Below, piece after piece: positions 1-64,000 of a DNA stretch of 64,000 nucleotides. Numbering within the stretch: the first letter of the stretch is position 1; every line of letters starts with the position of its first letter. Source of the DNA: Lepidodermella squamata (Eukaryota > Animalia > Gastrotricha); NCBI GenBank assembly GCA_047495785.1, contig JBLDXI010000020.1, positions 1,364,001 to 1,428,000 of the forward strand, given 5' to 3'. Position numbers and translations under genes: made by a program. The notes below the pieces were generated by a model. It saw nothing but the letters and a program-made list of their open reading frames with translations. It did not search any database and was not told the origin of the DNA.

Positions 1-90
1 TAATGAAAACTCGCCCACATAAGATTTTAAGTTGTGTCATATTCATTTTATGCTGTGCGGTTAACGGTGTCTTTTTGTTACATGTTATAG

Positions 91-2679
91 AGATGTTTGG
101 CTTAGGTTAAATGCTTTGAAACTAATGGATGCCGAATCAGGAGGTAAGCTTTATTCCGATTGTAAATTGTGACGTCGTTGCATTGCTAACTGCTTTTGTT
201 TAATAGGTCGCGGAGGCTCCAACGCCGTGGTTTGGCTCAAAGATGCTGGCTTGGATTACCTCATATCCAACAAAGGTTTGCTACACCTCTTAGCTTATTA
301 CTTGAGTTTCATTTGTTCTGATTTTTTCAGCCTCTTCCTCTAATAATTCGGAAAATGAGGAACGATCAGCCATGGTTATGTTTGGGAGCCTTACTCGACG
401 GCAATCCATTGCTGTTCAAGTAAATAATAAAAGCTAGACTCAAGTGTTTTATAATCTTGAAATTCTCTTGGTAGAAACGATTGCGTGAAGCTGGTAACGT
501 CTCTACGATCGCTGAGCATCCTATTCAACAACGCCGACGGGGCAATGCATCTGGAAAACCCCGAGGTAGCAGCATAACTTCAGAGACTCCTTTGGGCGGC
601 AGGCTCGTGTCGTCCTTTTCCGGTCCTCTTGATACACCATCGCCTCAAAAATCATGCGTGCCACTAAACATGGGCTCAAATCTTTTAAATGCTGCAAAGC
701 GATCGGGCAGCTATGATCTCGGCAAGTTGAGCATCAGCGAGACACCCGGTGTCGTTTTGAAAGCTCGAAGACATGTCGATATTATGGAAGCATATGATGC
801 TTGCAGCCCTGCTGATTCCTCTTGCGTTTACCGTGAAGAATCAGAGCGAAAGTCTCGCAGTGCTTCGGCTTCTGCTCCGGCCGCGACGGTTTACGAAGGC
901 TTTCCTGTAAGTTGCACTGAAATTATGTAGTTCATCGATAATTTTTTGCTTTTAGATATTTTCTGTTTCGCCTTGTGACGTTGGAATTACTCTGGCTTGC
1001 CATGACCTTTCGCCAGCGGATCTTATCGTTGTTAGGAGATTAGCATTCATTGAGTCGAGTGCTGTATTTGACGAGCTCAACATTCGGACTCCATCGCTGA
1101 ATCAGAATAATAGCGGTAGTACAAATTCTTTAATGGGCCTGTTATCTGGAAAACACGGTAAACAGCCATCAACCGCAAGCGCTTCATCACTGCCTATTTC
1201 TTCGTTGGAAAGTATGATAACGAAATCGAGATCTCGCAATGCACCGAAAGCGCGAGTGCCTCTGTTGATAGAGAGAGTGCTAGCTGAACTATGCTCGAGC
1301 AGATGTGCTAATTCTGAGGGCCTATTTAGAATTCCGCCTTCGCAACAACGCCTGCGAACGTTGCTACAAAGCCTTCAATCGAGTGACTTTAGCGAGTCAT
1401 CCTTCAATTTCAGCGAAGTCCCGCCTCCAGACTTGGCAGCCCTCTTGAAACATATTATCCGCTCACTTTCGCCATCATTGCTCACGGCTTCGTTGGAGCC
1501 ACTCTTCGTACTCGCCGTTACTGATATTCAGAACGAAAGTCCTAGCCCTCAACCTAGCAACAGCTTTTCAGCCGGCCAACCCGGAACTGCACCTGTACCA
1601 CCAGCAAATGCTGTCAGGGACCGATTGCGCTTGTTGAATTTGTTGGTTTTACAACTTCCCGACGTAAATCGAGATACCCTGCAGCTGATTCTGAGCAGTC
1701 TGCGGATCTTGGCCGGTCCTGCGTCGAATAATCGAATGGCAGCTTCCTCGCTCGCCGTTGTTCTAGCCCCACTGTTCTTCCCTACACTACAGCACCTGAC
1801 TGACGCTGATCACATTCATCGCCAAGTTTTAGTCGTTCAACTACTCATTATTTACGCCGATGTGCTCTTTGTCGTGCCAAATCAACTGCTTGATCAAGTC
1901 AGGTTGCACAACACGCTCCTGAACCAGCGAAATTTCGTCTCCGGGCCGAAGCACACTCGAAAGGTTGCAACCGTGAGTGTTGTTATGTGAATTTTGTCTT
2001 GCACGTACCTGTTAGATATAGCTAGTCATTGTAATTAAATATATGGCACTATTCTAATATTGTGATATGCTTGCATGTCATGTTAGCATATTGAATCATT
2101 TTTCAACTGTGAAATTCTTTGTTTATAGTCTTGGTGGAGATTTTGGTCCCGAGAACGAGTTGCGGCCCGAAAACTCCTCTCACCTTCAACCGGCAGTCCC
2201 GTGGCTGTTGACCAGCCCGTAATATCTGTGCTAACCCCTAATTTGTTTGCCTTGCCTTTGTCAAAAAGTGGCAAGGCGATGACGGGAGGAGGTGCCAACA
2301 GCGGAGGAATGGCAAACACTGTACAACTCCGGCTGAGAACCGACATGAAAGCTGCTGAAGGTGTCGAGACCACAGTTAAAAATGTGTTAACTGTCACACC
2401 GTCCGTTAAATCAGCAAATGTTCCCGGTCATGAATGGTTTCTTTTCGAAATCGGTGGCAATATCCGTAAGTTGATTGCTGGAAAACTATCAAAATGTAGT
2501 AATGTTTTTTGTCAAAAGATGAGCGGTGCCTAGACCCGCAGAGCGTTTTGTTGAGCATTTATCGACGCAACCCCAACGCTACATGGGAGCTGAGGTTGCT
2601 AGCGAGTAATCGCACTCTTCTGCCCGATCCTACTCGAAAGTTGAGCGTCGACAGCGTTGCTGATTCCTCTTCGTCTTGA
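91..2679 (+). CDS. Rho GTPase-activating protein, ARHGAP18/28/40 (Conundrum) family; 5' end uncertain (ATG at 125 or an exon upstream of the window)
   Basis: Exons ~91-143, 207-275, 331-419, 475-906, 956-1972, 2130-2465, 2519-2679 with GT-AG introns. Motifs WLKDAGL and LTRRQSIAVQKRL, RhoGAP arginine finger EGLFRIP, NRMAASSLAVVLAP, and C-terminal LFEIGGNI-HERCLD...NPNATW typical of ARHGAP18/28. Confidence 0.9.
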
Positions 2680-4051
2680 AATCTCTTGTCATATTCATTT
2701 GTACTAACTAGCTTTGTTGTCTGTTTCTACGGTATATTCCAAGGCAGCTAGTTTTTTCGATATCCGACGTAATTTTTAGCGGTGTCTTTCTATTGCACCC
2801 TTAGACAGGAACGACGATGAAGTAGCATCGCATATTCCAAGAAAAATTGTTGGAAAATAGTAATATGTAACGAAATAGCCAGTTGAAACTTGTTTCCTCG
2901 TTTCATGAAAGAGTTGCAATAGCCTTTCTAGCCATGACGATGATATTTCTAGAGCAGTCGTCTTTCCGCAAGACTGCGGTTGTGTGTTTCTTGAAAGTTG
3001 AAAATTCTTCGAGACAAAATTTACGATCTCACTTAGATTTGATCGGTCTCGTGCCCTTTTTAAAACATGGCATTGAGTAATTTGGCGCTGACTTCACGAT
3101 GCCATCTTTACTCTAACCACTTGCCTTTTTTGCTTCCTTATTCAAATTTGAATGGCTTCTTCTTGGTTTTTAACCAGATCAAGAGTACTTCAAGCTTCAA
3201 ATATACTAATTTGTTATTTAAAAACAAAATCGCTGCCTCTTGCTTTTTGTTCTTTTCCGACAAATATATTGATTCATCCGTTTACGAGAAAGAAATATTT
3301 TGATACTTGTGATGTACCAACCCTATTTGTTTATTTTCTACGCCGGTCTCAAGTCATGAGTCGATATGACCGAAAACTAATTACCTGATCATTCTTGATA
3401 AAAAACAATCTTGCGAATTATGAATTCTTGCGATAATTACTGAAAAAATGAGAGAGCGTTTTACTTGCATGCACATTAGTCATTTTTAATAATATTATAA
3501 TAATTTATTAGAAAATTCGTTTATATGCGAGTTGTGAACTTGTTGTAAATATGTCATTCTTTTATAAAAAAAATCGGCTTATGACCTGGATTATTTCTAG
3601 GCGTGTCGCTAGTGCCTTCGTCTATATATGTGTATTATTGTTGTGATCAATCGCTAAAAATTGCCTTCCCTTCGTCGAGTCATCAGTGTAATGCGACAAA
3701 ACTTGAAATGATATTCTTAATGTTCAATATCGTTATATTACTTTCTGGAAAAGGTGCAATTCAAGTGAAAAGCTGTATGGAAAATGTCAGAGCATTATAT
3801 TCACGACTACATGCCTGGTTTATTCTTACGTTTTAAATTCCGATCGTTATATTATTAATAATTTATTCGGAAAAATGTTGCTGTCGCGAGCCTTCTATAT
3901 GTTCATAAATTTTTAGTCGTAAATTTGAAGAAAAAGTGACGAGTTGAGAAATTGTCAATGACTGAATCGCAATAATGAATAAAAATGTTGTTGTTTCATC
4001 AATAATAGTATTTTTTGTATCTAATAATAGAAATATCGTAAATATAATATA

Positions 4052-4609
4052 ATGATTCGCTCAACTGGTTCGAGATTTGTGCGGCTCCTTGTTTGCCGAA
4101 ATCTTCAAAAGCAGCTGAGTTATAACGTAGTCCCAGCTCTGAGGATAGTTCATAGTCAACTCATTTCCAGTAACAGAACGTTTAGCGGGAAAGCGACAAA
4201 ATTCCCAGACCACATCAAAACGAACAATGATGAGAAATTGATGCCCGAAAATGAGTTTGTTCACCTCGCGAAATCTACCCTCGATCACATTGCAGAGCAG
4301 CTGGAGGCGTTAAACGACGACCCGTCTTTAAATATACCTCAAGAGTTCGATGTTTCATTCAACGGTGACGTTCTAACGCTTCGTCTAGGCGGCAATCTGG
4401 GCACTTATGTATTGAACACGCAAACTCCAAATCGCCAAATTTGGCTATCTTCGCCCGTCAGCGGGCCGAAACGCTTCGATTACCTCCCAGAAACAGGCTC
4501 ATGGGTGTACAAACATGACGGCAGCGAGTTGGGTCAGCTCATCTCAAACGAACTAACAAAAACTTTCAAAGCTGATGTTATTATAAATCCTTACATAAAC
4601 CACTCCTGA
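4052..4609 (+). CDS. FXN: Frataxin, mitochondrial (intronless)
   Basis: Arg-rich N-terminal targeting peptide; hallmark GTYVLNTQTPNRQIWLSSPVSGPKRFD...WVYKHDG. Confidence 0.97.
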   Translation: MIRSTGSRFVRLLVCRNLQKQLSYNVVPALRIVHSQLISSNRTFSGKATKFPDHIKTNNDEKLMPENEFVHLAKSTLDHIAEQLEALNDDPSLNIPQEFDVSFNGDVLTLRLGGNLGTYVLNTQTPNRQIWLSSPVSGPKRFDYLPETGSWVYKHDGSELGQLISNELTKTFKADVIINPYINHS

Positions 4610-4665
4610 AAGAAATATTATTGACTGTCTGTAATTTCTTTCATTTTTTAGGCTTTTTTTGTATA

Positions 4666-6466
4666 ATGAGTTCTGATTCAGCGATGGATGATTTAGTGAA
4701 AGCTTTCAGCTCTGCGGCGAGTGAATTCGACCCTGAATCAGCTAGTTCTGACCCGGTTCGATGGTGTCAATTCAAACAGCATCAAAGCGCCTCTTCAAAG
4801 GAAGAAAACCAGGCTAAACGTCGGGAGCGTGTTCTGAAAGACCAAATTCGGTTGAGAAATTCCAGGCTAGCCGAAGCTAGGAGGCTAAAGCCGAAACAGG
4901 AAACGAATGAAGACGCTGCTAAAACGGAACCTCAGTCGATGTTTGAGGAGGAATCGCTTCGGCCTGAAAGTTCCTCACCTAGTCAAATGCAAAATCGCCG
5001 GCGGCACTTGAAGTACGGCGATGATCCTGATTTGTTGAAACCAATGCTGAGTGAATGGATGCTGTCAGTTCCGGAAGATTTAGCCACCGATTGGCTGCTT
5101 ATTTTCTGCCCTATTGGTCGGCGCAACATGGTCGTTGCGAATGGCGGGACGACTAAGGTTTACTCAAAAGCCGGCAAGATTGTGATGAATTTCCCGAGTT
5201 TGCTGCCGAGCACGTCGGACTCAACTACAGTCATTGATTGCATATTCAGCCAAGCTGATCTCACTTTCTATGTCATTGATTTGTTGATGTGGAATGGAAC
5301 GTCATTTGTCGAAACTGACGTGTGTTATTCTCATTGCTGATTTAAATTTATTTAATTTTCTGTTATTTAATTTAGACTGAATGTCGGCAGTTCTTCTTGC
5401 GAAGTCGATTGTCGGAAATCCCGGATTTAGCAAAGAGCGGTGTTCATAATTCAGGGGTAAGCGTTTAAACAATTAAACGTCTGGTTTCAATCCTTAGTCT
5501 TGCGTTACCGCGGTGACAGAATAATTCGAAAGTACTGGAAAATTTAATTATTAATTGTTCCTTGCCATGATTTGATTATAAAGCCTGTCAATGGCGGTTG
5601 TCCACTCGTTACGAGGTGTCTCAATTTGGATTTGCAAGTGCATCGAACGATGACCTGCAGCTATGACAAAAAAGACATGTTCTCCCTCTGCGCTATATCA
5701 GTCATTTTTTGCATCATTATAAGGATTCATTACAATATGTCAGCTATTTCGATAAAGCCCCCCGTCCAACAGTCCATGGACCGGACCATTTTAAGTGAAA
5801 ATCGAATTTAATGTCCTGGGATTTTTAGTTTTAAAGTTGTCTGATGTATCCTAATTTTAATCATCTTACAGGTAAAGACGCATTCGAGGAGTCTGATTTA
5901 ATCTAATTTTCTAACAGATTGTCTTGAAGCGGAACCAATTTTGACTCTAGCGGAACCAGAATTTCATAAATATACAAATTGCTCAGCCGCCTTATTTTTC
6001 GAATAATTGTATGATATCATGTTTGCGCCTTGTTCTCAAAGTGATGATAACGACTTTTTCAGAAAATCATGTAGAATTTATCTTAATTTAGTGGAATTTT
6101 CGATAATTAATTGTGTTTAGGGGCTAATAAATTATTCAAAATTTGGTTTCGTTGAAAGTAAAACCTTTCCCAAGTAACATGATGAAAAAATGGGATGATA
6201 ATTTTGATAATGGTTCATCTTTGTTTCCGCAGTATCGTTTCGTATTGGCGCCGATTGTCGAAGACTGCCGGCCTGAATCCGTTGCCAAGGCACTTAGCGA
6301 ACAGCCACATCAACCGGTCATTGACGGACTGCTGTTTTATCATCGAAAATGCCACTACACCCATGGAATCACCCCAACTGTATTATGGCTGCGTCCCTTT
6401 ATGCTGCCGACAACTTTAGGGGTGAATAACGTCCCAGCCGCTCTACCTGGCGAACAGTCTTCATGA
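4666..6466 (+). CDS. SNUPN: Snurportin-1 (m3G-cap import adaptor)
   Basis: Exons 4666-5319, 5376-5456, 6233-6466. IBB-like Q..RRERVLKDQ..LR, MLSEWM..VP.DL..DW...CPIGRR, FYVIDLLMWNG, DGLLFYH..CHYTHG.TP.V.WLRP.ML. Confidence 0.93.
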
Positions 6467-6659
6467 TTCAACTCTCAAAGCTTTCTTTTTTCAACAAAAT
6501 AAAAGCTAGAATTTAGTTTTATTACATGGGAAGGTGTGGCGAATTGTATTTTCATGGAAAAACTGAATAATAAAAGTGATATTTTCCTATCAGTTCCGTT
6601 GCTTTGTTATTTTAAAAGAACGCTCCGCGAACACATGTGCGCGCGGGCCGATGCAAAAC

Positions 6660-7560
6660 TGCCGCCTGAGGTCGTAAAATCGAGCACGGACCAGGTAATA
6701 AAATGGCAGTTTTACGACCGCATCATGTTGCGGGTGCGCCGTTCAGCGGCCCAGCCTGGCTGTTGCTGGTTATTGAAAACAAATGCGATCTGTCTAAATT
6801 GCTTGTTACATTCTTGCTTGACGAGGCATCAAGTTTAGGTACAGACAGGGTGCACACAGTGAAGGTGCAGGTAAATTATGAAAAGATGTGAAGAGAGCGT
6901 AGATGATCATGATGATGTACAACGCCGAATATTTGATAAGGTGCAGCGATTTGCGCCGTACGGAATTATCATGCACTTTCCGGTGTCGCGGTGTCAATCG
7001 GAGGCCGGTTCATGCCGTCGACGCGTTTTCGCGGCTTCTTCTCACCCTGAGCGAGCGCTCGTGAGCCAAGTGCCATAAAGTCATTCCGGAGCGTGACCGA
7101 AAAACAGGCGGTTGCGCACGGGCACGTTTCGCAACTCCACTCTCGCGCGCGCGCGGCAGCCGAAAATCGTTTATGAGCGCTGCATTAAAGGCCCTGGGCT
7201 CTCGAGAAGTGAGCCATAAATTCGCGTCATGTGCGTTTTTCGGTGAGTCGAGTGGCAATTTTATGGCTCAAACGACAGCGACACCGGATTACATGTGTTG
7301 AAAGATACCGCAGTCAAGGGGTTTGGCGGAAAGGATGAGCAATAAAAACCGCCCGCAGCCAATAGCGGCTCGGCTCGACGCTGATTGGCCAGATGTGTGT
7401 GCGGTGGTTTTACGGCCACGCGCGCTGCGCATCACCGACTTGGATGATTTAGACGCCCAAGAAAACGTTTTGCAATAAACAACGCCAACCGCTTTGAGTC
7501 GACGCAAGCGGGAATAAACTTTTTTAATAATTATTGTCATTTTATAGTATTCCCCCGTAT
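6660..7560 (+). promoter_or_regulatory. CpG-rich upstream regulatory region of Post2 with clustered Cdx/posterior-Hox-type motifs and two opposed CCAAT boxes
   Basis: GTCGTAAAA 6671, GTAATAAAA 6695, TTTTACGAC 6710, GCCATAAA 7072 and 7213, TTTATGA 7170, TTTTATGGC 7259, GCAATAAA 7339 and 7472, TTTTACGGC 7408; CAGCCAATAG ~7356 and CTGATTGGCC 7381. Confidence 0.55.
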
Positions 7561-7859
7561 AGTTTATAGCTTGAGATGATAATTACGATCGTTCGCTTTT
7601 TATATTATAATATTTACAGTTCACTCCTATGATATCTGTGCTATGTTATATTACTTTTTTATTCTCACCTTAACTATAAAATAGACATCATCGCGATCAT
7701 TTGTCAATAATAAAGCTATATCGCTTTTATTGCCGCACAACTCGTGTCATCATCGTCATTACGTTCGAACGAAGGTATAGAGAAACACACCTTTCGATTT
7801 ATTTTCAAACAATATAACCATCAGCAACAAAAAATGAAAAAATTGTATTTGCTGCAGTC

Positions 7860-9392
7860 ATGGAGCAGACCAGTGCGTTTCCGAACACCGTCGCGTCGCC
7901 CCCGGCAAATGGCGATGATCTACTGCCTGCGACTCCTTCGGCTGGAACCAATAATGTTACTGTTGGTGGAACAGTCGCGCCACAAACAACGTGGCAGGCG
8001 CCCTATTTCAACCCATCTTACAATTCGCAAAGCACGCCCGTCGACCCGTTTCTACTAGGTCTCAACGCGGCGAGCGGGAATTCGACCAGCTATGACGCTT
8101 CGGCGCTTAACTCATACTATGCAAATAACGCCGTTTGGTCGAGCAATGTCAATCATAGCAAGTTCTTCAACAACAACCTCGCCAACTTTTCAAATCGTAC
8201 GCCGCAACAAAACTTTTACGGAAATAACATGAATTTCGTAAATCAGCCGATGCCTACGTAAGTTATAGCGACCTCTCATCTTAATAATGCCGTATAATTG
8301 TGGTGTTGAACAGCTTTCCAACTTTCAGCCAATCAGCTGGTTCAACTCATGCATACGATGCCCAACGTGGGTCGAATTTGAAGCTATCCTCGCCAGATTC
8401 GGGAATAAAAGATCAGGACAACATTCTAGCGAGAGCTAACGTGAATGGATATTCGAACGCTTTTGGCTCTGGCAATGTTGCTGGAACTTCTGTTGAATAT
8501 CCTCTTCAAAACTGGCTGGCCAATACGCATCAAATCGCCTCGGTTTACGATTTATACGCCTCTGCACAACAAAACGCGTTACCTTTTCTTGTCGACCAAC
8601 TAACTGCCTCTTCGAATCAAGTGGCTAACAACGCTGCCAATGCGGCTCGAATGGGAGCTGCGCACCCTTCGAACTCGAACCGGCGCTACCAGCAGCGAAA
8701 TCATGGGGACCCGCTTCACGGCCCCGGTTCAACATCTGGCCCAGATCTTAGCGACCCGAATAACACGGCGGGTAGCGACCGGCCCGGGTCATGCGGTACG
8801 ACAATGGTGACATCGTCGTCGTCGCTCACCACTGGGACACCGGTCGGCAATGAGTCGCAGTCGCACGGGGGTCCGGAGCTAGCGAAAAATGGACGCAAAA
8901 AGCGGAAACCCTACAACCGAACTCAAACCGAGCTGCTAGAACAGGAATTTAACAAAACTTCGTATATAACTCGTCAAAAGCGATGGGAAATATCGCAGAG
9001 ACTTCATTTAACCGAGCGCCAAGTCAAGGTATTGCTTTTATTTCTCCTATTTTTCTGTAATGCCATAATTCTGATTCCCTTAGGTGTGGTTTCAAAATCG
9101 TCGTATGAAGCACAAGAAGTTGAAGGAACGTGCGAAGACCGTGAAACAGCAACCGATTGGCTCAACTTCACATTCGAATTCGAATCGTCAGCGGTCGAAC
9201 GCGATAGCCCCCAAAACGGAGTGCCTTTACGGCAACATGACTACCGCCCATAATCAAAACAACGCCTTGTTCGACATGGCTAAAGCTGCCCCACCCTCGA
9301 ACGTTCTCATGTCGCCTTTCGTGCAGTCCGGCCAGCAACTCGCGCTATCAGCACAGACGGCAAATGGATCCATCACCTCTACTTATCACTAA
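7860..9392 (+). CDS. Post2: Posterior Hox homeodomain protein, spiralian Post2 type
   Basis: Exons 7860-8257, 8314-9028, 9084-9392. Homeodomain RKKRKPYNRTQTELLEQEFNKTSYITRQKRWEISQRLHLTERQVK|VWFQNRRMKHKKL; YITRQKRWEIS is the Post2 signature. Confidence 0.92.
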
Positions 9393-9980
9393 TCTCCAAC
9401 AAATTGATTTCACCGAATGTAGATTGCTTTGTAAAAATCCATGTACTGGGCTTGTATAAATACTTGAAAATTATATAATTATTTCTTATTCGAACGATTA
9501 GTGTGATTTTACCTTATTCGGCAAATGAAATGTCGCGTTAAATTTATTAATATTCCGATGTCACTTCTTATTATTGCCTCTGAATCAAATAACTTCGATG
9601 CATTTAGATTCAAGCTATTGTTTTTCTTTGAAACGCACCTAAAAAGCTTAATGCTCGCTTTTAAAGAGACTTGATTGATACGGAATGTAAAAAAAACTAG
9701 TAATAAAAGACAGTTTTCATTACCATTTCGGAGTTTATTTCATTTTCAGGCAATCGTTTCAATTAACAAAGAACAGAACTGAGAGGTAAATAACACAGCT
9801 ATAGAATATCACAGATCGAAAATGGACAAATTAGTGCAGTCCAGGCTTATGAGAAAACAAAACAGAGATTTTCATCACAAATCGATAAAAAGTTGAAAAT
9901 TAAATTTTGATTCGAATAGTATTATCACATTTTTGGGGCGGCGAAAGATTATGAAGAAAGTTGGGCATATTTCGCAAGAT

Positions 9981-11788
<1,808 letters not shown>

Positions 11789-12891
11789 CTTAGGGCCACG
11801 TTGAGATTGAGCTACTTCTTATTTTAAACTAACAACATGCCTAAATGGAAGAAAAAGTGAAGAAACACATTATTTTACGCGATCGAAAAGACCTTCTATT
11901 TTTATTGCGCCGAATATGCGATAAAAAACACGTTGAAGGGATATTATAACGGAATATGCTTGAAATGTAGATGCATGGCCTTGGCACAGTAGACGATATG
12001 CTGACGAAAAATATGTGTATAAAATATTCAGTATGCTTGAAATTGAAAAATATTATTTTGTGATGTATAGATAATGATGTTCCACGTTTTTCCAGTAACC
12101 GGGCGAAACAATATCATCATATTCATAATAAAATAAATTTATATAAGATCAAAATTTATCAACAGAATAAGCAGGTTTAAGCCATAAATTCAGAAGTGGC
12201 ACGCGAAAAAGTATCAATTCAGTTGTCATGCAATGTCATAGTGACAGAAAGAGCAACTGATATAGTAGTAATTAACAACCGCATATTTTGAATTTTAACA
12301 TTTCAGGTAAATGAAAGATTCAAGGCGGGCTTTCAATTCATACCAAAATTAGGCGCATCTCTTCTTTTGAAGAACTTCTCAACGTTAAGACGGACGAACA
12401 TTGATAACAATTATTATTAGAAAATGACGACAGATGACGGTACAAAATTGATGTCGAGGGCAAGCCGAATAAAAGCAATGGAAGTACGTACAAAAGAGCC
12501 GTGTGGGAGAATTTTGTCAAAAAATGGGAATCATGATGGTTAGCAGCGAATCGTAGAAACTAGGTATAAACGGCTAAAACGTGGTCGAACAATACGGAGG
12601 TCGGCATGCGAACGCATCAAAAATTAAGGCTGCATCTTCTCTCTGAAAAATTGCCATGGCATCTTGCTAAATGATCAAACAGTGAGCAGCATTAAGTTTT
12701 CAAAGGCCCCAGGCGGCGGTCGAAAAAAACGGTCACTCGATGGCAAGAAAACAATGATTCATGTGGGAAGAAGTAACAAAATGCACAACGAATATATAGG
12801 CACAGAAAATAGGTAGAAGAAGGTAGAGATGAGAGAAGTAAAGTTTTATTCGACTCAGAATTTTAATGAAGTCCTGACTGATAGTCCAAGT

Positions 12892-14353
12892 TTATAATCT
12901 GTGTCGGAACGAGCCGATGCGAACAACGTGCATTTTCATTTGCCGGACAGCAGCTAAAAAGCCATCAGCAAGCGAAACGTCGACTTTCGGCTCGCTCTGC
13001 TGCTTAGAATTATGACTTTGAGCACCGTGTCTTCCATGGTGGTGGCCGTGATGATGGCCATGATGGCGCGAATGCGTCCTCTCAACGACTTTCGGCACTA
13101 TGATTGCGGCTAGAAGGCCACAGGCCATCAAATTGTGGACGATTAATCCCAAAATTGAAGTTGATAAGAAGCTCGGAGACACAAGTGAGTCGTTAACTTT
13201 AAAACCAGTCCCAGCATCACAAGGCCACATATTGGTTGAATTTGAGAAATTTGCGTCTTGTAGACAATGCTAAAAAAATAGCAGAATTAGAGAATAACAA
13301 ATGCTTGAGGTCTGGTTTTACCTTGGATTTAAAATCCTCCAAGAATCCTTCAAACTGGAACTGAGTTGCCCCAGTAGAGCATAAATGGAAAAGTTGATGC
13401 GAATGGCCAAAAATGTCGAAGCGACCTGGTGCAAAACGCTCAGGAACATGCGACAAGTAGAAAAATGCGGCTAAAAATGAGAAAACGAAATGCACGCCGT
13501 GGTGACTGATGCCTGCAGCATTGAATCCGAGTGACTCTCCGTGCCAATACCACATTCCATAACGATACAAAACCGGCCAAACAACGAAAAAATAAGGCAT
13601 TACATAGGCGAAAAATCGGCCTGAATGAATGATTATCGGGTTTGGATCTGGTGCAAGGCGAGTATAACAAGCCACCAAATGACTAAAAAATGAAGAAATA
13701 TTGCTGGAAAACACTATCAAACATTTCAAAAATTACCTGGAAGCTGCTAGAAACAATGCAATCGGCAAATAGCTCATCACAGCTAAATCAGTATCTTGAT
13801 CTCTGGCCTCGCCGTCGCGAGGAAACGAGTAGGCTCGATAAGCAGCAGCACAGCCGTAACTGTACAGTGAAATCGCCAGGTAATCAAAAGTGAAAGCGAT
13901 GTGACGGGCGTGCATCGAAAGAGTGTTGAACAAATGAGCAGCGGCCGAAAGTAAACCGTACAGTCCAGAAGTTCCGAGAAATATTACCATAGGTAAGCCC
14001 ATTGTCGACGTGAGAAATATCGAAGAATTTTCATGCAAATATAACCAAAGGAGAAGGCCAGAAAAATAAAGACCGGGTAGAAAATGGGTCCAAATGTTCC
14101 AAGTTTCATTGTGAAACGGCCAGATCATTCCTATAAGGCATTCGGATAGAGTGCATTTTGGCGGCCTATACGCTCCGAGAATGAAAGGCTCTTGGAAAAT
14201 AGCCGGTACTTCTTCGTAGAGAAATAACTTGTGGAGTCGCCAATTTTTTGCCGAGGATGATGATTCAGCAGGAATTTGCTCAGCAGGAGAGTCAGCAGTT
14301 GAATCACCGTCGTTGGCGCTTACTTTAGTTCGGCGCCGCAGGACGACGGACAT
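12892..14353 (-). CDS. PAQR family membrane progestin receptor-like (PAQR5/6-like)
   Basis: Exons 14353-13737, 13682-13322, 13269-12892. Motifs EPFILGAYRP, HNETWNIWTH, SAAAHLF, FDYLAI, PERFAPGRFDIFGHSHQLFH; multiple TM segments. Confidence 0.92.
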
Positions 14354-14522
14354 GTTGCCACCAAAAATAAAAATAAAACCTATCAACAAAATTAGAATAA
14401 GTTTTTACAAAATTCAAAGGCTTCCTGTTTCATCACAGCCTTATTTATACAAATCAGGAGGCGAGACTCAAAAATAGTGCATGAAGTAGAACCGGAGATG
14501 CCGATGCAATCAGGACATGCTG

Positions 14523-17500
14523 TCAGCTTTTGCTGCTCTTTCCTCGATAAGTGGAAACATTCTTCTTGATAGTTAATTCGGATAGGGAAGCGCATTTATC
14601 AAATAAAACTCTGACCAGACCACATGATAGCGCACTTACTACCATGACCTTAGGACTAGATTTCGGATCATTCGCTTGACCTGAGAGTTGGGCAGCATGC
14701 ACCTGAAACAATAACTATCATAAGAAACGGAAAAAATCGAATGCAATCTAAACTAACAAAATTGACACAGGTTTTAGAGGGTGGGGCTATAGCGGCCGCT
14801 ATCGGGTCAGCGGGTTCAGGAACGTCATCTTCGCCAACAGAATCATCGTTACCCGTTCTGAATTCGATGACACCGCTTTTGAGCATTCGTGATGAGCAAA
14901 CTAATTTCTCCGCATGATCGTCGTACGCCGTGCCTCGAATTCGAATTTTGAGCAAATAAGACATGGTCGTGTACAGCGTAACATTGCCGAAAGTGCTCCC
15001 CGTGATAAAACCCAGAGCTACAGAATTTTTGCGATTTTCACCCGTCGGCACAACGGGTCTTATCGATGTCATTGAGCAAATACTGCCACCACGTGTGATT
15101 GGCTTGAAAGGCCAAATATCGCTAGCTGGGCTGTCACCAAACAAGTCAAAAGCAGTTAAGGTGGATAAAACTCTGCTAGGCTTCTGCTGGACATCGGCCT
15201 CTGTTTTCGGGGTTAGTTGAGCTTCAGGTCCGGATCTTCGGAATACAAACCAGGGATTATTGGCTAAAATTGGCACCTAAAAGTAAAGGATCAAAGGATC
15301 AAAGGAAATGGCAAAACGCCAGGGTTCTTACGGAATTGCCCGGCATGAGCGTGAGATGGGTGGAGTACGGAGACATCAATGAATGCATGAGATTTCCATT
15401 TGCCAAATTAAATAAACTAAGAGCGCCGTCAATCGAAAGAGTGATAATGCAGTTACTAGTGAAAGGCGTCACTCGCACCGCGACCAAAGGTTGTGAATGG
15501 GCCCGAAAAACGCGTACAGCTAATAACGAAGACATCATAGCTCCGCCCTGGAAATAGCGAGAATGTAAAAGGACGGGTTAATTTGGTAAGAATTTCAAAA
15601 TTACCATGGAGAAAAGTGGGCTGACTGAGTCGAAGTTCCAAACAGCTATACTTGCGTCACTGAGAGCAGCAACTAGAACAGAACCGTCTCCAGGCCAATC
15701 CATGCAAACAACACGGCGACCTTGCTCCGTTGTATCATTGCTGCTAGACTCGGGCGTGGATGGGCGGTCCACCTCAAAATCCCGTGATTGCAAATGCAAG
15801 CCGATGCAGGCTTTGAAAACGCGCTGCTTATTTTTGTTTTCGTCAACCAGCTCGAATTCACCGGGCTCCGGAAGAGCAACGATCGATATTAAATTTTGGC
15901 CGCTTCCGCCAATCGCCAAAAGGCCTACGCAGTTGCTGCTTTCCGGAGCCAGCGGGCAGAATTGAAGTGCTAACGCCGGGCCTGCATCAACAGCGAGGCT
16001 ATAGGCTAGCTGGGGTGGGGCAGAAAACCGCTCATTTTCCAAGGACAGCTGCCAAATTTGAATAGCTGAAGGATGACTTGTTGCTATTCGCGTGTCCGGA
16101 TCTGGACAAGATGCCGCAGAAACAGCGATATAAACACTGGTAGGAGTCGCTTCATCTCGACGAGAAGGTGCAGAGTCGAGGGCGAAGACTCGACCTCCCA
16201 CAAAAAATACCGCCTCATTGTGGTCTGTCGAAAAAAACACAATTGTTTTATAGTGAAACGTCTTTATTATAGGCGAACTTTATTTGCACCACAGCGACAT
16301 ACTCGCCAAGTGCGTACCCCGATAAGACTAGAATAATTTTTTTTATTCTCGTTTTTTCCTTATATCACTATAACATAATATATACATAGCCACACCACTA
16401 CCATTAAATGTATTATGTATTATCACCCTTGCATGTGCTTCCAGCAAAGGCAAACACGTCGTTTTTTTTCTCCAAGCGCATCAAAGGTGGCATGATGACT
16501 CTCAAAAGCTAATTTGCTACAACCACAATTTGGTAGTATTACCAGTAAAAAATGACTTCTTAGATGGACAATAGCCAGATGTAACAATATAATTGAGTAA
16601 AAAACGGATCCGTTTTGAAAAAAAGGCATGCACGCGAAACAACCGGCGAGAATACACACCTCCCTCTGCTTCTTTTTGACGGCCGGCGAAATAATTACCT
16701 ATCTGCTTTGAGGTGGACTCGGAGGCTATTAGGTAATAGCCGCTTTTTTGTTTACTGGCAGGCGGCCATGTATAAGAAGAGGAAAAACGAGCGGGTCGAA
16801 AAAAGGAAACAGGGCGCGATGCGTCACATAAACAAAGGCATACAGAAGCGATGAATCGCCGAATGAGTACACACGATAGAAATATAATCAAAATAATAGA
16901 TCACGAGGATGTGCGGTGATAAACTGGTCTGCGCCTGCCTGAGCGCCACCGTGCAAGAAAAACAGACTTATGCGCGTAATTCTATGTATGAAGTAATAGG
17001 TAGCATGCTACTGCGAGTATTCCATTATTGTTCCCTAATAATGTAAACGGTTCCAAGTTCCAACACCAAGTCGGGTACACAATGCGTAATAGAAAAAAGA
17101 AATCCTTTACGATATACCGCAGAAAGCCCTCGATGGTAGTACAGCTATTCAGGATACAACGTAATCTACCGAATCAAGACAAAACAGCTATTATTACTTT
17201 CATCGCTGTTATTGCAAGTCGTAATCTATTATTTTTGGTGGCCACTCCACAATAACACCATCATCATCAGTTCAAAGGCCCACATCAGCCGCATTCTATA
17301 TCCATTCCTTAAAAAACGCAACTTGTCACGTTCAGACCAATTTTGAGCTAAAAAAGCTATATCAGTCCATCCTTGCGGTAGCTAAAAAGTCATGCATCCC
17401 TCGATTGATCGAGGTTATTCCTAGTTATTCATTTCGCACCTAAATATCTTATAGCAGATTTGTTCGTAAACTACAATAAAAATAATCTAAAATACGCTAT

Positions 17501-20500
17501 TAGCCCAAATGAGTTTATACCTCTTGCCTTGTTGTCACTACATTAGGAGCTTATGTCTAATAACAAAAATTTTCGAAAACAAAGCACTTCATTAAATAAT
17601 TCATTCCTTTAGCATTTGTTATACGCTACCCTAAAATTCGATTTTCAAGACCTGAAGGCTGTGGATTACTGAAATGCGAGACGATCAATGCAATGACGAC
17701 ATTAGAATAAAGAACCCGGCCAATAACAACATTTCGCTGCTCTACCTAGACCTACAGCGCGTGCAGGACCGCAATACGCTGCGAGATCGACATCTCACTG
17801 CCGTTTCGTTGGGGCTCCTTATCCAGCCTAATACTGCCACGACAGTGACGAACGAACCCGCGAGGACTGCATCGGCAATTATAGAGCGACGTCTCTCCAT
17901 TGTGAGTCACGCGGAGTCGACGAATGGCGATCGCGATGAGTTCGAAGGGGATGAAAAACCCGTAAAAGCAACACCGGTGCGTTACCACAGCCTTGATGAC
18001 CGGCTGAGATTCGCAAATACATTGGTGGCATCGAATTCTGCGGACATCATCGTAATCGACTCCTGGCCTGAAGAATGCTTGATGCGTACTTACTTCCCAG
18101 CCCTGGATGACAGGCAAAATGAGGAGGAAAGCTACGTCACCAAAACTGCGTATAGGCCTAATGGCGGACGGGGAACTATGATTGCAGTGAAACGAAAATG
18201 TTTGGTTCCCGAGAGCGAAAAACCGTCAAATGTCGGTTTAATCGGGTTAGATAGACTGATTAAGCGATGCTGGACACCGACAGCACTCTCCCATGGCGGA
18301 GTTAACCAGGCCTGGGTTCATGCGGTCGATGCAGGTCCGGCAGTTTTCCAATTTAATAAACCTCCGATTCGCCTAGCGGTGGTATCTTATGACTGTGGAA
18401 AGGGTTACCACCTGCAAAACGGCATCAACGACGCGATCTCAAACAATATTTCGAAAACTCCAGCTGCCTTGTTCTCATCAAAGTTGTTCTTGAATTGCCG
18501 CTCAACAAGTTTTTCAACGAGTTTAGACGGCGGAAGTCCTAGAATCAACAATATGCCCCTGACGAAACAACTGAGCGTTGAAACTAAGCCGCCGGTTCTA
18601 TTGAAGGCGCAACGGTCAAACTCTTCGGTTGGATCGTACCTCAGCAATGGGCCGGCGAAACGAGAACCGAGTCATGTTTGGTGGAGGGGCGCGACAGGCA
18701 AAACAAACGGTCACGCCAGCAATGGAACAGTCCACGAGGAAAGTTTTGGCTCAACGGTAAATAATAGCGGAACGGCAACGCCTCAATTTTCAAAAGACCG
18801 GAAAAATTCCTGGCTAGAAACGAGCAGAACAGCCAACCCGATGGAGGACGCGGAAGAAAGGATTAGGATAGCGGGTGAACTAAAGCAGCTAAAATCTTTC
18901 GTCTCAGTTACACTGGCTAATCAAATAAGTGATAAAAGGCGACATCTCGAGAGAAGAGCTTCAGAGACCTCCCTCGATCGTTTCAACCTATCACAAGTAA
19001 TTCATTTCCATCTCATTTTGTCCACGATTCATTATTTTTATTTTTTTTTAGAACACCAACGGAGCGCTCGCTTTAGTTGTTGGAAAATTTGGAATCAATT
19101 CTTTAAATTTGGCACAATCTCTGGCGAGTTGCGTCAATACGCACATGACCAATACTGAGTGTCAAGTGACGGTTTGCGACAACGATCGATGTGAAACAAT
19201 GGCAGCAATACGTTGGCAGCCGAAAGCGAGGCACACCAACGGATTTCACCACAACAGCAGTCAAGATGAGCTGCAAGAAAATCACCCAGTCGAAGACGTC
19301 GTGGAGAAAGCTGGCAGTGAGCAAATCTCAATAAACGACTCGACAGCGATGCTATCTTACAATAGAAATGAATGGTTGGAAGCCGAGTTCGAAAGCAGGC
19401 CTCGATTGTTTACAGTAACATTCCACTAAGATTATAGACCATGCTCTTCGCTTCTCATTTTTTTGGTCCTGAAAGTTTATTTTCTTTACTGATGATAATA
19501 TTAGCATGCACGTGCGTTGGTTTTCAAAGAAGCACTACTGGTGGCGCTCACTCGGTCTTATGTTTGGAGATTATGGTGAAGATAAGAACGCATAATTTAG
19601 GTTAAACAGGGCGGATTATTTCTAATAAAAAGGCGATAAAAACTGTAAACAGACTTACCGGATGCTTCAGATATTTTGCCTGTGAAATCGCTCAATGTTT
19701 GAGATGTGCCCGGCTGGTCTGATTCAAAGCGAAATGGCGTTAGAGAACCATCAGTTTTCAAATAATCATTCGATCTAAAAGATGAGTTTAGTAAACACTA
19801 ACGTGGAATTTAAAGCTACAAACTTTTCCAACATCCAGAGATCCGGTTGAGGTTTCAGCTTAGCTAATCGCAGCGGGAGCTGAGAGGGCTTCAAGCTGAG
19901 TTTACGCCAGAAGTGTTCGTTCAGATCAGCTACGATTTTTTTCAACGACAAGTCGCGCATATTTTTAATGTAAATGTGAGGGCCTCTGGCAGTCAGAGAT
20001 CGACCCGGTGTTCCCATTTCCGAGCGCTCTTCGTCGTCACCTGAAGAGGTCGTTTCATCGTCGGCGGAACCATTTGAATCAAAGTCTCGATCTCGGGAAT
20101 CTTCATCTTTCGATGATGGACCATCGCTTTTTATTTTACCGATTCGTTTCAACGCTTTTGAAGCGGCCTTCCGCCTACGACGAACACCGGGTTTTGATTT
20201 TTCGCTGTCACTAGCGCTCTCATCTGAGGAGTTAGTTCTTGACTTGGCTCCGCAAATATCGCGATGGCGTAGGAAAAACCACGTTGGACTCTTGAATTGT
20301 CGATGGCATTTGTCGCAGAATAAGAATCCTTGCCTTTGAAGGATGAAGTCAAGCACATCTCTCGAAACTGTTAAGCTCTTTGATTCAGCTTGCTCGTCGT
20401 ACACGGTGCAATGACTAGTCATGTAATGGCTTTGCACGTCATCGGGCTCCAGAGCAACTTTACCGGGGCATAGTGTACAATCGATCGGTCCTTTAATAGG

Positions 20501-22937
20501 CCTGTTCGCAATTTTCGCAATCGAAGGTGATTCGAACTGAGCCCGATCGCCAGCCGAACACACCTTTTCGTGGTACATGAAGCTTGGCGCCAGTCGGTAA
20601 GAAACATTGCACTTCGGACAAACGATACGGCCAAATTTCTTGATAACCAGCTCACGGATCTTCATTATCCGTATTCCCTCAGGCCAACCAGGAGCGTACT
20701 GTGAATTTTAATCTAACTTAACGAATCGATAATGCAATATAGAAACATACTAAAGCGACGTGTTTTTCAAGGTAATGATCCTGCATCAAAGCTCCGCTCT
20801 CAAATGTGACAGTTTCACTGCAAATTTGGCACTCGTAAGGTGGATCGCCGCAGCATTCTCCTTTCACGAGTCGATCCATAATATTGAAAGGAATTTTGCG
20901 AGCCTAAGGAAAGTGAGGTTCATGATTATAAGTTTTTATCAATTTTCAAGCGACTTACTGTTCCGTCGCATGAGTCTCGATGGCGTATGAATGATCTGAC
21001 TGTGCAGCGATAGTCAGCTTTGCAGCGAGGGCAAACAAGGTAACCATCTCTCTGTTTCCTTTGTTCCAGCTCCGATATTGATAGACCTTCAATTGATGTT
21101 TCATCCTCACTTTCACTAGCCTCTTTTGCTTTCGAGCTTTTCGAGATCAAGCAACTGCGATCGTTCACAGGTTTGCTATCACAACGTCCTTCATGTATAA
21201 GCAAACCTTGACCAGTCTTATCGAACTTCCTGAAACAATATTGGCATCTGACATGGCCTGTCAATTTCAATATAATATCGAGGGCGTTGATCGAGCGAGA
21301 CCAACCAGGCTCTTTCGCAGTGTACTAATTGAGAAGCATCATAGAAGGATAAGTTAATTGCTAAAACTGAGGCTTACAAGAACACTGTGCTCGAAAGCGT
21401 AGTGACGAAACATATCAGCGACTGGAGGGTCGTCAACTGGGCAAAACAGGCAGTTACCAGAGACCGGGTTTTCCGACATAGCTTTAAGGTTGAAACCAGA
21501 TTCGTTGTCATCAGATCCGACGCTGAAAGTCTGGCAACGCCTGAAATGCTTCACGAAGTAGGAAACCGGCGAGCGGTATTCGTTATTACAAATGGAGCAC
21601 TTCAAAACGCCAGTTTTCTCGTAAATTTCCTCGAGTTGAGCCACTGTGTGACCGTTGATGAGCGCGCTTTCTCCCTCGCCCGCATCTTGACTAGCCGTAT
21701 CACTGCTGAAACCATCAAATGGCGCGGGCCCATGCTTTGCAGGATTACGGGGGCATCGAGTTTCGTGAATTACGAGTCCGAAACCGGAGCGCCCGAATTC
21801 TCTCGCACAAAACTGACAGGTCAGCTTTCCAGTCAATTTAAGCACATTATCAAGCGCTGATACATCTCGATGGTAACCAGGAGGTTCAGGTGAATACTGC
21901 AAGCAAATAATTAAAGTATTGTTACAAGAAACAGTTAAACATACTATGGCAGAATGTGAGACGGCATAGTGGCGAAAGATGTCTTTGATAGGCCCAGTGC
22001 CTTCGGGACACAACTTGCAAGTGTCTGTTTTCGGCTTCGGAAATTGTTTGTAGAAAGGAACCACATACTTCGGAACTTCTGTGAACGAATCGTCGAGTGA
22101 CTTTCTCGCCCTACCAGTAACTCTCTGCTCGCCCGTGCACGATTGCACATGTTTTATAAAATAGGAAACAGAACTTTTGTAAGCAGCCTTGCACTTGGAG
22201 CATTTCAACACTCCATATCGATTGAATTTCGACTCGAGTTGTTTTTCGGTAAGGCCATCGTACAAATTAGCAGAATTTTCGGACTCATTGACGTCGGCGG
22301 TCTTTGGCGTACGGCCTGATTTTGCCGAATCATCATTTGGTTCCTCAGCCTCATCTTCAGCGCGGGTCAACTTCTTTGGTCTGCCACGCCTACCAGGACT
22401 TTTCAGTTGCGTAGAATTTTTCAAAACAGACGGACTAGCTTCTCTGCTTTCCGTAGCTGATTTGGTAGAGATTTCTACTGAATCTTGGATGATCGAGGCA
22501 GTTGTCCGCTTGGCCACTGGAGTAACAGCTGCGGGTGATCCTATACCAGATTTTGACTTCTTAGATTCAACAGGCGAGTTAGATTTCGAATGCGATGGAT
22601 CGACGTGGTCAGTTCCGGCCGTCGGAGTTTCAGCATTGGGCTTGGGGAGACCACGCTTCTTAGCCGAATCAACATCTGAAGAGGTAGCATTTAGATTGCC
22701 TGCGCGTGTAGCCCGATAAGGTATAGGTGTAGTGCTAGAACTGCCGTTGTACTGCCATCGCGAGCTGCTAGCCTTGTCTACTTTTTCAGCTACTTCTTTG
22801 CCGTAGCGAAATGAGGGGCTATGGTCAGCAGTTGTTCTTTTAGGCCTAGCTGATGCAACAGTTGGAGACGTCAAACGCTTCTTCTTTGGCTCGTCTTTTG
22901 CAGGTTCATTTGCGGAATTTTGAGATTTTCTAGGCAT
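14523..22937 (-). CDS. GTF3C2: ~1518-aa protein: AT-hook + 11 zinc fingers (7 C2HC, 4 C2H2; ZNF512-like) fused to a C-terminal WD40 TFIIIC subunit 2 (TFIIIC110/Tfc6)-like domain
   Basis: Ten exons: 22937-21945, 21896-21378, 21324-20959, 20903-20751, 20698-19824, 19774-19659, 16224-15605, 15547-15332, 15276-14758, 14702-14523 (4557 nt, in frame). The phase-1 donor at 19658 (G|gtaagt) matches the phase-1 acceptor at 16225 (ttttcgacag|AC). GTF3C2-like motifs FFVGGRVFALD..P, IQIW, LALQFCP, GLLAIG and C-terminal VSALSCGLVRV. Confidence 0.78.
17674..19429 (+). CDS. Nested antisense gene (~566 aa) of unknown function, possibly a degenerate endonuclease/exonuclease/phosphatase (EEP)-fold protein
   Basis: Exons 17674-18996 and 19052-19429 joined in frame by a 55-nt GT-AG intron; lies wholly inside intron 16225-19658 of the GTF3C2-like gene. 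Confidence 0.75.
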
Positions 22938-23045
22938 AAATTTGATAAAATCTACTGAACAAGACATTTCATTAAAAGCAATATCACTAAACTCAAATAA
23001 ATTAAGATAATGCAAAAATATTATAAAAGTATTATAGGCGATGCT

Positions 23046-23534
23046 TTACAGAGATTCACCACGATAGAAAGCACAGTTTTTGTCGGTCTCGTTGATCTTT
23101 ATTTCGAAAAGCTGGAAGCTTGAATGGTTCGAAAGCTGCTTGATGACTCCATCCCAAATATAGATACATAAATTTTCGGTGGTGCTAAAGAATGCAGGTT
23201 TGGTTTTATTGTTTTGTATTTAAAAACTTTCAAAAATTTACCTCACGACATTTTCAAAATAAGGAACGTCTTTGTCCAGATTTCGATGGTCCAAACCTTT
23301 GAGCACATGCCCCAACACTTCTTTAAGCACCTGAATATTAGCTACCATTCCAGTTTTTTGATCCACCGTGCCTCGAACCGTCATCTCGACGCGATAATTA
23401 TGCCCATGACCATTTGGATTGTTGCACTTGCTGAAAATGTCTTTGTTCTGCTCATCAGACAATAGTTTGCTATGGAGTCTATGACTAGCAGAAAATGATT
23501 CAGTTCTGGTCAAGTATACAATTGGTGATGGCAT
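23046..23534 (-). CDS. PTS: 6-pyruvoyl tetrahydropterin synthase
   Basis: Exons 23534-23242 and 23184-23046. [61 protein letters not shown]. Confidence 0.97.
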
Positions 23535-24083
23535 TGAAATTGTATAACAATCTAAAAATTGCAAAAAGACGTATTTTTGGTTATTCATTGTGATATTTCT
23601 CTCAGAAGGAGGCAAGATATATGCGCAATATCCACGAAGCAAATTTGATAATAAATCACACAGTTTTTCAACGGCCATTTCGCATAGAATCGTAGCGCCG
23701 CAATTAATTCAGATGAATTAAAATAGTAATAACCGATGGTATTTGTTATAGGAATACATTTATATGTATATATAAAGATAAAAGACAATTAAGCAGCAAG
23801 ATTTCGAAGAAATTAACATGCCAAATGCATGCGAAAAATTCACTTGAATATAATTTAATTTCAGAGCAGTAAGCCAAATGTATGACGATCGAAAATACAT
23901 CAACCCAGAAAGATGATCACTATATTAACATTGCACGAATACCACCATGTCGCAAAGCTAGTGTGCTTATAGCAAAATCAAAACTTAATCCTTTCCTCTA
24001 ATTCGAAGTGATCAAAAATAATAATCAATTGCAACATCGAGCTAGAAAACACTGCACCAGTCCATGGTTTTTCAAGGGAAGGT

Positions 24084-25684
24084 TCAAGCAGCTGGAATAT
24101 TCTTTATTTCCGGAAGCAAATTCGTCCATAAATCGATCATTTGCTGCTGCGTGTCGGCTAGGCGTTCAAGATAAGCGGTAGAAAATCGGACAAAGTCTTT
24201 CGCACGGCCACTCTCGAATCGGGCAATTTCCTCACGAAGAGTTTCTGACATCTTCTCACATTCACTTTTGCTCCTCTCCAGCTGCTGGTTCAGCTGGTCG
24301 CATTCCTCAGATAACGCTTGGACCTTGTCAGGAACTGCCGGGCTCTGAAGCTCAGCGCGAGCTTTTGCCTCTCGTTTGCTGTTCAGCTTCTGGTCCAACT
24401 CTTTTGAGCGACGGTACGCTTTGCAGCGTTCTTCGAAAACGCCTCGAATAGCGACAAGCCAGCGAACGTAATCGCTTACCTGCTCAGCAAACAGCATTCC
24501 GTCAGCTTCACTCTGGGCCTGGCGAACCTCGTGCAAACGCTCAGTTGCCTCGGCCAGCTGAGACAAAGCGCGTGAGAGTCCATTGTTTTCCTCCGCGTTA
24601 GCGAGCAGCCGGAGGGCAGCGCCAAGAGAAGCAACACCCTGAGCTGCTTCATGTCGACAAATTTGCATGGTTTCAGCAGCATCGACCAACTTTTTCAGCT
24701 GGTTTTCCAAAACTGAAATTTGCTCCAAGCGCTCATCAAACCAGGGATCTGGGTCGTCGAAAGTTACAACAACTCCAGAAACTGTGTTGGAAACACGACT
24801 GAACAAGCGTTTAATTCCAGCAGTGCTTAGTGCCGATGTTTCGCTTGCTTTTTTCAAATCTCCACTTTGGGTCAAAAAGTCGCGGAGGTCTGGATCTTGA
24901 CGGTACAAGGTGTTAGATGCCAAACGCTGCATAAAGCGTTCCAAGGCACCACGGCGGCGGTTAATAAACTCAACGCTATTCGCGTTTTGATCCTTGGTGA
25001 ATTTGGTAGTGGTTGTTCCAATCATGTCTTTCTCTGGTGGCGGCGGCACAATCCGACCATATGGCGCGTACTTTTCCTTGAGCTTATTGAACAAGCCGAG
25101 AAAATCACTGTAGCGCCTGTAAACTTCGAATTGCCGACCTCCGAAGAACGGCAGACTTGTGATAGTGGTGACCTTGTAAACTACGTAAGAACCCATACCG
25201 TCACCTCGCTTTTGTGGATCGACGACAGTAATCTGTAAGTCGCCATCGTTAACAGTAGTTGGAATGCTACCACTGGTATTGGCGGTGACTCGAACAACCG
25301 AGGGAACTTCTTTCACAGGGGTTGATTCGGGAGTCAGTTTCACTTCAACTTCCTGAGGTGCAGCAAGTGGTGAATCGCGTAGATGCTCTTCGGATTTGTG
25401 GCTTCCGATGCTTTGATCAGATGGCTGGTTCAAATAATCTTCATGGCTGCCGCTATCACCTGGGAAATGTATATCAGTAAATGGAGAGATGATCAAATTA
25501 TGAGACTAACGGGTGTTGCTGACATTTTCGCCAATAGCACTTTTCCAAATGTCACCGTCATCTTCCTCTTGAGGTTTAGGCTACAAAATAAAAGCTAAAA
25601 TGAGAAAATCAACTCGGCAAAACTTGTGCATACCGATGAATCGAACAAATCGCCCTCAGCTTTAACATCGTCAGCGTTCATCAT
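24084..25684 (-). CDS. SNX1: Sorting nexin 1/2 (PX-BAR)
   Basis: Exons 25684-25634, 25580-25511, 25459-24084. PX motifs DPQKRGDGMGSYVVYKV, RRYSDFLGL, IVPPPPEK, RRGALERFMQR; helical BAR domain ending WTNLLPEIKNI. Confidence 0.93.
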
Positions 25685-27014
25685 CTTTAAACAAGTTTTC
25701 ACGTCAAATCTAGTGAGAAATGGAGCATTCATGTCGTTATAAAATAAATTGAAGTTTGAATGCCATCAGCCCAAAGCTTGTGTGAGCGAATTAAAGCCGT
25801 CGAGTGAGCAGTGAGTAACTTCTTGGGTCTCCAGAGTCAATGGTTGGGAATACACACTTCACAACTTGGCTTTGTTTTTAGTTGGAATTTTTAGAAAGTT
25901 GTGGGTCCCCAAGTAATGAAGACAGGTAAGCAGATAGAAGATGCGGATAGGTAAGTACACATACTGAACGGTTGAGAATTATTTAGCAACAGCTCAGAAG
26001 GGGAAGGGGATGAATATTTTGCGGGCAAAGCTTGAAAACTCATAGCTAGCAAGCTGAAAATCGGTTCAAGGTTCAAGCCTGCTTCCTGACAATTTGCAAT
26101 TATGTCCATGCAAAAAAAATTCGCGGCGAAACAATCACGACTCACAAGCCAGCTTGACGAGCTTGGCGAAACCAAGGACACCTACGAAGCGCGCGCAAAC
26201 AAGCGCAACTACTTAAAGACATTATTGCAAAACTTTACCAAATTGATATATTTACTTCGGAATAAATTTTAAAACAATTTATCGAAAATTTATTATTTAA
26301 TATACGTGAAAAAACGCAAAAAAATGTAACTTGACAACGCGCGAGCGCTTCTCTTGCGAATCCTTGAGAAAACGGAGCAATGCGAAGGAGGCGAATCGCT
26401 TTGAAGTTCGAAGCCGGTTATAGGGTGCATATGTCGGTTGGCGAATGTTCTCTGAAGATACTCCAGTCTTTACTTACCTTTACGGGGTTTAGCGTTTCGC
26501 TGATTTGAACCAAAGTTTGCTATTTTAACACGTCTTTAGCTGGTTTAAAACAGAGATACCTATCTCAGCAAAAAAGTATCATACCAAATAAGTACCAAAG
26601 GCGGTAAATGACAGCCCAAAAGATTGTTATTATGTTAGATAGTCACGCTTTTTTCGCGTATTCTGATCAACTCTACATATTTATAGTTATAGGTTTCCGA
26701 TAGCCGGGATAAGGCTGTAGGCGTGGTCGTGGTGGACACGAAAGACCTTATTGAGTTTCCTAAGTTATGATCAGTTTCGGTGATGTGACTAGAGCTCTGC
26801 CGAGATGTTTCTTCTTGCCGGGCTTGAGGCTTGACGAAGTTATTCATGGTCAATTGGACTGCGGCATATCAGGGTTTGGGAAGAGCATGACCAAAATATC
26901 GCCACCACATCAGATAACTTGACCGTGTTAGTCTTCGCATAGACGTCCTAGTTGCTGATGGTGTTGGGGCATCTGATGCCCAGCAACCTTCGTAGCTGTT
27001 TGCGATGATGCGAG

Positions 27015-27476
27015 TCAAGGCGGTTCCATAGCGTTTTGGTGAGACCCAAGCATTATAAAGGCGGACTTCCCTTTCAACGGAGATGTAGCTCGAGCATATT
27101 CATAGCGATTCCATGTTGTTGAAGGCGATTGTTGAGCAGCGGATGCGATTTTCGACGTCTTCCTTATATCCCAGTAAGCTGCCCAGCTTATTCTCCGTTC
27201 TCTATTCACTTTCATCCTCGTTGCATCCACCACTTCCACTTTACTTGCTTTGCTTTTGTTCACCATCAAATTTTCCTCCGATAGTCTCGTTGCGGCGACA
27301 GTTTCGGTCTCATTAGCTTGTTCGATGCTGAGAGTGATGAAGTCGAAGCCATTTGTATAGATTAACTCGTCGCGTGGTTTTGGGATGTTTGAGGGTTCTG
27401 AGGCTCGCCTCAGGGTACATAATGAAGAGTACTGGTGATATTGAGTTTCCTTGCGGACTTCCCATGAGGGTTTCAA
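27015..27476 (-). CDS. Possible orphan coding exon (low confidence)
   Basis: Reading frame stays open from ~27608 to 27015; no recognisable domain and no clean exon chain could be built. Confidence 0.25.
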   Translation of the reverse strand: MKPSWEVRKETQYHQYSSLCTLRRASEPSNIPKPRDELIYTNGFDFITLSIEQANETETVAATRLSEENLMVNKSKASKVEVVDATRMKVNRERRISWAAYWDIRKTSKIASAAQQSPSTTWNRYEYARATSPLKGKSAFIMLGSHQNAMEPP

Positions 27477-27977
27477 TTTGTTCGGATGTGCTGCCGAATG
27501 AGACAGATGTTGAGCGTTGTGTTTTTCAGCAGAACGTGGATTAAGGATAGAGTTCTGATTCGATGCATTTCTTGTACCAGAGTTATTTATTAGTGACTTC
27601 GATTTTCTTTATGCCGGGTCGAAGCCAACATTCGTTGTATGCATACGATGAACTATATAATTATCCTTACCTTATCTTTACTTATTCTCATAACGATTAT
27701 TTGGACATCGATCGGGGAAAAATAACGTGCAGGGCCGAAAAGCTAGAAGTCGCACATGAACGGGTCGCCGCAATATTTAGGCGTCAGGTTGAAGTGCATA
27801 TAACAGAATCACTGTTAAACGGGTCATATGCGCAAGTCAAAAAAACAATTGAGTGAGGGGCATGATCTTTGTTATCCGTGATTTTATTTTGATCAGAGCT
27901 TAGTATTTTGAGTTCTTGACCTCGAGCTAAATTCGTAATTTTGGTTTGAATGTCTCTTTTCTCGATAGGACGTTATT

Positions 27978-29525
27978 ATGGCTTCTGTACCAGAAGTTAC
28001 TGGAGATGCAGATCCGTACGCTGCCTTCAGCGAGGCAAGCATGAGCGTTCCGGAGCTAAATAATTTCGTTGTTGGATTGGTAAAGCCTTTAAGAGATGCT
28101 CGGGTACGCGTTATCAGGCATCTCTCAAACAAGCTAAAAGCGATTCGTTCGAGGTAAGGTGTCAATTGTTAAATGATTTCCGCCTATTTTATAAACATTT
28201 CCTAATATATTTTTAGCAAAAAACCAGCTGAAGTGGTTGAAAAGAAAAGCAGGAATCTTGTGAGCGAAATCAAAGAGATAAAGGTATAAACTGATCTGAG
28301 ATTTCAATGAAGCTTCTAATAGAATTGTGCATTTTAGGCGCTCAAATTGGGAAAAGATGATGTGAAGCAGTTGTTAGCGACAGAATATACGGAAAAGCAT
28401 TTAAGCAAAGCTGACACGGCCGAAGAAAGAGCTTTAATCAGACTCGCTCTTCAGAAAAGCAAATTTCAGGAATCAGTATTGAAATTCCGACAAAGTCATG
28501 CTGATTGGGTTTCATTGACGGAATTTTTAAAGTCAAAACATGGCGGGCGCCGATTTCGCAAACGGAATGCTAAAATATCAGCTGAAAAGCTGGCAAAGTC
28601 GACTTTGGACGTGGCCGACAAACGCGCTCAAGAGTTGTATCGTGCGAATGACCAAAGACATCAGAGGAACAAACGACCAGCCCCAATGCAACCAGGAGAC
28701 GATCGGCGCATCGCTGCCGGTGTGCAATTAGAAACTGCAATTGCAGAATCACAAGACAACGAGAAGACTGTAACTGAGGTTGCCGATAAGGATTTGCCCG
28801 AGAAGAACAATGCTTCATCCACTTGGCTAAAAGCCATATTCAGCACCACCAAACAAAATGAAGTGATCGAAGCGAATGAACCTAGCGAAGCTATTGAATC
28901 GAAGCCGGTTAAGAAGGCGAAAGTCGAGACTCCACAACCTGAAATCAAAGATAATTCCGATGAAGGTGTAGTTGTTAAGCTGGATGCTAAGATGCTGAGC
29001 AAATCTTCTGCGTCTGATGCGATTTTTGCGTTGCCCATTGATCGAAAGCGCGAGCAGAGTGCGAAAAAACCTGAAAAGAAGGAAGAAAAGGAGCCAAATG
29101 AAGCTACTGAAGATGGTGATGGCGGTGATTTTTTCATGTCATTAGATGCCGATGATGGCAATGAAATCAGCCGAAGCGGAGGGAAGCAACTTACCCTTCA
29201 AGATTTGGGAGATGTGGGTGCCGATACTCGTAAATGGATGGGTGGTGGACGTGGTGGACGCGGTGGCGGTAATTTTCGAGGTTCCAGTCATGTTCGCGGT
29301 AGGGGCGGACCCCATCAATCATTCGACTCTCAGCGTGGCAGTCGTGGTGGTTATTCTGCAGGCTCAAGGGGTAGCCGAACACAAGCGGAGCCCCCAAAAC
29401 CCGCCGAAAAGTTACACGGCTCGTGGGAGGCTCGTAAACAGCAAAGAGATGAGCAGAAAATCAGAATTCCGCCTGCAGGGCTTGCGATGCCGAAGAAGCA
29501 TATAACTTTCGGCGATGACGATTAA
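27978..29525 (+). CDS. SRFBP1: Serum response factor-binding protein 1 / BUD22-like nucleolar protein
   Basis: Exons 27978-28153, 28217-28283, 28338-29525. N-terminal LNN.VV...K..R..RV.VIRHL, EIKEIK.LK..DDV; RGG-rich region; C-terminal KLHGSWEARK...KHITFGDDD (BUD22 tail). Confidence 0.88.
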
Positions 29526-29750
29526 AAATCTTTGTTTTGCTTCCTTAAAAAATTATTATAGTCTTTCTGGCCTGGACTTTTACATTCTGTGCAAAGAAAT
29601 AAACGCTCAATGATTTTAAATCTGACAAGGTTTTATTAAACACTTTAAACGTGGCTTCTCAGAAAATTTGAAGAGAGAAACCGTGAATATGTATTTTACA
29701 TTTCATTGCGGGTACGAATATCGCGGGATATTTGGCAGTTTTCCATGTAT

Positions 29751-31953
29751 CTACAGTTGAACCGAACTAGCGAAGGCAAACGTGAAAAGCGAAGAGATGA
29801 CAAGCACAAACACAAAAGAAAGTGGCGCTGTCCAAATAGCCAAGTAACTCGGCGAATTATTCTGCTTCGCATTCGGAACAGCCTCATCTGAGCTTTGAGT
29901 GTCGATCAAACGTTCGTGCCAGTTGATTGCCAAAAACGCGAGAAAGGTAACTTGAAGAGCGATCAAGCTTTGAATTAAAACGCGACGGCGCAACATCTTC
30001 GGATCAGCATTGATAAAGCTATCCCAGATGGAACTTTTTCTTCGCTCAACAGGAATTGTCGAGGGTGAAGACATTGTTCGACAGATAGGAATTGCTTGAG
30101 GGCTAGCCAGCGAGCTTGAGGAAGAGTTATTATTCGATTCCCCGTTATTTTCAGGAACCTCTAAATTGCAACTATTGAACGAAACCCTAGGCGGTGCGTC
30201 TAATATCGAAATTTTCTGCTCCGGCTGATCAGGCACATTCGAAAGCACATTGAAGCTATCATCATTACCAGCACCGACAGACGAAGCAGAGGCTTCAATA
30301 GTCGCAGCTTGATTTAGAAGTTCCTGAACCAGAGGTTTATCGATTGAACCTTCCTTCAAGCTATCAGGGCTAACGTTTTCAATTTGCTGATAATTATTTT
30401 CTTGGCTTGGCCCTCCGCTCCGGATAACCAGCTGGCGTCGGTTGACAGGCGGTGTAGGTTCCTCTACCGCAAATGACGGCGATTCAGCTTCGTCCGGCAA
30501 ATCGATGTAACGGCGGTTCATTGACGAAGTGGACACGACTGACGGTTCTGCGAAAGTGATTTGTGTCGCCATCGGCTGCGGAATTTCTTCATCTTCGAAG
30601 CTTGACGGCGGCTCGTCCTCGCTTTTGCTTTGAACGGGAGTGATGCAAAACTGGCGCCAATGCGGCGGGTCGTTATTGATGACAGTGCGAACTGTGGCAT
30701 TACTACATGGGACGTTCACTGAGCCTGAGATTTCCTCCAACTCATTATTCGCTTGATCCTCCATCCACGACTCCGAAAGTTCACTGTTCGTGGATACCGA
30801 TGCTAAATCATAACAATTACTATGAAATTAGTTGATGCATTTCGATTAAAATATTACCATCGAGAGGCGTGTAGCTGTTATTTGTGGCTGTCGAGGCTGA
30901 ATCACACGTTTCAGCGAGTGATAAACGGGCGGTCAAGTTGCCTTGCGACACGAATGATGATTGATCGTCCGACAGAGCAGATGAAATTTCTGCAGGGAAA
31001 CCAGACGCACTAGTTGGCGATAGGCTTCTTTGTGACAGACCCTCTTCTTGGCTCAAGTGTTCAGAGATTGTTGTTAATTCCCGGATCATTTGCGCCTGAA
31101 GGTTAATTGCTGACGAAGCACCGCTGTTATCTGACGGTTGAGGTAATCTGGAACCTCCAATATTAGACGGAACGAAATTGCGATCGGCTAGAATAATAAA
31201 TTGGCAACAACAGGCATAATTTTGGTTACATTTTTACCTAACCACAAAATTACCTGATAATTTGAGCGAAGTAGTGGAAGAGCACGCGCCGAAACAGTTT
31301 TCCAGAATACACCGGTATATTCCCTGAGTTGAAATTAAAATTGAAGCTGCAAGTGATATAAATAGACAAAAGCAATACCTGGTCAGATTCACGGCATTTT
31401 TCAATCGTTAAGCGACATAAACCGGCCACAGCATCTAGCTCAAAACTGTAATTTTGATCCTCACTATCGGTTATGTCGTCATCATCCTTTGTCCACATAA
31501 TATCAGGAAGCGGGTTACCGTCAATTTGGCACTCCAAAATTGCTGCAATAAAATTAGATAGTTTGATTTAGCATAAACTTATTTGTGATTTAAGGTACCT
31601 GGAAAGCCAACATGACCGACGCTTTCTCGAGGCAACCTGATCAAAAATTCAGGGGCTGAAAAAGAAAAATTTCATAGATATAAAGAAATTACAACTGAAA
31701 GGTTACATTTTCCGTATCCAGAGGGCATGTAAGACCCGTTTGACCTTGGCTCTATCGAATACGCGAAAGGTGAATACAAGCCGGGAGTTGAAGAAGGCGA
31801 TGAACCGCCAACAAAGTCTGAGATTTGAGCACCACTAGAGCATCCGTTGTCTATTGTATACAATACAGGTTCGTTGCTGGTATCACCATCAACGTTGGTA
31901 TTATTTTTATTATTGCTGTTGGGCGCTTCCACAGATGAGGCAACGAGCGCCAT
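29751..31953 (-). CDS. Orphan protein: single I-set Ig domain, long disordered region, two C-terminal TM helices
   Basis: Exon chain 31953-31707, 31655-31599, 31542-31379, 31323-31254, ~31187-30857, ~30802-29751. I-set pattern PEFLIRLP..AILECQIDGNPLPDIMWTKD...LTIEKCRESDQGIYRCILEN.FG; hydrophobic segments VLIQSLIALQVTFLAFLAI and YLAIWTAPLSFVFVLVISSLFTFAF. Confidence 0.75.
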
Positions 31954-34674
31954 AATTTGCCCGTTATATATAAAAAATGGCGAGGCAAGGCACTACAATA
32001 AAAACAATAGATATCGATAATATTTATAAATTTTCTAATGATTTTTGGCCCGTCGTTCTGTATAGAGTGTACAAATAGGAAAGTTGCATTATATTACCGA
32101 TTAGCTTTTTATTAGGAATATTTATTTGCGTTTGCTTTGCGCTAAAAATCGCCACGAGCTGAAGGTTCGAAAAAAAACGAGAAAACTACAATATAATGAG
32201 CGCGCAATTGTAGTCAACTCTCATCCCAGGTAATTTCTAAAGGCGTTTTCACAAGCATAATGGGTATGTTATTACGAAACGCGTTCCACTATTTCCGCAG
32301 CCGTTAAAAAAAGCTGAGGCGCTAGGCGTATGTTTTCCTAGTTATCCTCATGGCGCCTATTGGGCACCGGCGCAACGTCTATCAACAAGGCGGCAATCAA
32401 ACACAAAAGATAAATGGGGTTTGCCGTTGGGTATAGAAATATATCGATGAATTCGACTGAAGAGAAGTAAGAATACTGAAAACAACAAACATCGGCGAAC
32501 ATTCAAGACTGATGGTGTGGCAATGAGTAAAATAATAATAATAGAATCACAGCGTAATGAGGTATTTGTTGAAAACGAAAAGAGTTAGCGCGTGGTTATC
32601 GCGCCTATTAAATGCAACAATAAATGCCGGCGTTTTTACTCAGTTGAATGACTACAGCGAAAAGGCAACTGCCAGCCAACTGTAAGTTGGGCAGCTGAAA
32701 ATTACACGCAAGCGAATGTTCAGCCGCATGTTGCCGATGCGATCGCCGCGCATCTCGGCATAATTTCCATCCCCCAATACAAAATACGCAGCTAGTGCGC
32801 AAGAAATTACACAGATACGAGATCGAAAGGTATATCATCATCATTTCGATAGCCATGGCTATATTATGTTGATGCCTCGCCTACGGGGCTCTCCTGCTAT
32901 GCAGCGCCATGTTCGATCATTGTCCGATGTTTATTCGAACATTCGCTGTAGTGTAAATATTAAGGCGGAACACAAATACCTTCGGTTGTTTCTTTTTACT
33001 TTACTTGCAGTCAATTTACAAAATTAATGACTGCGCTATTATGAAATATCCGACTGCTCTACACGTTCTATCGCGATTCTGCAGCTTTCAGAGGCGGCAA
33101 AGCGCGAGATGCTTTCAATAAAAGCCCCACATCTGCGCTATATAGCTGTAACCCCCAGCATCTTGAACATCGGAAGGTAACTTGTATTTGGGCGTACAAG
33201 TTGCGCGTTCGGTGTTTACTACACGTGTTTGTTTTGGATCATGTGAAGTCTACGAGGTGAGAAGCAAATATTGATGAATCTTTCTTTAGATAATAAAAAA
33301 TTGATGGCGGGTAAGCCTTATTCGCACGAGCCTGGGTGCAAGTGAATAATCGTTGCTTAGGCCAATAGTAAGCCTTGATAAAAATACAGCTGTTCATAAT
33401 TTGGACTCCGAAGAATTAGGATTCCACAATTTCGTCAATGGAAACGCCCTATATTGAAATAACTGAATCTGATAATGACTTGCCACCGGCATTAGCACAC
33501 TACAGGTCGCATCGAGTTGGCGCCTACAACAACATAAGGACTTTCAGCCGTATCGCAATAATCGGAGATTGCCATACGGAAAGCTGTTTAAATCAATTGA
33601 TAAATGGCGTTGTTCCGTTCTCTTTGGGAAAATGAGAAATATTAATACAGATAACGAATCATTTTGATGTTTTATTCTTTTAGCACACGACTTTGGCAGA
33701 TACATATAGATAAGTCCAATAAATTTCATCCAACAATTTCCTTATATAAAAGAGGCAAGGCAACTCCACACAAAACGGCAAAGTACCCCATATACGCGCT
33801 CGATTCATGCGCTATATCGTTGATCGTTCTCCAGCAAATATCTCTGAGTGTATGCAAGATATTTAAGGCACAAGAGTATGAATAAATATCGACAAAGGAT
33901 TATTTCACGCATTTTGTATTTAATCAAAGTCCAAAAAATCATTATGAATAAAAGCGATTGTTAGAGATCATATGAACGCATATAGCGCCAGAAAGGGGTA
34001 CATGAAAAGAAAATATTTATATAACACAATGACTGCAATTATATCAGCTGAACCTGATTCAGGATAAAATACCATTCGTCTCAAGAATTCGCTAAGGCGG
34101 TCGAAAATTGGGTTTAACAGAGTTTGAAGGAATGCCACTTCAAAGCGTCACTTCAACGTGAATAAAATGCGCATTAACTCAAGATGTTGAAACGTGCAAA
34201 CTTCAAAGGAGTTTTATGGCTTCATCTTGGCATCATTCAAACTTAAAGAAAGTTATTACTGTGACCGGGAAACATATATTGAATATTCATGAGAATAGTT
34301 CGAAGAGGACACGCAGATATTTTTTTATCCACGCTATCAGAAATGAAGTGAAGAAAGACATGAAAAAGTGAATCAGATTTTAGGAAAGGGAGTGCTTCCA
34401 TCCCGAAGTGCGGCGCAAACTTTAGGGAGAATCTATTCAAATTCATCTCTAATAACTGCTCCCTCAAAATCTAAGCAGCAGTCGGCTTCTTTGGAACTAC
34501 TCACCGGTACACATTAACAGCAGTCGCCAACTTCTTAAGCAATATTACGGTTTTTTGCAAGTCGATGAAGGTCAAATCAAGTCAGGACGTGACTATACAG
34601 GTCGTTTAATAACTCATACAAGAAGCACCGAGATTGTCAGCATGAAGACTTTTGTAATGCAAAGTCGTGTATTG

Positions 34675-35816
34675 TTACCGGTCGTTGTGAACGAATGTGA
34701 AAGTTGCTTCGAGCGGGCGCGGCTCGTCTTCGATTATCACGGGTGTAACCGGCCGCTCCATGTCACTCGGTAAGTCGTCTAGCCAGGCTTTAACGCGCTG
34801 AAAAAGCTCGGTATTTTGGCTCGCGGCTATCAGCGACAGCTCCACAGTTCCATCGTACTCGTCGTCCACGACGCCTTCCTTCAACGGACGCATGGCCGGA
34901 TGGCGACGAGCGGCACCTGATCAGCAAGCGAATTAATTGAAATGTATAAAAATAGACATTATTAAAACGCATTTTCATGCAAATGTGCATTAATTATTAA
35001 CCGATTTGAAAGTGCACTTGTGAGCCACGCGGGGTTGTTGCAGGGGTCGTAGTTGATGAACAGCCAGCAAACATCGTGGTGTTATTGCGAGTTAACGTAC
35101 CAATCACACCGGGGTTGGTCGACGTTCGTCGCGCCGACGAATTAACTGCACCTGAATTACGATTGGCTTGATCAACCATGCAATTCAAGAAACCTTCCCA
35201 AGTCTGAAATAGATTCGAGATAAAAAAGCTCCTCAATATCATGAGATGTAACGCAAACCGAAGCTCTTTTAATATTCCCATTCGCACCATTGCTGCCACG
35301 CGGAGTGGCGTTAATGCTCGACGTGGACTGGCCAAGGGTTACAGAAGTTTTCGTGGCTAATTTACTAGCATCTGTGCCACCATTCGTATCCAAGCTTTCG
35401 GAGGATTGTTTTGTCAGAAAATTTGAATGGTGTCCATTAGAAACGGCAGGAAAGTGCTGAGCCCCGGAGGCATTCGACGAAGATAAAGTTTTACTGCTTC
35501 GACCGCCCCCAGTAGTCGCGTTGCCACCCTTGTTAATCGTCAGAACTGGAAAAATGAACACAATTTATTTATGTTTTCCTTTGATAACCTCAATATTCTT
35601 ACTTTTTGCATCGGCGTCTTCTTCATCACTGTGCGTTTTCAGCCCAACGTGCCCTGTATGGTTCTGTTTGCTCTTGGAAGGACTTTTCAATCGAGGAAAC
35701 TCGCAGAAATCTGATTTTTTCATTTCATCCAGAGATGGCTTAAGTGCATTTAGATTGACACAATTATGGGCAGCTTCTGATGTTGGGATGGATTTGTAGC
35801 GTTGCGTAATAAGCAT
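34675..35816 (-). CDS. Multi-exon orphan gene, mostly low-complexity, C-terminal ELFQRVKAWLDDLP helix
   Basis: Consecutive minus-strand ORF fragments separated by AT-rich GT-AG gaps (e.g. intron 35601-35546 restores the frame); one internal junction is ambiguous. Confidence 0.55.
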
Positions 35817-36519
35817 ATCGGTGAACTGAATAACACGACGTTAGCATAAATCACTGTCTATATCTTCGATTGTAGTCCGAAAAGACCAAGTTTTCATACG
35901 TCAAATACTAGTCCTAGAAAAAGCAATGCAAAAATAGCATTAACTATTTTACTGAGTTTTGCTCAAAAATAATATGTTCCGGGGCCAAAATAAGAAAACA
36001 GCCGCTCGGCGGAAATAGAAGTAAGAGGAGGAGTATTTCTAAGGCTGAACTTCAAGAGCACAATAAGTCATATACTCCACGCATAGAGAAACACATGCCC
36101 ATTTTTGCCCGACAAAGCATAGCTCAAGCTATAACGATTTTCGGCGCAGCAACTGCGAAAGGTGCGAGGCGAGATATGATGGAAATCGCGATTGTAAATT
36201 AAAAAAACCGATACAACAAATTTTATCGATTGCGCTATACAAAACAATGTCAAAAAACCTTTCCAGGTATACGAAACTTATTGAGCGTCGTTATTATCAC
36301 TGTTTAGCTTGCGAATCGACGATCGCAAGTTTTGTAGGAAGGCATTAGGTATTCACGTGAATCGCCTTTCAATGAGAAAGATATATCGATGCGTAGAGTG
36401 CATTCAGAGTGATGGAATACTTTGACCTCTAGTTGACAAAAAAAAATCGTCAAGAAACATTAAATCATTGAAAGCATTCACTCTTGCAGACAGTCTTTCA
36501 AACATTCAGACTTCGGGCT

Positions 36520-39500
36520 CTATTTCTGTCGAGTGCCGTTTTTCGAATCTTGCTGAATAATACTCACAGTGTAATTAACCGACTGTGAAGTTGAATACAT
36601 GCGCAAAGCTTCTTTCACCGAGAATCTCAGTAAATGAGCCGCAGCGCGTATGTTTCGCTCACATTATTGCAGGGCGTACCACCTCGGATTGACGATGGCG
36701 GTCCGCGAGCCTTTGATATCATTAAAATCAATAGGAGAAACAGACTCTTTGCTGAATAATTTGAAAAAAAAACATTCTAATTGGGGACAGATTTTTGGGA
36801 CAGAAATTGTTACCTGCGTTTGCCAGGGGGTAGAGCGTATTTATACAAAACGACGCCCAATCCAATTAGCAACGCAAGGCCTCCAATGCCACCTATAACG
36901 CCACCAATTATAGCCTGAATACAAACAAACTCATTTAACGATTTAACGATTAGAATGAAAAGCCATCCTTACAGGTGTATTGCCACAAGCAGCTCCGGAG
37001 CAAACAGCGGTTGAAGTTACGGTGACTGTAGTTGACGTTTTACTCGTAGATGTGCTGGTAGTTGTTGTAGTTGCACTTGAAGTCGACGTATTGTTCAACC
37101 AAATTGTCAACGTTGTCGAAGAAGAATAGGAAGGAACCCCCTTCAAATGTGAGAGAATTGAAAAGACTTAGCCATTCAATCTGCAGATACTTACATTGTC
37201 TTTGGCTTGAAGCACAATCGTAAAATTTGATCCAGCCGGAAAAGGCAAATAGTTGATAACATATATGTCAGATCCCAATCCGTTTCCATTCGGATAGCCG
37301 AAGTACGAATAGTAAGGGCCGACTGGGTAAAATACGAATAAGTTTACAAAATCACAATAAAGTAGAGAAAGATAATAACATGTAATGATGCGAAATGGAC
37401 ATTGATCAATTATTAAGCAAACGCCCAATCAATAATTTTACACAATGGACGTTCAAAACAATTAAAATGTATAGGTATAATAGGTTATTAATTGTTGCGC
37501 GGTCTAAACATCAAACGCACGAAAATTGAAACCGCAACAATACAATGCAATGCAGACACTCTAAATTTAAACACCCCTATGCTGTCATTTATTTGACGCT
37601 GAGAACATTTTCGTGTACCGACAATTCAGAACTTTCACTCAGAGTTGTCGCGTCATTTGAGAAACTGAAAACTGAGAAAAAATTTTCTGAGCGACAATTC
37701 ACTTGAACTGAATTAACATTCTGAAAATTTTCAGAAACCGGCCGGACAAATCAGAATGCGTTAATTCAATAATTTTTATTTACTAAAATCCGGGATCCGT
37801 GAAGTGACGACCACGATTAGGTATGTTAAGCAACAGACGCAATCGGATAAAAATTTCATAAAACCCCGTTACAAAGCGATAATTTTTCCTCGTAGGAATA
37901 AAGTGGGTCAATGACTTCGGAGTCAGTGAAGCGTAATCGAATCTGTCGCTCGATTCTTCGCCCACTGAATCAGCCCGATAAATTCTTAAACTAAGGAACT
38001 TAAAATAGATTTCGTGCGTTGCAGCTTTAAGCTCCTTTAATAGTTGAGATTTTTGATGTAGTTCCTCGGTGACGACATTCCGCTCAAACTGTCGTCGTTC
38101 ACTCAAATGTCATCCGCTCAAATGTCGTCACCGAGGAACTACATCAAAAATCTCAACTATTAAAGGAGCTTAAAGCTACAACGCACGAAATCTACAAACA
38201 AATTCGACAAAATTTCTCAACGAACTTAAAATAGATAATCAATTGCAGTTAGTAATGCACAGGCGGCAGGTCAAGCCTGATTCGCCATTATGACCTCGCT
38301 CACATTGAGAGCCGGCTTGTAACAAGACCCGACGGTGTGACCTCGTCCAAACAATATGTGATTCTGTTGTGGAAGCGGTGAGTCCCTTAACTTAGTGGAA
38401 AGCAGAAAGCCGTCAACACCATCATCATAGACTGCCTTTTGCCTTTGAATAAAAACTTGGTCCCATGGCTCACCCCGACTCTCTTATTTTGGGGCAGTTA
38501 TTTAGTAGATGTAATTGTGTATATTATTATGTATAATATCCATAAATTTCCTGCGTTGAAATCAGGGTAAAAAATTTCAAGCCACCTGAAGCATTGAGTT
38601 AGTTTACCCAACGGAACCTAACAGAGTGTTTTCATCAGCATTAACTTCCACTCAATAGTTTTGGCTTTGGTTAAGTAAGTGAAGAACAATTTGCTGCGGA
38701 GAGACTCAATAATTGAATGAGCTGTTATTGAATGCGAACCATGCAACTTTTGAATTTAGCGCCAAAAATGCAGTTTCCTAGGTTACACTTATTATTGAAA
38801 AAATATTTAAAATAAAAAATTACATTTATATAGTCAATTTAATTGTAATGTCCTTCACCACATGATTCCGTTTGGTTAATTATTCATAATTGACCTACTC
38901 CTTTTCAAAACGGTCGTGCTGTACGTATGAGCTGTTTGCTGTTCCCGTGTTTTGTTTAATTTTGACCTACTCCTTTTCATGGTCACAGCTCATTCAAAAT
39001 CTTATAATATCGATGCATCTTTGACATTTTTAGCTCCCATTGGTCTGCCATTGGTAGTTGCCCACGTGAGTTTTAGAAAATTATGCAAAAATCGTGCTAG
39101 TAAACATAGGTATGTTTCTACAAGATCTGAAAGGGGCTGGATAATCGGCATTGGAATCGCCATTTTTTCTCACTTGCATGGTGCAGGTGCTAGGTGCTCA
39201 TGTAATTACAAGCTGAAGTATATTGAAGAACTGATGATCAAGAGCCATCGACACGGATGTGTCGGCTCGAGGCGACCATCAAAGATCATCCTCCTTTCGC
39301 AGAGATCGGCTCTTCGGAGTGAACACGATCTGTAGGGCGTGGGGCAACGACTTGATACATTACTTGATTAGGTCGTGCATAATTTTTTAACTGCAAGCAT
39401 ATATTGAATTATGCAAAGCAATTAATCTCAATATCCTCAGTATGAACAGGGAAATGCCGTAGTTTTTACTGAAAAAGCCAAGTAGAGAATGTAAGTGCTT

Positions 39501-40916
39501 ACCTTGCTGAACCGAGTAAGTTATATTTCCATTCGTCGATTTATCATAATCCAAATCATACGCCGGGATCGTTGCGACATACTGATTTGGATATGGGCTG
39601 TTACGTATCAATCAATAATAACGTTAATGAGTTGAGTTAGAAAACCGCAACTAAAATACCTGTAAATTGAAACAGAAGTCGTCACTCCGACGTAGAATAG
39701 CGGGGTGTAGTTGTTTACTATGTTACGGTATAATAGTTATATACTAAGTGATCATCAGTGATATTATTTCTTTGTACCGTCATATACGCTTAGAGTCAAA
39801 GTTGCTGTCGAATATCTCAGTGTTGGTGTGTCGATGCAATAGACGGTACAAGTTGGAGCTGGAAGATCGCCGGTGTCTAAGTATTTGATGATACTGAAAA
39901 TTGAAAAACGAACCCAGACAATTTTCAAGTACCTAGGCTGTAAGTCTTTGAGAATAGCAATGTAGTGTTGGTGAAGGCTAGTTTTGATTCCATCGTATTG
40001 GTGCAGCCAGCTATTGCATAAAGAATAGAAGTTGCCGAACACGTCGAGCAAGTACATAGTCCTACAGCATTGAAGCCAGCATAGCTGCCAGACTGAAAAA
40101 CTTTACGTGCAGCACTTTTTGTGTTTAAATGGATGGCTCACCGCGCCCTCTGGAACATCAGTTCCAGAGTAAGTTGTAGTCGACCATGAGGGGCCACTGT
40201 CAGCAGCCTTTTCATCGAAATTACAATTTTCTATTTGGGCTTGATCATTCATTATTGGGTTATTTACCTGAACTTTGACTTTGATTACAACATCGTCTAA
40301 ATCGTTTCTGCCGATAATAATTTCTAAAAATAGCAAATAGCCAATGTCACCGCTGGAAATCTCACGTTCCATCCCAAGAGTAGAATCCGAGTGCGTAGGT
40401 TGGTGTAGTTGTCGCATTCAGCTTGGTAGTTCCCGTATTGACGTATATTTTGCAGCTTTTTGTAGTTCCCTGAGTTGAGCAGTAGGAATCTGAAATTGAA
40501 ACTTTATTGCTTAATTTTGCTGACATTTTATCATCTGTCATACCGCTAGTAGTAAATAGTCCTCCAAACCACGATGTGTACCTATTATCAATACGTTTTA
40601 AGTCGTTCAAACGGCCTTAATCAGTTACCTTGGAGACGCTCCAGAGGTAGCTATAATCACATATTATCACAGGTTTTAAGATGAAGTTTATTGAGCATTT
40701 GACTTACCTAGACCAGACACATTGCACAAAACGGATCCGCTGGTTACGTCTTCGCGAACGTAGACATAACCATCAGATGCCACGGGGTAGACTGTGAGAG
40801 TGCATCGCACTTTAATCAGATTAGTTTGTGTTAATTTTCCTGATTATCTGCTTAAACATACCTCTCAGGACTATGCTAAAAAAGATGACAAGCCAAATAT
40901 TTGCTATTTCATTCAT
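36520..40916 (-). CDS. Cadherin-related single-pass membrane protein with divergent cadherin repeats and a Thr-rich stalk; 3' end approximate
   Basis: Signal peptide MNEIANIWLVIFFSIVLR; cadherin-like motifs VYVREDVTSG, LSVYD-VNNYTPLF, AYDLDYD.STNGNITYSV, IVLQAKDN-GVPSYSS; T/S-rich stalk; TM AIIGGVIGGIGGLALLIGLGVVLY followed by a short tail. Many small exons and one ~2.2-kb intron (~37325-39500). Confidence 0.75.
38006..38194. mobile_element. MITE/foldback-like element with 74-bp inverted arms
   Basis: 38006-38079 is the reverse complement of 38121-38194 with 1 mismatch; 41-nt spacer; TA at both ends. Confidence 0.75.
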
Positions 40917-41092
40917 TGATCTATAATGTGGATTGGCTCACTACAGCTCATGACTGAGTCGTGATAACTGTGACGCGTTGAGTTGCTTGGCTACGGCGTG
41001 TTTATTGAGTTCGCTGGTTGTAGGGTGCTCATTTTCTCTCATTCTTTTCTGCTTTCTTGAATAGATATTTTCGCCGTATTTATTTAGTTGAA

Positions 41093-41501
41093 ATGGTCTG
41101 CTTGCCGTGCATCGTGATTCCAATTTTTCTATGGATTTTCCACAAGGTATGTCCCACAATTTTTTTATGCAACACTTTTCAATCATTTCATGTTTTCTAT
41201 TTAGTTCATTCGACCTTTGATCGTTGCCATCTATCCTCCAGCTGCAAAATGGCTCGGAATGAACCCAGCACCTGAAAGCGCTGAGAAGGTCGAGCCAAAA
41301 ACATCAACTGATGAAGCGAAAGAAGACTCAAACTCTGGTAGTGAATCTGCTTCCGGTTCCGAAAACAGGACTCCAGCTAACGGTGTGCCTCTTCGCCGCT
41401 CTACCAGAAAGAGTGCTCAGCGAGGCGCTGCTGCTGAGGTGAGTATTATCGTAATTTCTTTTCGTTGATAAAAACGCTATTTAATTTAGGTCAGCAGCTA
41501 A
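41093..41501 (+). CDS. C18orf32: UPF0729 protein (C18orf32 homolog)
   Basis: Exons 41093-41146, 41205-41438, 41490-41501. N-terminus MVCLPCIVIPIFLWIFHKFIRPLI matches the family signature MVCIPCIVIP.LLW. Confidence 0.88.
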
Positions 41502-42455
41502 CTTTCCCCGTGTGTAGCATGGTTCAATGACCAGCTCAGGCTGTCGGTGTTTTCTTACTTTCTAATTCAGCCTGGTTTTGAATCCGGCCGATCCGTTTTA
41601 ATGGAGCTTATTTCGTTGTATTTCTAAGCAATTTGCTTGTTGTTATTATTGTATCCTAAGGAATAATGAAATGTTCGAATTGTCTTCAATAAAAAAATGA
41701 CCGTTAACTGTAGGCTTGTGTTTGAGATTTCACCTTAACCTTGGTAGCAGTAACTTGAAGTGCCAGGAAAACAAGAGAACATATTATGGCTCCCCGACCG
41801 TTCGATCAATCGTAGCATTGCCCAGAGGTTAATACGGTCTTTAATTGAGGGTAACAGTGAAGAACGCGGGTTGTGTGCCGTTGAATAACCCGAGAGAAGC
41901 TGAATTCCGATGTGTAAAAAGTACAGTGAATTAGCTAATGTTTAATAGCGAAAAAGATAGCTATTTCGGAAATGTACATGAACACCACGACGACCCACGA
42001 TTGATCGGACTGAAGACCTTTAAGCCGGACCCTAATCCTTGATGCAGGCTATCCAGCTTACATGGTATTCCCATTCCGCTTTTTATTATGCCTGATTTGT
42101 CGATTTGCGATACACTGCTAGTGACTGAGGATTGATGGATTGGCATTTCAAGCCTGCATATGCCAAACATTTTTATATCGGGATTTAAGATATTTCTGGA
42201 ACCATTAGCCAATTGTTAGCATATCATCCTTCTTTTATTTTTCATTTAAAAAGACTGAACAACCCATTCTGAACGTATTGCAGTGAAGAGATAACAGAAC
42301 ACGTTTCCACAAAATACATACTAAACCGTAGGCATCCATAACTTTTGGCCTTCGAATAAACGAGATGTGGAGCTATGAGCCAACAGCAAATCATATAGTA
42401 ATGAATAAATGTTAACGATATCATAGTTTAAATCACAAGAGCAAAGTTGAAAGCG

Positions 42456-44032
42456 TTACAGCTCGTCGTCGTCGCGGTGCGAGGGTTGACGTCTGCGTTC
42501 AATGAGAGGATCGTCGAGAGGTTCCAGTTCGGGCAGGTCTTCATCGTCGATTGAGGTTGTAGACGTTTCCTTTTTGATTTCCTGATAAAATGATCACATG
42601 AATAAAACATTATAACTAATTTTGAACTACAACTAACCATGTCTTTGCCGTCCCACTTCTTGCTATTTCCGACAGCAGGAAGGGAGTTGCCGTAAACAGA
42701 CTGCAGCGATGCAGATCCTTGACCGAATGACACATCACGAAGGAATTCACCAATTCCGCGGTCGCTGAAAGGGCCTAGTAGAAGACTGAACTTCATCTTC
42801 TTTGAGCTCAGGACAGCCATCGCTGGATAGCCTGCGCCACCAAGATTGAGAGACTTCTCGAGCTCAGGGTACACACCAGCTTCAGTCCACAGCCACCCCC
42901 ACATGTTCTTCTTGAATTTGGCAGCTTGCTCACGGAGGGTTTGCAAGTACTTGTTGCGGCAAGATGATTGGCAATCATAGAGAACAGGGAGAACAGAAAC
43001 TACGCACAGCGGATGCTGTTGGCAAGCCTCGTCAAATTCGGACTGTGCAGTAAGCTGGACGACCTCCGGTGGAGGGATGCTGTCAATAGCTTTCTCGGTA
43101 GCCCATGCAACGATGTCTGAGGCCGTACGACCACCGTCGTAATCCTGAGCGGCATCGGTCCATGAGCCATCTTTCTTACCACCAGCGAACCACTTGATTG
43201 TGGGGTATCCTTGAATTTGGAAACGACCAGCCAGAACAGTCTGGGCAGTAGCATCAACTGCTCCAAGACGAACTTTGCCCTTAAGCTCTTTCGCGGCTTT
43301 CGCCCATTCAGGTGCAAGACGTTTGCCTAAATTCAATAAATCGTAATTAAAACGAACAAAACAATAATGGTGATGACTCACAATGGCCACACCATGGAGC
43401 GTGGAAGGCAACAACCCAAAGATCATTTGATTTCATAACGGTCTTCTCGAAATTGACGTCAGTAAGCTGTTCGACATCTTTCGCTTCGAAACCAGCGTGA
43501 GAATCATCGCTACCAGAGTTGGATCCACCAGATCCAGAAGAGCCACCACCAGAGAGACGAGCTTTAACAACCTTAGCCAAATGAGACATGGCACTCTCCA
43601 CAATGGCATCAGCAGTGCGGCCTCCATTGTAATCGATTGGCTGAGATTGACCGGCAACGAAGATTTTGATCGTAGGAAAGCCGCGAATTCCATACTGGCC
43701 ACCAAGAGATTTGTGCTCATCGGCGTTAACTGCGCCGACTTTGACGACACCCTGAATAGAACAGTTTTAGATTACTTGAGCTGATAGCTTGAAACTGAGT
43801 CTAATACCTTTAGGGCTTTAGCAGCTTTCTTCCACTCAGGAGTGAGTGCCTGACAATGTCCACACCAAGGAGCGTAAAATTCAACAACATAAACCGGTGC
43901 GCCTCCTTTGATCACTTCGCTATCAAAATTCGACGGTGTCAGCTCGACAACACTGTCACCAGGACCATACATGCAGGACGCAGCATGGAATGACAAGAAA
44001 AGAGCTGCAACGTACGATAATATGTGAACCAT
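42456..44032 (-). CDS. PDIA6: Protein disulfide-isomerase A6 (P5)
   Basis: Signal peptide; two WCGHC thioredoxin domains joined by a Gly/Ser linker; P5-type C-terminal domain ([27 protein letters not shown]); acidic last exon ending DDEL-stop. Confidence 0.96.
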
Positions 44033-44244
44033 AATAGATTAATAATCACTAAAAGATTCGTGAAGACCGATTAATTAAATGAGCTTAGCAGGAACAAAGA
44101 GCCTAAGCAGAAATTCTGAAAATGGAAAATCATTGAAAAATAACTCGAGATAAAACAAACTGAAAGAAAGAGAAGACTTTAATAGAGCCGTAGCAAGGGA
44201 ACAATACCTGCGTATGCAATGCAATTATATTGCAGCACTAATGT

Positions 44245-44304
44245 CACACGTCATGCGCAAAGGTACACGTCGGCATAGAAATTCCTAAAACCCGCGTGCC
44301 ACGT
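44245..44304 (-). promoter_or_regulatory. Cluster of UPR (XBP1/ATF6-type) ACGT elements upstream of PDIA6
   Basis: CACACGTCA 44245-44253, ACACGTC 44265-44271, GCCACGT 44298-44304, about 210-270 nt upstream of the ATG of an ER foldase. Confidence 0.55.
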
Positions 44305-46027
44305 ATGATTTGCACATGATATAAACACATATTTATAATTTCTGTATTTCTTTTTTTTGAAAATAAAACTAATTTTTATATATTTTCCCTGTTTTTGTGG
44401 TCATATTTTACAGGTGAGCCGCATGTGATTTTACCAAACTAGGTTTTGCTTTTTCCTTTTTGTTTTCTGGTTTTCCTATTTTCTTACCCGGCATCTCCGG
44501 ACTTTGGCAGTTCTGCGGTAGCCAGTGAAGCTTTGTAATGTTCTATTACGCGGTAAGTTTATTTTTTGTTCGAGTTACACGGCGCATATTATGCATATTA
44601 TGTGTGATTTGAGATTTTGCACGAGCCAAGTCAATCTGCTTCTTGCTGGTCCTTTGCTGGTTGGTTCCCGAGTGTCTTGTTGCCTGTTGTCTTTTGCATT
44701 GCAATCACGCGTACTACGCGCAAACGCCCAACCGGATGGGCGAGAGTTGGCCAGTTGGCCAGTTGGTCTGGCTAGCTCATCTCTTGCCTGTTCGTATGGT
44801 TTAACCTGCGTCGTAGCCAGTGAATGGGATTTGATTGTTTTTGGGGTCATTTTTGCGTGATTTGATTTTGACGGATTTGATTTGAAAGTTTCTTTTGATT
44901 TGATTGCCCCAGTCGGGACAGTCCAGGTCTATTCCAGGCCTGGACGAAAAACTTGAAAAATGCCAACAATTGATATTTCAGGCCTTCGTTTGTATATATT
45001 TAGGCCTGTATTGAGAAACCCAGGGCCTATTCTGGGCATGTTTCAGGCTTGAACTTTTCCACCCTGCATCGCCATCCGATTAACACTTATATAATACACC
45101 TGAGTTGCATTTTTATAGCATTTATCTTTATTTTTACATATTCAATCGAATATCAATAATAGGATAGCCTCAAAATAGCTTAAATGCGATGGATAGAATG
45201 CTAGTTGCACAAAGATCTGATTCAGCTTTTCAACAATTTTGCCAATGATTTTAAGTAATAGAGTTGGTACCGCAGAAAACCCAGAAGACCCCATGGTAAC
45301 TGGTTCGGAAATTTTGGTTAATTTTGGTGAACTGTTTGCGTTTTACTGTTTGGGATACGCGGTAGTGTCAATTTAGCAACCGTCAGAGTATCAAACCGAC
45401 GCGTTTCAGCATTGTTGATTTACTCATGGTCTGCTTCATTCTAATCTAACACTTAGTTAGGTACCTACTTGACGAAGTAAAATAAAATTCGATTACACGG
45501 TTCGTAATCAACACCGTCCAAGAATGTCGATTGTTTATTTCCAAATATTTAGCCCTAGACGCAGTCTCACATTAACATACCTATATCCGCTAAACGCAAC
45601 ATACATGTAATATCGTGTAACTCCACTAAAAACCTATGATCAAGATACCTCACATAAAGATGTCAAATACAAATATCCTCGCAGTTGCTAGTTCTGTTGG
45701 CATGGATATCAGATTCCTGTACACAATTTATGCGGCCCCACGATTCCATCACATGAAAAATTTACGACACCTAACACCCTTTAAGTGTTTTCACTTAATA
45801 ATTGTATACGCAATGAGAATTCCACCTGGTGTTGAAAATATTCCACCCGTTAAAGCCAGACAAAGAGAAATCGACCGTACTGACAACATGTGGCAAAAAC
45901 GCATCATGATTTTTGCGCTGAATTATAAAAATATACTGATGCCCAACTCTAGATTGATTTATTTGCTTGAAATAAGGTTAGCGACGATTAATATGCTGGA
46001 TGTGATTGTAATGCAAAATGCCATAGC

Positions 46028-46611
46028 TCAATGTTCCATTTGAACAGCCCACGTGGCTAAACTCGAAGCAGTCATTCTTCCGTGATATTGAGTCACATTG
46101 CAAAGTGATTTCCCTCGATTGGGAAGCCGATATATTTTTGGATAACTTATAACTTTGAATCTCCTAGCTAGGCCTCTTGATTTGGCAGCATTCACAGCAC
46201 CGAACCGCACCTGTCCGACAAGCAATTTTGCGGCCATTGCCCACTCTGGCGCCAGTTTTATACCTACAGAAAAATATCGAGATGTAGGAAACATCAACGC
46301 CAGTGATATCTTAGTTGAAAAAAATTCTGGCCATGTGTTTAGCACTATTAACACTTCTAGGAATCAAAATTCTGACGTGATCTCTGTTTAGAAGGCTTTT
46401 CTCGTGGAAAAACATGGCTTGATTTACAGATGCTACACCAAGTTGTATGAAAAACAACCATCCATGGATCATTTGAGGCAAGGACTACTGCATCGAAATT
46501 GCTTGTCGTCAGTTGTTCGACATTAACGCTCATGAAACCATTTTCAGCAGCAGCCGCTAGAATTGCTATTAACGGGTTAATAATAAAGAAGTATTTCGGA
46601 AGGAAACACAT
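46028..46611 (-). CDS. Single-thioredoxin-domain PDIA6-derived paralog (WCSIC active site, no ER-retention signal)
   Basis: Exons 46611-46428 and 46263-46028. VEQLTTSNF..VVLASNDPWMVVFHTTWCSIC.KLAPEWA.AAK.L.GQVRFGAVNA aligns with PDIA6 domain 2 and shares its intron position inside the second Cys codon. Confidence 0.8.
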
Positions 46612-47856
46612 TTCTGAAAAATCGAGTGTCGCTTCTTGCTGTCTTTACAAGGAATTTCTGGAATTCCTCAACTAAATTTATGTCAACATTTGATCAGTGT
46701 AAATGCCAACGAGGCTGGCGGGAGAAATTCTCAACCAAAACACATTTTTATTTCCAACTGTTCAATTAATTAACACGTTCAATAAGCATTAGACAGAGAA
46801 GCAGAAAGGATGCAACGGCACACCATCAAAGAAAGAAATAACTAGGAGCCAAGTTTGCTCACGTCACGTTCTCTCTAACATTCATTCAGAAAAAACCTCC
46901 ATCCTTGTTCAATACTTATTGATAACCGTAAACTTTCATCGTTTTAAGGAAATAACTACATGCTCTAGTGTGATCTCGAGTATCCCCACGATAATCCCCC
47001 TTCAGTCTGCGGCGATTTATGAGATTTTCCGTCAAATAATAACCACACATTGTTGTAGTAATATGCTAATGGAAACGACGCGCATAATGCGCAAGAACCT
47101 ATCGATCTGATCCTGAAGATCGTACATTATAAAAGGCCGGCGAACTGACGGCATATAGGCACGCAGAAGTCGAACTTTCAGATGAACAGCACAATAGATG
47201 TTACTCCAATGATTTATATTATGATTTCGAGTCAGATAATTAATTATTCAACAAAAAATAAAATTTTGAAAACGATGAGTTAAAACGTGACCTATTTGCG
47301 AAGATTCAAGTAAGCTTGAAGATGATGCACAATTATTCCTACGCAAATAAGTCACATCTTTAATAAACAAAAAATGCACAATCAAGCAGTTCTAATTGAC
47401 TTAGTATGTATAAATAGCGCGAATATATCGCAGCGCTCTTCGAACAAAAAAGAACATTGATATACCTATCAGTATTATCAAAGTCATGGCGAATGTGGTA
47501 CGCGAACAATGAAGATCACAGACAGTGTTGACAGACTCGAACAGAATTTGAAAGAAAGTTTCACGCAACTGCCCCGGTGAACGCACCATCAACGTTGCAT
47601 TTTCTTCAACGGCCGTGAAGATAATCAAGCGAGATTGCAATTATAACGAGACATTCAAGCGAAAGAAATATACTGCTGATCTACCTCGTAGTCAGTGCGT
47701 CTACGAAAGGTACTCGTTAAACAGGATATAAAAAATAGTAGAGAACCATATGGCAGTTTGAGTCAAGAAACGCACGCTAGAATGCGCTATTATTATGATC
47801 ATTATCGTTAGTCTTTATATATTGAGTAAAATCTTAACGAATAAATATGACTCGGG

Positions 47857-49509
47857 CTATGATCTAGCAGATACACGTTGTCTCGCATCACCACTCGATC
47901 TGTTCAACCCCTGTCTTTGTTGATCTAATAGGTTGTTCTCATTCGCCTCGTTCGCCATTCGCTTTCGGTGCCGCTTCTCGAAGAAGAATATAATACCACA
48001 TAGGACGAAAACCTCGCCACAAATTCCCAAGAAAGGCCAAAGTGGGGCAAGTTTATCTGTTGGAAATACAGTAAGATTGATAGCTAGAAAAATGAAATGA
48101 TAATATACCTTTCACTCGAATCTGATAAGTCAAGAAAGCATCGGTATTTTCGCTTGAACCAGTAACAGAGATATTATAAAGTCCGGCGTCACTTTGATAG
48201 GCCGGGTCAAGAACGACTTCGACTACCATTTCTTCAAATCGACATGTCGACTGTAATTGGATGCAAGTTATTACACAGCAATGTTTGCGATAAATTTACA
48301 AACCTTCACTTGATCTTTGTTAGCTGTGGAAGGCAGATCAACGCGACAATGTGTGAATGGCCAGCCGTAAACCTGGCATCGGAAAGCACATCGACTATCT
48401 GCGACACAGTTTGATCCGGTAGTAGGAACGCACTTTCTAACTTGAATTTCGGTAGCTATTCACAGAAAAATCATTGCAAATTAAATGATATTATTCACGT
48501 TTTCAACGTTACAAGGGAAATCGATGTATGAAGCTGTTTGTATTATAGCAGGTACAGTCTCTGCAGAGTCGCTTGGCTTGGTCAATTGGCACCAATATCG
48601 ACCAGCCAGTCTTAGAAGAGCCTCCTCGGTCGCTGTCTTACCGATGGGAACTGTCGAAGATATTCGATTTTCAAGTAGAACAATATCGGAAATTCATCTT
48701 ACCCAGAGATATAGTTAAACAAACGAGGGTTTCTCCAGGGCCAGGGACCAAATCTTCACAAGAAAGCGAGGCATTGAAAAAAGTCGGAGCGGTTGGCGGA
48801 ATCTGAAAGGATACGTTAGCACTACCAACCAATGCATTATCCTTTGGTATAGCAAATGCACAAGTCATATTCATTCGGGATTTTGTTGGGGGTGCCTTGA
48901 GCGCTGTGATAGAGAATTTTTGAGCAAATTAAATATAAACATGTGATTTTTTGAATTTTAATACCTCGGATTACCGTCCAACTTCGCAGAGCATTTGAAT
49001 CACCGGCACACCTAGCGGTAAATTGGCCAGTAGCGGTCAAAACAACGGAAAGGTTCACAGTTGAGTGAAACTCGGCGAAGTTAGAATGCCCGTTGACTAT
49101 GGCCATATTTCTCAATTCTATTGCTGGCCCATTGGCAAATCTTTGTTGATTCACCATGTTCACTTCGATCTTAGAGTTTCCAACTGAATGCTCCAGAGTG
49201 AACAATGTCGCAGAGCCAGTTAGCTGGGATTTTGCTGCAAAAAGACAATGATTAGAGCTGGAAAATTATCGGAATGGTAATACATTTCACGACACAGCTG
49301 ATATTGAAAGATTCATCTTTAACCAGTAGAAGATAGTCTGGCTGTATAGTAACAGTGGCAGAACTATCACGTCCGTAGACTGCTGTATTGAAGAAATAGG
49401 AAATGTTAGTCACGATAGAATGTTAGTAACAGCGGCACAATAACATACCGCATATTTGCAAGTAGGCCAAGATAACGAGCTTGACACCAAAATAAAGTTT
49501 TAAAAGCAT
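47857..49509 (-). CDS. Basigin/neuroplastin-family Ig-superfamily membrane protein
   Basis: Signal peptide MLLKLYFGVKLVILAYLQIC; Ig-like segments (FNISCVV, AGRYWCQL, CQVYGWP, DAGLYNI); diagnostic TM RVKDKLAPLWPFLGICGEVFVLCGIIFFFEKR with the intramembrane Glu. Confidence 0.9.
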
Positions 49510-52138
49510 TTCTTCTCTAAAGAAAAAAACATTAACAATCCACGACTGAAGCCTGGCGATTCTATAACATTCTCAATTTGCTTTCATAAACAGTTGCTTC
49601 TCAAACAACTGACAACTGATTTCAAAGCGAACGCTTAATGAGTAGTTTAACGGGAAGAAGTCAACAAAATCGTGGCACCTTGCCCAACAACTAATCAATA
49701 TTTTTCTCTTTACTCTTGATTGCTCAACTATGATTAAAGCGGATAATTAAATTTATAATGATTTTTCACCTAAAGAAAATCCAAACTTGTAACTTGAAGA
49801 CTTTACTATAGACGCTAGGCTTGACTAGAACCGAAGCCTGGAAACTAAGCGAACAGCGAATAACGAGACTAATTGACGTGCAGTATGCTATTCGGAAAAT
49901 TTATGGCACTCATTAGCGTAGCTTTCACGTAGAACCTACAATCTAATAAGTGAAAGTATCGAGTTATAAATGAAGCTACTATCTGGCGGAAAATTGGAAT
50001 GAAACTATCTATGCCTATCTAGACTGACACTTTTAACCGTGAAGCGCGGAGAACAGTTTGTGTCGAATAGTTTCGACACGGTTGCGAGCCGAAATAGTCA
50101 ACTGGCGGCTGGCGATCGCCGCTGTATTTGGTGACAGTAGCTTTCAAGCGGACGATCGTATCGACAGCCGGCGGCTCACGATTGCCCCACTGTACGACGA
50201 GCATTTACATGTTGTCGCACAGAAGGAACTTGACGCGTTCTGGCGTTCTTTCCAGTACAGCAATGACGACACCATGCACGACTTACGACTTGAGTGGTGT
50301 TTCACTCAGCGATGAACAGCTGTTTGACACGGCAGGGTGTCCGAAATGTCTCAAAACCCCTAGCTTCATCTTAGAAAGAGAACCATGTCCCGCATATTTT
50401 GTAAATAATGTCGGTTGAAATGAGTGCCAGTAGTGTAAGAATGTTTAATAGAAAACTGAACGAGAATGACGCCCTAAAAGTGGAAATCGTCAATTCAATG
50501 CTTGAAGTTTTCACACAAAAGTTCTTCCACCCTATCGACCTTCCTCATGGATAGTCTAGTAATCTAGGATTTTCCGCCGCCCTGGAGAAGGTAGAAGGAC
50601 ATCTTCGACCTTCGGCCTCCGGCAGTAACGTGTGACCGCAATCACCACAGGAACAAGCTTCATTGTCCCGAATCCACTCAAAATATGGCGATTTATCGAT
50701 CGATTTTAGCCGGTCCTCGGATTTAATAAATGTTTATATATTTTTTATTATATTTTTATTTATAAGGCATTTAAGCAATAATATTTTTATGTGATTTTAG
50801 CAAAATTCGAATAAAGGTCAGCAGCAGTCGATTCTGCTGAAATCGTTGTCTGCGGAGTCTGGAGTCTGAGTCTGAAAGGCAAAGGGCCAAAGTCAACTGT
50901 GGCGATTCTAGCCAAGATCGCTAAACCAAATCGCATTTCAAAACGCATGTGCCCGCTCAAATTCTAGCCAAATTCCGCTTGAATGAATTGCGCTCTGAGC
51001 TTGGAGGAATCTTTTGGTGCTGATTATTGTGATTTAACCGATCATTCTAACGCGCGTCTTGCCTTCAAACTGGAAAATTATATTTTATGTGGTGTTGATT
51101 TGTAATGAAGATGAACGAGAATGCATAAGAAGCGCGCAAGTTCCCGGTACCAGACGGCGACACCATAGCCGCTCTCCTCATTCATCACCTTATCAACCTT
51201 AGAAATCAACTTAGACTTGACATTAACAACTTGCAAACGTCTTTGTGGTGCCGTCGTGCATTTTTGAACCAAAATTCTGCTGCCGATACGTTCTCTATGC
51301 TGCCGTTAAACATGCAAAAGTGCGGAAGTTGCGCAAGTTGTTCGGATGTTGAAGTAAGCCCAACCGGAAAAAGTCTGTAAGCCTGAAGGTAAGTTGCCCA
51401 TCTCTGCTCATGAGTCAGAGCCATGTCATTCGACTCTGCTGTTGTCTATGCTTGTGTAGACAAAGGCTGAAATCATTCTTAACGCCCATCAGGTCTCAAT
51501 GCTAAGAAAGATGAAGCTTTCTCAAGGAAATGGCAACCGGCGACCATATTTGGCCAGCTTGACAGCAGTTTTATTTTCCAAAAGATATAACGTAAATTTA
51601 TATGAAAAGCTATGTTTTAGATATAAGGGTTGTTTCCGGCGTACATGCTACGAGTAAAACGGACAACACCAGTTCAACGCCTGGTGACTTTAAGATGCCG
51701 ACGTGGTGTATGAATTGGCGTCACTCCGACGGACATGACATCGAGAAATAAAGAGCGACGTTCTTTACGCGAGAAGATTGCCAACGACGTCCATCTTTAA
51801 ATACTCTACATCCGACGGCTAAAGACATGAGCTCACGTTAGAAACGGGTAATATGCTAGCGATGTGGGACGAACAGTCAAACAGAACAACTATTGTATTT
51901 GACAAGTATCAAGGCGAAATCGGCGCCCTCAATGTTACACCTAAACCGTTCATCTAAAAATTATTTAAGAACCCGAACACAGGTTCTGCGCACCATGGCA
52001 CATCAGTTCCATTTGTTATAATATTTCATACGTATCATGGTCAAAGACAGTCATTAAACAAAATCATTCAATTTAATGAAGTAATTCATTTTCTATACAT
52101 CGTTGGAGCACAGCTGATTTCGAACAACGGGTAACCAT

Positions 52139-55100
52139 TTAGGTACGATTGGAGCGTGAAATGATTGAAGAAGTAGCGCGACCAGCTGTTTCAGCTAGAC
52201 CAGATCCAGTCGAGAAAGCTGCAGTTGACGATCGAGTCTGAACGCCATTAAGACGTTTCGATTCACCTTCAGTGTTGGGCGACACAGTTGAATGCCGACG
52301 GTTGAATGTGATGGGGCTGATGTCCAACATTTGCTCGGGGGCGAGTGCTCCGAAGAATTCATGCTTCAATGCCTCATCCAGGGTAATACGCTGATCTGGT
52401 TCGTATTCCAACATTCGCTCGATAAGGTCGAATAGCAAACGATGGCCATCAGCATCACATTGCTGATACCTCTGCAAAAATTAGATTACGAATGAATTGA
52501 TGAGCAAAATAAGTTAGATAGTATCAAGCAACAGCAAGCAAAAATTATAAAGCAAACATACTCGTAGGGGTTTGCACTGGGCACGGACATGTCTACCAGC
52601 GTCATTTTCGGGGTCCCAATTCAAACGGCCTTGGGAAAAGTATTTCCGTTTTCTGTAAGTTAGTAAGCGAAAACCACACGTTAATAAAAAACCCATGCGT
52701 TAGCATTAAAATGGAACAAAATAAATTTTATGTCACATCACTTCAAATCCCAAGCAATAACTTCGCTTGGCTTACATGAAGCGGTTGGCAGAAGTCATGG
52801 ACGTAGAGCCCCTCTGAAGATAGGGAGTCCCAGACAAGACGTCCACGGCTAATACACTCAACCCTGATTTTTTTCAGGTGTGATTTATTAATTTAATTCG
52901 GCTTCAGGAATCTGATTCTGCAAACTTACTTGGACCGCCGAGCCATTCGATAGGGTAAAGTTCCAAGAATTCTTTCCATCATTGCCAAATGTTCTCGATT
53001 GTCGTGTGTCTAATAGGTATGAAAAAATGTAAAATTCATCAAATGGAGTAGAGTAAGCGTGCTCACTTGAAACAAGGTGAATCCGGTATAAAGTTCGAAC
53101 AAAATACAACCAATAGACCAAACATCACAAGCTTGCGCCCAACCCAGTTCGAGAATTACTTCAGGAGCACGGTAATGACGCGTTGAAACTACTGTGCTAT
53201 GATGTTCCCAATCGAAAGTAGCTGAGCCAAAGTCAATTAGACGGACAGATGAATTGAGCATTCTTCGATAATCGCGCTTCTGCAAATAGAGTTGGAATTG
53301 ACGCCTTGAGAAACCCTGATCTTACCTTCTTCGCATCATAAACATTTTCATACTCGGTGTTGAGAAATAAAATATTTTCTGGTTTCAGGTCGGTGTGGGT
53401 CAGTTCAATTGCATGAAGAACTGCAAATAACAAAGCATCGAATCAAATAAAAAAGAGATAAGAAAAATGAAAACTCACAGCGGACAGAATAGCAAAGCTG
53501 ATATCCAATGTGACGAACTTGATCAAGAGCGTATGGGTGGTAGTTGTTATCTTTCAAAAAATCAAAGACGCTAGGCCCAAGAATTTCGAAAGAAATGCAA
53601 ATGTGGCCATGGAAATTGCACCAGTCTAGCATTTCGACACATAAGCTAAAAATCAGGGAATTAATTGAAAATCTGTAAGTTTTCAACTTCCAACTAACTA
53701 TTTATTAGCCGTATCTTTCGCCTTGATTTTCTCCAAGACATTGATTTCCAACTTTGCTGCTTCGCGATATTTGTCGACGTTCTTGATAATTTTGAGGGCT
53801 ATTTTCTGACCAGATCTAATAGATAGGGGTAATTATTTTCAACACGGGAAGCTCGGGTAATGCAATATATACCTCAGCTTGTCCTTGCATTCGGCAACTC
53901 TGCCGAAAGTACCTTCGCCCAGGGTAGAAACGACTTCATCTGGAAAAGGAAATAGCAACACGTTAGATCATCAGAAATAGAATCAATGTAAATGGAAAAT
54001 TCTGAGTCACATATCGTAATAATCATCTCCGTCTCCGAAAAAAGAAAGAAATTTCTATATACATCTGCCATTAATGACGTCGCCATCCTGAAATTCCAGG
54101 TGTCCATCAGCGTCGTCTTTTATCGGGCCTGCCGAGGAAGAAGACGCAGCTGTTGATTCTGGCACGACTGCCGTCGATGAGGAGGGCTGTGTGGTAACCG
54201 GAGCATGAACGGCGGTAGATTTTTGCGTCTGCTGGTTGCTACTGGACGTCACTTTTTCATCGTGGGAAGACGTGCGACGTTTATGACGCCGGTTATTACT
54301 GGTGTTTTTATGTCGATGGTGGCCAGAGGCGGTCGAAGAGGAACGCGACGATGTGCTTTCGGCTGTGTGCGCCGATTCAGATCTTGATTGACGATGGCGG
54401 GCCGGTGAGGAGGTTGATGAAAGACCACTAGCAGACTGTTTTAGAACGGCCCAGGTTACATACATATACAGACAATAACACACACCCAATCAAACGCCGA
54501 AAAATTCATTAAGGGAAAAGGAGAATTACGCTGACTAGGATTAACCATAAAACTAGTATTTTGGCGAACTGAAATATATCCCAATACCCTATTGGTCATG
54601 TTAAGCAGGATTGCGCGAGAGGAAACTCCAGTCACCTGCATCTCGACAAGGTATAACAAAGATTTGTTCCCCTTTTATATGGTGAAAAAATAGAAGAAAA
54701 TGGAAGAAATACCGGCCCCTGAAAAAATTACTGCTATTTTTTAATCGAAATAAAATTCTCCTTCCAATTAACATTATTCGGAGTTTCCTCACGCGAAAAA
54801 TCCTTACTCTCGGCCCAAATATCTGCCTACGAAACCTTTGTTGCGACTTGTTAGGGTTGGCTTGTTAAGGTTGGCAATTAAAAAAAACGAACATTTTGGG
54901 GTTGGCAATCGCGGCTCCTTAAATTGGCTTCACGCGGTGGGGAACGGGAAATTCCGGTACTTGCTTGATGCGCATCACCGTTGGTCGTCGGGGCGAGACT
55001 AGTACCTGCGGTGAGCGTCGACGAGGGGCTACTGCCCCCTCCATTCTCAACAGGTACGTTCACAGCTGTCGTTGAAGATGAGCTTTTATTTGCTGCGCTA

Positions 55101-58100
55101 TCATGGCTAGCATTATTACCCGACCGGTACGAATAATCGATACCGTAGTTAGTCGATGAACTCGGTGTAGACGTATAGCTTTTACCGACACCGGAAGAAG
55201 TAACCGTTGGAGTTGTTGGACTAGTATCACTTTTCTTCGTTGACGGGCTTTTTCGAGCTTTATACGATGATGACGGGGATGAGTGATTCGACGGGTTTAA
55301 ATACGATAGCGATGAAGAAGAAATACTGCTTCCATTTAGCCCGCTACTATGGTGATAATCATGATTGCTGAGGTGACTAGTGTAAGGGTGGTGGTAATCG
55401 TGTATTCGAGACGTTTTCGATGAACCACCATATAAACTGGAATTGCCCAGCTGGTCATACGAGTGATGATGATCGCCGCTGCTCGAGTACAGCGAACTTG
55501 GGTGGTGGTTATTGTTACTATCTTTTGACATTAAATGGCTCGATTTAGTACGACCAGAATTGAAAGAAGCCGACGGCCGGACGCCGTGATGAGCGTGAAT
55601 GGCCGGCGAGGTGGTCGAGTGGTTTGATAGTGGCAACGACGTGACAGTGTCGGTGCAACGACACAACGCCGAGGTTGGGAGAGTCGACACTGATGTCGAT
55701 GGCAAGTAATGATGGCGGGCCGATAAAATTGGCTGGGACGATAAATGCGACGCGGAAGACTGCGATTCTAGATAGTGATGGTCGTTTAACGCCGATGAGT
55801 AGTGATGCGAAGATAATGCAGGTGCGGAGCTAAGCGTGGGAGCGAGATGAGATCTCGAAGAGGTCGACGAGGCTGCACTCGTGGAAGTACCCGAATTACG
55901 GCGCGTTGTAGATGAGGATGAATCAGAGCCCGTTAAATAGCGAGACAAATCGTTAAGGTGAAAGCATCTCCCATTCGTCATGATAAAAGTAATCCAAGCT
56001 AGCACGAAGAGTGCGCGAAATGCATAAAAAAATCAACACAGCGCTGGTTCAACAAGGGCGGCAACAAATGAAAAAGTACAAGGGAGCGGCTTTTCAACGA
56101 ATCCCTGCGAGAACACGTAGCAGCGCCAACGCAGCGCCAGGGCTTTGCTACAAAAACTAGACAACAACCGTCAGTGGGTTATTTTGGTGTAGGTACGCGA
56201 TGCATCAGACGGGGGAAATCGAATACTTCGCAAGGTTTGTGTACGCGAGACGCTTAGCGGGCGTACACAACCAGAATGATGCGCCTTAAAAATGAAAATA
56301 ATAATAATAATAATACTAGTCATAAAGATGGGCGCGCTACAAGCGCGCACAAATAGGTTCGGAAGGGTAATGGGTAATAACAATAATAAGCGCATACGCG
56401 AGCGATATGTCTTGGTCGGAACGAAAGATATATCATGGAAATGGATTCGAAGCGCGTGCGAAGGGCAACAGAACACTGACGTTTCGAGCGCGCTTGCCAG
56501 CAACATCGCTACCACCAGGCCGGCCCCAAGCGATAGACGCGTATAATTCGACCGACCTCGGCACCCACATGATCGGAAAAGCAGCGCAAGCAGCCGCATC
56601 GCAGGAGGCGCGTTCTTAATCGCATGCCTAAACCATGTTATAGAAAACCTGGCTTTCTAGCCTGAGCGCAAACATCGCGCAAGGCTTCAGACAATACCGT
56701 TCTACGCCGGGTATTATTGGGAGTATAATATATCCATTTTGCGCTCTAGGGCCTGCGGATTGCTAGCGCGTTAGCACTATTTATTATAACGTGAAGTAGA
56801 AAATACCATACGCATCATGTCGTTGCCACAAAGCGTAAACGTGTATTATAAACATCTAACACGTATCATCCAATGGGAGGCCGAAGAGTAAAGAACGCGC
56901 AGCGGTGAGACTGGAGAGCAGTTCCTCTTCTACCGCTGCACGAGCCGAAACGTCTTCTTCTCAACCAGCTAATAGGAGAGCGTACATTGATATAGATATA
57001 TCGCTCTATATCGACGCTGGTAGTAAGCTATTCGCACCTTCTTTCGTACAGCATAAACAATCGGGTTTTACGGTTTTTAAATTATAAGAAAAAAACGCTT
57101 CCCGTGCCTGTCATAACATGAGTTACGGCAAAGATAATAAAGCATGATTTGGATTTATCCGCGGTTAGTGCCGACAAAAAGGGGGCGTTGAAAGGCTGCC
57201 AAACCGTAACAAGTCCGCTCTCTTATTTACAATGAAATACTTATATATTTGATAAGTATTAGCTACGTTCAAGTTCGCCAAAACAACGCAGTTTACGGTA
57301 AATGTACGTGAAATGCGAGCCAAAACTCACCGGTGAGGAAGCAGAGATTGAGCTGTGGTGCCTCTTACGAGCCGGGCTGCGCGAGGAGTCGGAACGGCGA
57401 TGGCGGCTACGGCTCCTCGAATGACGTCTCACCCTACGTTTTCGACGATTGTGAGACACCGGTTCGTCGTATTTCGTTGAGCGATAATCACGCTTTCGCC
57501 GGGGTGACGGAGATCGACGTCGCCTGGAATGATAATGGCGATCGTCTTCTTCGGAGTAGTCCGAGTCGTGGTGATGGCGACGAGAGCGATGATCTTGGTA
57601 ACCCCGTCTACGATGCCTTACCGATCGAGATATAGCTCTAGCGCGGGATCTTGTGCGGGATCGACTGGAAGAGTGACCACGATGCCGACTTCGACTTCTT
57701 TCCGCACTGGTTCTCGACGGCGAATCTCTTCGATGCCTCCGACGTCTTCGTTGACTTGAGCTAGACCGCCGGCGGTGATTTCGGCTATCAGATCGATCAT
57801 GCCTATATTATTAAAAAAGATGAGAATGAGTTTACACATATTGGTTAAATGCATATCTCCAATATCCACCATCTTAATTAAATCTTTAAGATCGCTATTT
57901 TTTTACCTAACAAGTCAATCAGTTTGTTCATTTCGACCCGTTTAAAGTTGTCTGAAGCTTCAAGTGACAAAAAAATATTCGGAATCTTTATATGTATCCC
58001 TGACAAAGGTTTCTTCCCGGAATGGACTTTGAATGGATTAAAAAACAATTAAATTCATGTTGTGGAAATTTCAGCGCTCCCGCTCCCGCTCAATTTCAAC

Positions 58101-59834
58101 TGAAATGAAATAAATTGAAGCATTGAATTTAAATGAAAAGGATTCTGTGTGAAGTTCCGTCAACTGGGCGGTCACTTTGACGTACTAAAATGGAGTGACT
58201 GGCATACTAAAAACCGAAAATATTGGCTGTGTCTTTTTTCATCTTGCCAAAATCTTTTTTCATCTTGCCAAACATCTTTTTCTATCTAACTAAAATTTTG
58301 TTCTGGAAAATAATTTAATCGTTAAATTATAGTGTAAATTCGCAATAAATCTTTTTTCATCTTGCCAACATGTTTATCAATATACTAAGTAAATTAAACA
58401 CATTTTTAATCGGGCAATATTCTTTCCATGGTTTCCTTTCAATCTAACTCCTCGGGAGAATACGCTCCGCAACTGCCTCGAGCGGTACCTGGCGGCCGTC
58501 CTATCCTTAGTCGATTCGAAGTTCCTAAAGAACAGGCCTAAATCAACGGATCTTGGCTTGAGGAACCGAATCGTTAGATTGATTTTCTCGATTACCCTAA
58601 GCGTACTGACCACTTGGGTGGTAGGCTATTGAAGATTTCGTTGTGAGTGGCAAGATGAAAAAAGATTTTTCGTATTTTTCATGCGAGAAAATGCTGGTTA
58701 GATGAATAAAGATGGAAATTTTCGGTTAGATAGAAAAAGATGCTTGGCAAGATGAAAAAAGATTAACCCAAAATATTAAGGTAGACCCTATGAGTGGGGT
58801 ACCGTTGGATAGAATGAATTGAATCTGAATATGACATACGATTTCTGTTTTGAGTAGGCTGCTTTGTGTAAGCAGGCCCCGAAGTTATAATGAAAAAACA
58901 ATCAACATTTTCCTATAACATTGCCTGTTATTTCATATCCCGGAATGGGTTGTATTGATGAACGTGTACATATCCAGGATGGCCTTTTCTTGGGCTATCC
59001 AAAGGTACCCCATTCACAGGGTCTTAACCTTAATATCTTCGACTTTTGTTATGCCAAAGCCACCCCATTTTGATACGTCGGAGTGACCCCTTTGAGTTAA
59101 GCCACCCCAGTTGACGCTATAAAGATTTTTTTCCAGGACATTTAATTGTTTGTTAGTACATAAATATATTAAGGTGAATATGGCGTATGTGGGTGTAACG
59201 GGGGATATCGGCCTAAAGGCTAACAATGCAAGCCCAAGACGCAGCTGATGGCCGGAATAGCGGCAATAAAAATAATCATCATTTTCTACTAAAAAATCAG
59301 GAAACTTCGACTCCGAAGCTACTTTGCATTTCAGTGCGGCCACATTGATTTGTTCTTTAGGCTTCGTTTTCAAAAGTGTTATTAAATCGCCAACCGATCG
59401 AACTCGCACCATAACTTCTCAGATTTACCACAAAGTATATTTTCAATTTCCTGAGGTGTCATTTTTATGTCTTATTGTACTGGTTGTTGGTTCCGTTGTT
59501 CTGGATTTGACAATTGTATTTAATTTTATTCAGATTTGCTTTGATTGATTTGTATCCCTTGATTTATCAAATATTAAAGGACGCTTTCAGGAAAATATAC
59601 CTCGCGGATCTGCTCCTGGTATGTCTGGAATGTTCATCTTCGGAATTAGAGTAATTGCTGGAATGAGTGGTCTTTCGGCCTTTAGATTCTGATCTTGAAC
59701 GCCTTTCGGAACTTCGTGATCGCCGCGTTGGTCTCCGGTTAGATCGATGATTGTCATCCGGGTGGTCTGACTTCGACTAACACAGCAGATGAGTTTGAAA
59801 ATGTTGATAACAATAAACGACAACTCACTATCAT
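52139..59834 (-). CDS. CLK: Dual-specificity LAMMER kinase (CLK/Doa) with alternative N-termini and mutually exclusive exons
   Basis: Kinase motifs [61 protein letters not shown]-rich 5' exons 59834-59829, 59776-59601, 57802-57331 splice in frame to 54435; an alternative Ser/His-rich first exon 55981-54893 also splices in frame to 54435. Further upstream exons are possible. Confidence 0.93.
58219..58777. mobile_element. Non-autonomous DNA-transposon-like element with ~48-bp inverted arms and a reiterated 18-mer
   Basis: 58251-58298 is approximately the reverse complement of 58716-58764; TCTTTTTTCATCTTGCCA occurs forward at 58232, 58253, 58350 and reversed at 58648, 58745. Lies in a CLK intron. 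Confidence 0.65.
58773..59036. mobile_element. MITE with ~40-bp imperfect TIRs (TTAAGG...CCTTAA ends; PIF/Harbinger-Tourist-like)
   Basis: ATATTAAGGTAGACCCTATGAGTGGGGTACCGTTGGATAG (58773-58812) versus the reverse complement of 58995-59036, ATATTAAGGTTAAGACCCTGTGAATGGGGTACCTTTGGATAG. Confidence 0.7.
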
Positions 59835-60659
59835 ATTTCCGACCCGTTCTTTGAAATAACGCCACACACGGTCCAGCTTGCAAACTAGCTAAAACATAAC
59901 TAGAAAAGACAAGATGCAAGATGCTTACATTTCAAACCATAAACAGGTTGATAAAAGACAACAAGAACCGTGAAAAATATGTCTGTTTAAGAGGCACTGT
60001 CCGATGTAGGAGCATGAAAACCCTCACATAAAGCGCCGAAATTTACGAGAAATGTTCAGACAAAACGGTCCAGAATCTCTAAATGTGAGGTAATTAGAGC
60101 TGACATTAGTCAGTGTTTTATGACAAACCACAAGGAGAGGGCTTAAGAAAAATGACATGATCGATTCAAGGTTCTAGTATTATATCATTATGATAGGCAA
60201 TTATCCGACTGATATTGAGTAAAGAACCCTGGGTAACATTGTTTTTTCACATTTCACATACTCCAAATCGATGGAGTTAAGAAAAAGGTGTCATACTGAT
60301 TGGCAATAACCAAGACTATCAAAATTAGACGTAGGAGCATTAGATGAATAAGGATCATGCTATTCGATTATGTACCTGTGCAAAAATTTATATTCATACG
60401 AAGCTAATCAGTTTTTCAAAATTACACATGTTTCAGATATTTTAGACATGTGCATTTGAGATGGCTTGGAATCACAAAATTAGGCAATAATGTCATGGAA
60501 TTTTAGGAAGGTGCTACAAATTGTGGTCTACCTGTTGGTCGAATTGCAGCCGATTACTTTTCCAAGGCCTTCATGTTTGGCACCTTAATTTGCAGGTGAA
60601 AATAAGCTCCATTTCAACTCACGAATAGGGTTTGCAATGTTTTGAGAATATCTGATGAT

Positions 60660-61239
60660 TACCGTATTTCTCGAAAATATACCGCACCTCGATAATATCC
60701 ACCACCCCTAATACAACCCTACAAAACTTTCCGTTTGATAATATACCGCACCTCAAAATACTACGCCATCTTACATCTTATTTAAAAACTCAGAGCGCGT
60801 ATCAAAAATAACAAAATCTAAATAAACACCCAATAAGTCTGCTGCTCAGTTTGGGCATAATATTTTCAGTGATAACTCAATAAAGGTAGGAAGGGCGAAG
60901 TGGGAGAGGCAGGATCCAGATCATTTTTAGTTTTAGAGACAATTCTTTTTTCATATATTTGTTCAATGTTACTGATTTCATGGCTGATAACGTGATCCGA
61001 TATATTAGTCCGTATATTACTTGAATTTACACAAAAATAAGCGTTGCTTATCCTTCTTTCATCATGATTCGGTCCAATAAAACAACAGCGCTGTTGGCAG
61101 TAGTTAGCTTTTTTCTGGGAAATTGTTGGATCATAAATATATCGCACCGCGAAAATATCCCCCACTCCGATTACAACCCTATAAAATTATTGGTTCAATC
61201 ACAAATATACCCCGGTGTATATTTTCGAGAAATACTGTA
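60660..61239. mobile_element. Tc1/mariner-pogo-type MITE with TA target duplication
   Basis: TA-CCGTATTTCTCGAAAATATAC at 60660-60682 and GTATATTTTCGAGAAATACTG-TA at 61217-61239 (1 mismatch); subterminal repeats AATATACCGCACCTC x2 and TACAACCCTA x2; no transposase ORF. Confidence 0.75.
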
Positions 61240-62825
61240 GCTATCATCAGGTAATAAATTCGACCAATCGAATAGAGAATATCGCAAACTTTTCACCTCA
61301 GCAAAAAAGATCACCAATTCATCTACGAACAGCCATTTCGTTTTAATAAATACAGTAAATACCATTTTTCGCCATGGCCATTTTATCGACAAGTATCATC
61401 CTCACGTTTTCGAGACTGCTTCAACGTTTTGGAATGGGTTCTCTATCTGAGAAACGCCATGTATAAAAACGATCCATATCGTTACTGTTGCGTCACACAT
61501 TTGGTGGTGACTTGGCGCAAATGATAGGAGTGCTTAAACAATCGAAATGTTATCCAACTTGTTTAAGGACTCTTACCATACAGTGTGTCTCATTGAATCG
61601 GAATTTAGGGTCATTCTATTGTAACCGTTAAAGTTTGATCTTCGAAATTGTAAAATACACAATGAAATATTGAAACATAGCTTGTCAGCATGTTTCTACA
61701 GCTCAGCTCAACGATATTCGTTATGCAAGAAGACTCTTTTGAAACAATTTATGCACAGGCTCGAGGCTCGAAAGGCCTACTGAAATCAGTAAAAAGAAGC
61801 CAAAGAAACTATCGAAGAAAGAAGTAGTAATCCTACAAACCTCGTATTCTCGAAGAATGGTGCTTCCAAGCCCTGCATATTTCTCATCAACCATCCAATT
61901 GTGTTCAAACTCAAATAAGAAGTACGTAGTACTAATGTTAGCTTGATACATACAGTACAGTGCATGTCAGCCGATCATCGATCATTTCCAATGTAAAGGA
62001 AAATCGTGGCTGCACATCATACAAGTCAACTGCCAGCAGATGTCAGTGGCGGCGATATAGGGTATATAAGTAATAGTGCTACCTTAGTGTCCACCGCACT
62101 CCCTCTCTACCCTTCCATTCACTCCGAATGCCATATGGACTGTGGCGCCCTAAGTTAACATAAGGGTCCTCCTTATCACATAAGTAACTTTGAAACCAGC
62201 ACAACTAGAGGCTAGAGGCATAACGCAAGTTGACCGGTGACAGGCAGTCGATTTTTTATGGCCATTAACATCCACCAACCATCAGAGCCAATCAGAGTTT
62301 GATAGAATCTTGGGTGCCAGAATCATACAGCTTAAGCATTCAGGGGCAGGTGGCAGGTTGACAAGTCTTAGGTCTTAGCAAAGAGCAAAGGTGAGAAAGC
62401 TATGAGAAAGCTGCGAAACGGATGAGAGCCGTTGGTTCTATAGCTAAGATTCAGTTAAAACCCAGTTTATTTCATCCAATAATGCCAAGGAAATGTTAAA
62501 AACAATAAAAACGATTTAAAAAAAATGGGCTGCATCCTTCACGTCTTCATAAATTCAATGCGCGCCGTTCAATCTACAGCAAACATGCGCGGTTTTCTAA
62601 GTTTTGGTCTGGTTTGAGACACTCTTTCAGGACAGTAGCTACATGTAACTCAATTCCTGATTACGTCGATTTCTTCGAAGCCAGTGAGTCTAACCTTCTG
62701 ATTATACATAATCTGGGCTTTATTTGGCTATGTTTGGCTACATAAGCCTCTGCAACTCGAAACTCGAAATTGAACAATTAGCCACCACATCCTCTTTGAC
62801 CTAGATTTTAGTACAAATTATTGAG

Positions 62826-64000
62826 ATGCTGCATCTCAAAGCTGCGCTGAATAACATCACCAAGCACGGCGCTAGGGTTAGTGTTTGATCATAAATAAGC
62901 TGATTTTCATTTCTCACCCAACACTATTGCTGCAGAATGTTGGATTCAAATCAGTGCGCTCGCTGTCAACCGATCCGCGAACACAGCATCCTCGTCTTCA
63001 CCCTCCAGCTGGCAAGCGTATCAAAGTTGGTGGTAAAGATTTTCGAGTAGTTGACCATTCGTTCGATGCGTTGGTTATTGGCGCTGGTGGCGCTGGCCTC
63101 CGGGCAGCTTTCGGTCTCGCTAGCCAAGGCTTCAACACCGCATGCGTCACAAAGCTGTTCCCGACTCGTTCGCACACCGTTGCTGCTCAAGGTGGCATCA
63201 ATGCTGCTTTGTCAAATATGGAAGAAGACAAATGGCAATATCATTTTTATGATACCGTTAAAGGTTCTGACTTTTTGGGAGATCAAGATGCCATCAGTTA
63301 TATGTGCGAGCAAGCACCAAAAACCGTTACCGAATTAGATTCTTATGGCATGCCCTTTTCTCGCATTGATTCCGGCAAAATTTACCAGCGAGCTTTCGGT
63401 GGTGCTTCTCTTAAGTTCGGCGAAGGTGGTCAAGCCCACCGATGCTGCGCCGTCGAAGATCGAACTGGCCACGCCCTCTTACACACACTGTACGGTCGCT
63501 CTTTGATGTATGGTGACAACATCAAGTATTTTATCGAATATTTTACGCTGGACCTTTTGATGGACGAAAACGGTGCATGCAAAGGAGCAATTGCTATCAA
63601 TATGGACGATGGCACTATTCATCGCTTTGCTGCTCGCCACACCGTAATTGCTACTGGTGGTTACGGTCGTACATATTTCTCATGCACATCGGCTCATACG
63701 TGTACCGGTGACGGTACTGCTATGATTTCTCGCGCTGGCTTACCGAACGAAGACTTGGAATTCATCCAATTCCACCCCACTGGTATCTATGGGGCTGGTT
63801 GTTTGATGACGGAGGGTTGCCGCGGTGAAGGTGGCTACTTGGTGAACTCCAAAGGAGAACGCTTCATGCCTCGTTATGCGCCAAAGGCCCTGGATCTGGC
63901 TTCTCGCGACGTCGTCTCCCGAGCCATCACAATTGAGATCCGCGAAGGTCGCGGCGTTGGTCCTGATAAGGATCACATGCATCTGCAGTTGCACCATCTT
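62826..64000 (+). CDS. SDHA: Succinate dehydrogenase flavoprotein subunit, mitochondrial (3' truncated by window end)
   Basis: Exons 62826-62876 and 62936->64000. [24 protein letters not shown]-attachment motif [68 protein letters not shown]. Absent from the ORF track because it has no stop in the window. Confidence 0.98.

Follow-up and report, generated by a model that had tools for sequence, protein, structure and literature searches.

Within the RNA polymerase III factor TFIIIC, the tauB module includes a WD40 subunit, TFIIIC110 (GTF3C2; tau91 or Tfc6 in yeast). The human protein is 911 aa long; yeast tau91 is not known to have zinc fingers, and ZNF512 proteins are not known to have a WD40 propeller. 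The published domain diagram of human TFIIIC110 contains a WD40 domain only, and the roles of the human subunit are described in the same paper (PMC11811891). The long-linker zinc fingers of ZNF512 and ZNF512B bind satellite DNA directly (PMC13537249), and human ZNF512 and GTF3C2 lie within one 417-kb interval (PMC2570409). Our literature search found no paper describing fingers on GTF3C2. Here we analyze a gene of Lepidodermella squamata, contained in a window of 64,000 nucleotides (GCA_047495785.1 JBLDXI010000020.1:1364001-1428000; positions count from its first letter), in which a GTF3C2-type propeller is preceded by an arm of eleven zinc fingers.

RESULTS

Gene structure

Rebuilt from the sequence, the gene consists of ten minus-strand exons (22937-14523) that join into one open frame of 1518 aa; the spliced CDS is 4557 nt long and its only stop is the terminal one. 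All introns are GT..AG, eight of them 48-57 nt long and one 3434 nt. Exon 1 (22937-21945) carries the start codon at 22937, a Ser/Lys-rich low-complexity N-terminus, an AT-hook core, finger 1 (C2HC), and finger 2 (C2H2). A 48-nt in-frame intron precedes exon 2 (21896-21378), which holds fingers 3 (C2HC), 4 (C2HC), and 5 (C2H2), and is followed by exon 3 (21324-20959; fingers 6 and 7, both C2HC) and exon 4 (20903-20751; finger 8, C2H2). Exon 5 (20698-19824) adds fingers 9 (C2HC), 10 (C2H2), and 11 (C2HC), the basic RRRRKAASKALKRIG motif, and an acidic tract, and supplies in its 3' part the first half of the GTF3C2 pre-propeller motif (..DLWMLEK), of which the second half (SNDYLKTDGSLTPFRFE...) lies in exon 6 (19774-19659). 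Beyond the long intron (19658-16225), the GTF3C2-type WD40 propeller begins in exon 7 (16224-15605; FFVGGRVFALD ... AVWNF) and continues through a blade in exon 8 (15547-15332) and divergent blades in exon 9 (15276-14758) to exon 10 (14702-14523), with the last blade, the C-terminal G-L-V-R motif (SCGLVRVLF), and the stop codon.

Exon 6 ends at 19659 in a phase-1 donor (GT at 19658), and exon 7 starts at 16224 behind a phase-1 acceptor whose AG ends at 16225, so that the join translates as ...EAS-D-HNEAVFFVGGRVFALD. The first-pass annotation had proposed this same join, placing the finger region, with no stop of its own, and the WD40 exons in a single gene; the rebuilt model is identical at the junction and bears out both points. 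Neither exon 6 nor early exon 7 contains an in-frame ATG, the first Met lying about 170 residues into exon 7. Left unspliced, exon 6 would meet a stop 22 codons on, and a finger-only isoform may terminate in the 3434-nt intron.

The elements first read in the N-terminal part were all located by pattern scan or translation: an AT-hook, eleven fingers (seven CX2C..HX3C and four CX2C..HX4H), and, after the last finger, RRRRKAASKAL and then the acidic tract. The AT-hook core, GRRGRPKK at aa 182-189 (22394-22371; SPGRRGRPKKLTR), has R-G-R-P flanked by basic residues and is a pattern match, with no AT-hook model reported by Pfam for this protein. Similar cores, (K/R)RGRP(K/R), occur in the sturgeon, ant, and jellyfish orthologs, and KRGRK variants in those of shark and Xenopus. 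The fingers are widely spaced, the next one beginning 47-73 aa past the first Cys of each C2HC finger, and three of the finger copies have an intron at the same point, directly 3' of the C2H2 finger. The predicted structure of fingers 10-11 (pLDDT, 71.5) contains two classical beta-beta-alpha fingers; the second is preceded by an additional helix, and the linker is disordered. A Foldseek search with this model returned nothing significant (best E, 0.12) and only generic C2H2 arrays.

In a related metagenome organism, whose finger array is 43% identical, each of the 44 zinc ligands is conserved; those of fingers 3-11 are all kept, as are those of fingers 1-2 in P0001. The N-terminus MPRKSQ... 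corresponds to MPIRKKQ... in the relative (P0001), whose exon 7 shares the phase-1 acceptor and likewise lacks a start of its own. The position of the AT-hook differs, the relative having SGRPRRQ near its N-terminus instead.

Splicing in RNA

Run X1 is cDNA-like: its depth is zero at 16273-17651, its joints are of the GT..AG type, and one loose end carries a SMART-type adapter. The junction from 19659 to 16224, named at the outset as the one to seek in RNA, is present in an X1 contig that links the two positions and skips 3434 nt (CT..AC on the plus strand); the contig extends 105 nt into exon 6 and 422 nt into exon 7. At a depth of 30.8, it is covered as deeply as the flanking exons. X1 joints also span the exon 7/8 (57-nt), 8/9 (55-nt), and 9/10 (55-nt) introns, and the DNA run X2 contains no exon 6/7, 7/8, 8/9, or 9/10 joint. 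The exon 5/6 junction (19824/19774) was placed by frame, splice consensus, and homology; it is unseen in RNA because the X1 contigs have a hole at 19764-19874, and the presence of fingers and propeller on one molecule is therefore inferred rather than directly observed.

The long intron, spliced out in cDNA, contains a nested gene on the opposite (plus) strand at 17654-19637. It is covered by cDNA contigs, which have an end capped by an adapter at 17654, and its sequence has an AATAAA at 19624. Its CDS (17674-18996 plus 19052-19429; 566 aa) has a 55-nt GT..AG intron of its own, and the joint 18996/19052 is present in cDNA. The protein is an orphan with no Pfam or Atlas match, and it is 47% identical to the product of a gene at the same place and in the same orientation in the metagenome relative.

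Family membership of the propeller

By profile comparison, the C-terminal half is a member of the GTF3C2/tau91 family, as had been proposed. A profile of nine invertebrate sequences, this protein included (A3), retrieves human GTF3C2 (8cli_C) at 3.8e-50 and yeast tau91 (2j04_B, 8ffz_E, 9gc3_B) at ~1e-6; generic WD40 proteins are matched at 1e-7 or worse at best, in the last repeat only. Pairwise similarity of the propeller to vertebrate GTF3C2 is low, with exon 7 alone matching residues 403-493 of human 8cli_C at an E value of 0.011. When exon 7 was used as the query in a search of 1.8 billion proteins, named GTF3C2 proteins matched as single full-length stretches, among them those of sturgeon (6.7e-5), Umbra (3.3e-4), tick, barnacle, and tunicate. 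The alignment to GTF3C2 is continuous from the pre-propeller motif W..L..YLP..SP.F, which is interrupted by the exon 5/6 intron, through the C-terminal GLVR. Both family-specific flanks are present: DLWMLEK, followed across the intron by SNDYLKTDGSLTPFRFE, aligns to KDWKFLSESEALNYLPQEEKSPPFRIR, and SCGLVRVLF aligns to SGIVRAH / AGFVRVR, the family C-terminal S-G-h-V-R motif. Alignments with GTF3C2 orthologs made by phmmer start within exon 6. Within the propeller, exons 8-9 are very divergent.

Finger cassettes in other GTF3C2 orthologs

A conserved cassette (C2H2, ~55 aa, C2HC) stands before the propeller in GTF3C2 orthologs of ants, wasps, thrips, mosquitoes, ticks, a barnacle, and cephalopods, often accompanied by AT-hooks. 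Finger cassettes and AT-hooks before the propeller are the rule among the annotated insect, tick, barnacle, and cephalopod orthologs. Tunicate and jellyfish orthologs also have fingers at that place, which are not detectably the same cassette by profile. A profile built from 16 arthropod and cephalopod cassettes, with the Lepidodermella protein left out, scores 89.9 bits on the Lepidodermella protein, compared to a maximum of 8.1 bits on 500 shuffles and 29-85 bits on left-out invertebrate orthologs; on the metagenome relative it scores 81.3 bits, with three whole-cassette matches. Fingers 10-11 match the arthropod and mollusc cassette over both of its fingers (23 bits), and the profile also matches exon 2 at aa 344-382 and 419-453. 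In the cassette alignment (A5) the C, C, H, C, C, H, C columns are invariant, and all seven zinc-ligand columns are present in the Lepidodermella protein. Judged from these sequence comparisons, the Lepidodermella fingers are homologous to the protostome GTF3C2 cassette. Vertebrate GTF3C2 was annotated from the start as lacking such an array, and this agrees with a pattern scan that found no finger in 17 vertebrate sequences (including sharks, rays, hagfish, and lungfish) and with cassette profile scores of <=3 bits in each of 38 vertebrate sequences.

Comparison with ZNF512

The likeness to ZNF512, originally noted by eye, is suggestive at most and weak. What stands of it is that PF21276 (ZNF512_C2HC) is the best Pfam family for three of the seven C2HC fingers, below its cutoff, and that ZNF512B leads the matches of one profile. 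PF21276 has a gathering score of 27 bits, which no finger reaches: exons 1-2 together score 21.2 bits, and fingers 1, 7, and 9 score 19.2, 19.6, and 18.9 bits (E ~1e-3 each). The other four C2HC fingers have no match to PF21276, and the array of the metagenome relative scores 12.6 bits (E, 0.12). A profile of the C2HC fingers (A2), compared with solved structures, places 2gqj (ZNF512B) at the top (1.3e-6), with the next match at 1.4e-3 and 2ctd (ZNF512) at 0.25. With a two-finger profile (A4), 2gqj is matched as one stretch at 2.2e-6 but takes rank six, ordinary multi-finger proteins ranking above it, and 2ctd is matched at 1.9e-4. The Lepidodermella protein has neither a match to PF21367 (ZNF512_zf-C2H2) nor the adjacent C2HC-C2H2 pair of the ZNF512 type (C2H2 within ~30 aa), and the fold search gave generic arrays. 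Insect, cephalopod, and tunicate orthologs of GTF3C2 do have tight pairs of this kind.

DISCUSSION

We conclude that the Lepidodermella gene represents an expanded form of an old layout that had been overlooked, rather than a new fusion. The explanation that we favor, and that we hold as a whole to be highly probable, is that the finger exons and propeller exons form one real gene for TFIIIC110 (GTF3C2), the product of which is the ortholog of yeast tau91 and the WD40 subunit of tauB in TFIIIC. If the human structure is a guide, the propeller would pair with TFIIIC90 and hold the winged helices of TFIIIC220 on the B-box. The flexible arm of AT-hook and fingers, with a spacing of 25-50 aa, could make multivalent DNA contacts beside or away from the B-box, and such contacts could widen the footprint or anchor TFIIIC at additional sites. 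The eleven fingers are amplified copies of the two-finger cassette (C2H2, ~50 aa with a helix, C2HC) found at this place in protostome orthologs. They would have been produced by approximately three internal duplications of the finger unit, and vertebrates would have lost their fingers.

The alternative that survives best accepts the same gene and supposes that the spaced fingers of the arm bind protein or RNA (Pol III factors, chromatin proteins, or nascent transcripts) and not a DNA sequence. C2HC fingers often bind protein or RNA, and linkers of 25-50 aa preclude the reading of contiguous triplets in the manner of classical tandem C2H2 arrays. However, the arm has an AT-hook core, and such cores recur across the GTF3C2 family; both modeled fingers are classical beta-beta-alpha, with DNA-bound C2H2 arrays as their nearest, non-significant fold neighbors; and the long-linker fingers of ZNF512/ZNF512B contact satellite DNA directly (PMC13537249). 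We regard this alternative as unlikely, though it deserves serious consideration beside the DNA-binding arm that we prefer.

Far less probable is a lineage-specific fusion, in which the TFIIIC110 gene took up a gene of the ZNF512 family in the ancestors of Lepidodermella. A ZNF512-GTF3C2 fusion, possibly ancestral, was the main reading of the first-pass annotation. The Pfam ranking of three fingers and the top position of ZNF512B (2gqj) in the C2HC profile search would fit such a capture, whereas the scores of 19-21 bits against a cutoff of 27 and the E value of 0.12 for the array of the metagenome relative argue against it. An ant ortholog finger, for which PF21276 is again the best Pfam family, has the same sub-threshold ZNF512_C2HC match, and the ZNF512 likeness is therefore a family trait. 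Because arthropod and mollusc GTF3C2 orthologs already have a matching cassette in place (90 bits), the combination of fingers and propeller was inherited, not newly fused; with fingers present on many invertebrate orthologs, most of the novelty of the fusion goes by the criterion that the first-pass annotation itself had set. Least probable of all is that a zinc-finger gene (22937 to ~19600) adjoins a separate TFIIIC110 gene (16224-14523) and that the cDNA joint is an occasional read-through or chimera: although the intron between them exceeds the other eight 60-fold in length and contains another gene, unspliced exon 6 soon reaches a stop, and the exon 5/6 junction is not seen in RNA, the propeller part lacks an in-frame start here and in the metagenome relative, the joint contig is as deep as its flanking exons, exon 6 and the end of exon 5 align with the GTF3C2 pre-propeller segment, and in other phyla fingers and propeller occur in one predicted protein named GTF3C2-like by NCBI/UniProt.

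A further question is where the vertebrate ZNF512 proteins came from. Fingers are found in protostome, tunicate, and jellyfish orthologs and in none of the vertebrates checked, a distribution compatible with descent of ZNF512/ZNF512B from the finger arm of an ancestral TFIIIC110. Also compatible with it are the position of ZNF512B as the best solved-structure match of the C2HC profile, the sub-threshold ZNF512_C2HC matches in two distant lineages, and the location of the human genes <=417 kb apart. We offer this descent as a speculation that is probably wrong: the arm might have split off, or been duplicated and then lost from GTF3C2, on the vertebrate stem, after which GTF3C2 would lack fingers and an independent finger protein would be encoded close by on the same chromosome (human 2p23). 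Under that history, the satellite/heterochromatin reader ZNF512 and a Pol III factor would share a common origin, and invertebrate TFIIIC110 may still do both jobs.

Compared to human TFIIIC110 (8CLI chain C) and yeast tau91 (Tfc6; 2J04, 8FFZ), the Lepidodermella propeller is homologous from the first blade, where the family FxGGPVxALDWCP corresponds to FVGGRVFALDSAP, to the GLVR motif, but it is unusually divergent. The Lepidodermella protein shares with GTF3C2 the pre-propeller segment, a basic/acidic N-terminal region, and the AT-hook-like core, and differs in having eleven fingers and a length of 1518 aa, whereas the solved yeast tau91 chain 8ffz_E has 672 aa. ZNF512 and ZNF512B (PF21276, PF21367; 2CTD, 2GQJ), which are vertebrate satellite-binding proteins and SUV39H recruiters, have the mix of C2HC and C2H2 fingers and the long linkers in common with it. 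Comparable proteins of other invertebrates are annotated as GTF3C2-like, such as Anopheles A0A182Q479, Rhipicephalus A0A224YND2, Pollicipes XP_037079097.1, the GTF3C2-like protein of Octopus vulgaris, and the LOC proteins of ants and wasps, with which the Lepidodermella protein shares the order of AT-hooks (in some), cassette, acidic tract, pre-propeller segment, and GTF3C2 propeller. Each of these proteins carries a single cassette, a close third C2H2 finger, and one more distal finger pair (3-5 fingers in total), whereas in Lepidodermella the adjacent third finger is absent, the unit is amplified to 11 fingers, and an extra class of C2HC finger (LE..x..G.LxCxxC..Y+S..SYF.+H...C) is present.

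Results

The TFIIIC110/GTF3C2 gene lies on the minus strand and, rebuilt from the window sequence, has 10 exons. Exons 1 to 5 (22937-21945, 21896-21378, 21324-20959, 20903-20751, and 20698-19824) make up the finger half, the last of them encoding fingers 9 to 11, and exons 6 to 10 (19774-19659, 16224-15605, 15547-15332, 15276-14758, and 14702-14523) the propeller half. All introns are GT..AG, eight of them 48 to 57 nt long and one 3,434 nt, and the spliced coding sequence of 4,557 nt has a single terminal stop and encodes 1,518 aa. Both splice sites of the long intron, the donor after 19659 and the acceptor before 16224, are in phase 1, and their junction reads ...EAS-D-HNEAVFFVGGRVFALD, exactly the junction proposed in the first-pass annotation. 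A pattern scan of the protein recovers the 11 zinc fingers claimed there, seven CX2C..HX3C and four CX2C..HX4H; an AT-hook core (GRRGRPKK) occupies aa 182 to 189, and the last finger is followed by RRRRKAASKALKRIG and then an acidic tract.

Two public sequencing runs were placed on window positions 14500-20400. We take one (X2) to be DNA, because its coverage is even throughout and it contains no joints, and the other (X1) to be cDNA, given zero depth at 16273-17651, canonical joints at introns 7/8, 8/9, and 9/10, and one loose end that is a SMART-type cDNA adapter. In X1, positions 16224 and 19659 are adjacent on one contig of 527 nt at depth 30.8, which extends 105 nt into the exon 6 side; the joint ends are CT..AC on the plus strand, which is GT..AG on the gene strand, and the depth of the contig equals that of the flanking exons. 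The splice that had been put forward for RNA confirmation is thus present in cDNA. Exon 6 contains no in-frame ATG, and the propeller half has its first methionine only after about 170 residues of exon 7. The open frame, the cDNA splice, and a propeller half without its own start together support the earlier claim that finger region and propeller are one gene.

The X1 contigs leave a 111-nt hole at 19764-19874, exactly over the exon 5/6 junction, the one junction in the 3' part of the gene model without RNA support. They show neither the spliced nor the retained form of the 49-nt intron, and the depth of both bins concerned is fully explained by the contigs on either side. The hole is probably caused by short unitigs between polymorphisms. 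We accept the junction because the frame stays open, the splice sites fit the consensus, the intron is similar in length to the others, and homology agrees. Between 14709 and 20351, both runs show many shared single-base differences in a fraction of their depth (about half in X2), which would fit sequenced material with two haplotypes or strains.

The 3,434-nt intron houses a transcribed orphan gene on the plus strand (transcript 17654-19637; coding sequence 17674-18996 plus 19052-19429, 566 aa), whose own 55-nt intron is seen in cDNA. Its poly(A) signal is at 19624, 35 nt before the exon 6 donor, and its transcript ends 22 nt from that donor. The protein has no Pfam or ESM Atlas matches, and its only detectable homolog, at 47% identity, is a gene in the same nested antisense position in a related organism found on contigs of one environmental metagenome (ENA ERZ23486764).

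That relative also carries the TFIIIC110 ortholog. A fragment from it was the sole match to the finger region in a word-indexed homolog search, which returned no ZNF512. On its contig L003 a PTPS gene is followed after only 46 nt by the finger gene, with all 11 fingers; the two arrays are 43% identical, and every zinc ligand is retained. Contigs L001 and L002 hold the antisense gene, the propeller exons, and a PAQR gene in the order seen in the window, and exon 7 there opens with the same phase-1 acceptor and lacks an independent start. With L003 stopping at aa 880 and L001 beginning inside the nested gene, the contigs leave a gap of about 1 kb and do not span the junction. Three short finger-array introns of the gastrotrich (21377-21325, 20958-20904, and 20750-20699) are missing from the relative (L003, 2073-3671), in which finger 3 to finger 11 form a single uninterrupted ORF; this would reflect gain in the gastrotrich or loss in the relative since the lineages split.

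In the window, the PTPS, TFIIIC110, and PAQR (HlyIII) genes all lie on the minus strand at 13217-23678, separated by about 300 and 170 nt, with the corresponding stretches of the relative at L003 800-1100 and L001 4380-4706. An unpaired acceptor (ttgttcag) stands 18 nt before the ATG at 22937. The three genes form an operon-like cluster, conserved in the relative and possibly trans-spliced.

The assignment of the propeller half to GTF3C2/TFIIIC110, as first proposed for the WD40 exons, is supported by sequence comparison. On its own, exon 7 finds human GTF3C2 (8cli_C, residues 403 to 493) at an E value of 0.011, its remaining matches being generic WD repeats; exons 9 and 10, searched singly, have no Pfam or PDB matches. 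Exon 7 was also searched exhaustively against 1.8 billion proteins and gave single-stretch matches, among them sequences named general transcription factor 3C polypeptide 2 from sturgeon, Umbra, tick, barnacle, and the tunicate Clavelina. When nine invertebrate sequences, this one included, were combined into a profile, it found human GTF3C2 (E value, 3.8e-50) and yeast tau91 (about 1e-6); unrelated WD40 proteins reached 1e-7 or worse, and in the last repeat only. In the full alignment the similarity runs from a pre-propeller motif (DLWMLEK/SNDYLKTDGSLTPFRFE, aligned with sturgeon KDWKFLSESEALNYLPQEEKSPPFRIR) through FVGG.V.ALD, IQIW, LAY..A.D.GP....FCP, GLLA, and AVWN to the C-terminal motif SCGLVRVLF, aligned with SGIVRAH. 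The exon 5/6 intron splits the pre-propeller motif, and therefore exon 5 also encodes the first stretch of the GTF3C2-specific part. A repetitive, unrelated protein of 1,588 aa, matched in four stretches, was rejected as a homolog.

Long proteins with fingers N-terminal of the propeller are common among the GTF3C2 orthologs found. Ants, wasps, a planthopper, a thrips, a mayfly, a stick insect, mosquitoes, ticks, a barnacle, and cephalopods have in common a cassette consisting of a C2H2 finger, about 55 aa with a conserved aromatic residue and a helix (..AL..vLK..), and a C2HC finger (C..C...+S..GF.SH...C), usually with a third C2H2 finger about 30 aa on and, about 135 aa downstream, another pair. 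A profile of 16 arthropod and cephalopod cassettes, from which the gastrotrich protein was left out, scores that protein at 89.9 bits and the relative's at 81.3 bits, compared with 29 to 85 bits for invertebrate orthologs outside the profile and 8.1 bits for the best of 500 shuffles. Fingers 10 and 11 match the entire cassette in register, and the cassette alignment has invariant C, C, H, C, C, H, and C columns. An Armigeres subalbatus protein named "titin" (XP_062564440.1, 3,489 aa), which clusters with a GTF3C2-like protein, carries the cassette at residues 2604 to 2831 and looks like a misnamed or merged gene model.

Fingers also precede the propeller in a tunicate and a jellyfish ortholog. 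Since the cassette profile finds no match in either, we dropped the claim that the cassette is older than Bilateria. Pattern scanning found zinc fingers in none of 17 vertebrate GTF3C2 sequences (including sharks, rays, hagfish, lungfish, frogs, and a lizard), and in none of 38 did the cassette profile exceed 3 bits, which is noise. The AT-hook core, too, is a trait of the GTF3C2 family: orthologs from sturgeon, ant, and jellyfish (five copies in the last) contain (K/R)RGRP(K/R), and those from shark and Xenopus contain KRGRK variants.

Particular to the gastrotrich gene is the amplification of the cassette to 11 fingers. Fingers 3 to 5, 6 to 8, and 9 to 11 look like three copies of one unit, and an intron follows each of the C2H2 fingers 2, 5, and 8 at the identical point (H....H xxx/Y.., the slash marking the intron). 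Compared as single sequences with solved structures, the finger exons gave only noise (nuclear receptors, POGZ, and Elf1, at E values of about 0.1 or worse), and an ESM Atlas search gave unrelated finger clusters at chance-level scores. In a structural model of the cassette (pLDDT, 71.5), both fingers are predicted as classical beta-beta-alpha units, a helix precedes the second finger, and the linker is disordered.

The ZNF512 likeness seen at first pass survives only in part. Among Pfam families, fingers 1, 7, and 9 score best with ZNF512_C2HC (PF21276), at 19 to 20 bits against a cutoff of 27; the Pfam scan gave no match to it in the other four C2HC fingers, and the relative's array scores 12.6 bits. 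In scans of finger segments from 18 ortholog regions it is top for the ant C2HC finger only (19 bits), the remainder hitting ZNF451, Di19, or C2HC_2 models. A C2HC-finger profile built from the gastrotrich, barnacle, mosquito, and tick proteins has as its best solved structure ZNF512B (PDB 2gqj, deposited as KIAA1196; 1.3e-6), with SALL4 second (1.4e-3) and ZNF512 (2ctd) at 0.25. A two-finger profile matches ZNF512B in one stretch at 2.2e-6 and ZNF512 at 1.9e-4, and ordinary multifinger proteins outrank both by summed repeats. Foldseek with the cassette model returned generic C2H2 arrays only (E value of 0.12 or worse), and the fold therefore adds nothing on ZNF512. The likeness is weak and at most suggestive; given sub-cutoff Pfam scores and mixed profile ranks, we do not file the protein under ZNF512.

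Discussion

The human structure shows the TFIIIC110 propeller paired with TFIIIC90 and stabilizing WH4 of TFIIIC220 (PMC11811891), and the gastrotrich propeller would, by analogy, do the same. Its long, flexible arm would add an AT-hook and 11 independent fingers set 25 to 50 aa apart, a spacing that would preclude contiguous triplet reading and fits several short, separated contacts. Such contacts may give TFIIIC a longer footprint around Pol III genes or keep it at further sites. That the fingers bind protein or RNA instead is a live alternative. Whether DNA contacting or partner contacting, the putative arm points to an unstudied part of TFIIIC in invertebrates that could bear on its roles at non-tRNA sites and chromatin boundaries.

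The findings also raise a testable idea on the origin of ZNF512 proteins. We think it unlikely that ZNF512 is a detached TFIIIC110 arm; the idea is kept alive by the proximity of human GTF3C2 and ZNF512, which share a 417-kb interval and are separated by ten genes (PMC2570409), by the binding of satellite repeats by ZNF512 and ZNF512B, which recruit SUV39H (PMC13537249), and by the loss of fingers in vertebrates. In full-text searches of the literature, ZNF512 and GTF3C2 appear together in locus lists only.

The reading of the gene as a special or new fusion is not supported by the survey of orthologs, which places the cassette ahead of the propeller in many invertebrates. Because cassette and AT-hooks are present in other GTF3C2 orthologs, the order of AT-hook, fingers, acidic tract, and propeller is inherited. 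For this one gene the result is modest: the ortholog enlarges a layout that public protein records already show. In the literature searched the layout is undiscussed, and full-text searches for fingers in TFIIIC110/GTF3C2 orthologs gave no match.

TFIIIC has mostly been described from yeast and human, with a fingerless 110/91-kDa subunit and B-box reading assigned to TFIIIC220. Across much of the animal kingdom, TFIIIC110 carries its own conserved finger cassette and AT-hooks. The gastrotrich gene, its cassette amplified to 11 fingers under selection, is an expanded member of this overlooked, widespread invertebrate architecture, and it differs in detail from other taxa, whose cassettes usually have an adjacent third finger that the gastrotrich protein lacks.

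What the first reader, a model, noticed from the sequence alone, without database searches (positions are those of the whole stretch)
52562..52863. Duplicated, mutually exclusive exon pair inside the CLK/LAMMER kinase domain
Seen: right after the [11 protein letters not shown] exon (phase-2 donor) come two homologous exons, each phase 2 to 0 with canonical sites. Exon A 52863-52776 (88 nt) encodes [29 protein letters not shown]; exon B 52652-52562 (91 nt) encodes [30 protein letters not shown]. Including both or neither shifts the frame. Established: this segment is the CLK MAPK-like insertion next to the LAMMER motif that shapes substrate access; exon B is the canonical basic form. Inference: a splicing switch producing an acidic-insert isoform of a kinase that itself regulates splicing. 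I do not know of this exon pair in CLK/Doa.
Basis: partly seen in the sequence, partly recalled or inferred. Interest (0 to 1): 0.78.

Follow-up and report, generated by a model that had tools for sequence, protein, structure and literature searches.

The report
Alternative exon pair in CLK kinase
This small invertebrate's CLK/LAMMER kinase, a master regulator of RNA splicing, uses one or the other of two tandem exons to build a surface piece of its catalytic domain, and the same undescribed switch is present in molluscs, ribbon worms and flatworms.

Summary
On the minus strand, exon A (52863-52776, 88 nt) and exon B (52652-52562, 91 nt) follow the [11 protein letters not shown] exon. Both have AG/GT sites and phase 2 to 0, and they are clearly homologous.

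Spliced contigs of one public run carry all four diagnostic junctions: LAMMER exon to A, A to last exon, LAMMER exon to B, and B to last exon. The two branches have similar contig depth, each about half that of the constitutive exons. No A-to-B junction was reported. So A is a used, mutually exclusive alternative, not a dead copy or a poison exon.

The pair is not peculiar to this genome. The same layout (29-codon exon first, 30-codon exon second, same phases) lies in the CLK genes of:
- bivalves and a gastropod;
- a nemertean;
- two trematodes.

Both versions are annotated as isoforms in Haliotis, Octopus, Mytilus, Pomacea, a chiton, Tubulanus and Hymenolepis. A rotifer, an acanthocephalan and a brine shrimp have one copy.

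I found no paper describing the pair. The swapped segment corresponds to CLK1 residues about 408-437: the beta-sheet of the MAPK-like insert, Trp419 and helix alphaH. The functional consequence is inferred, not shown.

Earlier scan notes report other exon switches in this genome, but not this one.

The parts
52930..53009 (-). Constitutive exon with the [11 protein letters not shown] motif. It ends in phase 2 before the donor GTAAGT.
   Evidence: Junctions from 52930 to both 52863 and 52652 in run X1.
52864..52929 (-). 66-nt intron upstream of exon A. Its 3' end is A-rich with a poor pyrimidine tract, so the acceptor is weak.
   Evidence: Sequence. Removed in X1 contigs.
52776..52863 (-). Exon A: 88 nt, 29 codons plus one base, first copy of the pair, net charge -2. 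It keeps Trp, GRL, G.YV and C.PL.
   Evidence: Joined to 52930 and directly to 52471 in RNA contigs.
52653..52775 (-). 123-nt intron between A and B. It is long enough to be spliced, since introns of 46-58 nt are removed in the same gene. It carries a TACTAAC-like branch site before B.
   Evidence: A low-depth unspliced contig covers 52677-52799.
52562..52652 (-). Exon B: 91 nt, 30 codons plus one base, second copy, net charge +5, canonical CLK sequence.
   Evidence: Joined directly to 52930 and to 52471 in RNA contigs.
52139..52471 (-). Last coding exon: kinase subdomain XI, a C-terminal tail and the stop codon.
53067..54435 (-). Six upstream kinase-domain exons: 53067-53279, 53326-53420, 53479-53645, 53699-53815, 53873-53939 and 54063-54435. 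They include the HTDLKPEN catalytic loop.
   Evidence: Spliced junctions in X1 and X3. Pkinase hit. ORF pieces.
54893..57807 (-). Two alternative N-terminal coding regions. One is a Ser-rich exon ending at 54893. The other is an Arg/Ser-rich exon ending at 57332. Each is spliced to 54435.
   Evidence: Loose ends of X1 and X3 contigs at 54435/54436 map to 54893-54922 and 57332-57361. ORFs.

Best explanation
Exons A and B are a true mutually exclusive pair in a CLK/LAMMER (Doa-type) kinase gene.

**What is made.** Each mRNA carries one of the two exons. This gives two full-length kinases that differ only in a stretch of about 30 residues, corresponding to CLK1 residues about 408-437. That stretch comprises the beta-sheet of the MAPK-like insert, the conserved Trp that packs on the LAMMER helix, and helix alphaH. 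The buried or structural residues are kept in both versions. The remaining residues differ strongly: B is basic and canonical, A is mildly acidic.

**How exclusivity is enforced.** It is most likely enforced by the reading frame. The exons are 88 and 91 nt, so including both or neither creates a premature stop. It is not enforced by intron size or by a strong RNA structure.

**Origin.** The pair is very probably this lineage's version of an old tandem exon duplication shared by molluscs, nemerteans and flatworms. In all of them the order is a 29-codon exon, then a 30-codon exon.

**Inferred only.** The two isoforms are inferred to differ in partner or substrate docking, or in regulation, at the alphaH face. 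Exon choice is inferred to be regulated, because A has a weak acceptor.
For: **Shown**
- Exon anatomy, phases and homology.
- All four exclusive junctions in RNA-derived contigs of run X1. Contig depths are 124 and 104 for the A branch, 109 and 103 for the B branch, and 241 for constitutive exons.
- The DNA arrangement is confirmed by a contiguous DNA contig of run X2.
- Frame consequences of including both or neither.
- Exon A alone hits only CLK chains in the PDB.
- A keeps 9 of 12 family-conserved columns but only 4 of 17 variable ones, hypergeometric P 0.008.

**Conservation**
- The same two tandem exons, with ag/gt sites, phase 2 to 0, 88 nt then 91 nt (94 nt in trematodes), lie between the LAMMER exon and the last kinase exon in Opisthorchis, Paragonimus, Ostrea, Pinctada, Tubulanus and Haliotis.
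- Both versions occur as isoforms of one gene in Haliotis, Octopus, Mytilus, Pomacea, Liolophura, Tubulanus and Hymenolepis.
- First copies of molluscs, a nemertean and flatworms form one clade with support 92/91.

**Structure mapping**
-, with PMC2667211.
Against: - RNA support comes from one run (one study), kept as contigs. Contigs cannot show rare A+B or skip-both forms, and depth is only a rough guide.
- The second RNA-like run, X3, has no coverage over A.
- Orthology of A with the spiralian first copy rests on position, length and the place of the one-residue indel. The tree puts A on a long branch beside the flatworm second copies. AU tests cannot decide: p is 0.32 for A and 0.35 for B when each is forced into the first-copy clade.
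- In other phyla the first copy is the conserved one. Here the first copy is the divergent one.
- No close relative of this organism was found, so purifying selection on A could not be measured.
- No functional data exist for either isoform.
Confidence: 0.85

Rival explanations
1. Exon A is a poison or regulatory exon. Its inclusion together with B shifts the frame and sends the mRNA to decay, tuning CLK levels, and it encodes no used protein segment.
For: - A plus B gives a stop 17 codons into B.
- A has a weak acceptor.
- CLK genes are known to self-regulate by unproductive splicing (general knowledge; poison transcripts are discussed in PMC12795684).
Against: - A is joined directly to the last exon, skipping B, at a contig depth similar to the B branch.
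- That form is in frame through the whole kinase domain.
- A keeps the CLK structural residues.
- No A-to-B junction was reported.
Confidence: 0.05
2. The pair arose by an independent, lineage-specific duplication of the canonical exon in this animal's ancestors. It only resembles the mollusc, nemertean and flatworm pair by convergence.
For: - The tree does not place A with the spiralian first copies, and AU tests are indecisive.
- Here the first copy is the divergent one, unlike in other phyla.
- A partial independent duplicate of the same segment exists in Artemia, so this exon does duplicate recurrently.
Against: - The window shares with four bilaterian groups the same order (shorter exon first), the same lengths (88 and 91 nt), and the same phases.
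- It shares the same place of the one-residue difference: six versus seven residues before GRL.
- It also shares a non-basic versus basic first and last residue.
- If earlier notes are right that this is a gastrotrich, parsimony favours inheritance.
Confidence: 0.2
3. The two forms come from two alleles or two near-identical gene copies, one carrying A and one carrying B, rather than from alternative splicing of one pre-mRNA.
For: X1 shows a roughly 42% synonymous variant at 52968 in the flanking exon, so the sample is polymorphic or pooled.
Against: - Both exons lie in tandem on one DNA contig in the window and in run X2, with no differences.
- The junctions skip exactly the other exon plus its introns, 304 and 277 nt, at GT..AG sites.
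- tblastn finds no other copy in the window.
Confidence: 0.02

Closest known systems
The same CLK exon pair as annotated, but apparently undescribed, in other spiralians. Examples: Haliotis rufescens, Octopus sinensis, Pomacea canaliculata, Liolophura sinensis and Tubulanus polymorphus RefSeq isoforms, and Hymenolepis diminuta VUZ52947.1/VUZ52946.1.
   Same: - Same gene family.
- Same position after the LAMMER exon and same phases.
- First exon of 29 codons and second of 30 codons.
- One-or-the-other usage in annotated isoforms.
   Different: - Here the first copy has lost the conserved T-x-F-F-W/Y-H-G start and several basic residues, and it is net acidic.
- In molluscs both copies stay close to the canonical sequence.
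- In the nemertean and the tapeworm it is the second copy that has diverged.
Mutually exclusive exons in other CMGC kinases, such as JNK (MAPK8-10) exons 6a/6b and p38alpha CSBP1/CSBP2. This comparison is from my own knowledge and was not tested here.
   Same: Tandem duplicated exons inside the C-lobe of a CMGC kinase that swap a surface element and give isoforms with different partner preference.
   Different: A different kinase family and a different structural element. Here it is the MAPK-like insert sheet plus the CLK-specific helix alphaH.
Known CLK/Doa alternative splicing: CLK1 exon 4 skipping, which gives a truncated inactive form (my own knowledge, not tested or read here), and Doa / MADD-3 alternative N-termini (PMC12795684). 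Doa is also listed among Drosophila genes with mutually exclusive exons (PMC3303723).
   Same: - A splicing-regulating kinase is itself alternatively spliced.
- This gene also has two alternative N-terminal regions.
   Different: - Those events change the N-terminus or truncate the protein. This one swaps a piece of the catalytic domain and keeps the frame.
- I could not establish which Doa exons PMC3303723 refers to.
- The arthropod loci and proteins examined have a single copy of this segment.

Membership tests
CLK / LAMMER (Doa-type) dual-specificity kinase | [11 protein letters not shown] signature in helix alphaG | tested here: met
   An exact [11 protein letters not shown] is encoded at 53009-52930.
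CLK / LAMMER (Doa-type) dual-specificity kinase | Protein kinase catalytic domain with HTD in place of HRD in the catalytic loop | tested here: met
   - Pkinase hit at E 7e-16.
- [10 protein letters not shown] in the exon at 53420-53326.
- HTD is given as the CLK hallmark in PMC2667211.
CLK / LAMMER (Doa-type) dual-specificity kinase | MAPK-like insert followed by the conserved Trp and helix alphaH | tested here: met
   Both exon versions align to CLK1 408-437 or CLK3 403-432 and keep the Trp.
CLK / LAMMER (Doa-type) dual-specificity kinase | Arg/Ser-rich disordered N-terminus | tested here: met
   The RS-rich ORF 57807-57262 is joined through 57332 to 54435 in RNA contigs.
Mutually exclusive exon pair from tandem exon duplication | Adjacent exons that are homologous, with the same phases and similar length | tested here: met
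   - 88 and 91 nt, phase 2 to 0.
- 12 of 30 residues identical.
- 0 of 5000 shuffles reach the alignment score.
Mutually exclusive exon pair from tandem exon duplication | Each exon is spliced directly to both constitutive neighbours in mRNA | tested here: met
   Four junctions in run X1.
Mutually exclusive exon pair from tandem exon duplication | Transcripts with both or neither exon are absent or rare | tested here: inconclusive
   No A-to-B or skip-both junction was reported. But the runs are kept as contigs, which drop rare forms. Both forms would be out of frame.
Mutually exclusive exon pair from tandem exon duplication | The pair is conserved in other species | tested here: met
   - Six other genomes from three phyla carry the pair.
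- Both versions appear as isoforms in seven taxa.
Base-pairing (docking/selector) controlled exon cluster | Stable or conserved intronic RNA pairing that selects one exon | tested here: not met
   - The fold of 52940-52460 has z -1.33, and 11 of 100 shuffles fold as well.
- Only short, weak inverted repeats are present.
- Covariation could not be tested for lack of close relatives.
Poison exon | Inclusion of the exon by itself introduces a premature stop | tested here: not met
   LAMMER exon plus A plus last exon reads in frame to the normal stop.

The most novel reading that the evidence does not exclude
The A/B choice is an ancient isoform switch, predating the split of molluscs, nemerteans and flatworms. 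It gives the CLK splicing kinase two alternative alphaH / MAPK-insert surfaces and hence two substrate or partner repertoires. The choice is itself controlled by CLK activity through SR-protein-dependent recognition of the weak acceptor of one copy. CLK activity is known to depend on temperature, so this would form a feedback loop in a master splicing regulator.
Probability: 0.2. Interest if true: 0.75.

Novelty: new member of a known kind. Interest (0 to 1): 0.55.

Why it matters
CLK kinases set the phosphorylation state of SR proteins and thereby global splice-site choice. Their kinase domain is usually treated as invariant within a gene. A recent family-wide survey (PMC12795684) counts molluscs as having a single CLK and does not mention exon-level duplication.

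A conserved switch that swaps the element covering the SRPK-type docking groove would mean that many spiralians run two biochemically distinct CLKs from one gene.

This genome offers the most contrasted pair, basic versus acidic. Both forms appear to be used at similar levels in the one run available, so it is a convenient case for testing what the alphaH face does.

Tried and rejected
1. **RNA structure as the exclusivity mechanism.** The fold z-score is -1.33 and only weak inverted repeats are present. Rejected as unsupported.
2. **Steric exclusion by a short intron.** The A-B intron is 123 nt, while 46-58 nt introns are spliced in the same gene. Rejected.
3. **U12/U2 incompatibility.** All donors are GTAAG or GTATG type with AG acceptors. 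Rejected.
4. **A third hidden copy, or a second last exon as in molluscs.** None in the window.
5. **Close relatives of this organism in metagenome contigs.** The last exon as query gave nothing. With a conserved exon as query, the 80 loci kept held only distant CLKs and no A-like exon.
6. **Sequence-based assignment of A and B to the spiralian first or second copy.** Unresolved because of long branches.
7. **Literature searches** for a described CLK/Doa/LAMMER mutually exclusive exon in the kinase domain. These gave only a list entry for Drosophila Doa (PMC3303723) without exon details.
8. I did not model the window's two isoforms, and I did not search for exon A-like isoforms among full-length proteins. 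A spliced protein has no reference here and would have had to be typed.

Full report
**1. Observation**

Reading the minus strand shows a CLK/LAMMER kinase gene.
- The exon at 53009-52930 encodes [16 protein letters not shown]... and ends with two bases of a Lys codon before GTAAGT.
- Two candidate exons follow. Exon A is 52863-52776 (88 nt) and exon B is 52652-52562 (91 nt).
- Each is preceded by AG and followed by GT. Each supplies the third base of the Lys codon and ends in phase 0.
- The last coding exon starts at 52471.
- The intervening introns are 66, 123 and 90 nt.

A and B share 12 of 30 residues. Their BLOSUM62 global score is 45, against -15 +/- 8 for 5000 shuffles, none of which reached it. 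Exon A alone, at 29 residues, retrieves only CLK1, CLK2 and CLK3 chains from the whole PDB, best E 0.008. Exon B does so at E 1e-7.

Including both exons creates a stop 17 codons into B. Including neither creates a stop 35 codons into the last exon. Net charge is -2 for A and +5 for B. tblastn finds no further copy in the window.

**2. Is exon A used?**

Laid on 52000-54500, they gave the following.

Run X1 (coded organism A, 2015; 36 of its 38 laid contigs at least 99% identical) carries spliced junctions with GT..AG ends at nine introns of this gene, so its contigs derive from RNA. Four of these junctions bear on the finding.

| Junction | Meaning | Skips | Contig depth |
|---|---|---|---|
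| 52930 to 52863 | LAMMER exon to A | 66 nt | 124 |
| 52776 to 52471 | A to last exon, skipping B | 304 nt | 104 |
| 52930 to 52652 | LAMMER exon to B, skipping A | 277 nt | 109 |
| 52562 to 52471 | B to last exon | 90 nt | 103 |

Constitutive exons lie on contigs of depth about 241, so the two branches add up to the constitutive level. The tool warns that contig depth is a poor measure, so I take this only as 'both are substantial'.

No A-to-B junction was listed, but contigs drop rare variants. A contig of depth 8.7 over 52677-52799 looks like unspliced precursor. Run X2 is DNA and confirms the tandem arrangement on one contig without differences. Run X3 has too little coverage to speak about A.

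Exon A is therefore a real coding alternative. The two exons are used one at a time in the abundant mRNAs.

**3. How exclusivity is probably kept**

- The A-B intron (123 nt) is well above the 46-58 nt introns that are removed in the same gene, so steric hindrance is unlikely.
- All sites are ordinary GT-AG.
- Folding 52940-52460 gives z -1.33, and 11 of 100 shuffles fold as well. Only short weak inverted repeats are present.
- The remaining mechanism is the frame. Neither 88 nor 91 nt is a multiple of three, so both-or-neither products are truncated and probably degraded. This is inferred, not shown.
- Exon A has an A-rich, pyrimidine-poor acceptor. B has a TACTAAC-like branch site and a good tract. 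A therefore probably needs activation. This also is an inference.

**4. The pair is old and widespread**

A HMMER search of 1.84 billion representatives with the exon 53279-53067 gave 150 CLKs. Flatworm CLKs with identical flanks fell into two classes that differ only in this segment. Hymenolepis diminuta has both as two annotated proteins of 703 and 704 residues on one contig.

Genomic loci show both versions in tandem between the LAMMER exon and the last kinase exon in six species:
- Opisthorchis felineus (L001) and Paragonimus (L002);
- Ostrea edulis (L005) and Pinctada (L007);
- the nemertean Tubulanus polymorphus (L088) and Haliotis rufescens (L089).

In every case the first exon has 29 codons (88 nt) and the second has 30 (91 nt; 31 codons in trematodes). 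All have ag/gt sites and phase 2 to 0.

Cluster members show both versions as isoforms of one gene in Haliotis, Octopus, Mytilus, Pomacea, the chiton Liolophura, Tubulanus and Hymenolepis. These isoforms often differ by exactly one residue in length.

A rotifer (Adineta, L003) and an acanthocephalan (L004) have a single copy. So does Artemia (L006), which also carries a partial remnant of a second copy. Insect, spider and vertebrate proteins in the sample also show one version.

**5. Is the window's pair the same pair?**

For shared origin:
- The order is the same, with the shorter exon first.
- The lengths are the same, 88 and 91 nt, and the phases are the same.
- The one-residue difference lies at the same place: six versus seven residues before G-R-L.
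- The second copy starts with a K-x-K-Y-F motif.
- The first and last residues are non-basic in the first copy and basic in the second.

Against, or undecided:
- In a 30-column tree the first copies of molluscs, the nemertean and flatworms form one clade (92/91).
- Window A sits on a long branch next to the flatworm second copies. The tool flags this join as a likely long-branch artefact.
- AU tests reject neither A (p 0.32) nor B (p 0.35) when each is forced into the first-copy clade.
- Here the first copy is the divergent one, whereas elsewhere the first copy is the better conserved.

I put about 0.7 to 0.8 on common origin and about 0.2 on an independent duplication.

Earlier notes of this scan suggest the genome is a gastrotrich, probably Lepidodermella squamata. 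I did not verify this. If it is true, inheritance from a common ancestor with flatworms and molluscs is the parsimonious reading.

**6. What the swapped segment is**

The alignment to full-length CLK1 puts exon B at residues 408-437. According to Bullock et al. 2009 (PMC2667211):
- CLK1 residues 400-432 form the MAPK-like insertion;
- residues 409-418 form a two-strand sheet;
- Trp419 is strictly conserved and packs on the Ala of the LAMMER helix;
- residues 424-432 form helix alphaH, unique to CLKs, which buries the LAMMER helix and covers the groove that SRPK1 uses to dock RS substrates.

Against 36 CLK segments, exon A keeps 9 of the 12 columns that are at least 85% conserved: Gly, Leu, Trp, Asp, Gly, Tyr, Val, Cys and Leu. 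It keeps only 4 of 17 variable columns (hypergeometric P 0.008). It replaces the two Arg of the G-R-Y-V-R motif and the basic residues at both ends.

This is the pattern expected of a folded, functional variant with a remodelled surface, not of a decaying copy. That the two isoforms differ in docking, regulation or localisation is inference. No assay or model of the window's proteins was possible here.

**7. Comparison with what is known**

- Mutually exclusive exons from tandem duplication are a well-known kind. Other CMGC kinases (JNK, p38alpha) use them in the C-lobe; this is my own knowledge and was not tested here.
- For CLKs, the literature I could search describes N-terminal alternatives (PMC12795684); the truncating exon skip (CLK1 exon 4) is from my own knowledge. 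It notes that the MAPK-like insertion is a hotspot of variation holding a conserved splice site (PMC12795684). That paper counts molluscs as single-copy and does not mention an exon pair.
- PMC3303723 lists Drosophila Doa among genes with mutually exclusive exons. I could not establish which exons it means, and the arthropod sequences I examined have one version of this segment.
- Five searches found no description of this pair.

It is thus annotated in databases but, as far as I can tell, undescribed. It is a new member of a known kind, and the window carries its most charge-contrasted version.

**8. Verdict**

- Observation confirmed.
- Interpretation supported.
- The main addition is that the switch is shared by at least three other phyla.
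- Interest is moderate. It is a clean, conserved, testable isoform switch in a master splicing regulator, but of a familiar mechanistic type and without functional data.

Noticed in passing
window 54435, 54893 and 57332 (minus strand): The exon that begins at 54435 is joined in RNA contigs to two different upstream exons. One ends at 54893 (a 1.1-kb Ser-rich ORF, 56032-54893). The other ends at 57332 (an Arg/Ser-rich ORF, 57807-57332). The gene therefore also makes alternative N-terminal regions, as Doa and MADD-3 do.
   Followed up: partly
window 52968: In run X1 about 42% of contig depth carries a synonymous change (ATT to ATC, Ile) inside the LAMMER motif exon. This is probably a polymorphism in a pooled or heterozygous sample.
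   Followed up: no
L089:72536-72637 and 75127-75231; L005:33301-33420 and 36824-36928: Molluscs also carry two alternative versions of the next (last) kinase exon. One is followed by a long tail and the other is a short R-Y-I..D-P type end. In annotated isoforms of Octopus, Haliotis and Liolophura these combine with either version of the exon pair. The window has only one last exon.
   Followed up: partly
L006:52764-52817 (Artemia franciscana): A partial second copy of the same segment (18 residues, 83% identical to the used one) lies in the intron just downstream. It looks like a remnant or an incipient exon duplication.
   Followed up: no
P0361 (Tubulanus) and P0153 (Hymenolepis): In the nemertean and the tapeworm the second copy has diverged so far that the Trp and the G-R-Y-V motif are gone, yet it is still annotated as a coding isoform. 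These may be kinases with a destabilised or very different alphaH region.
   Followed up: no
P0193 (Ephemera danica, 1058 aa): This annotated protein contains two identical LAMMER-to-end regions. It is probably a gene model that fuses a tandem gene duplicate, or an assembly duplication.
   Followed up: no
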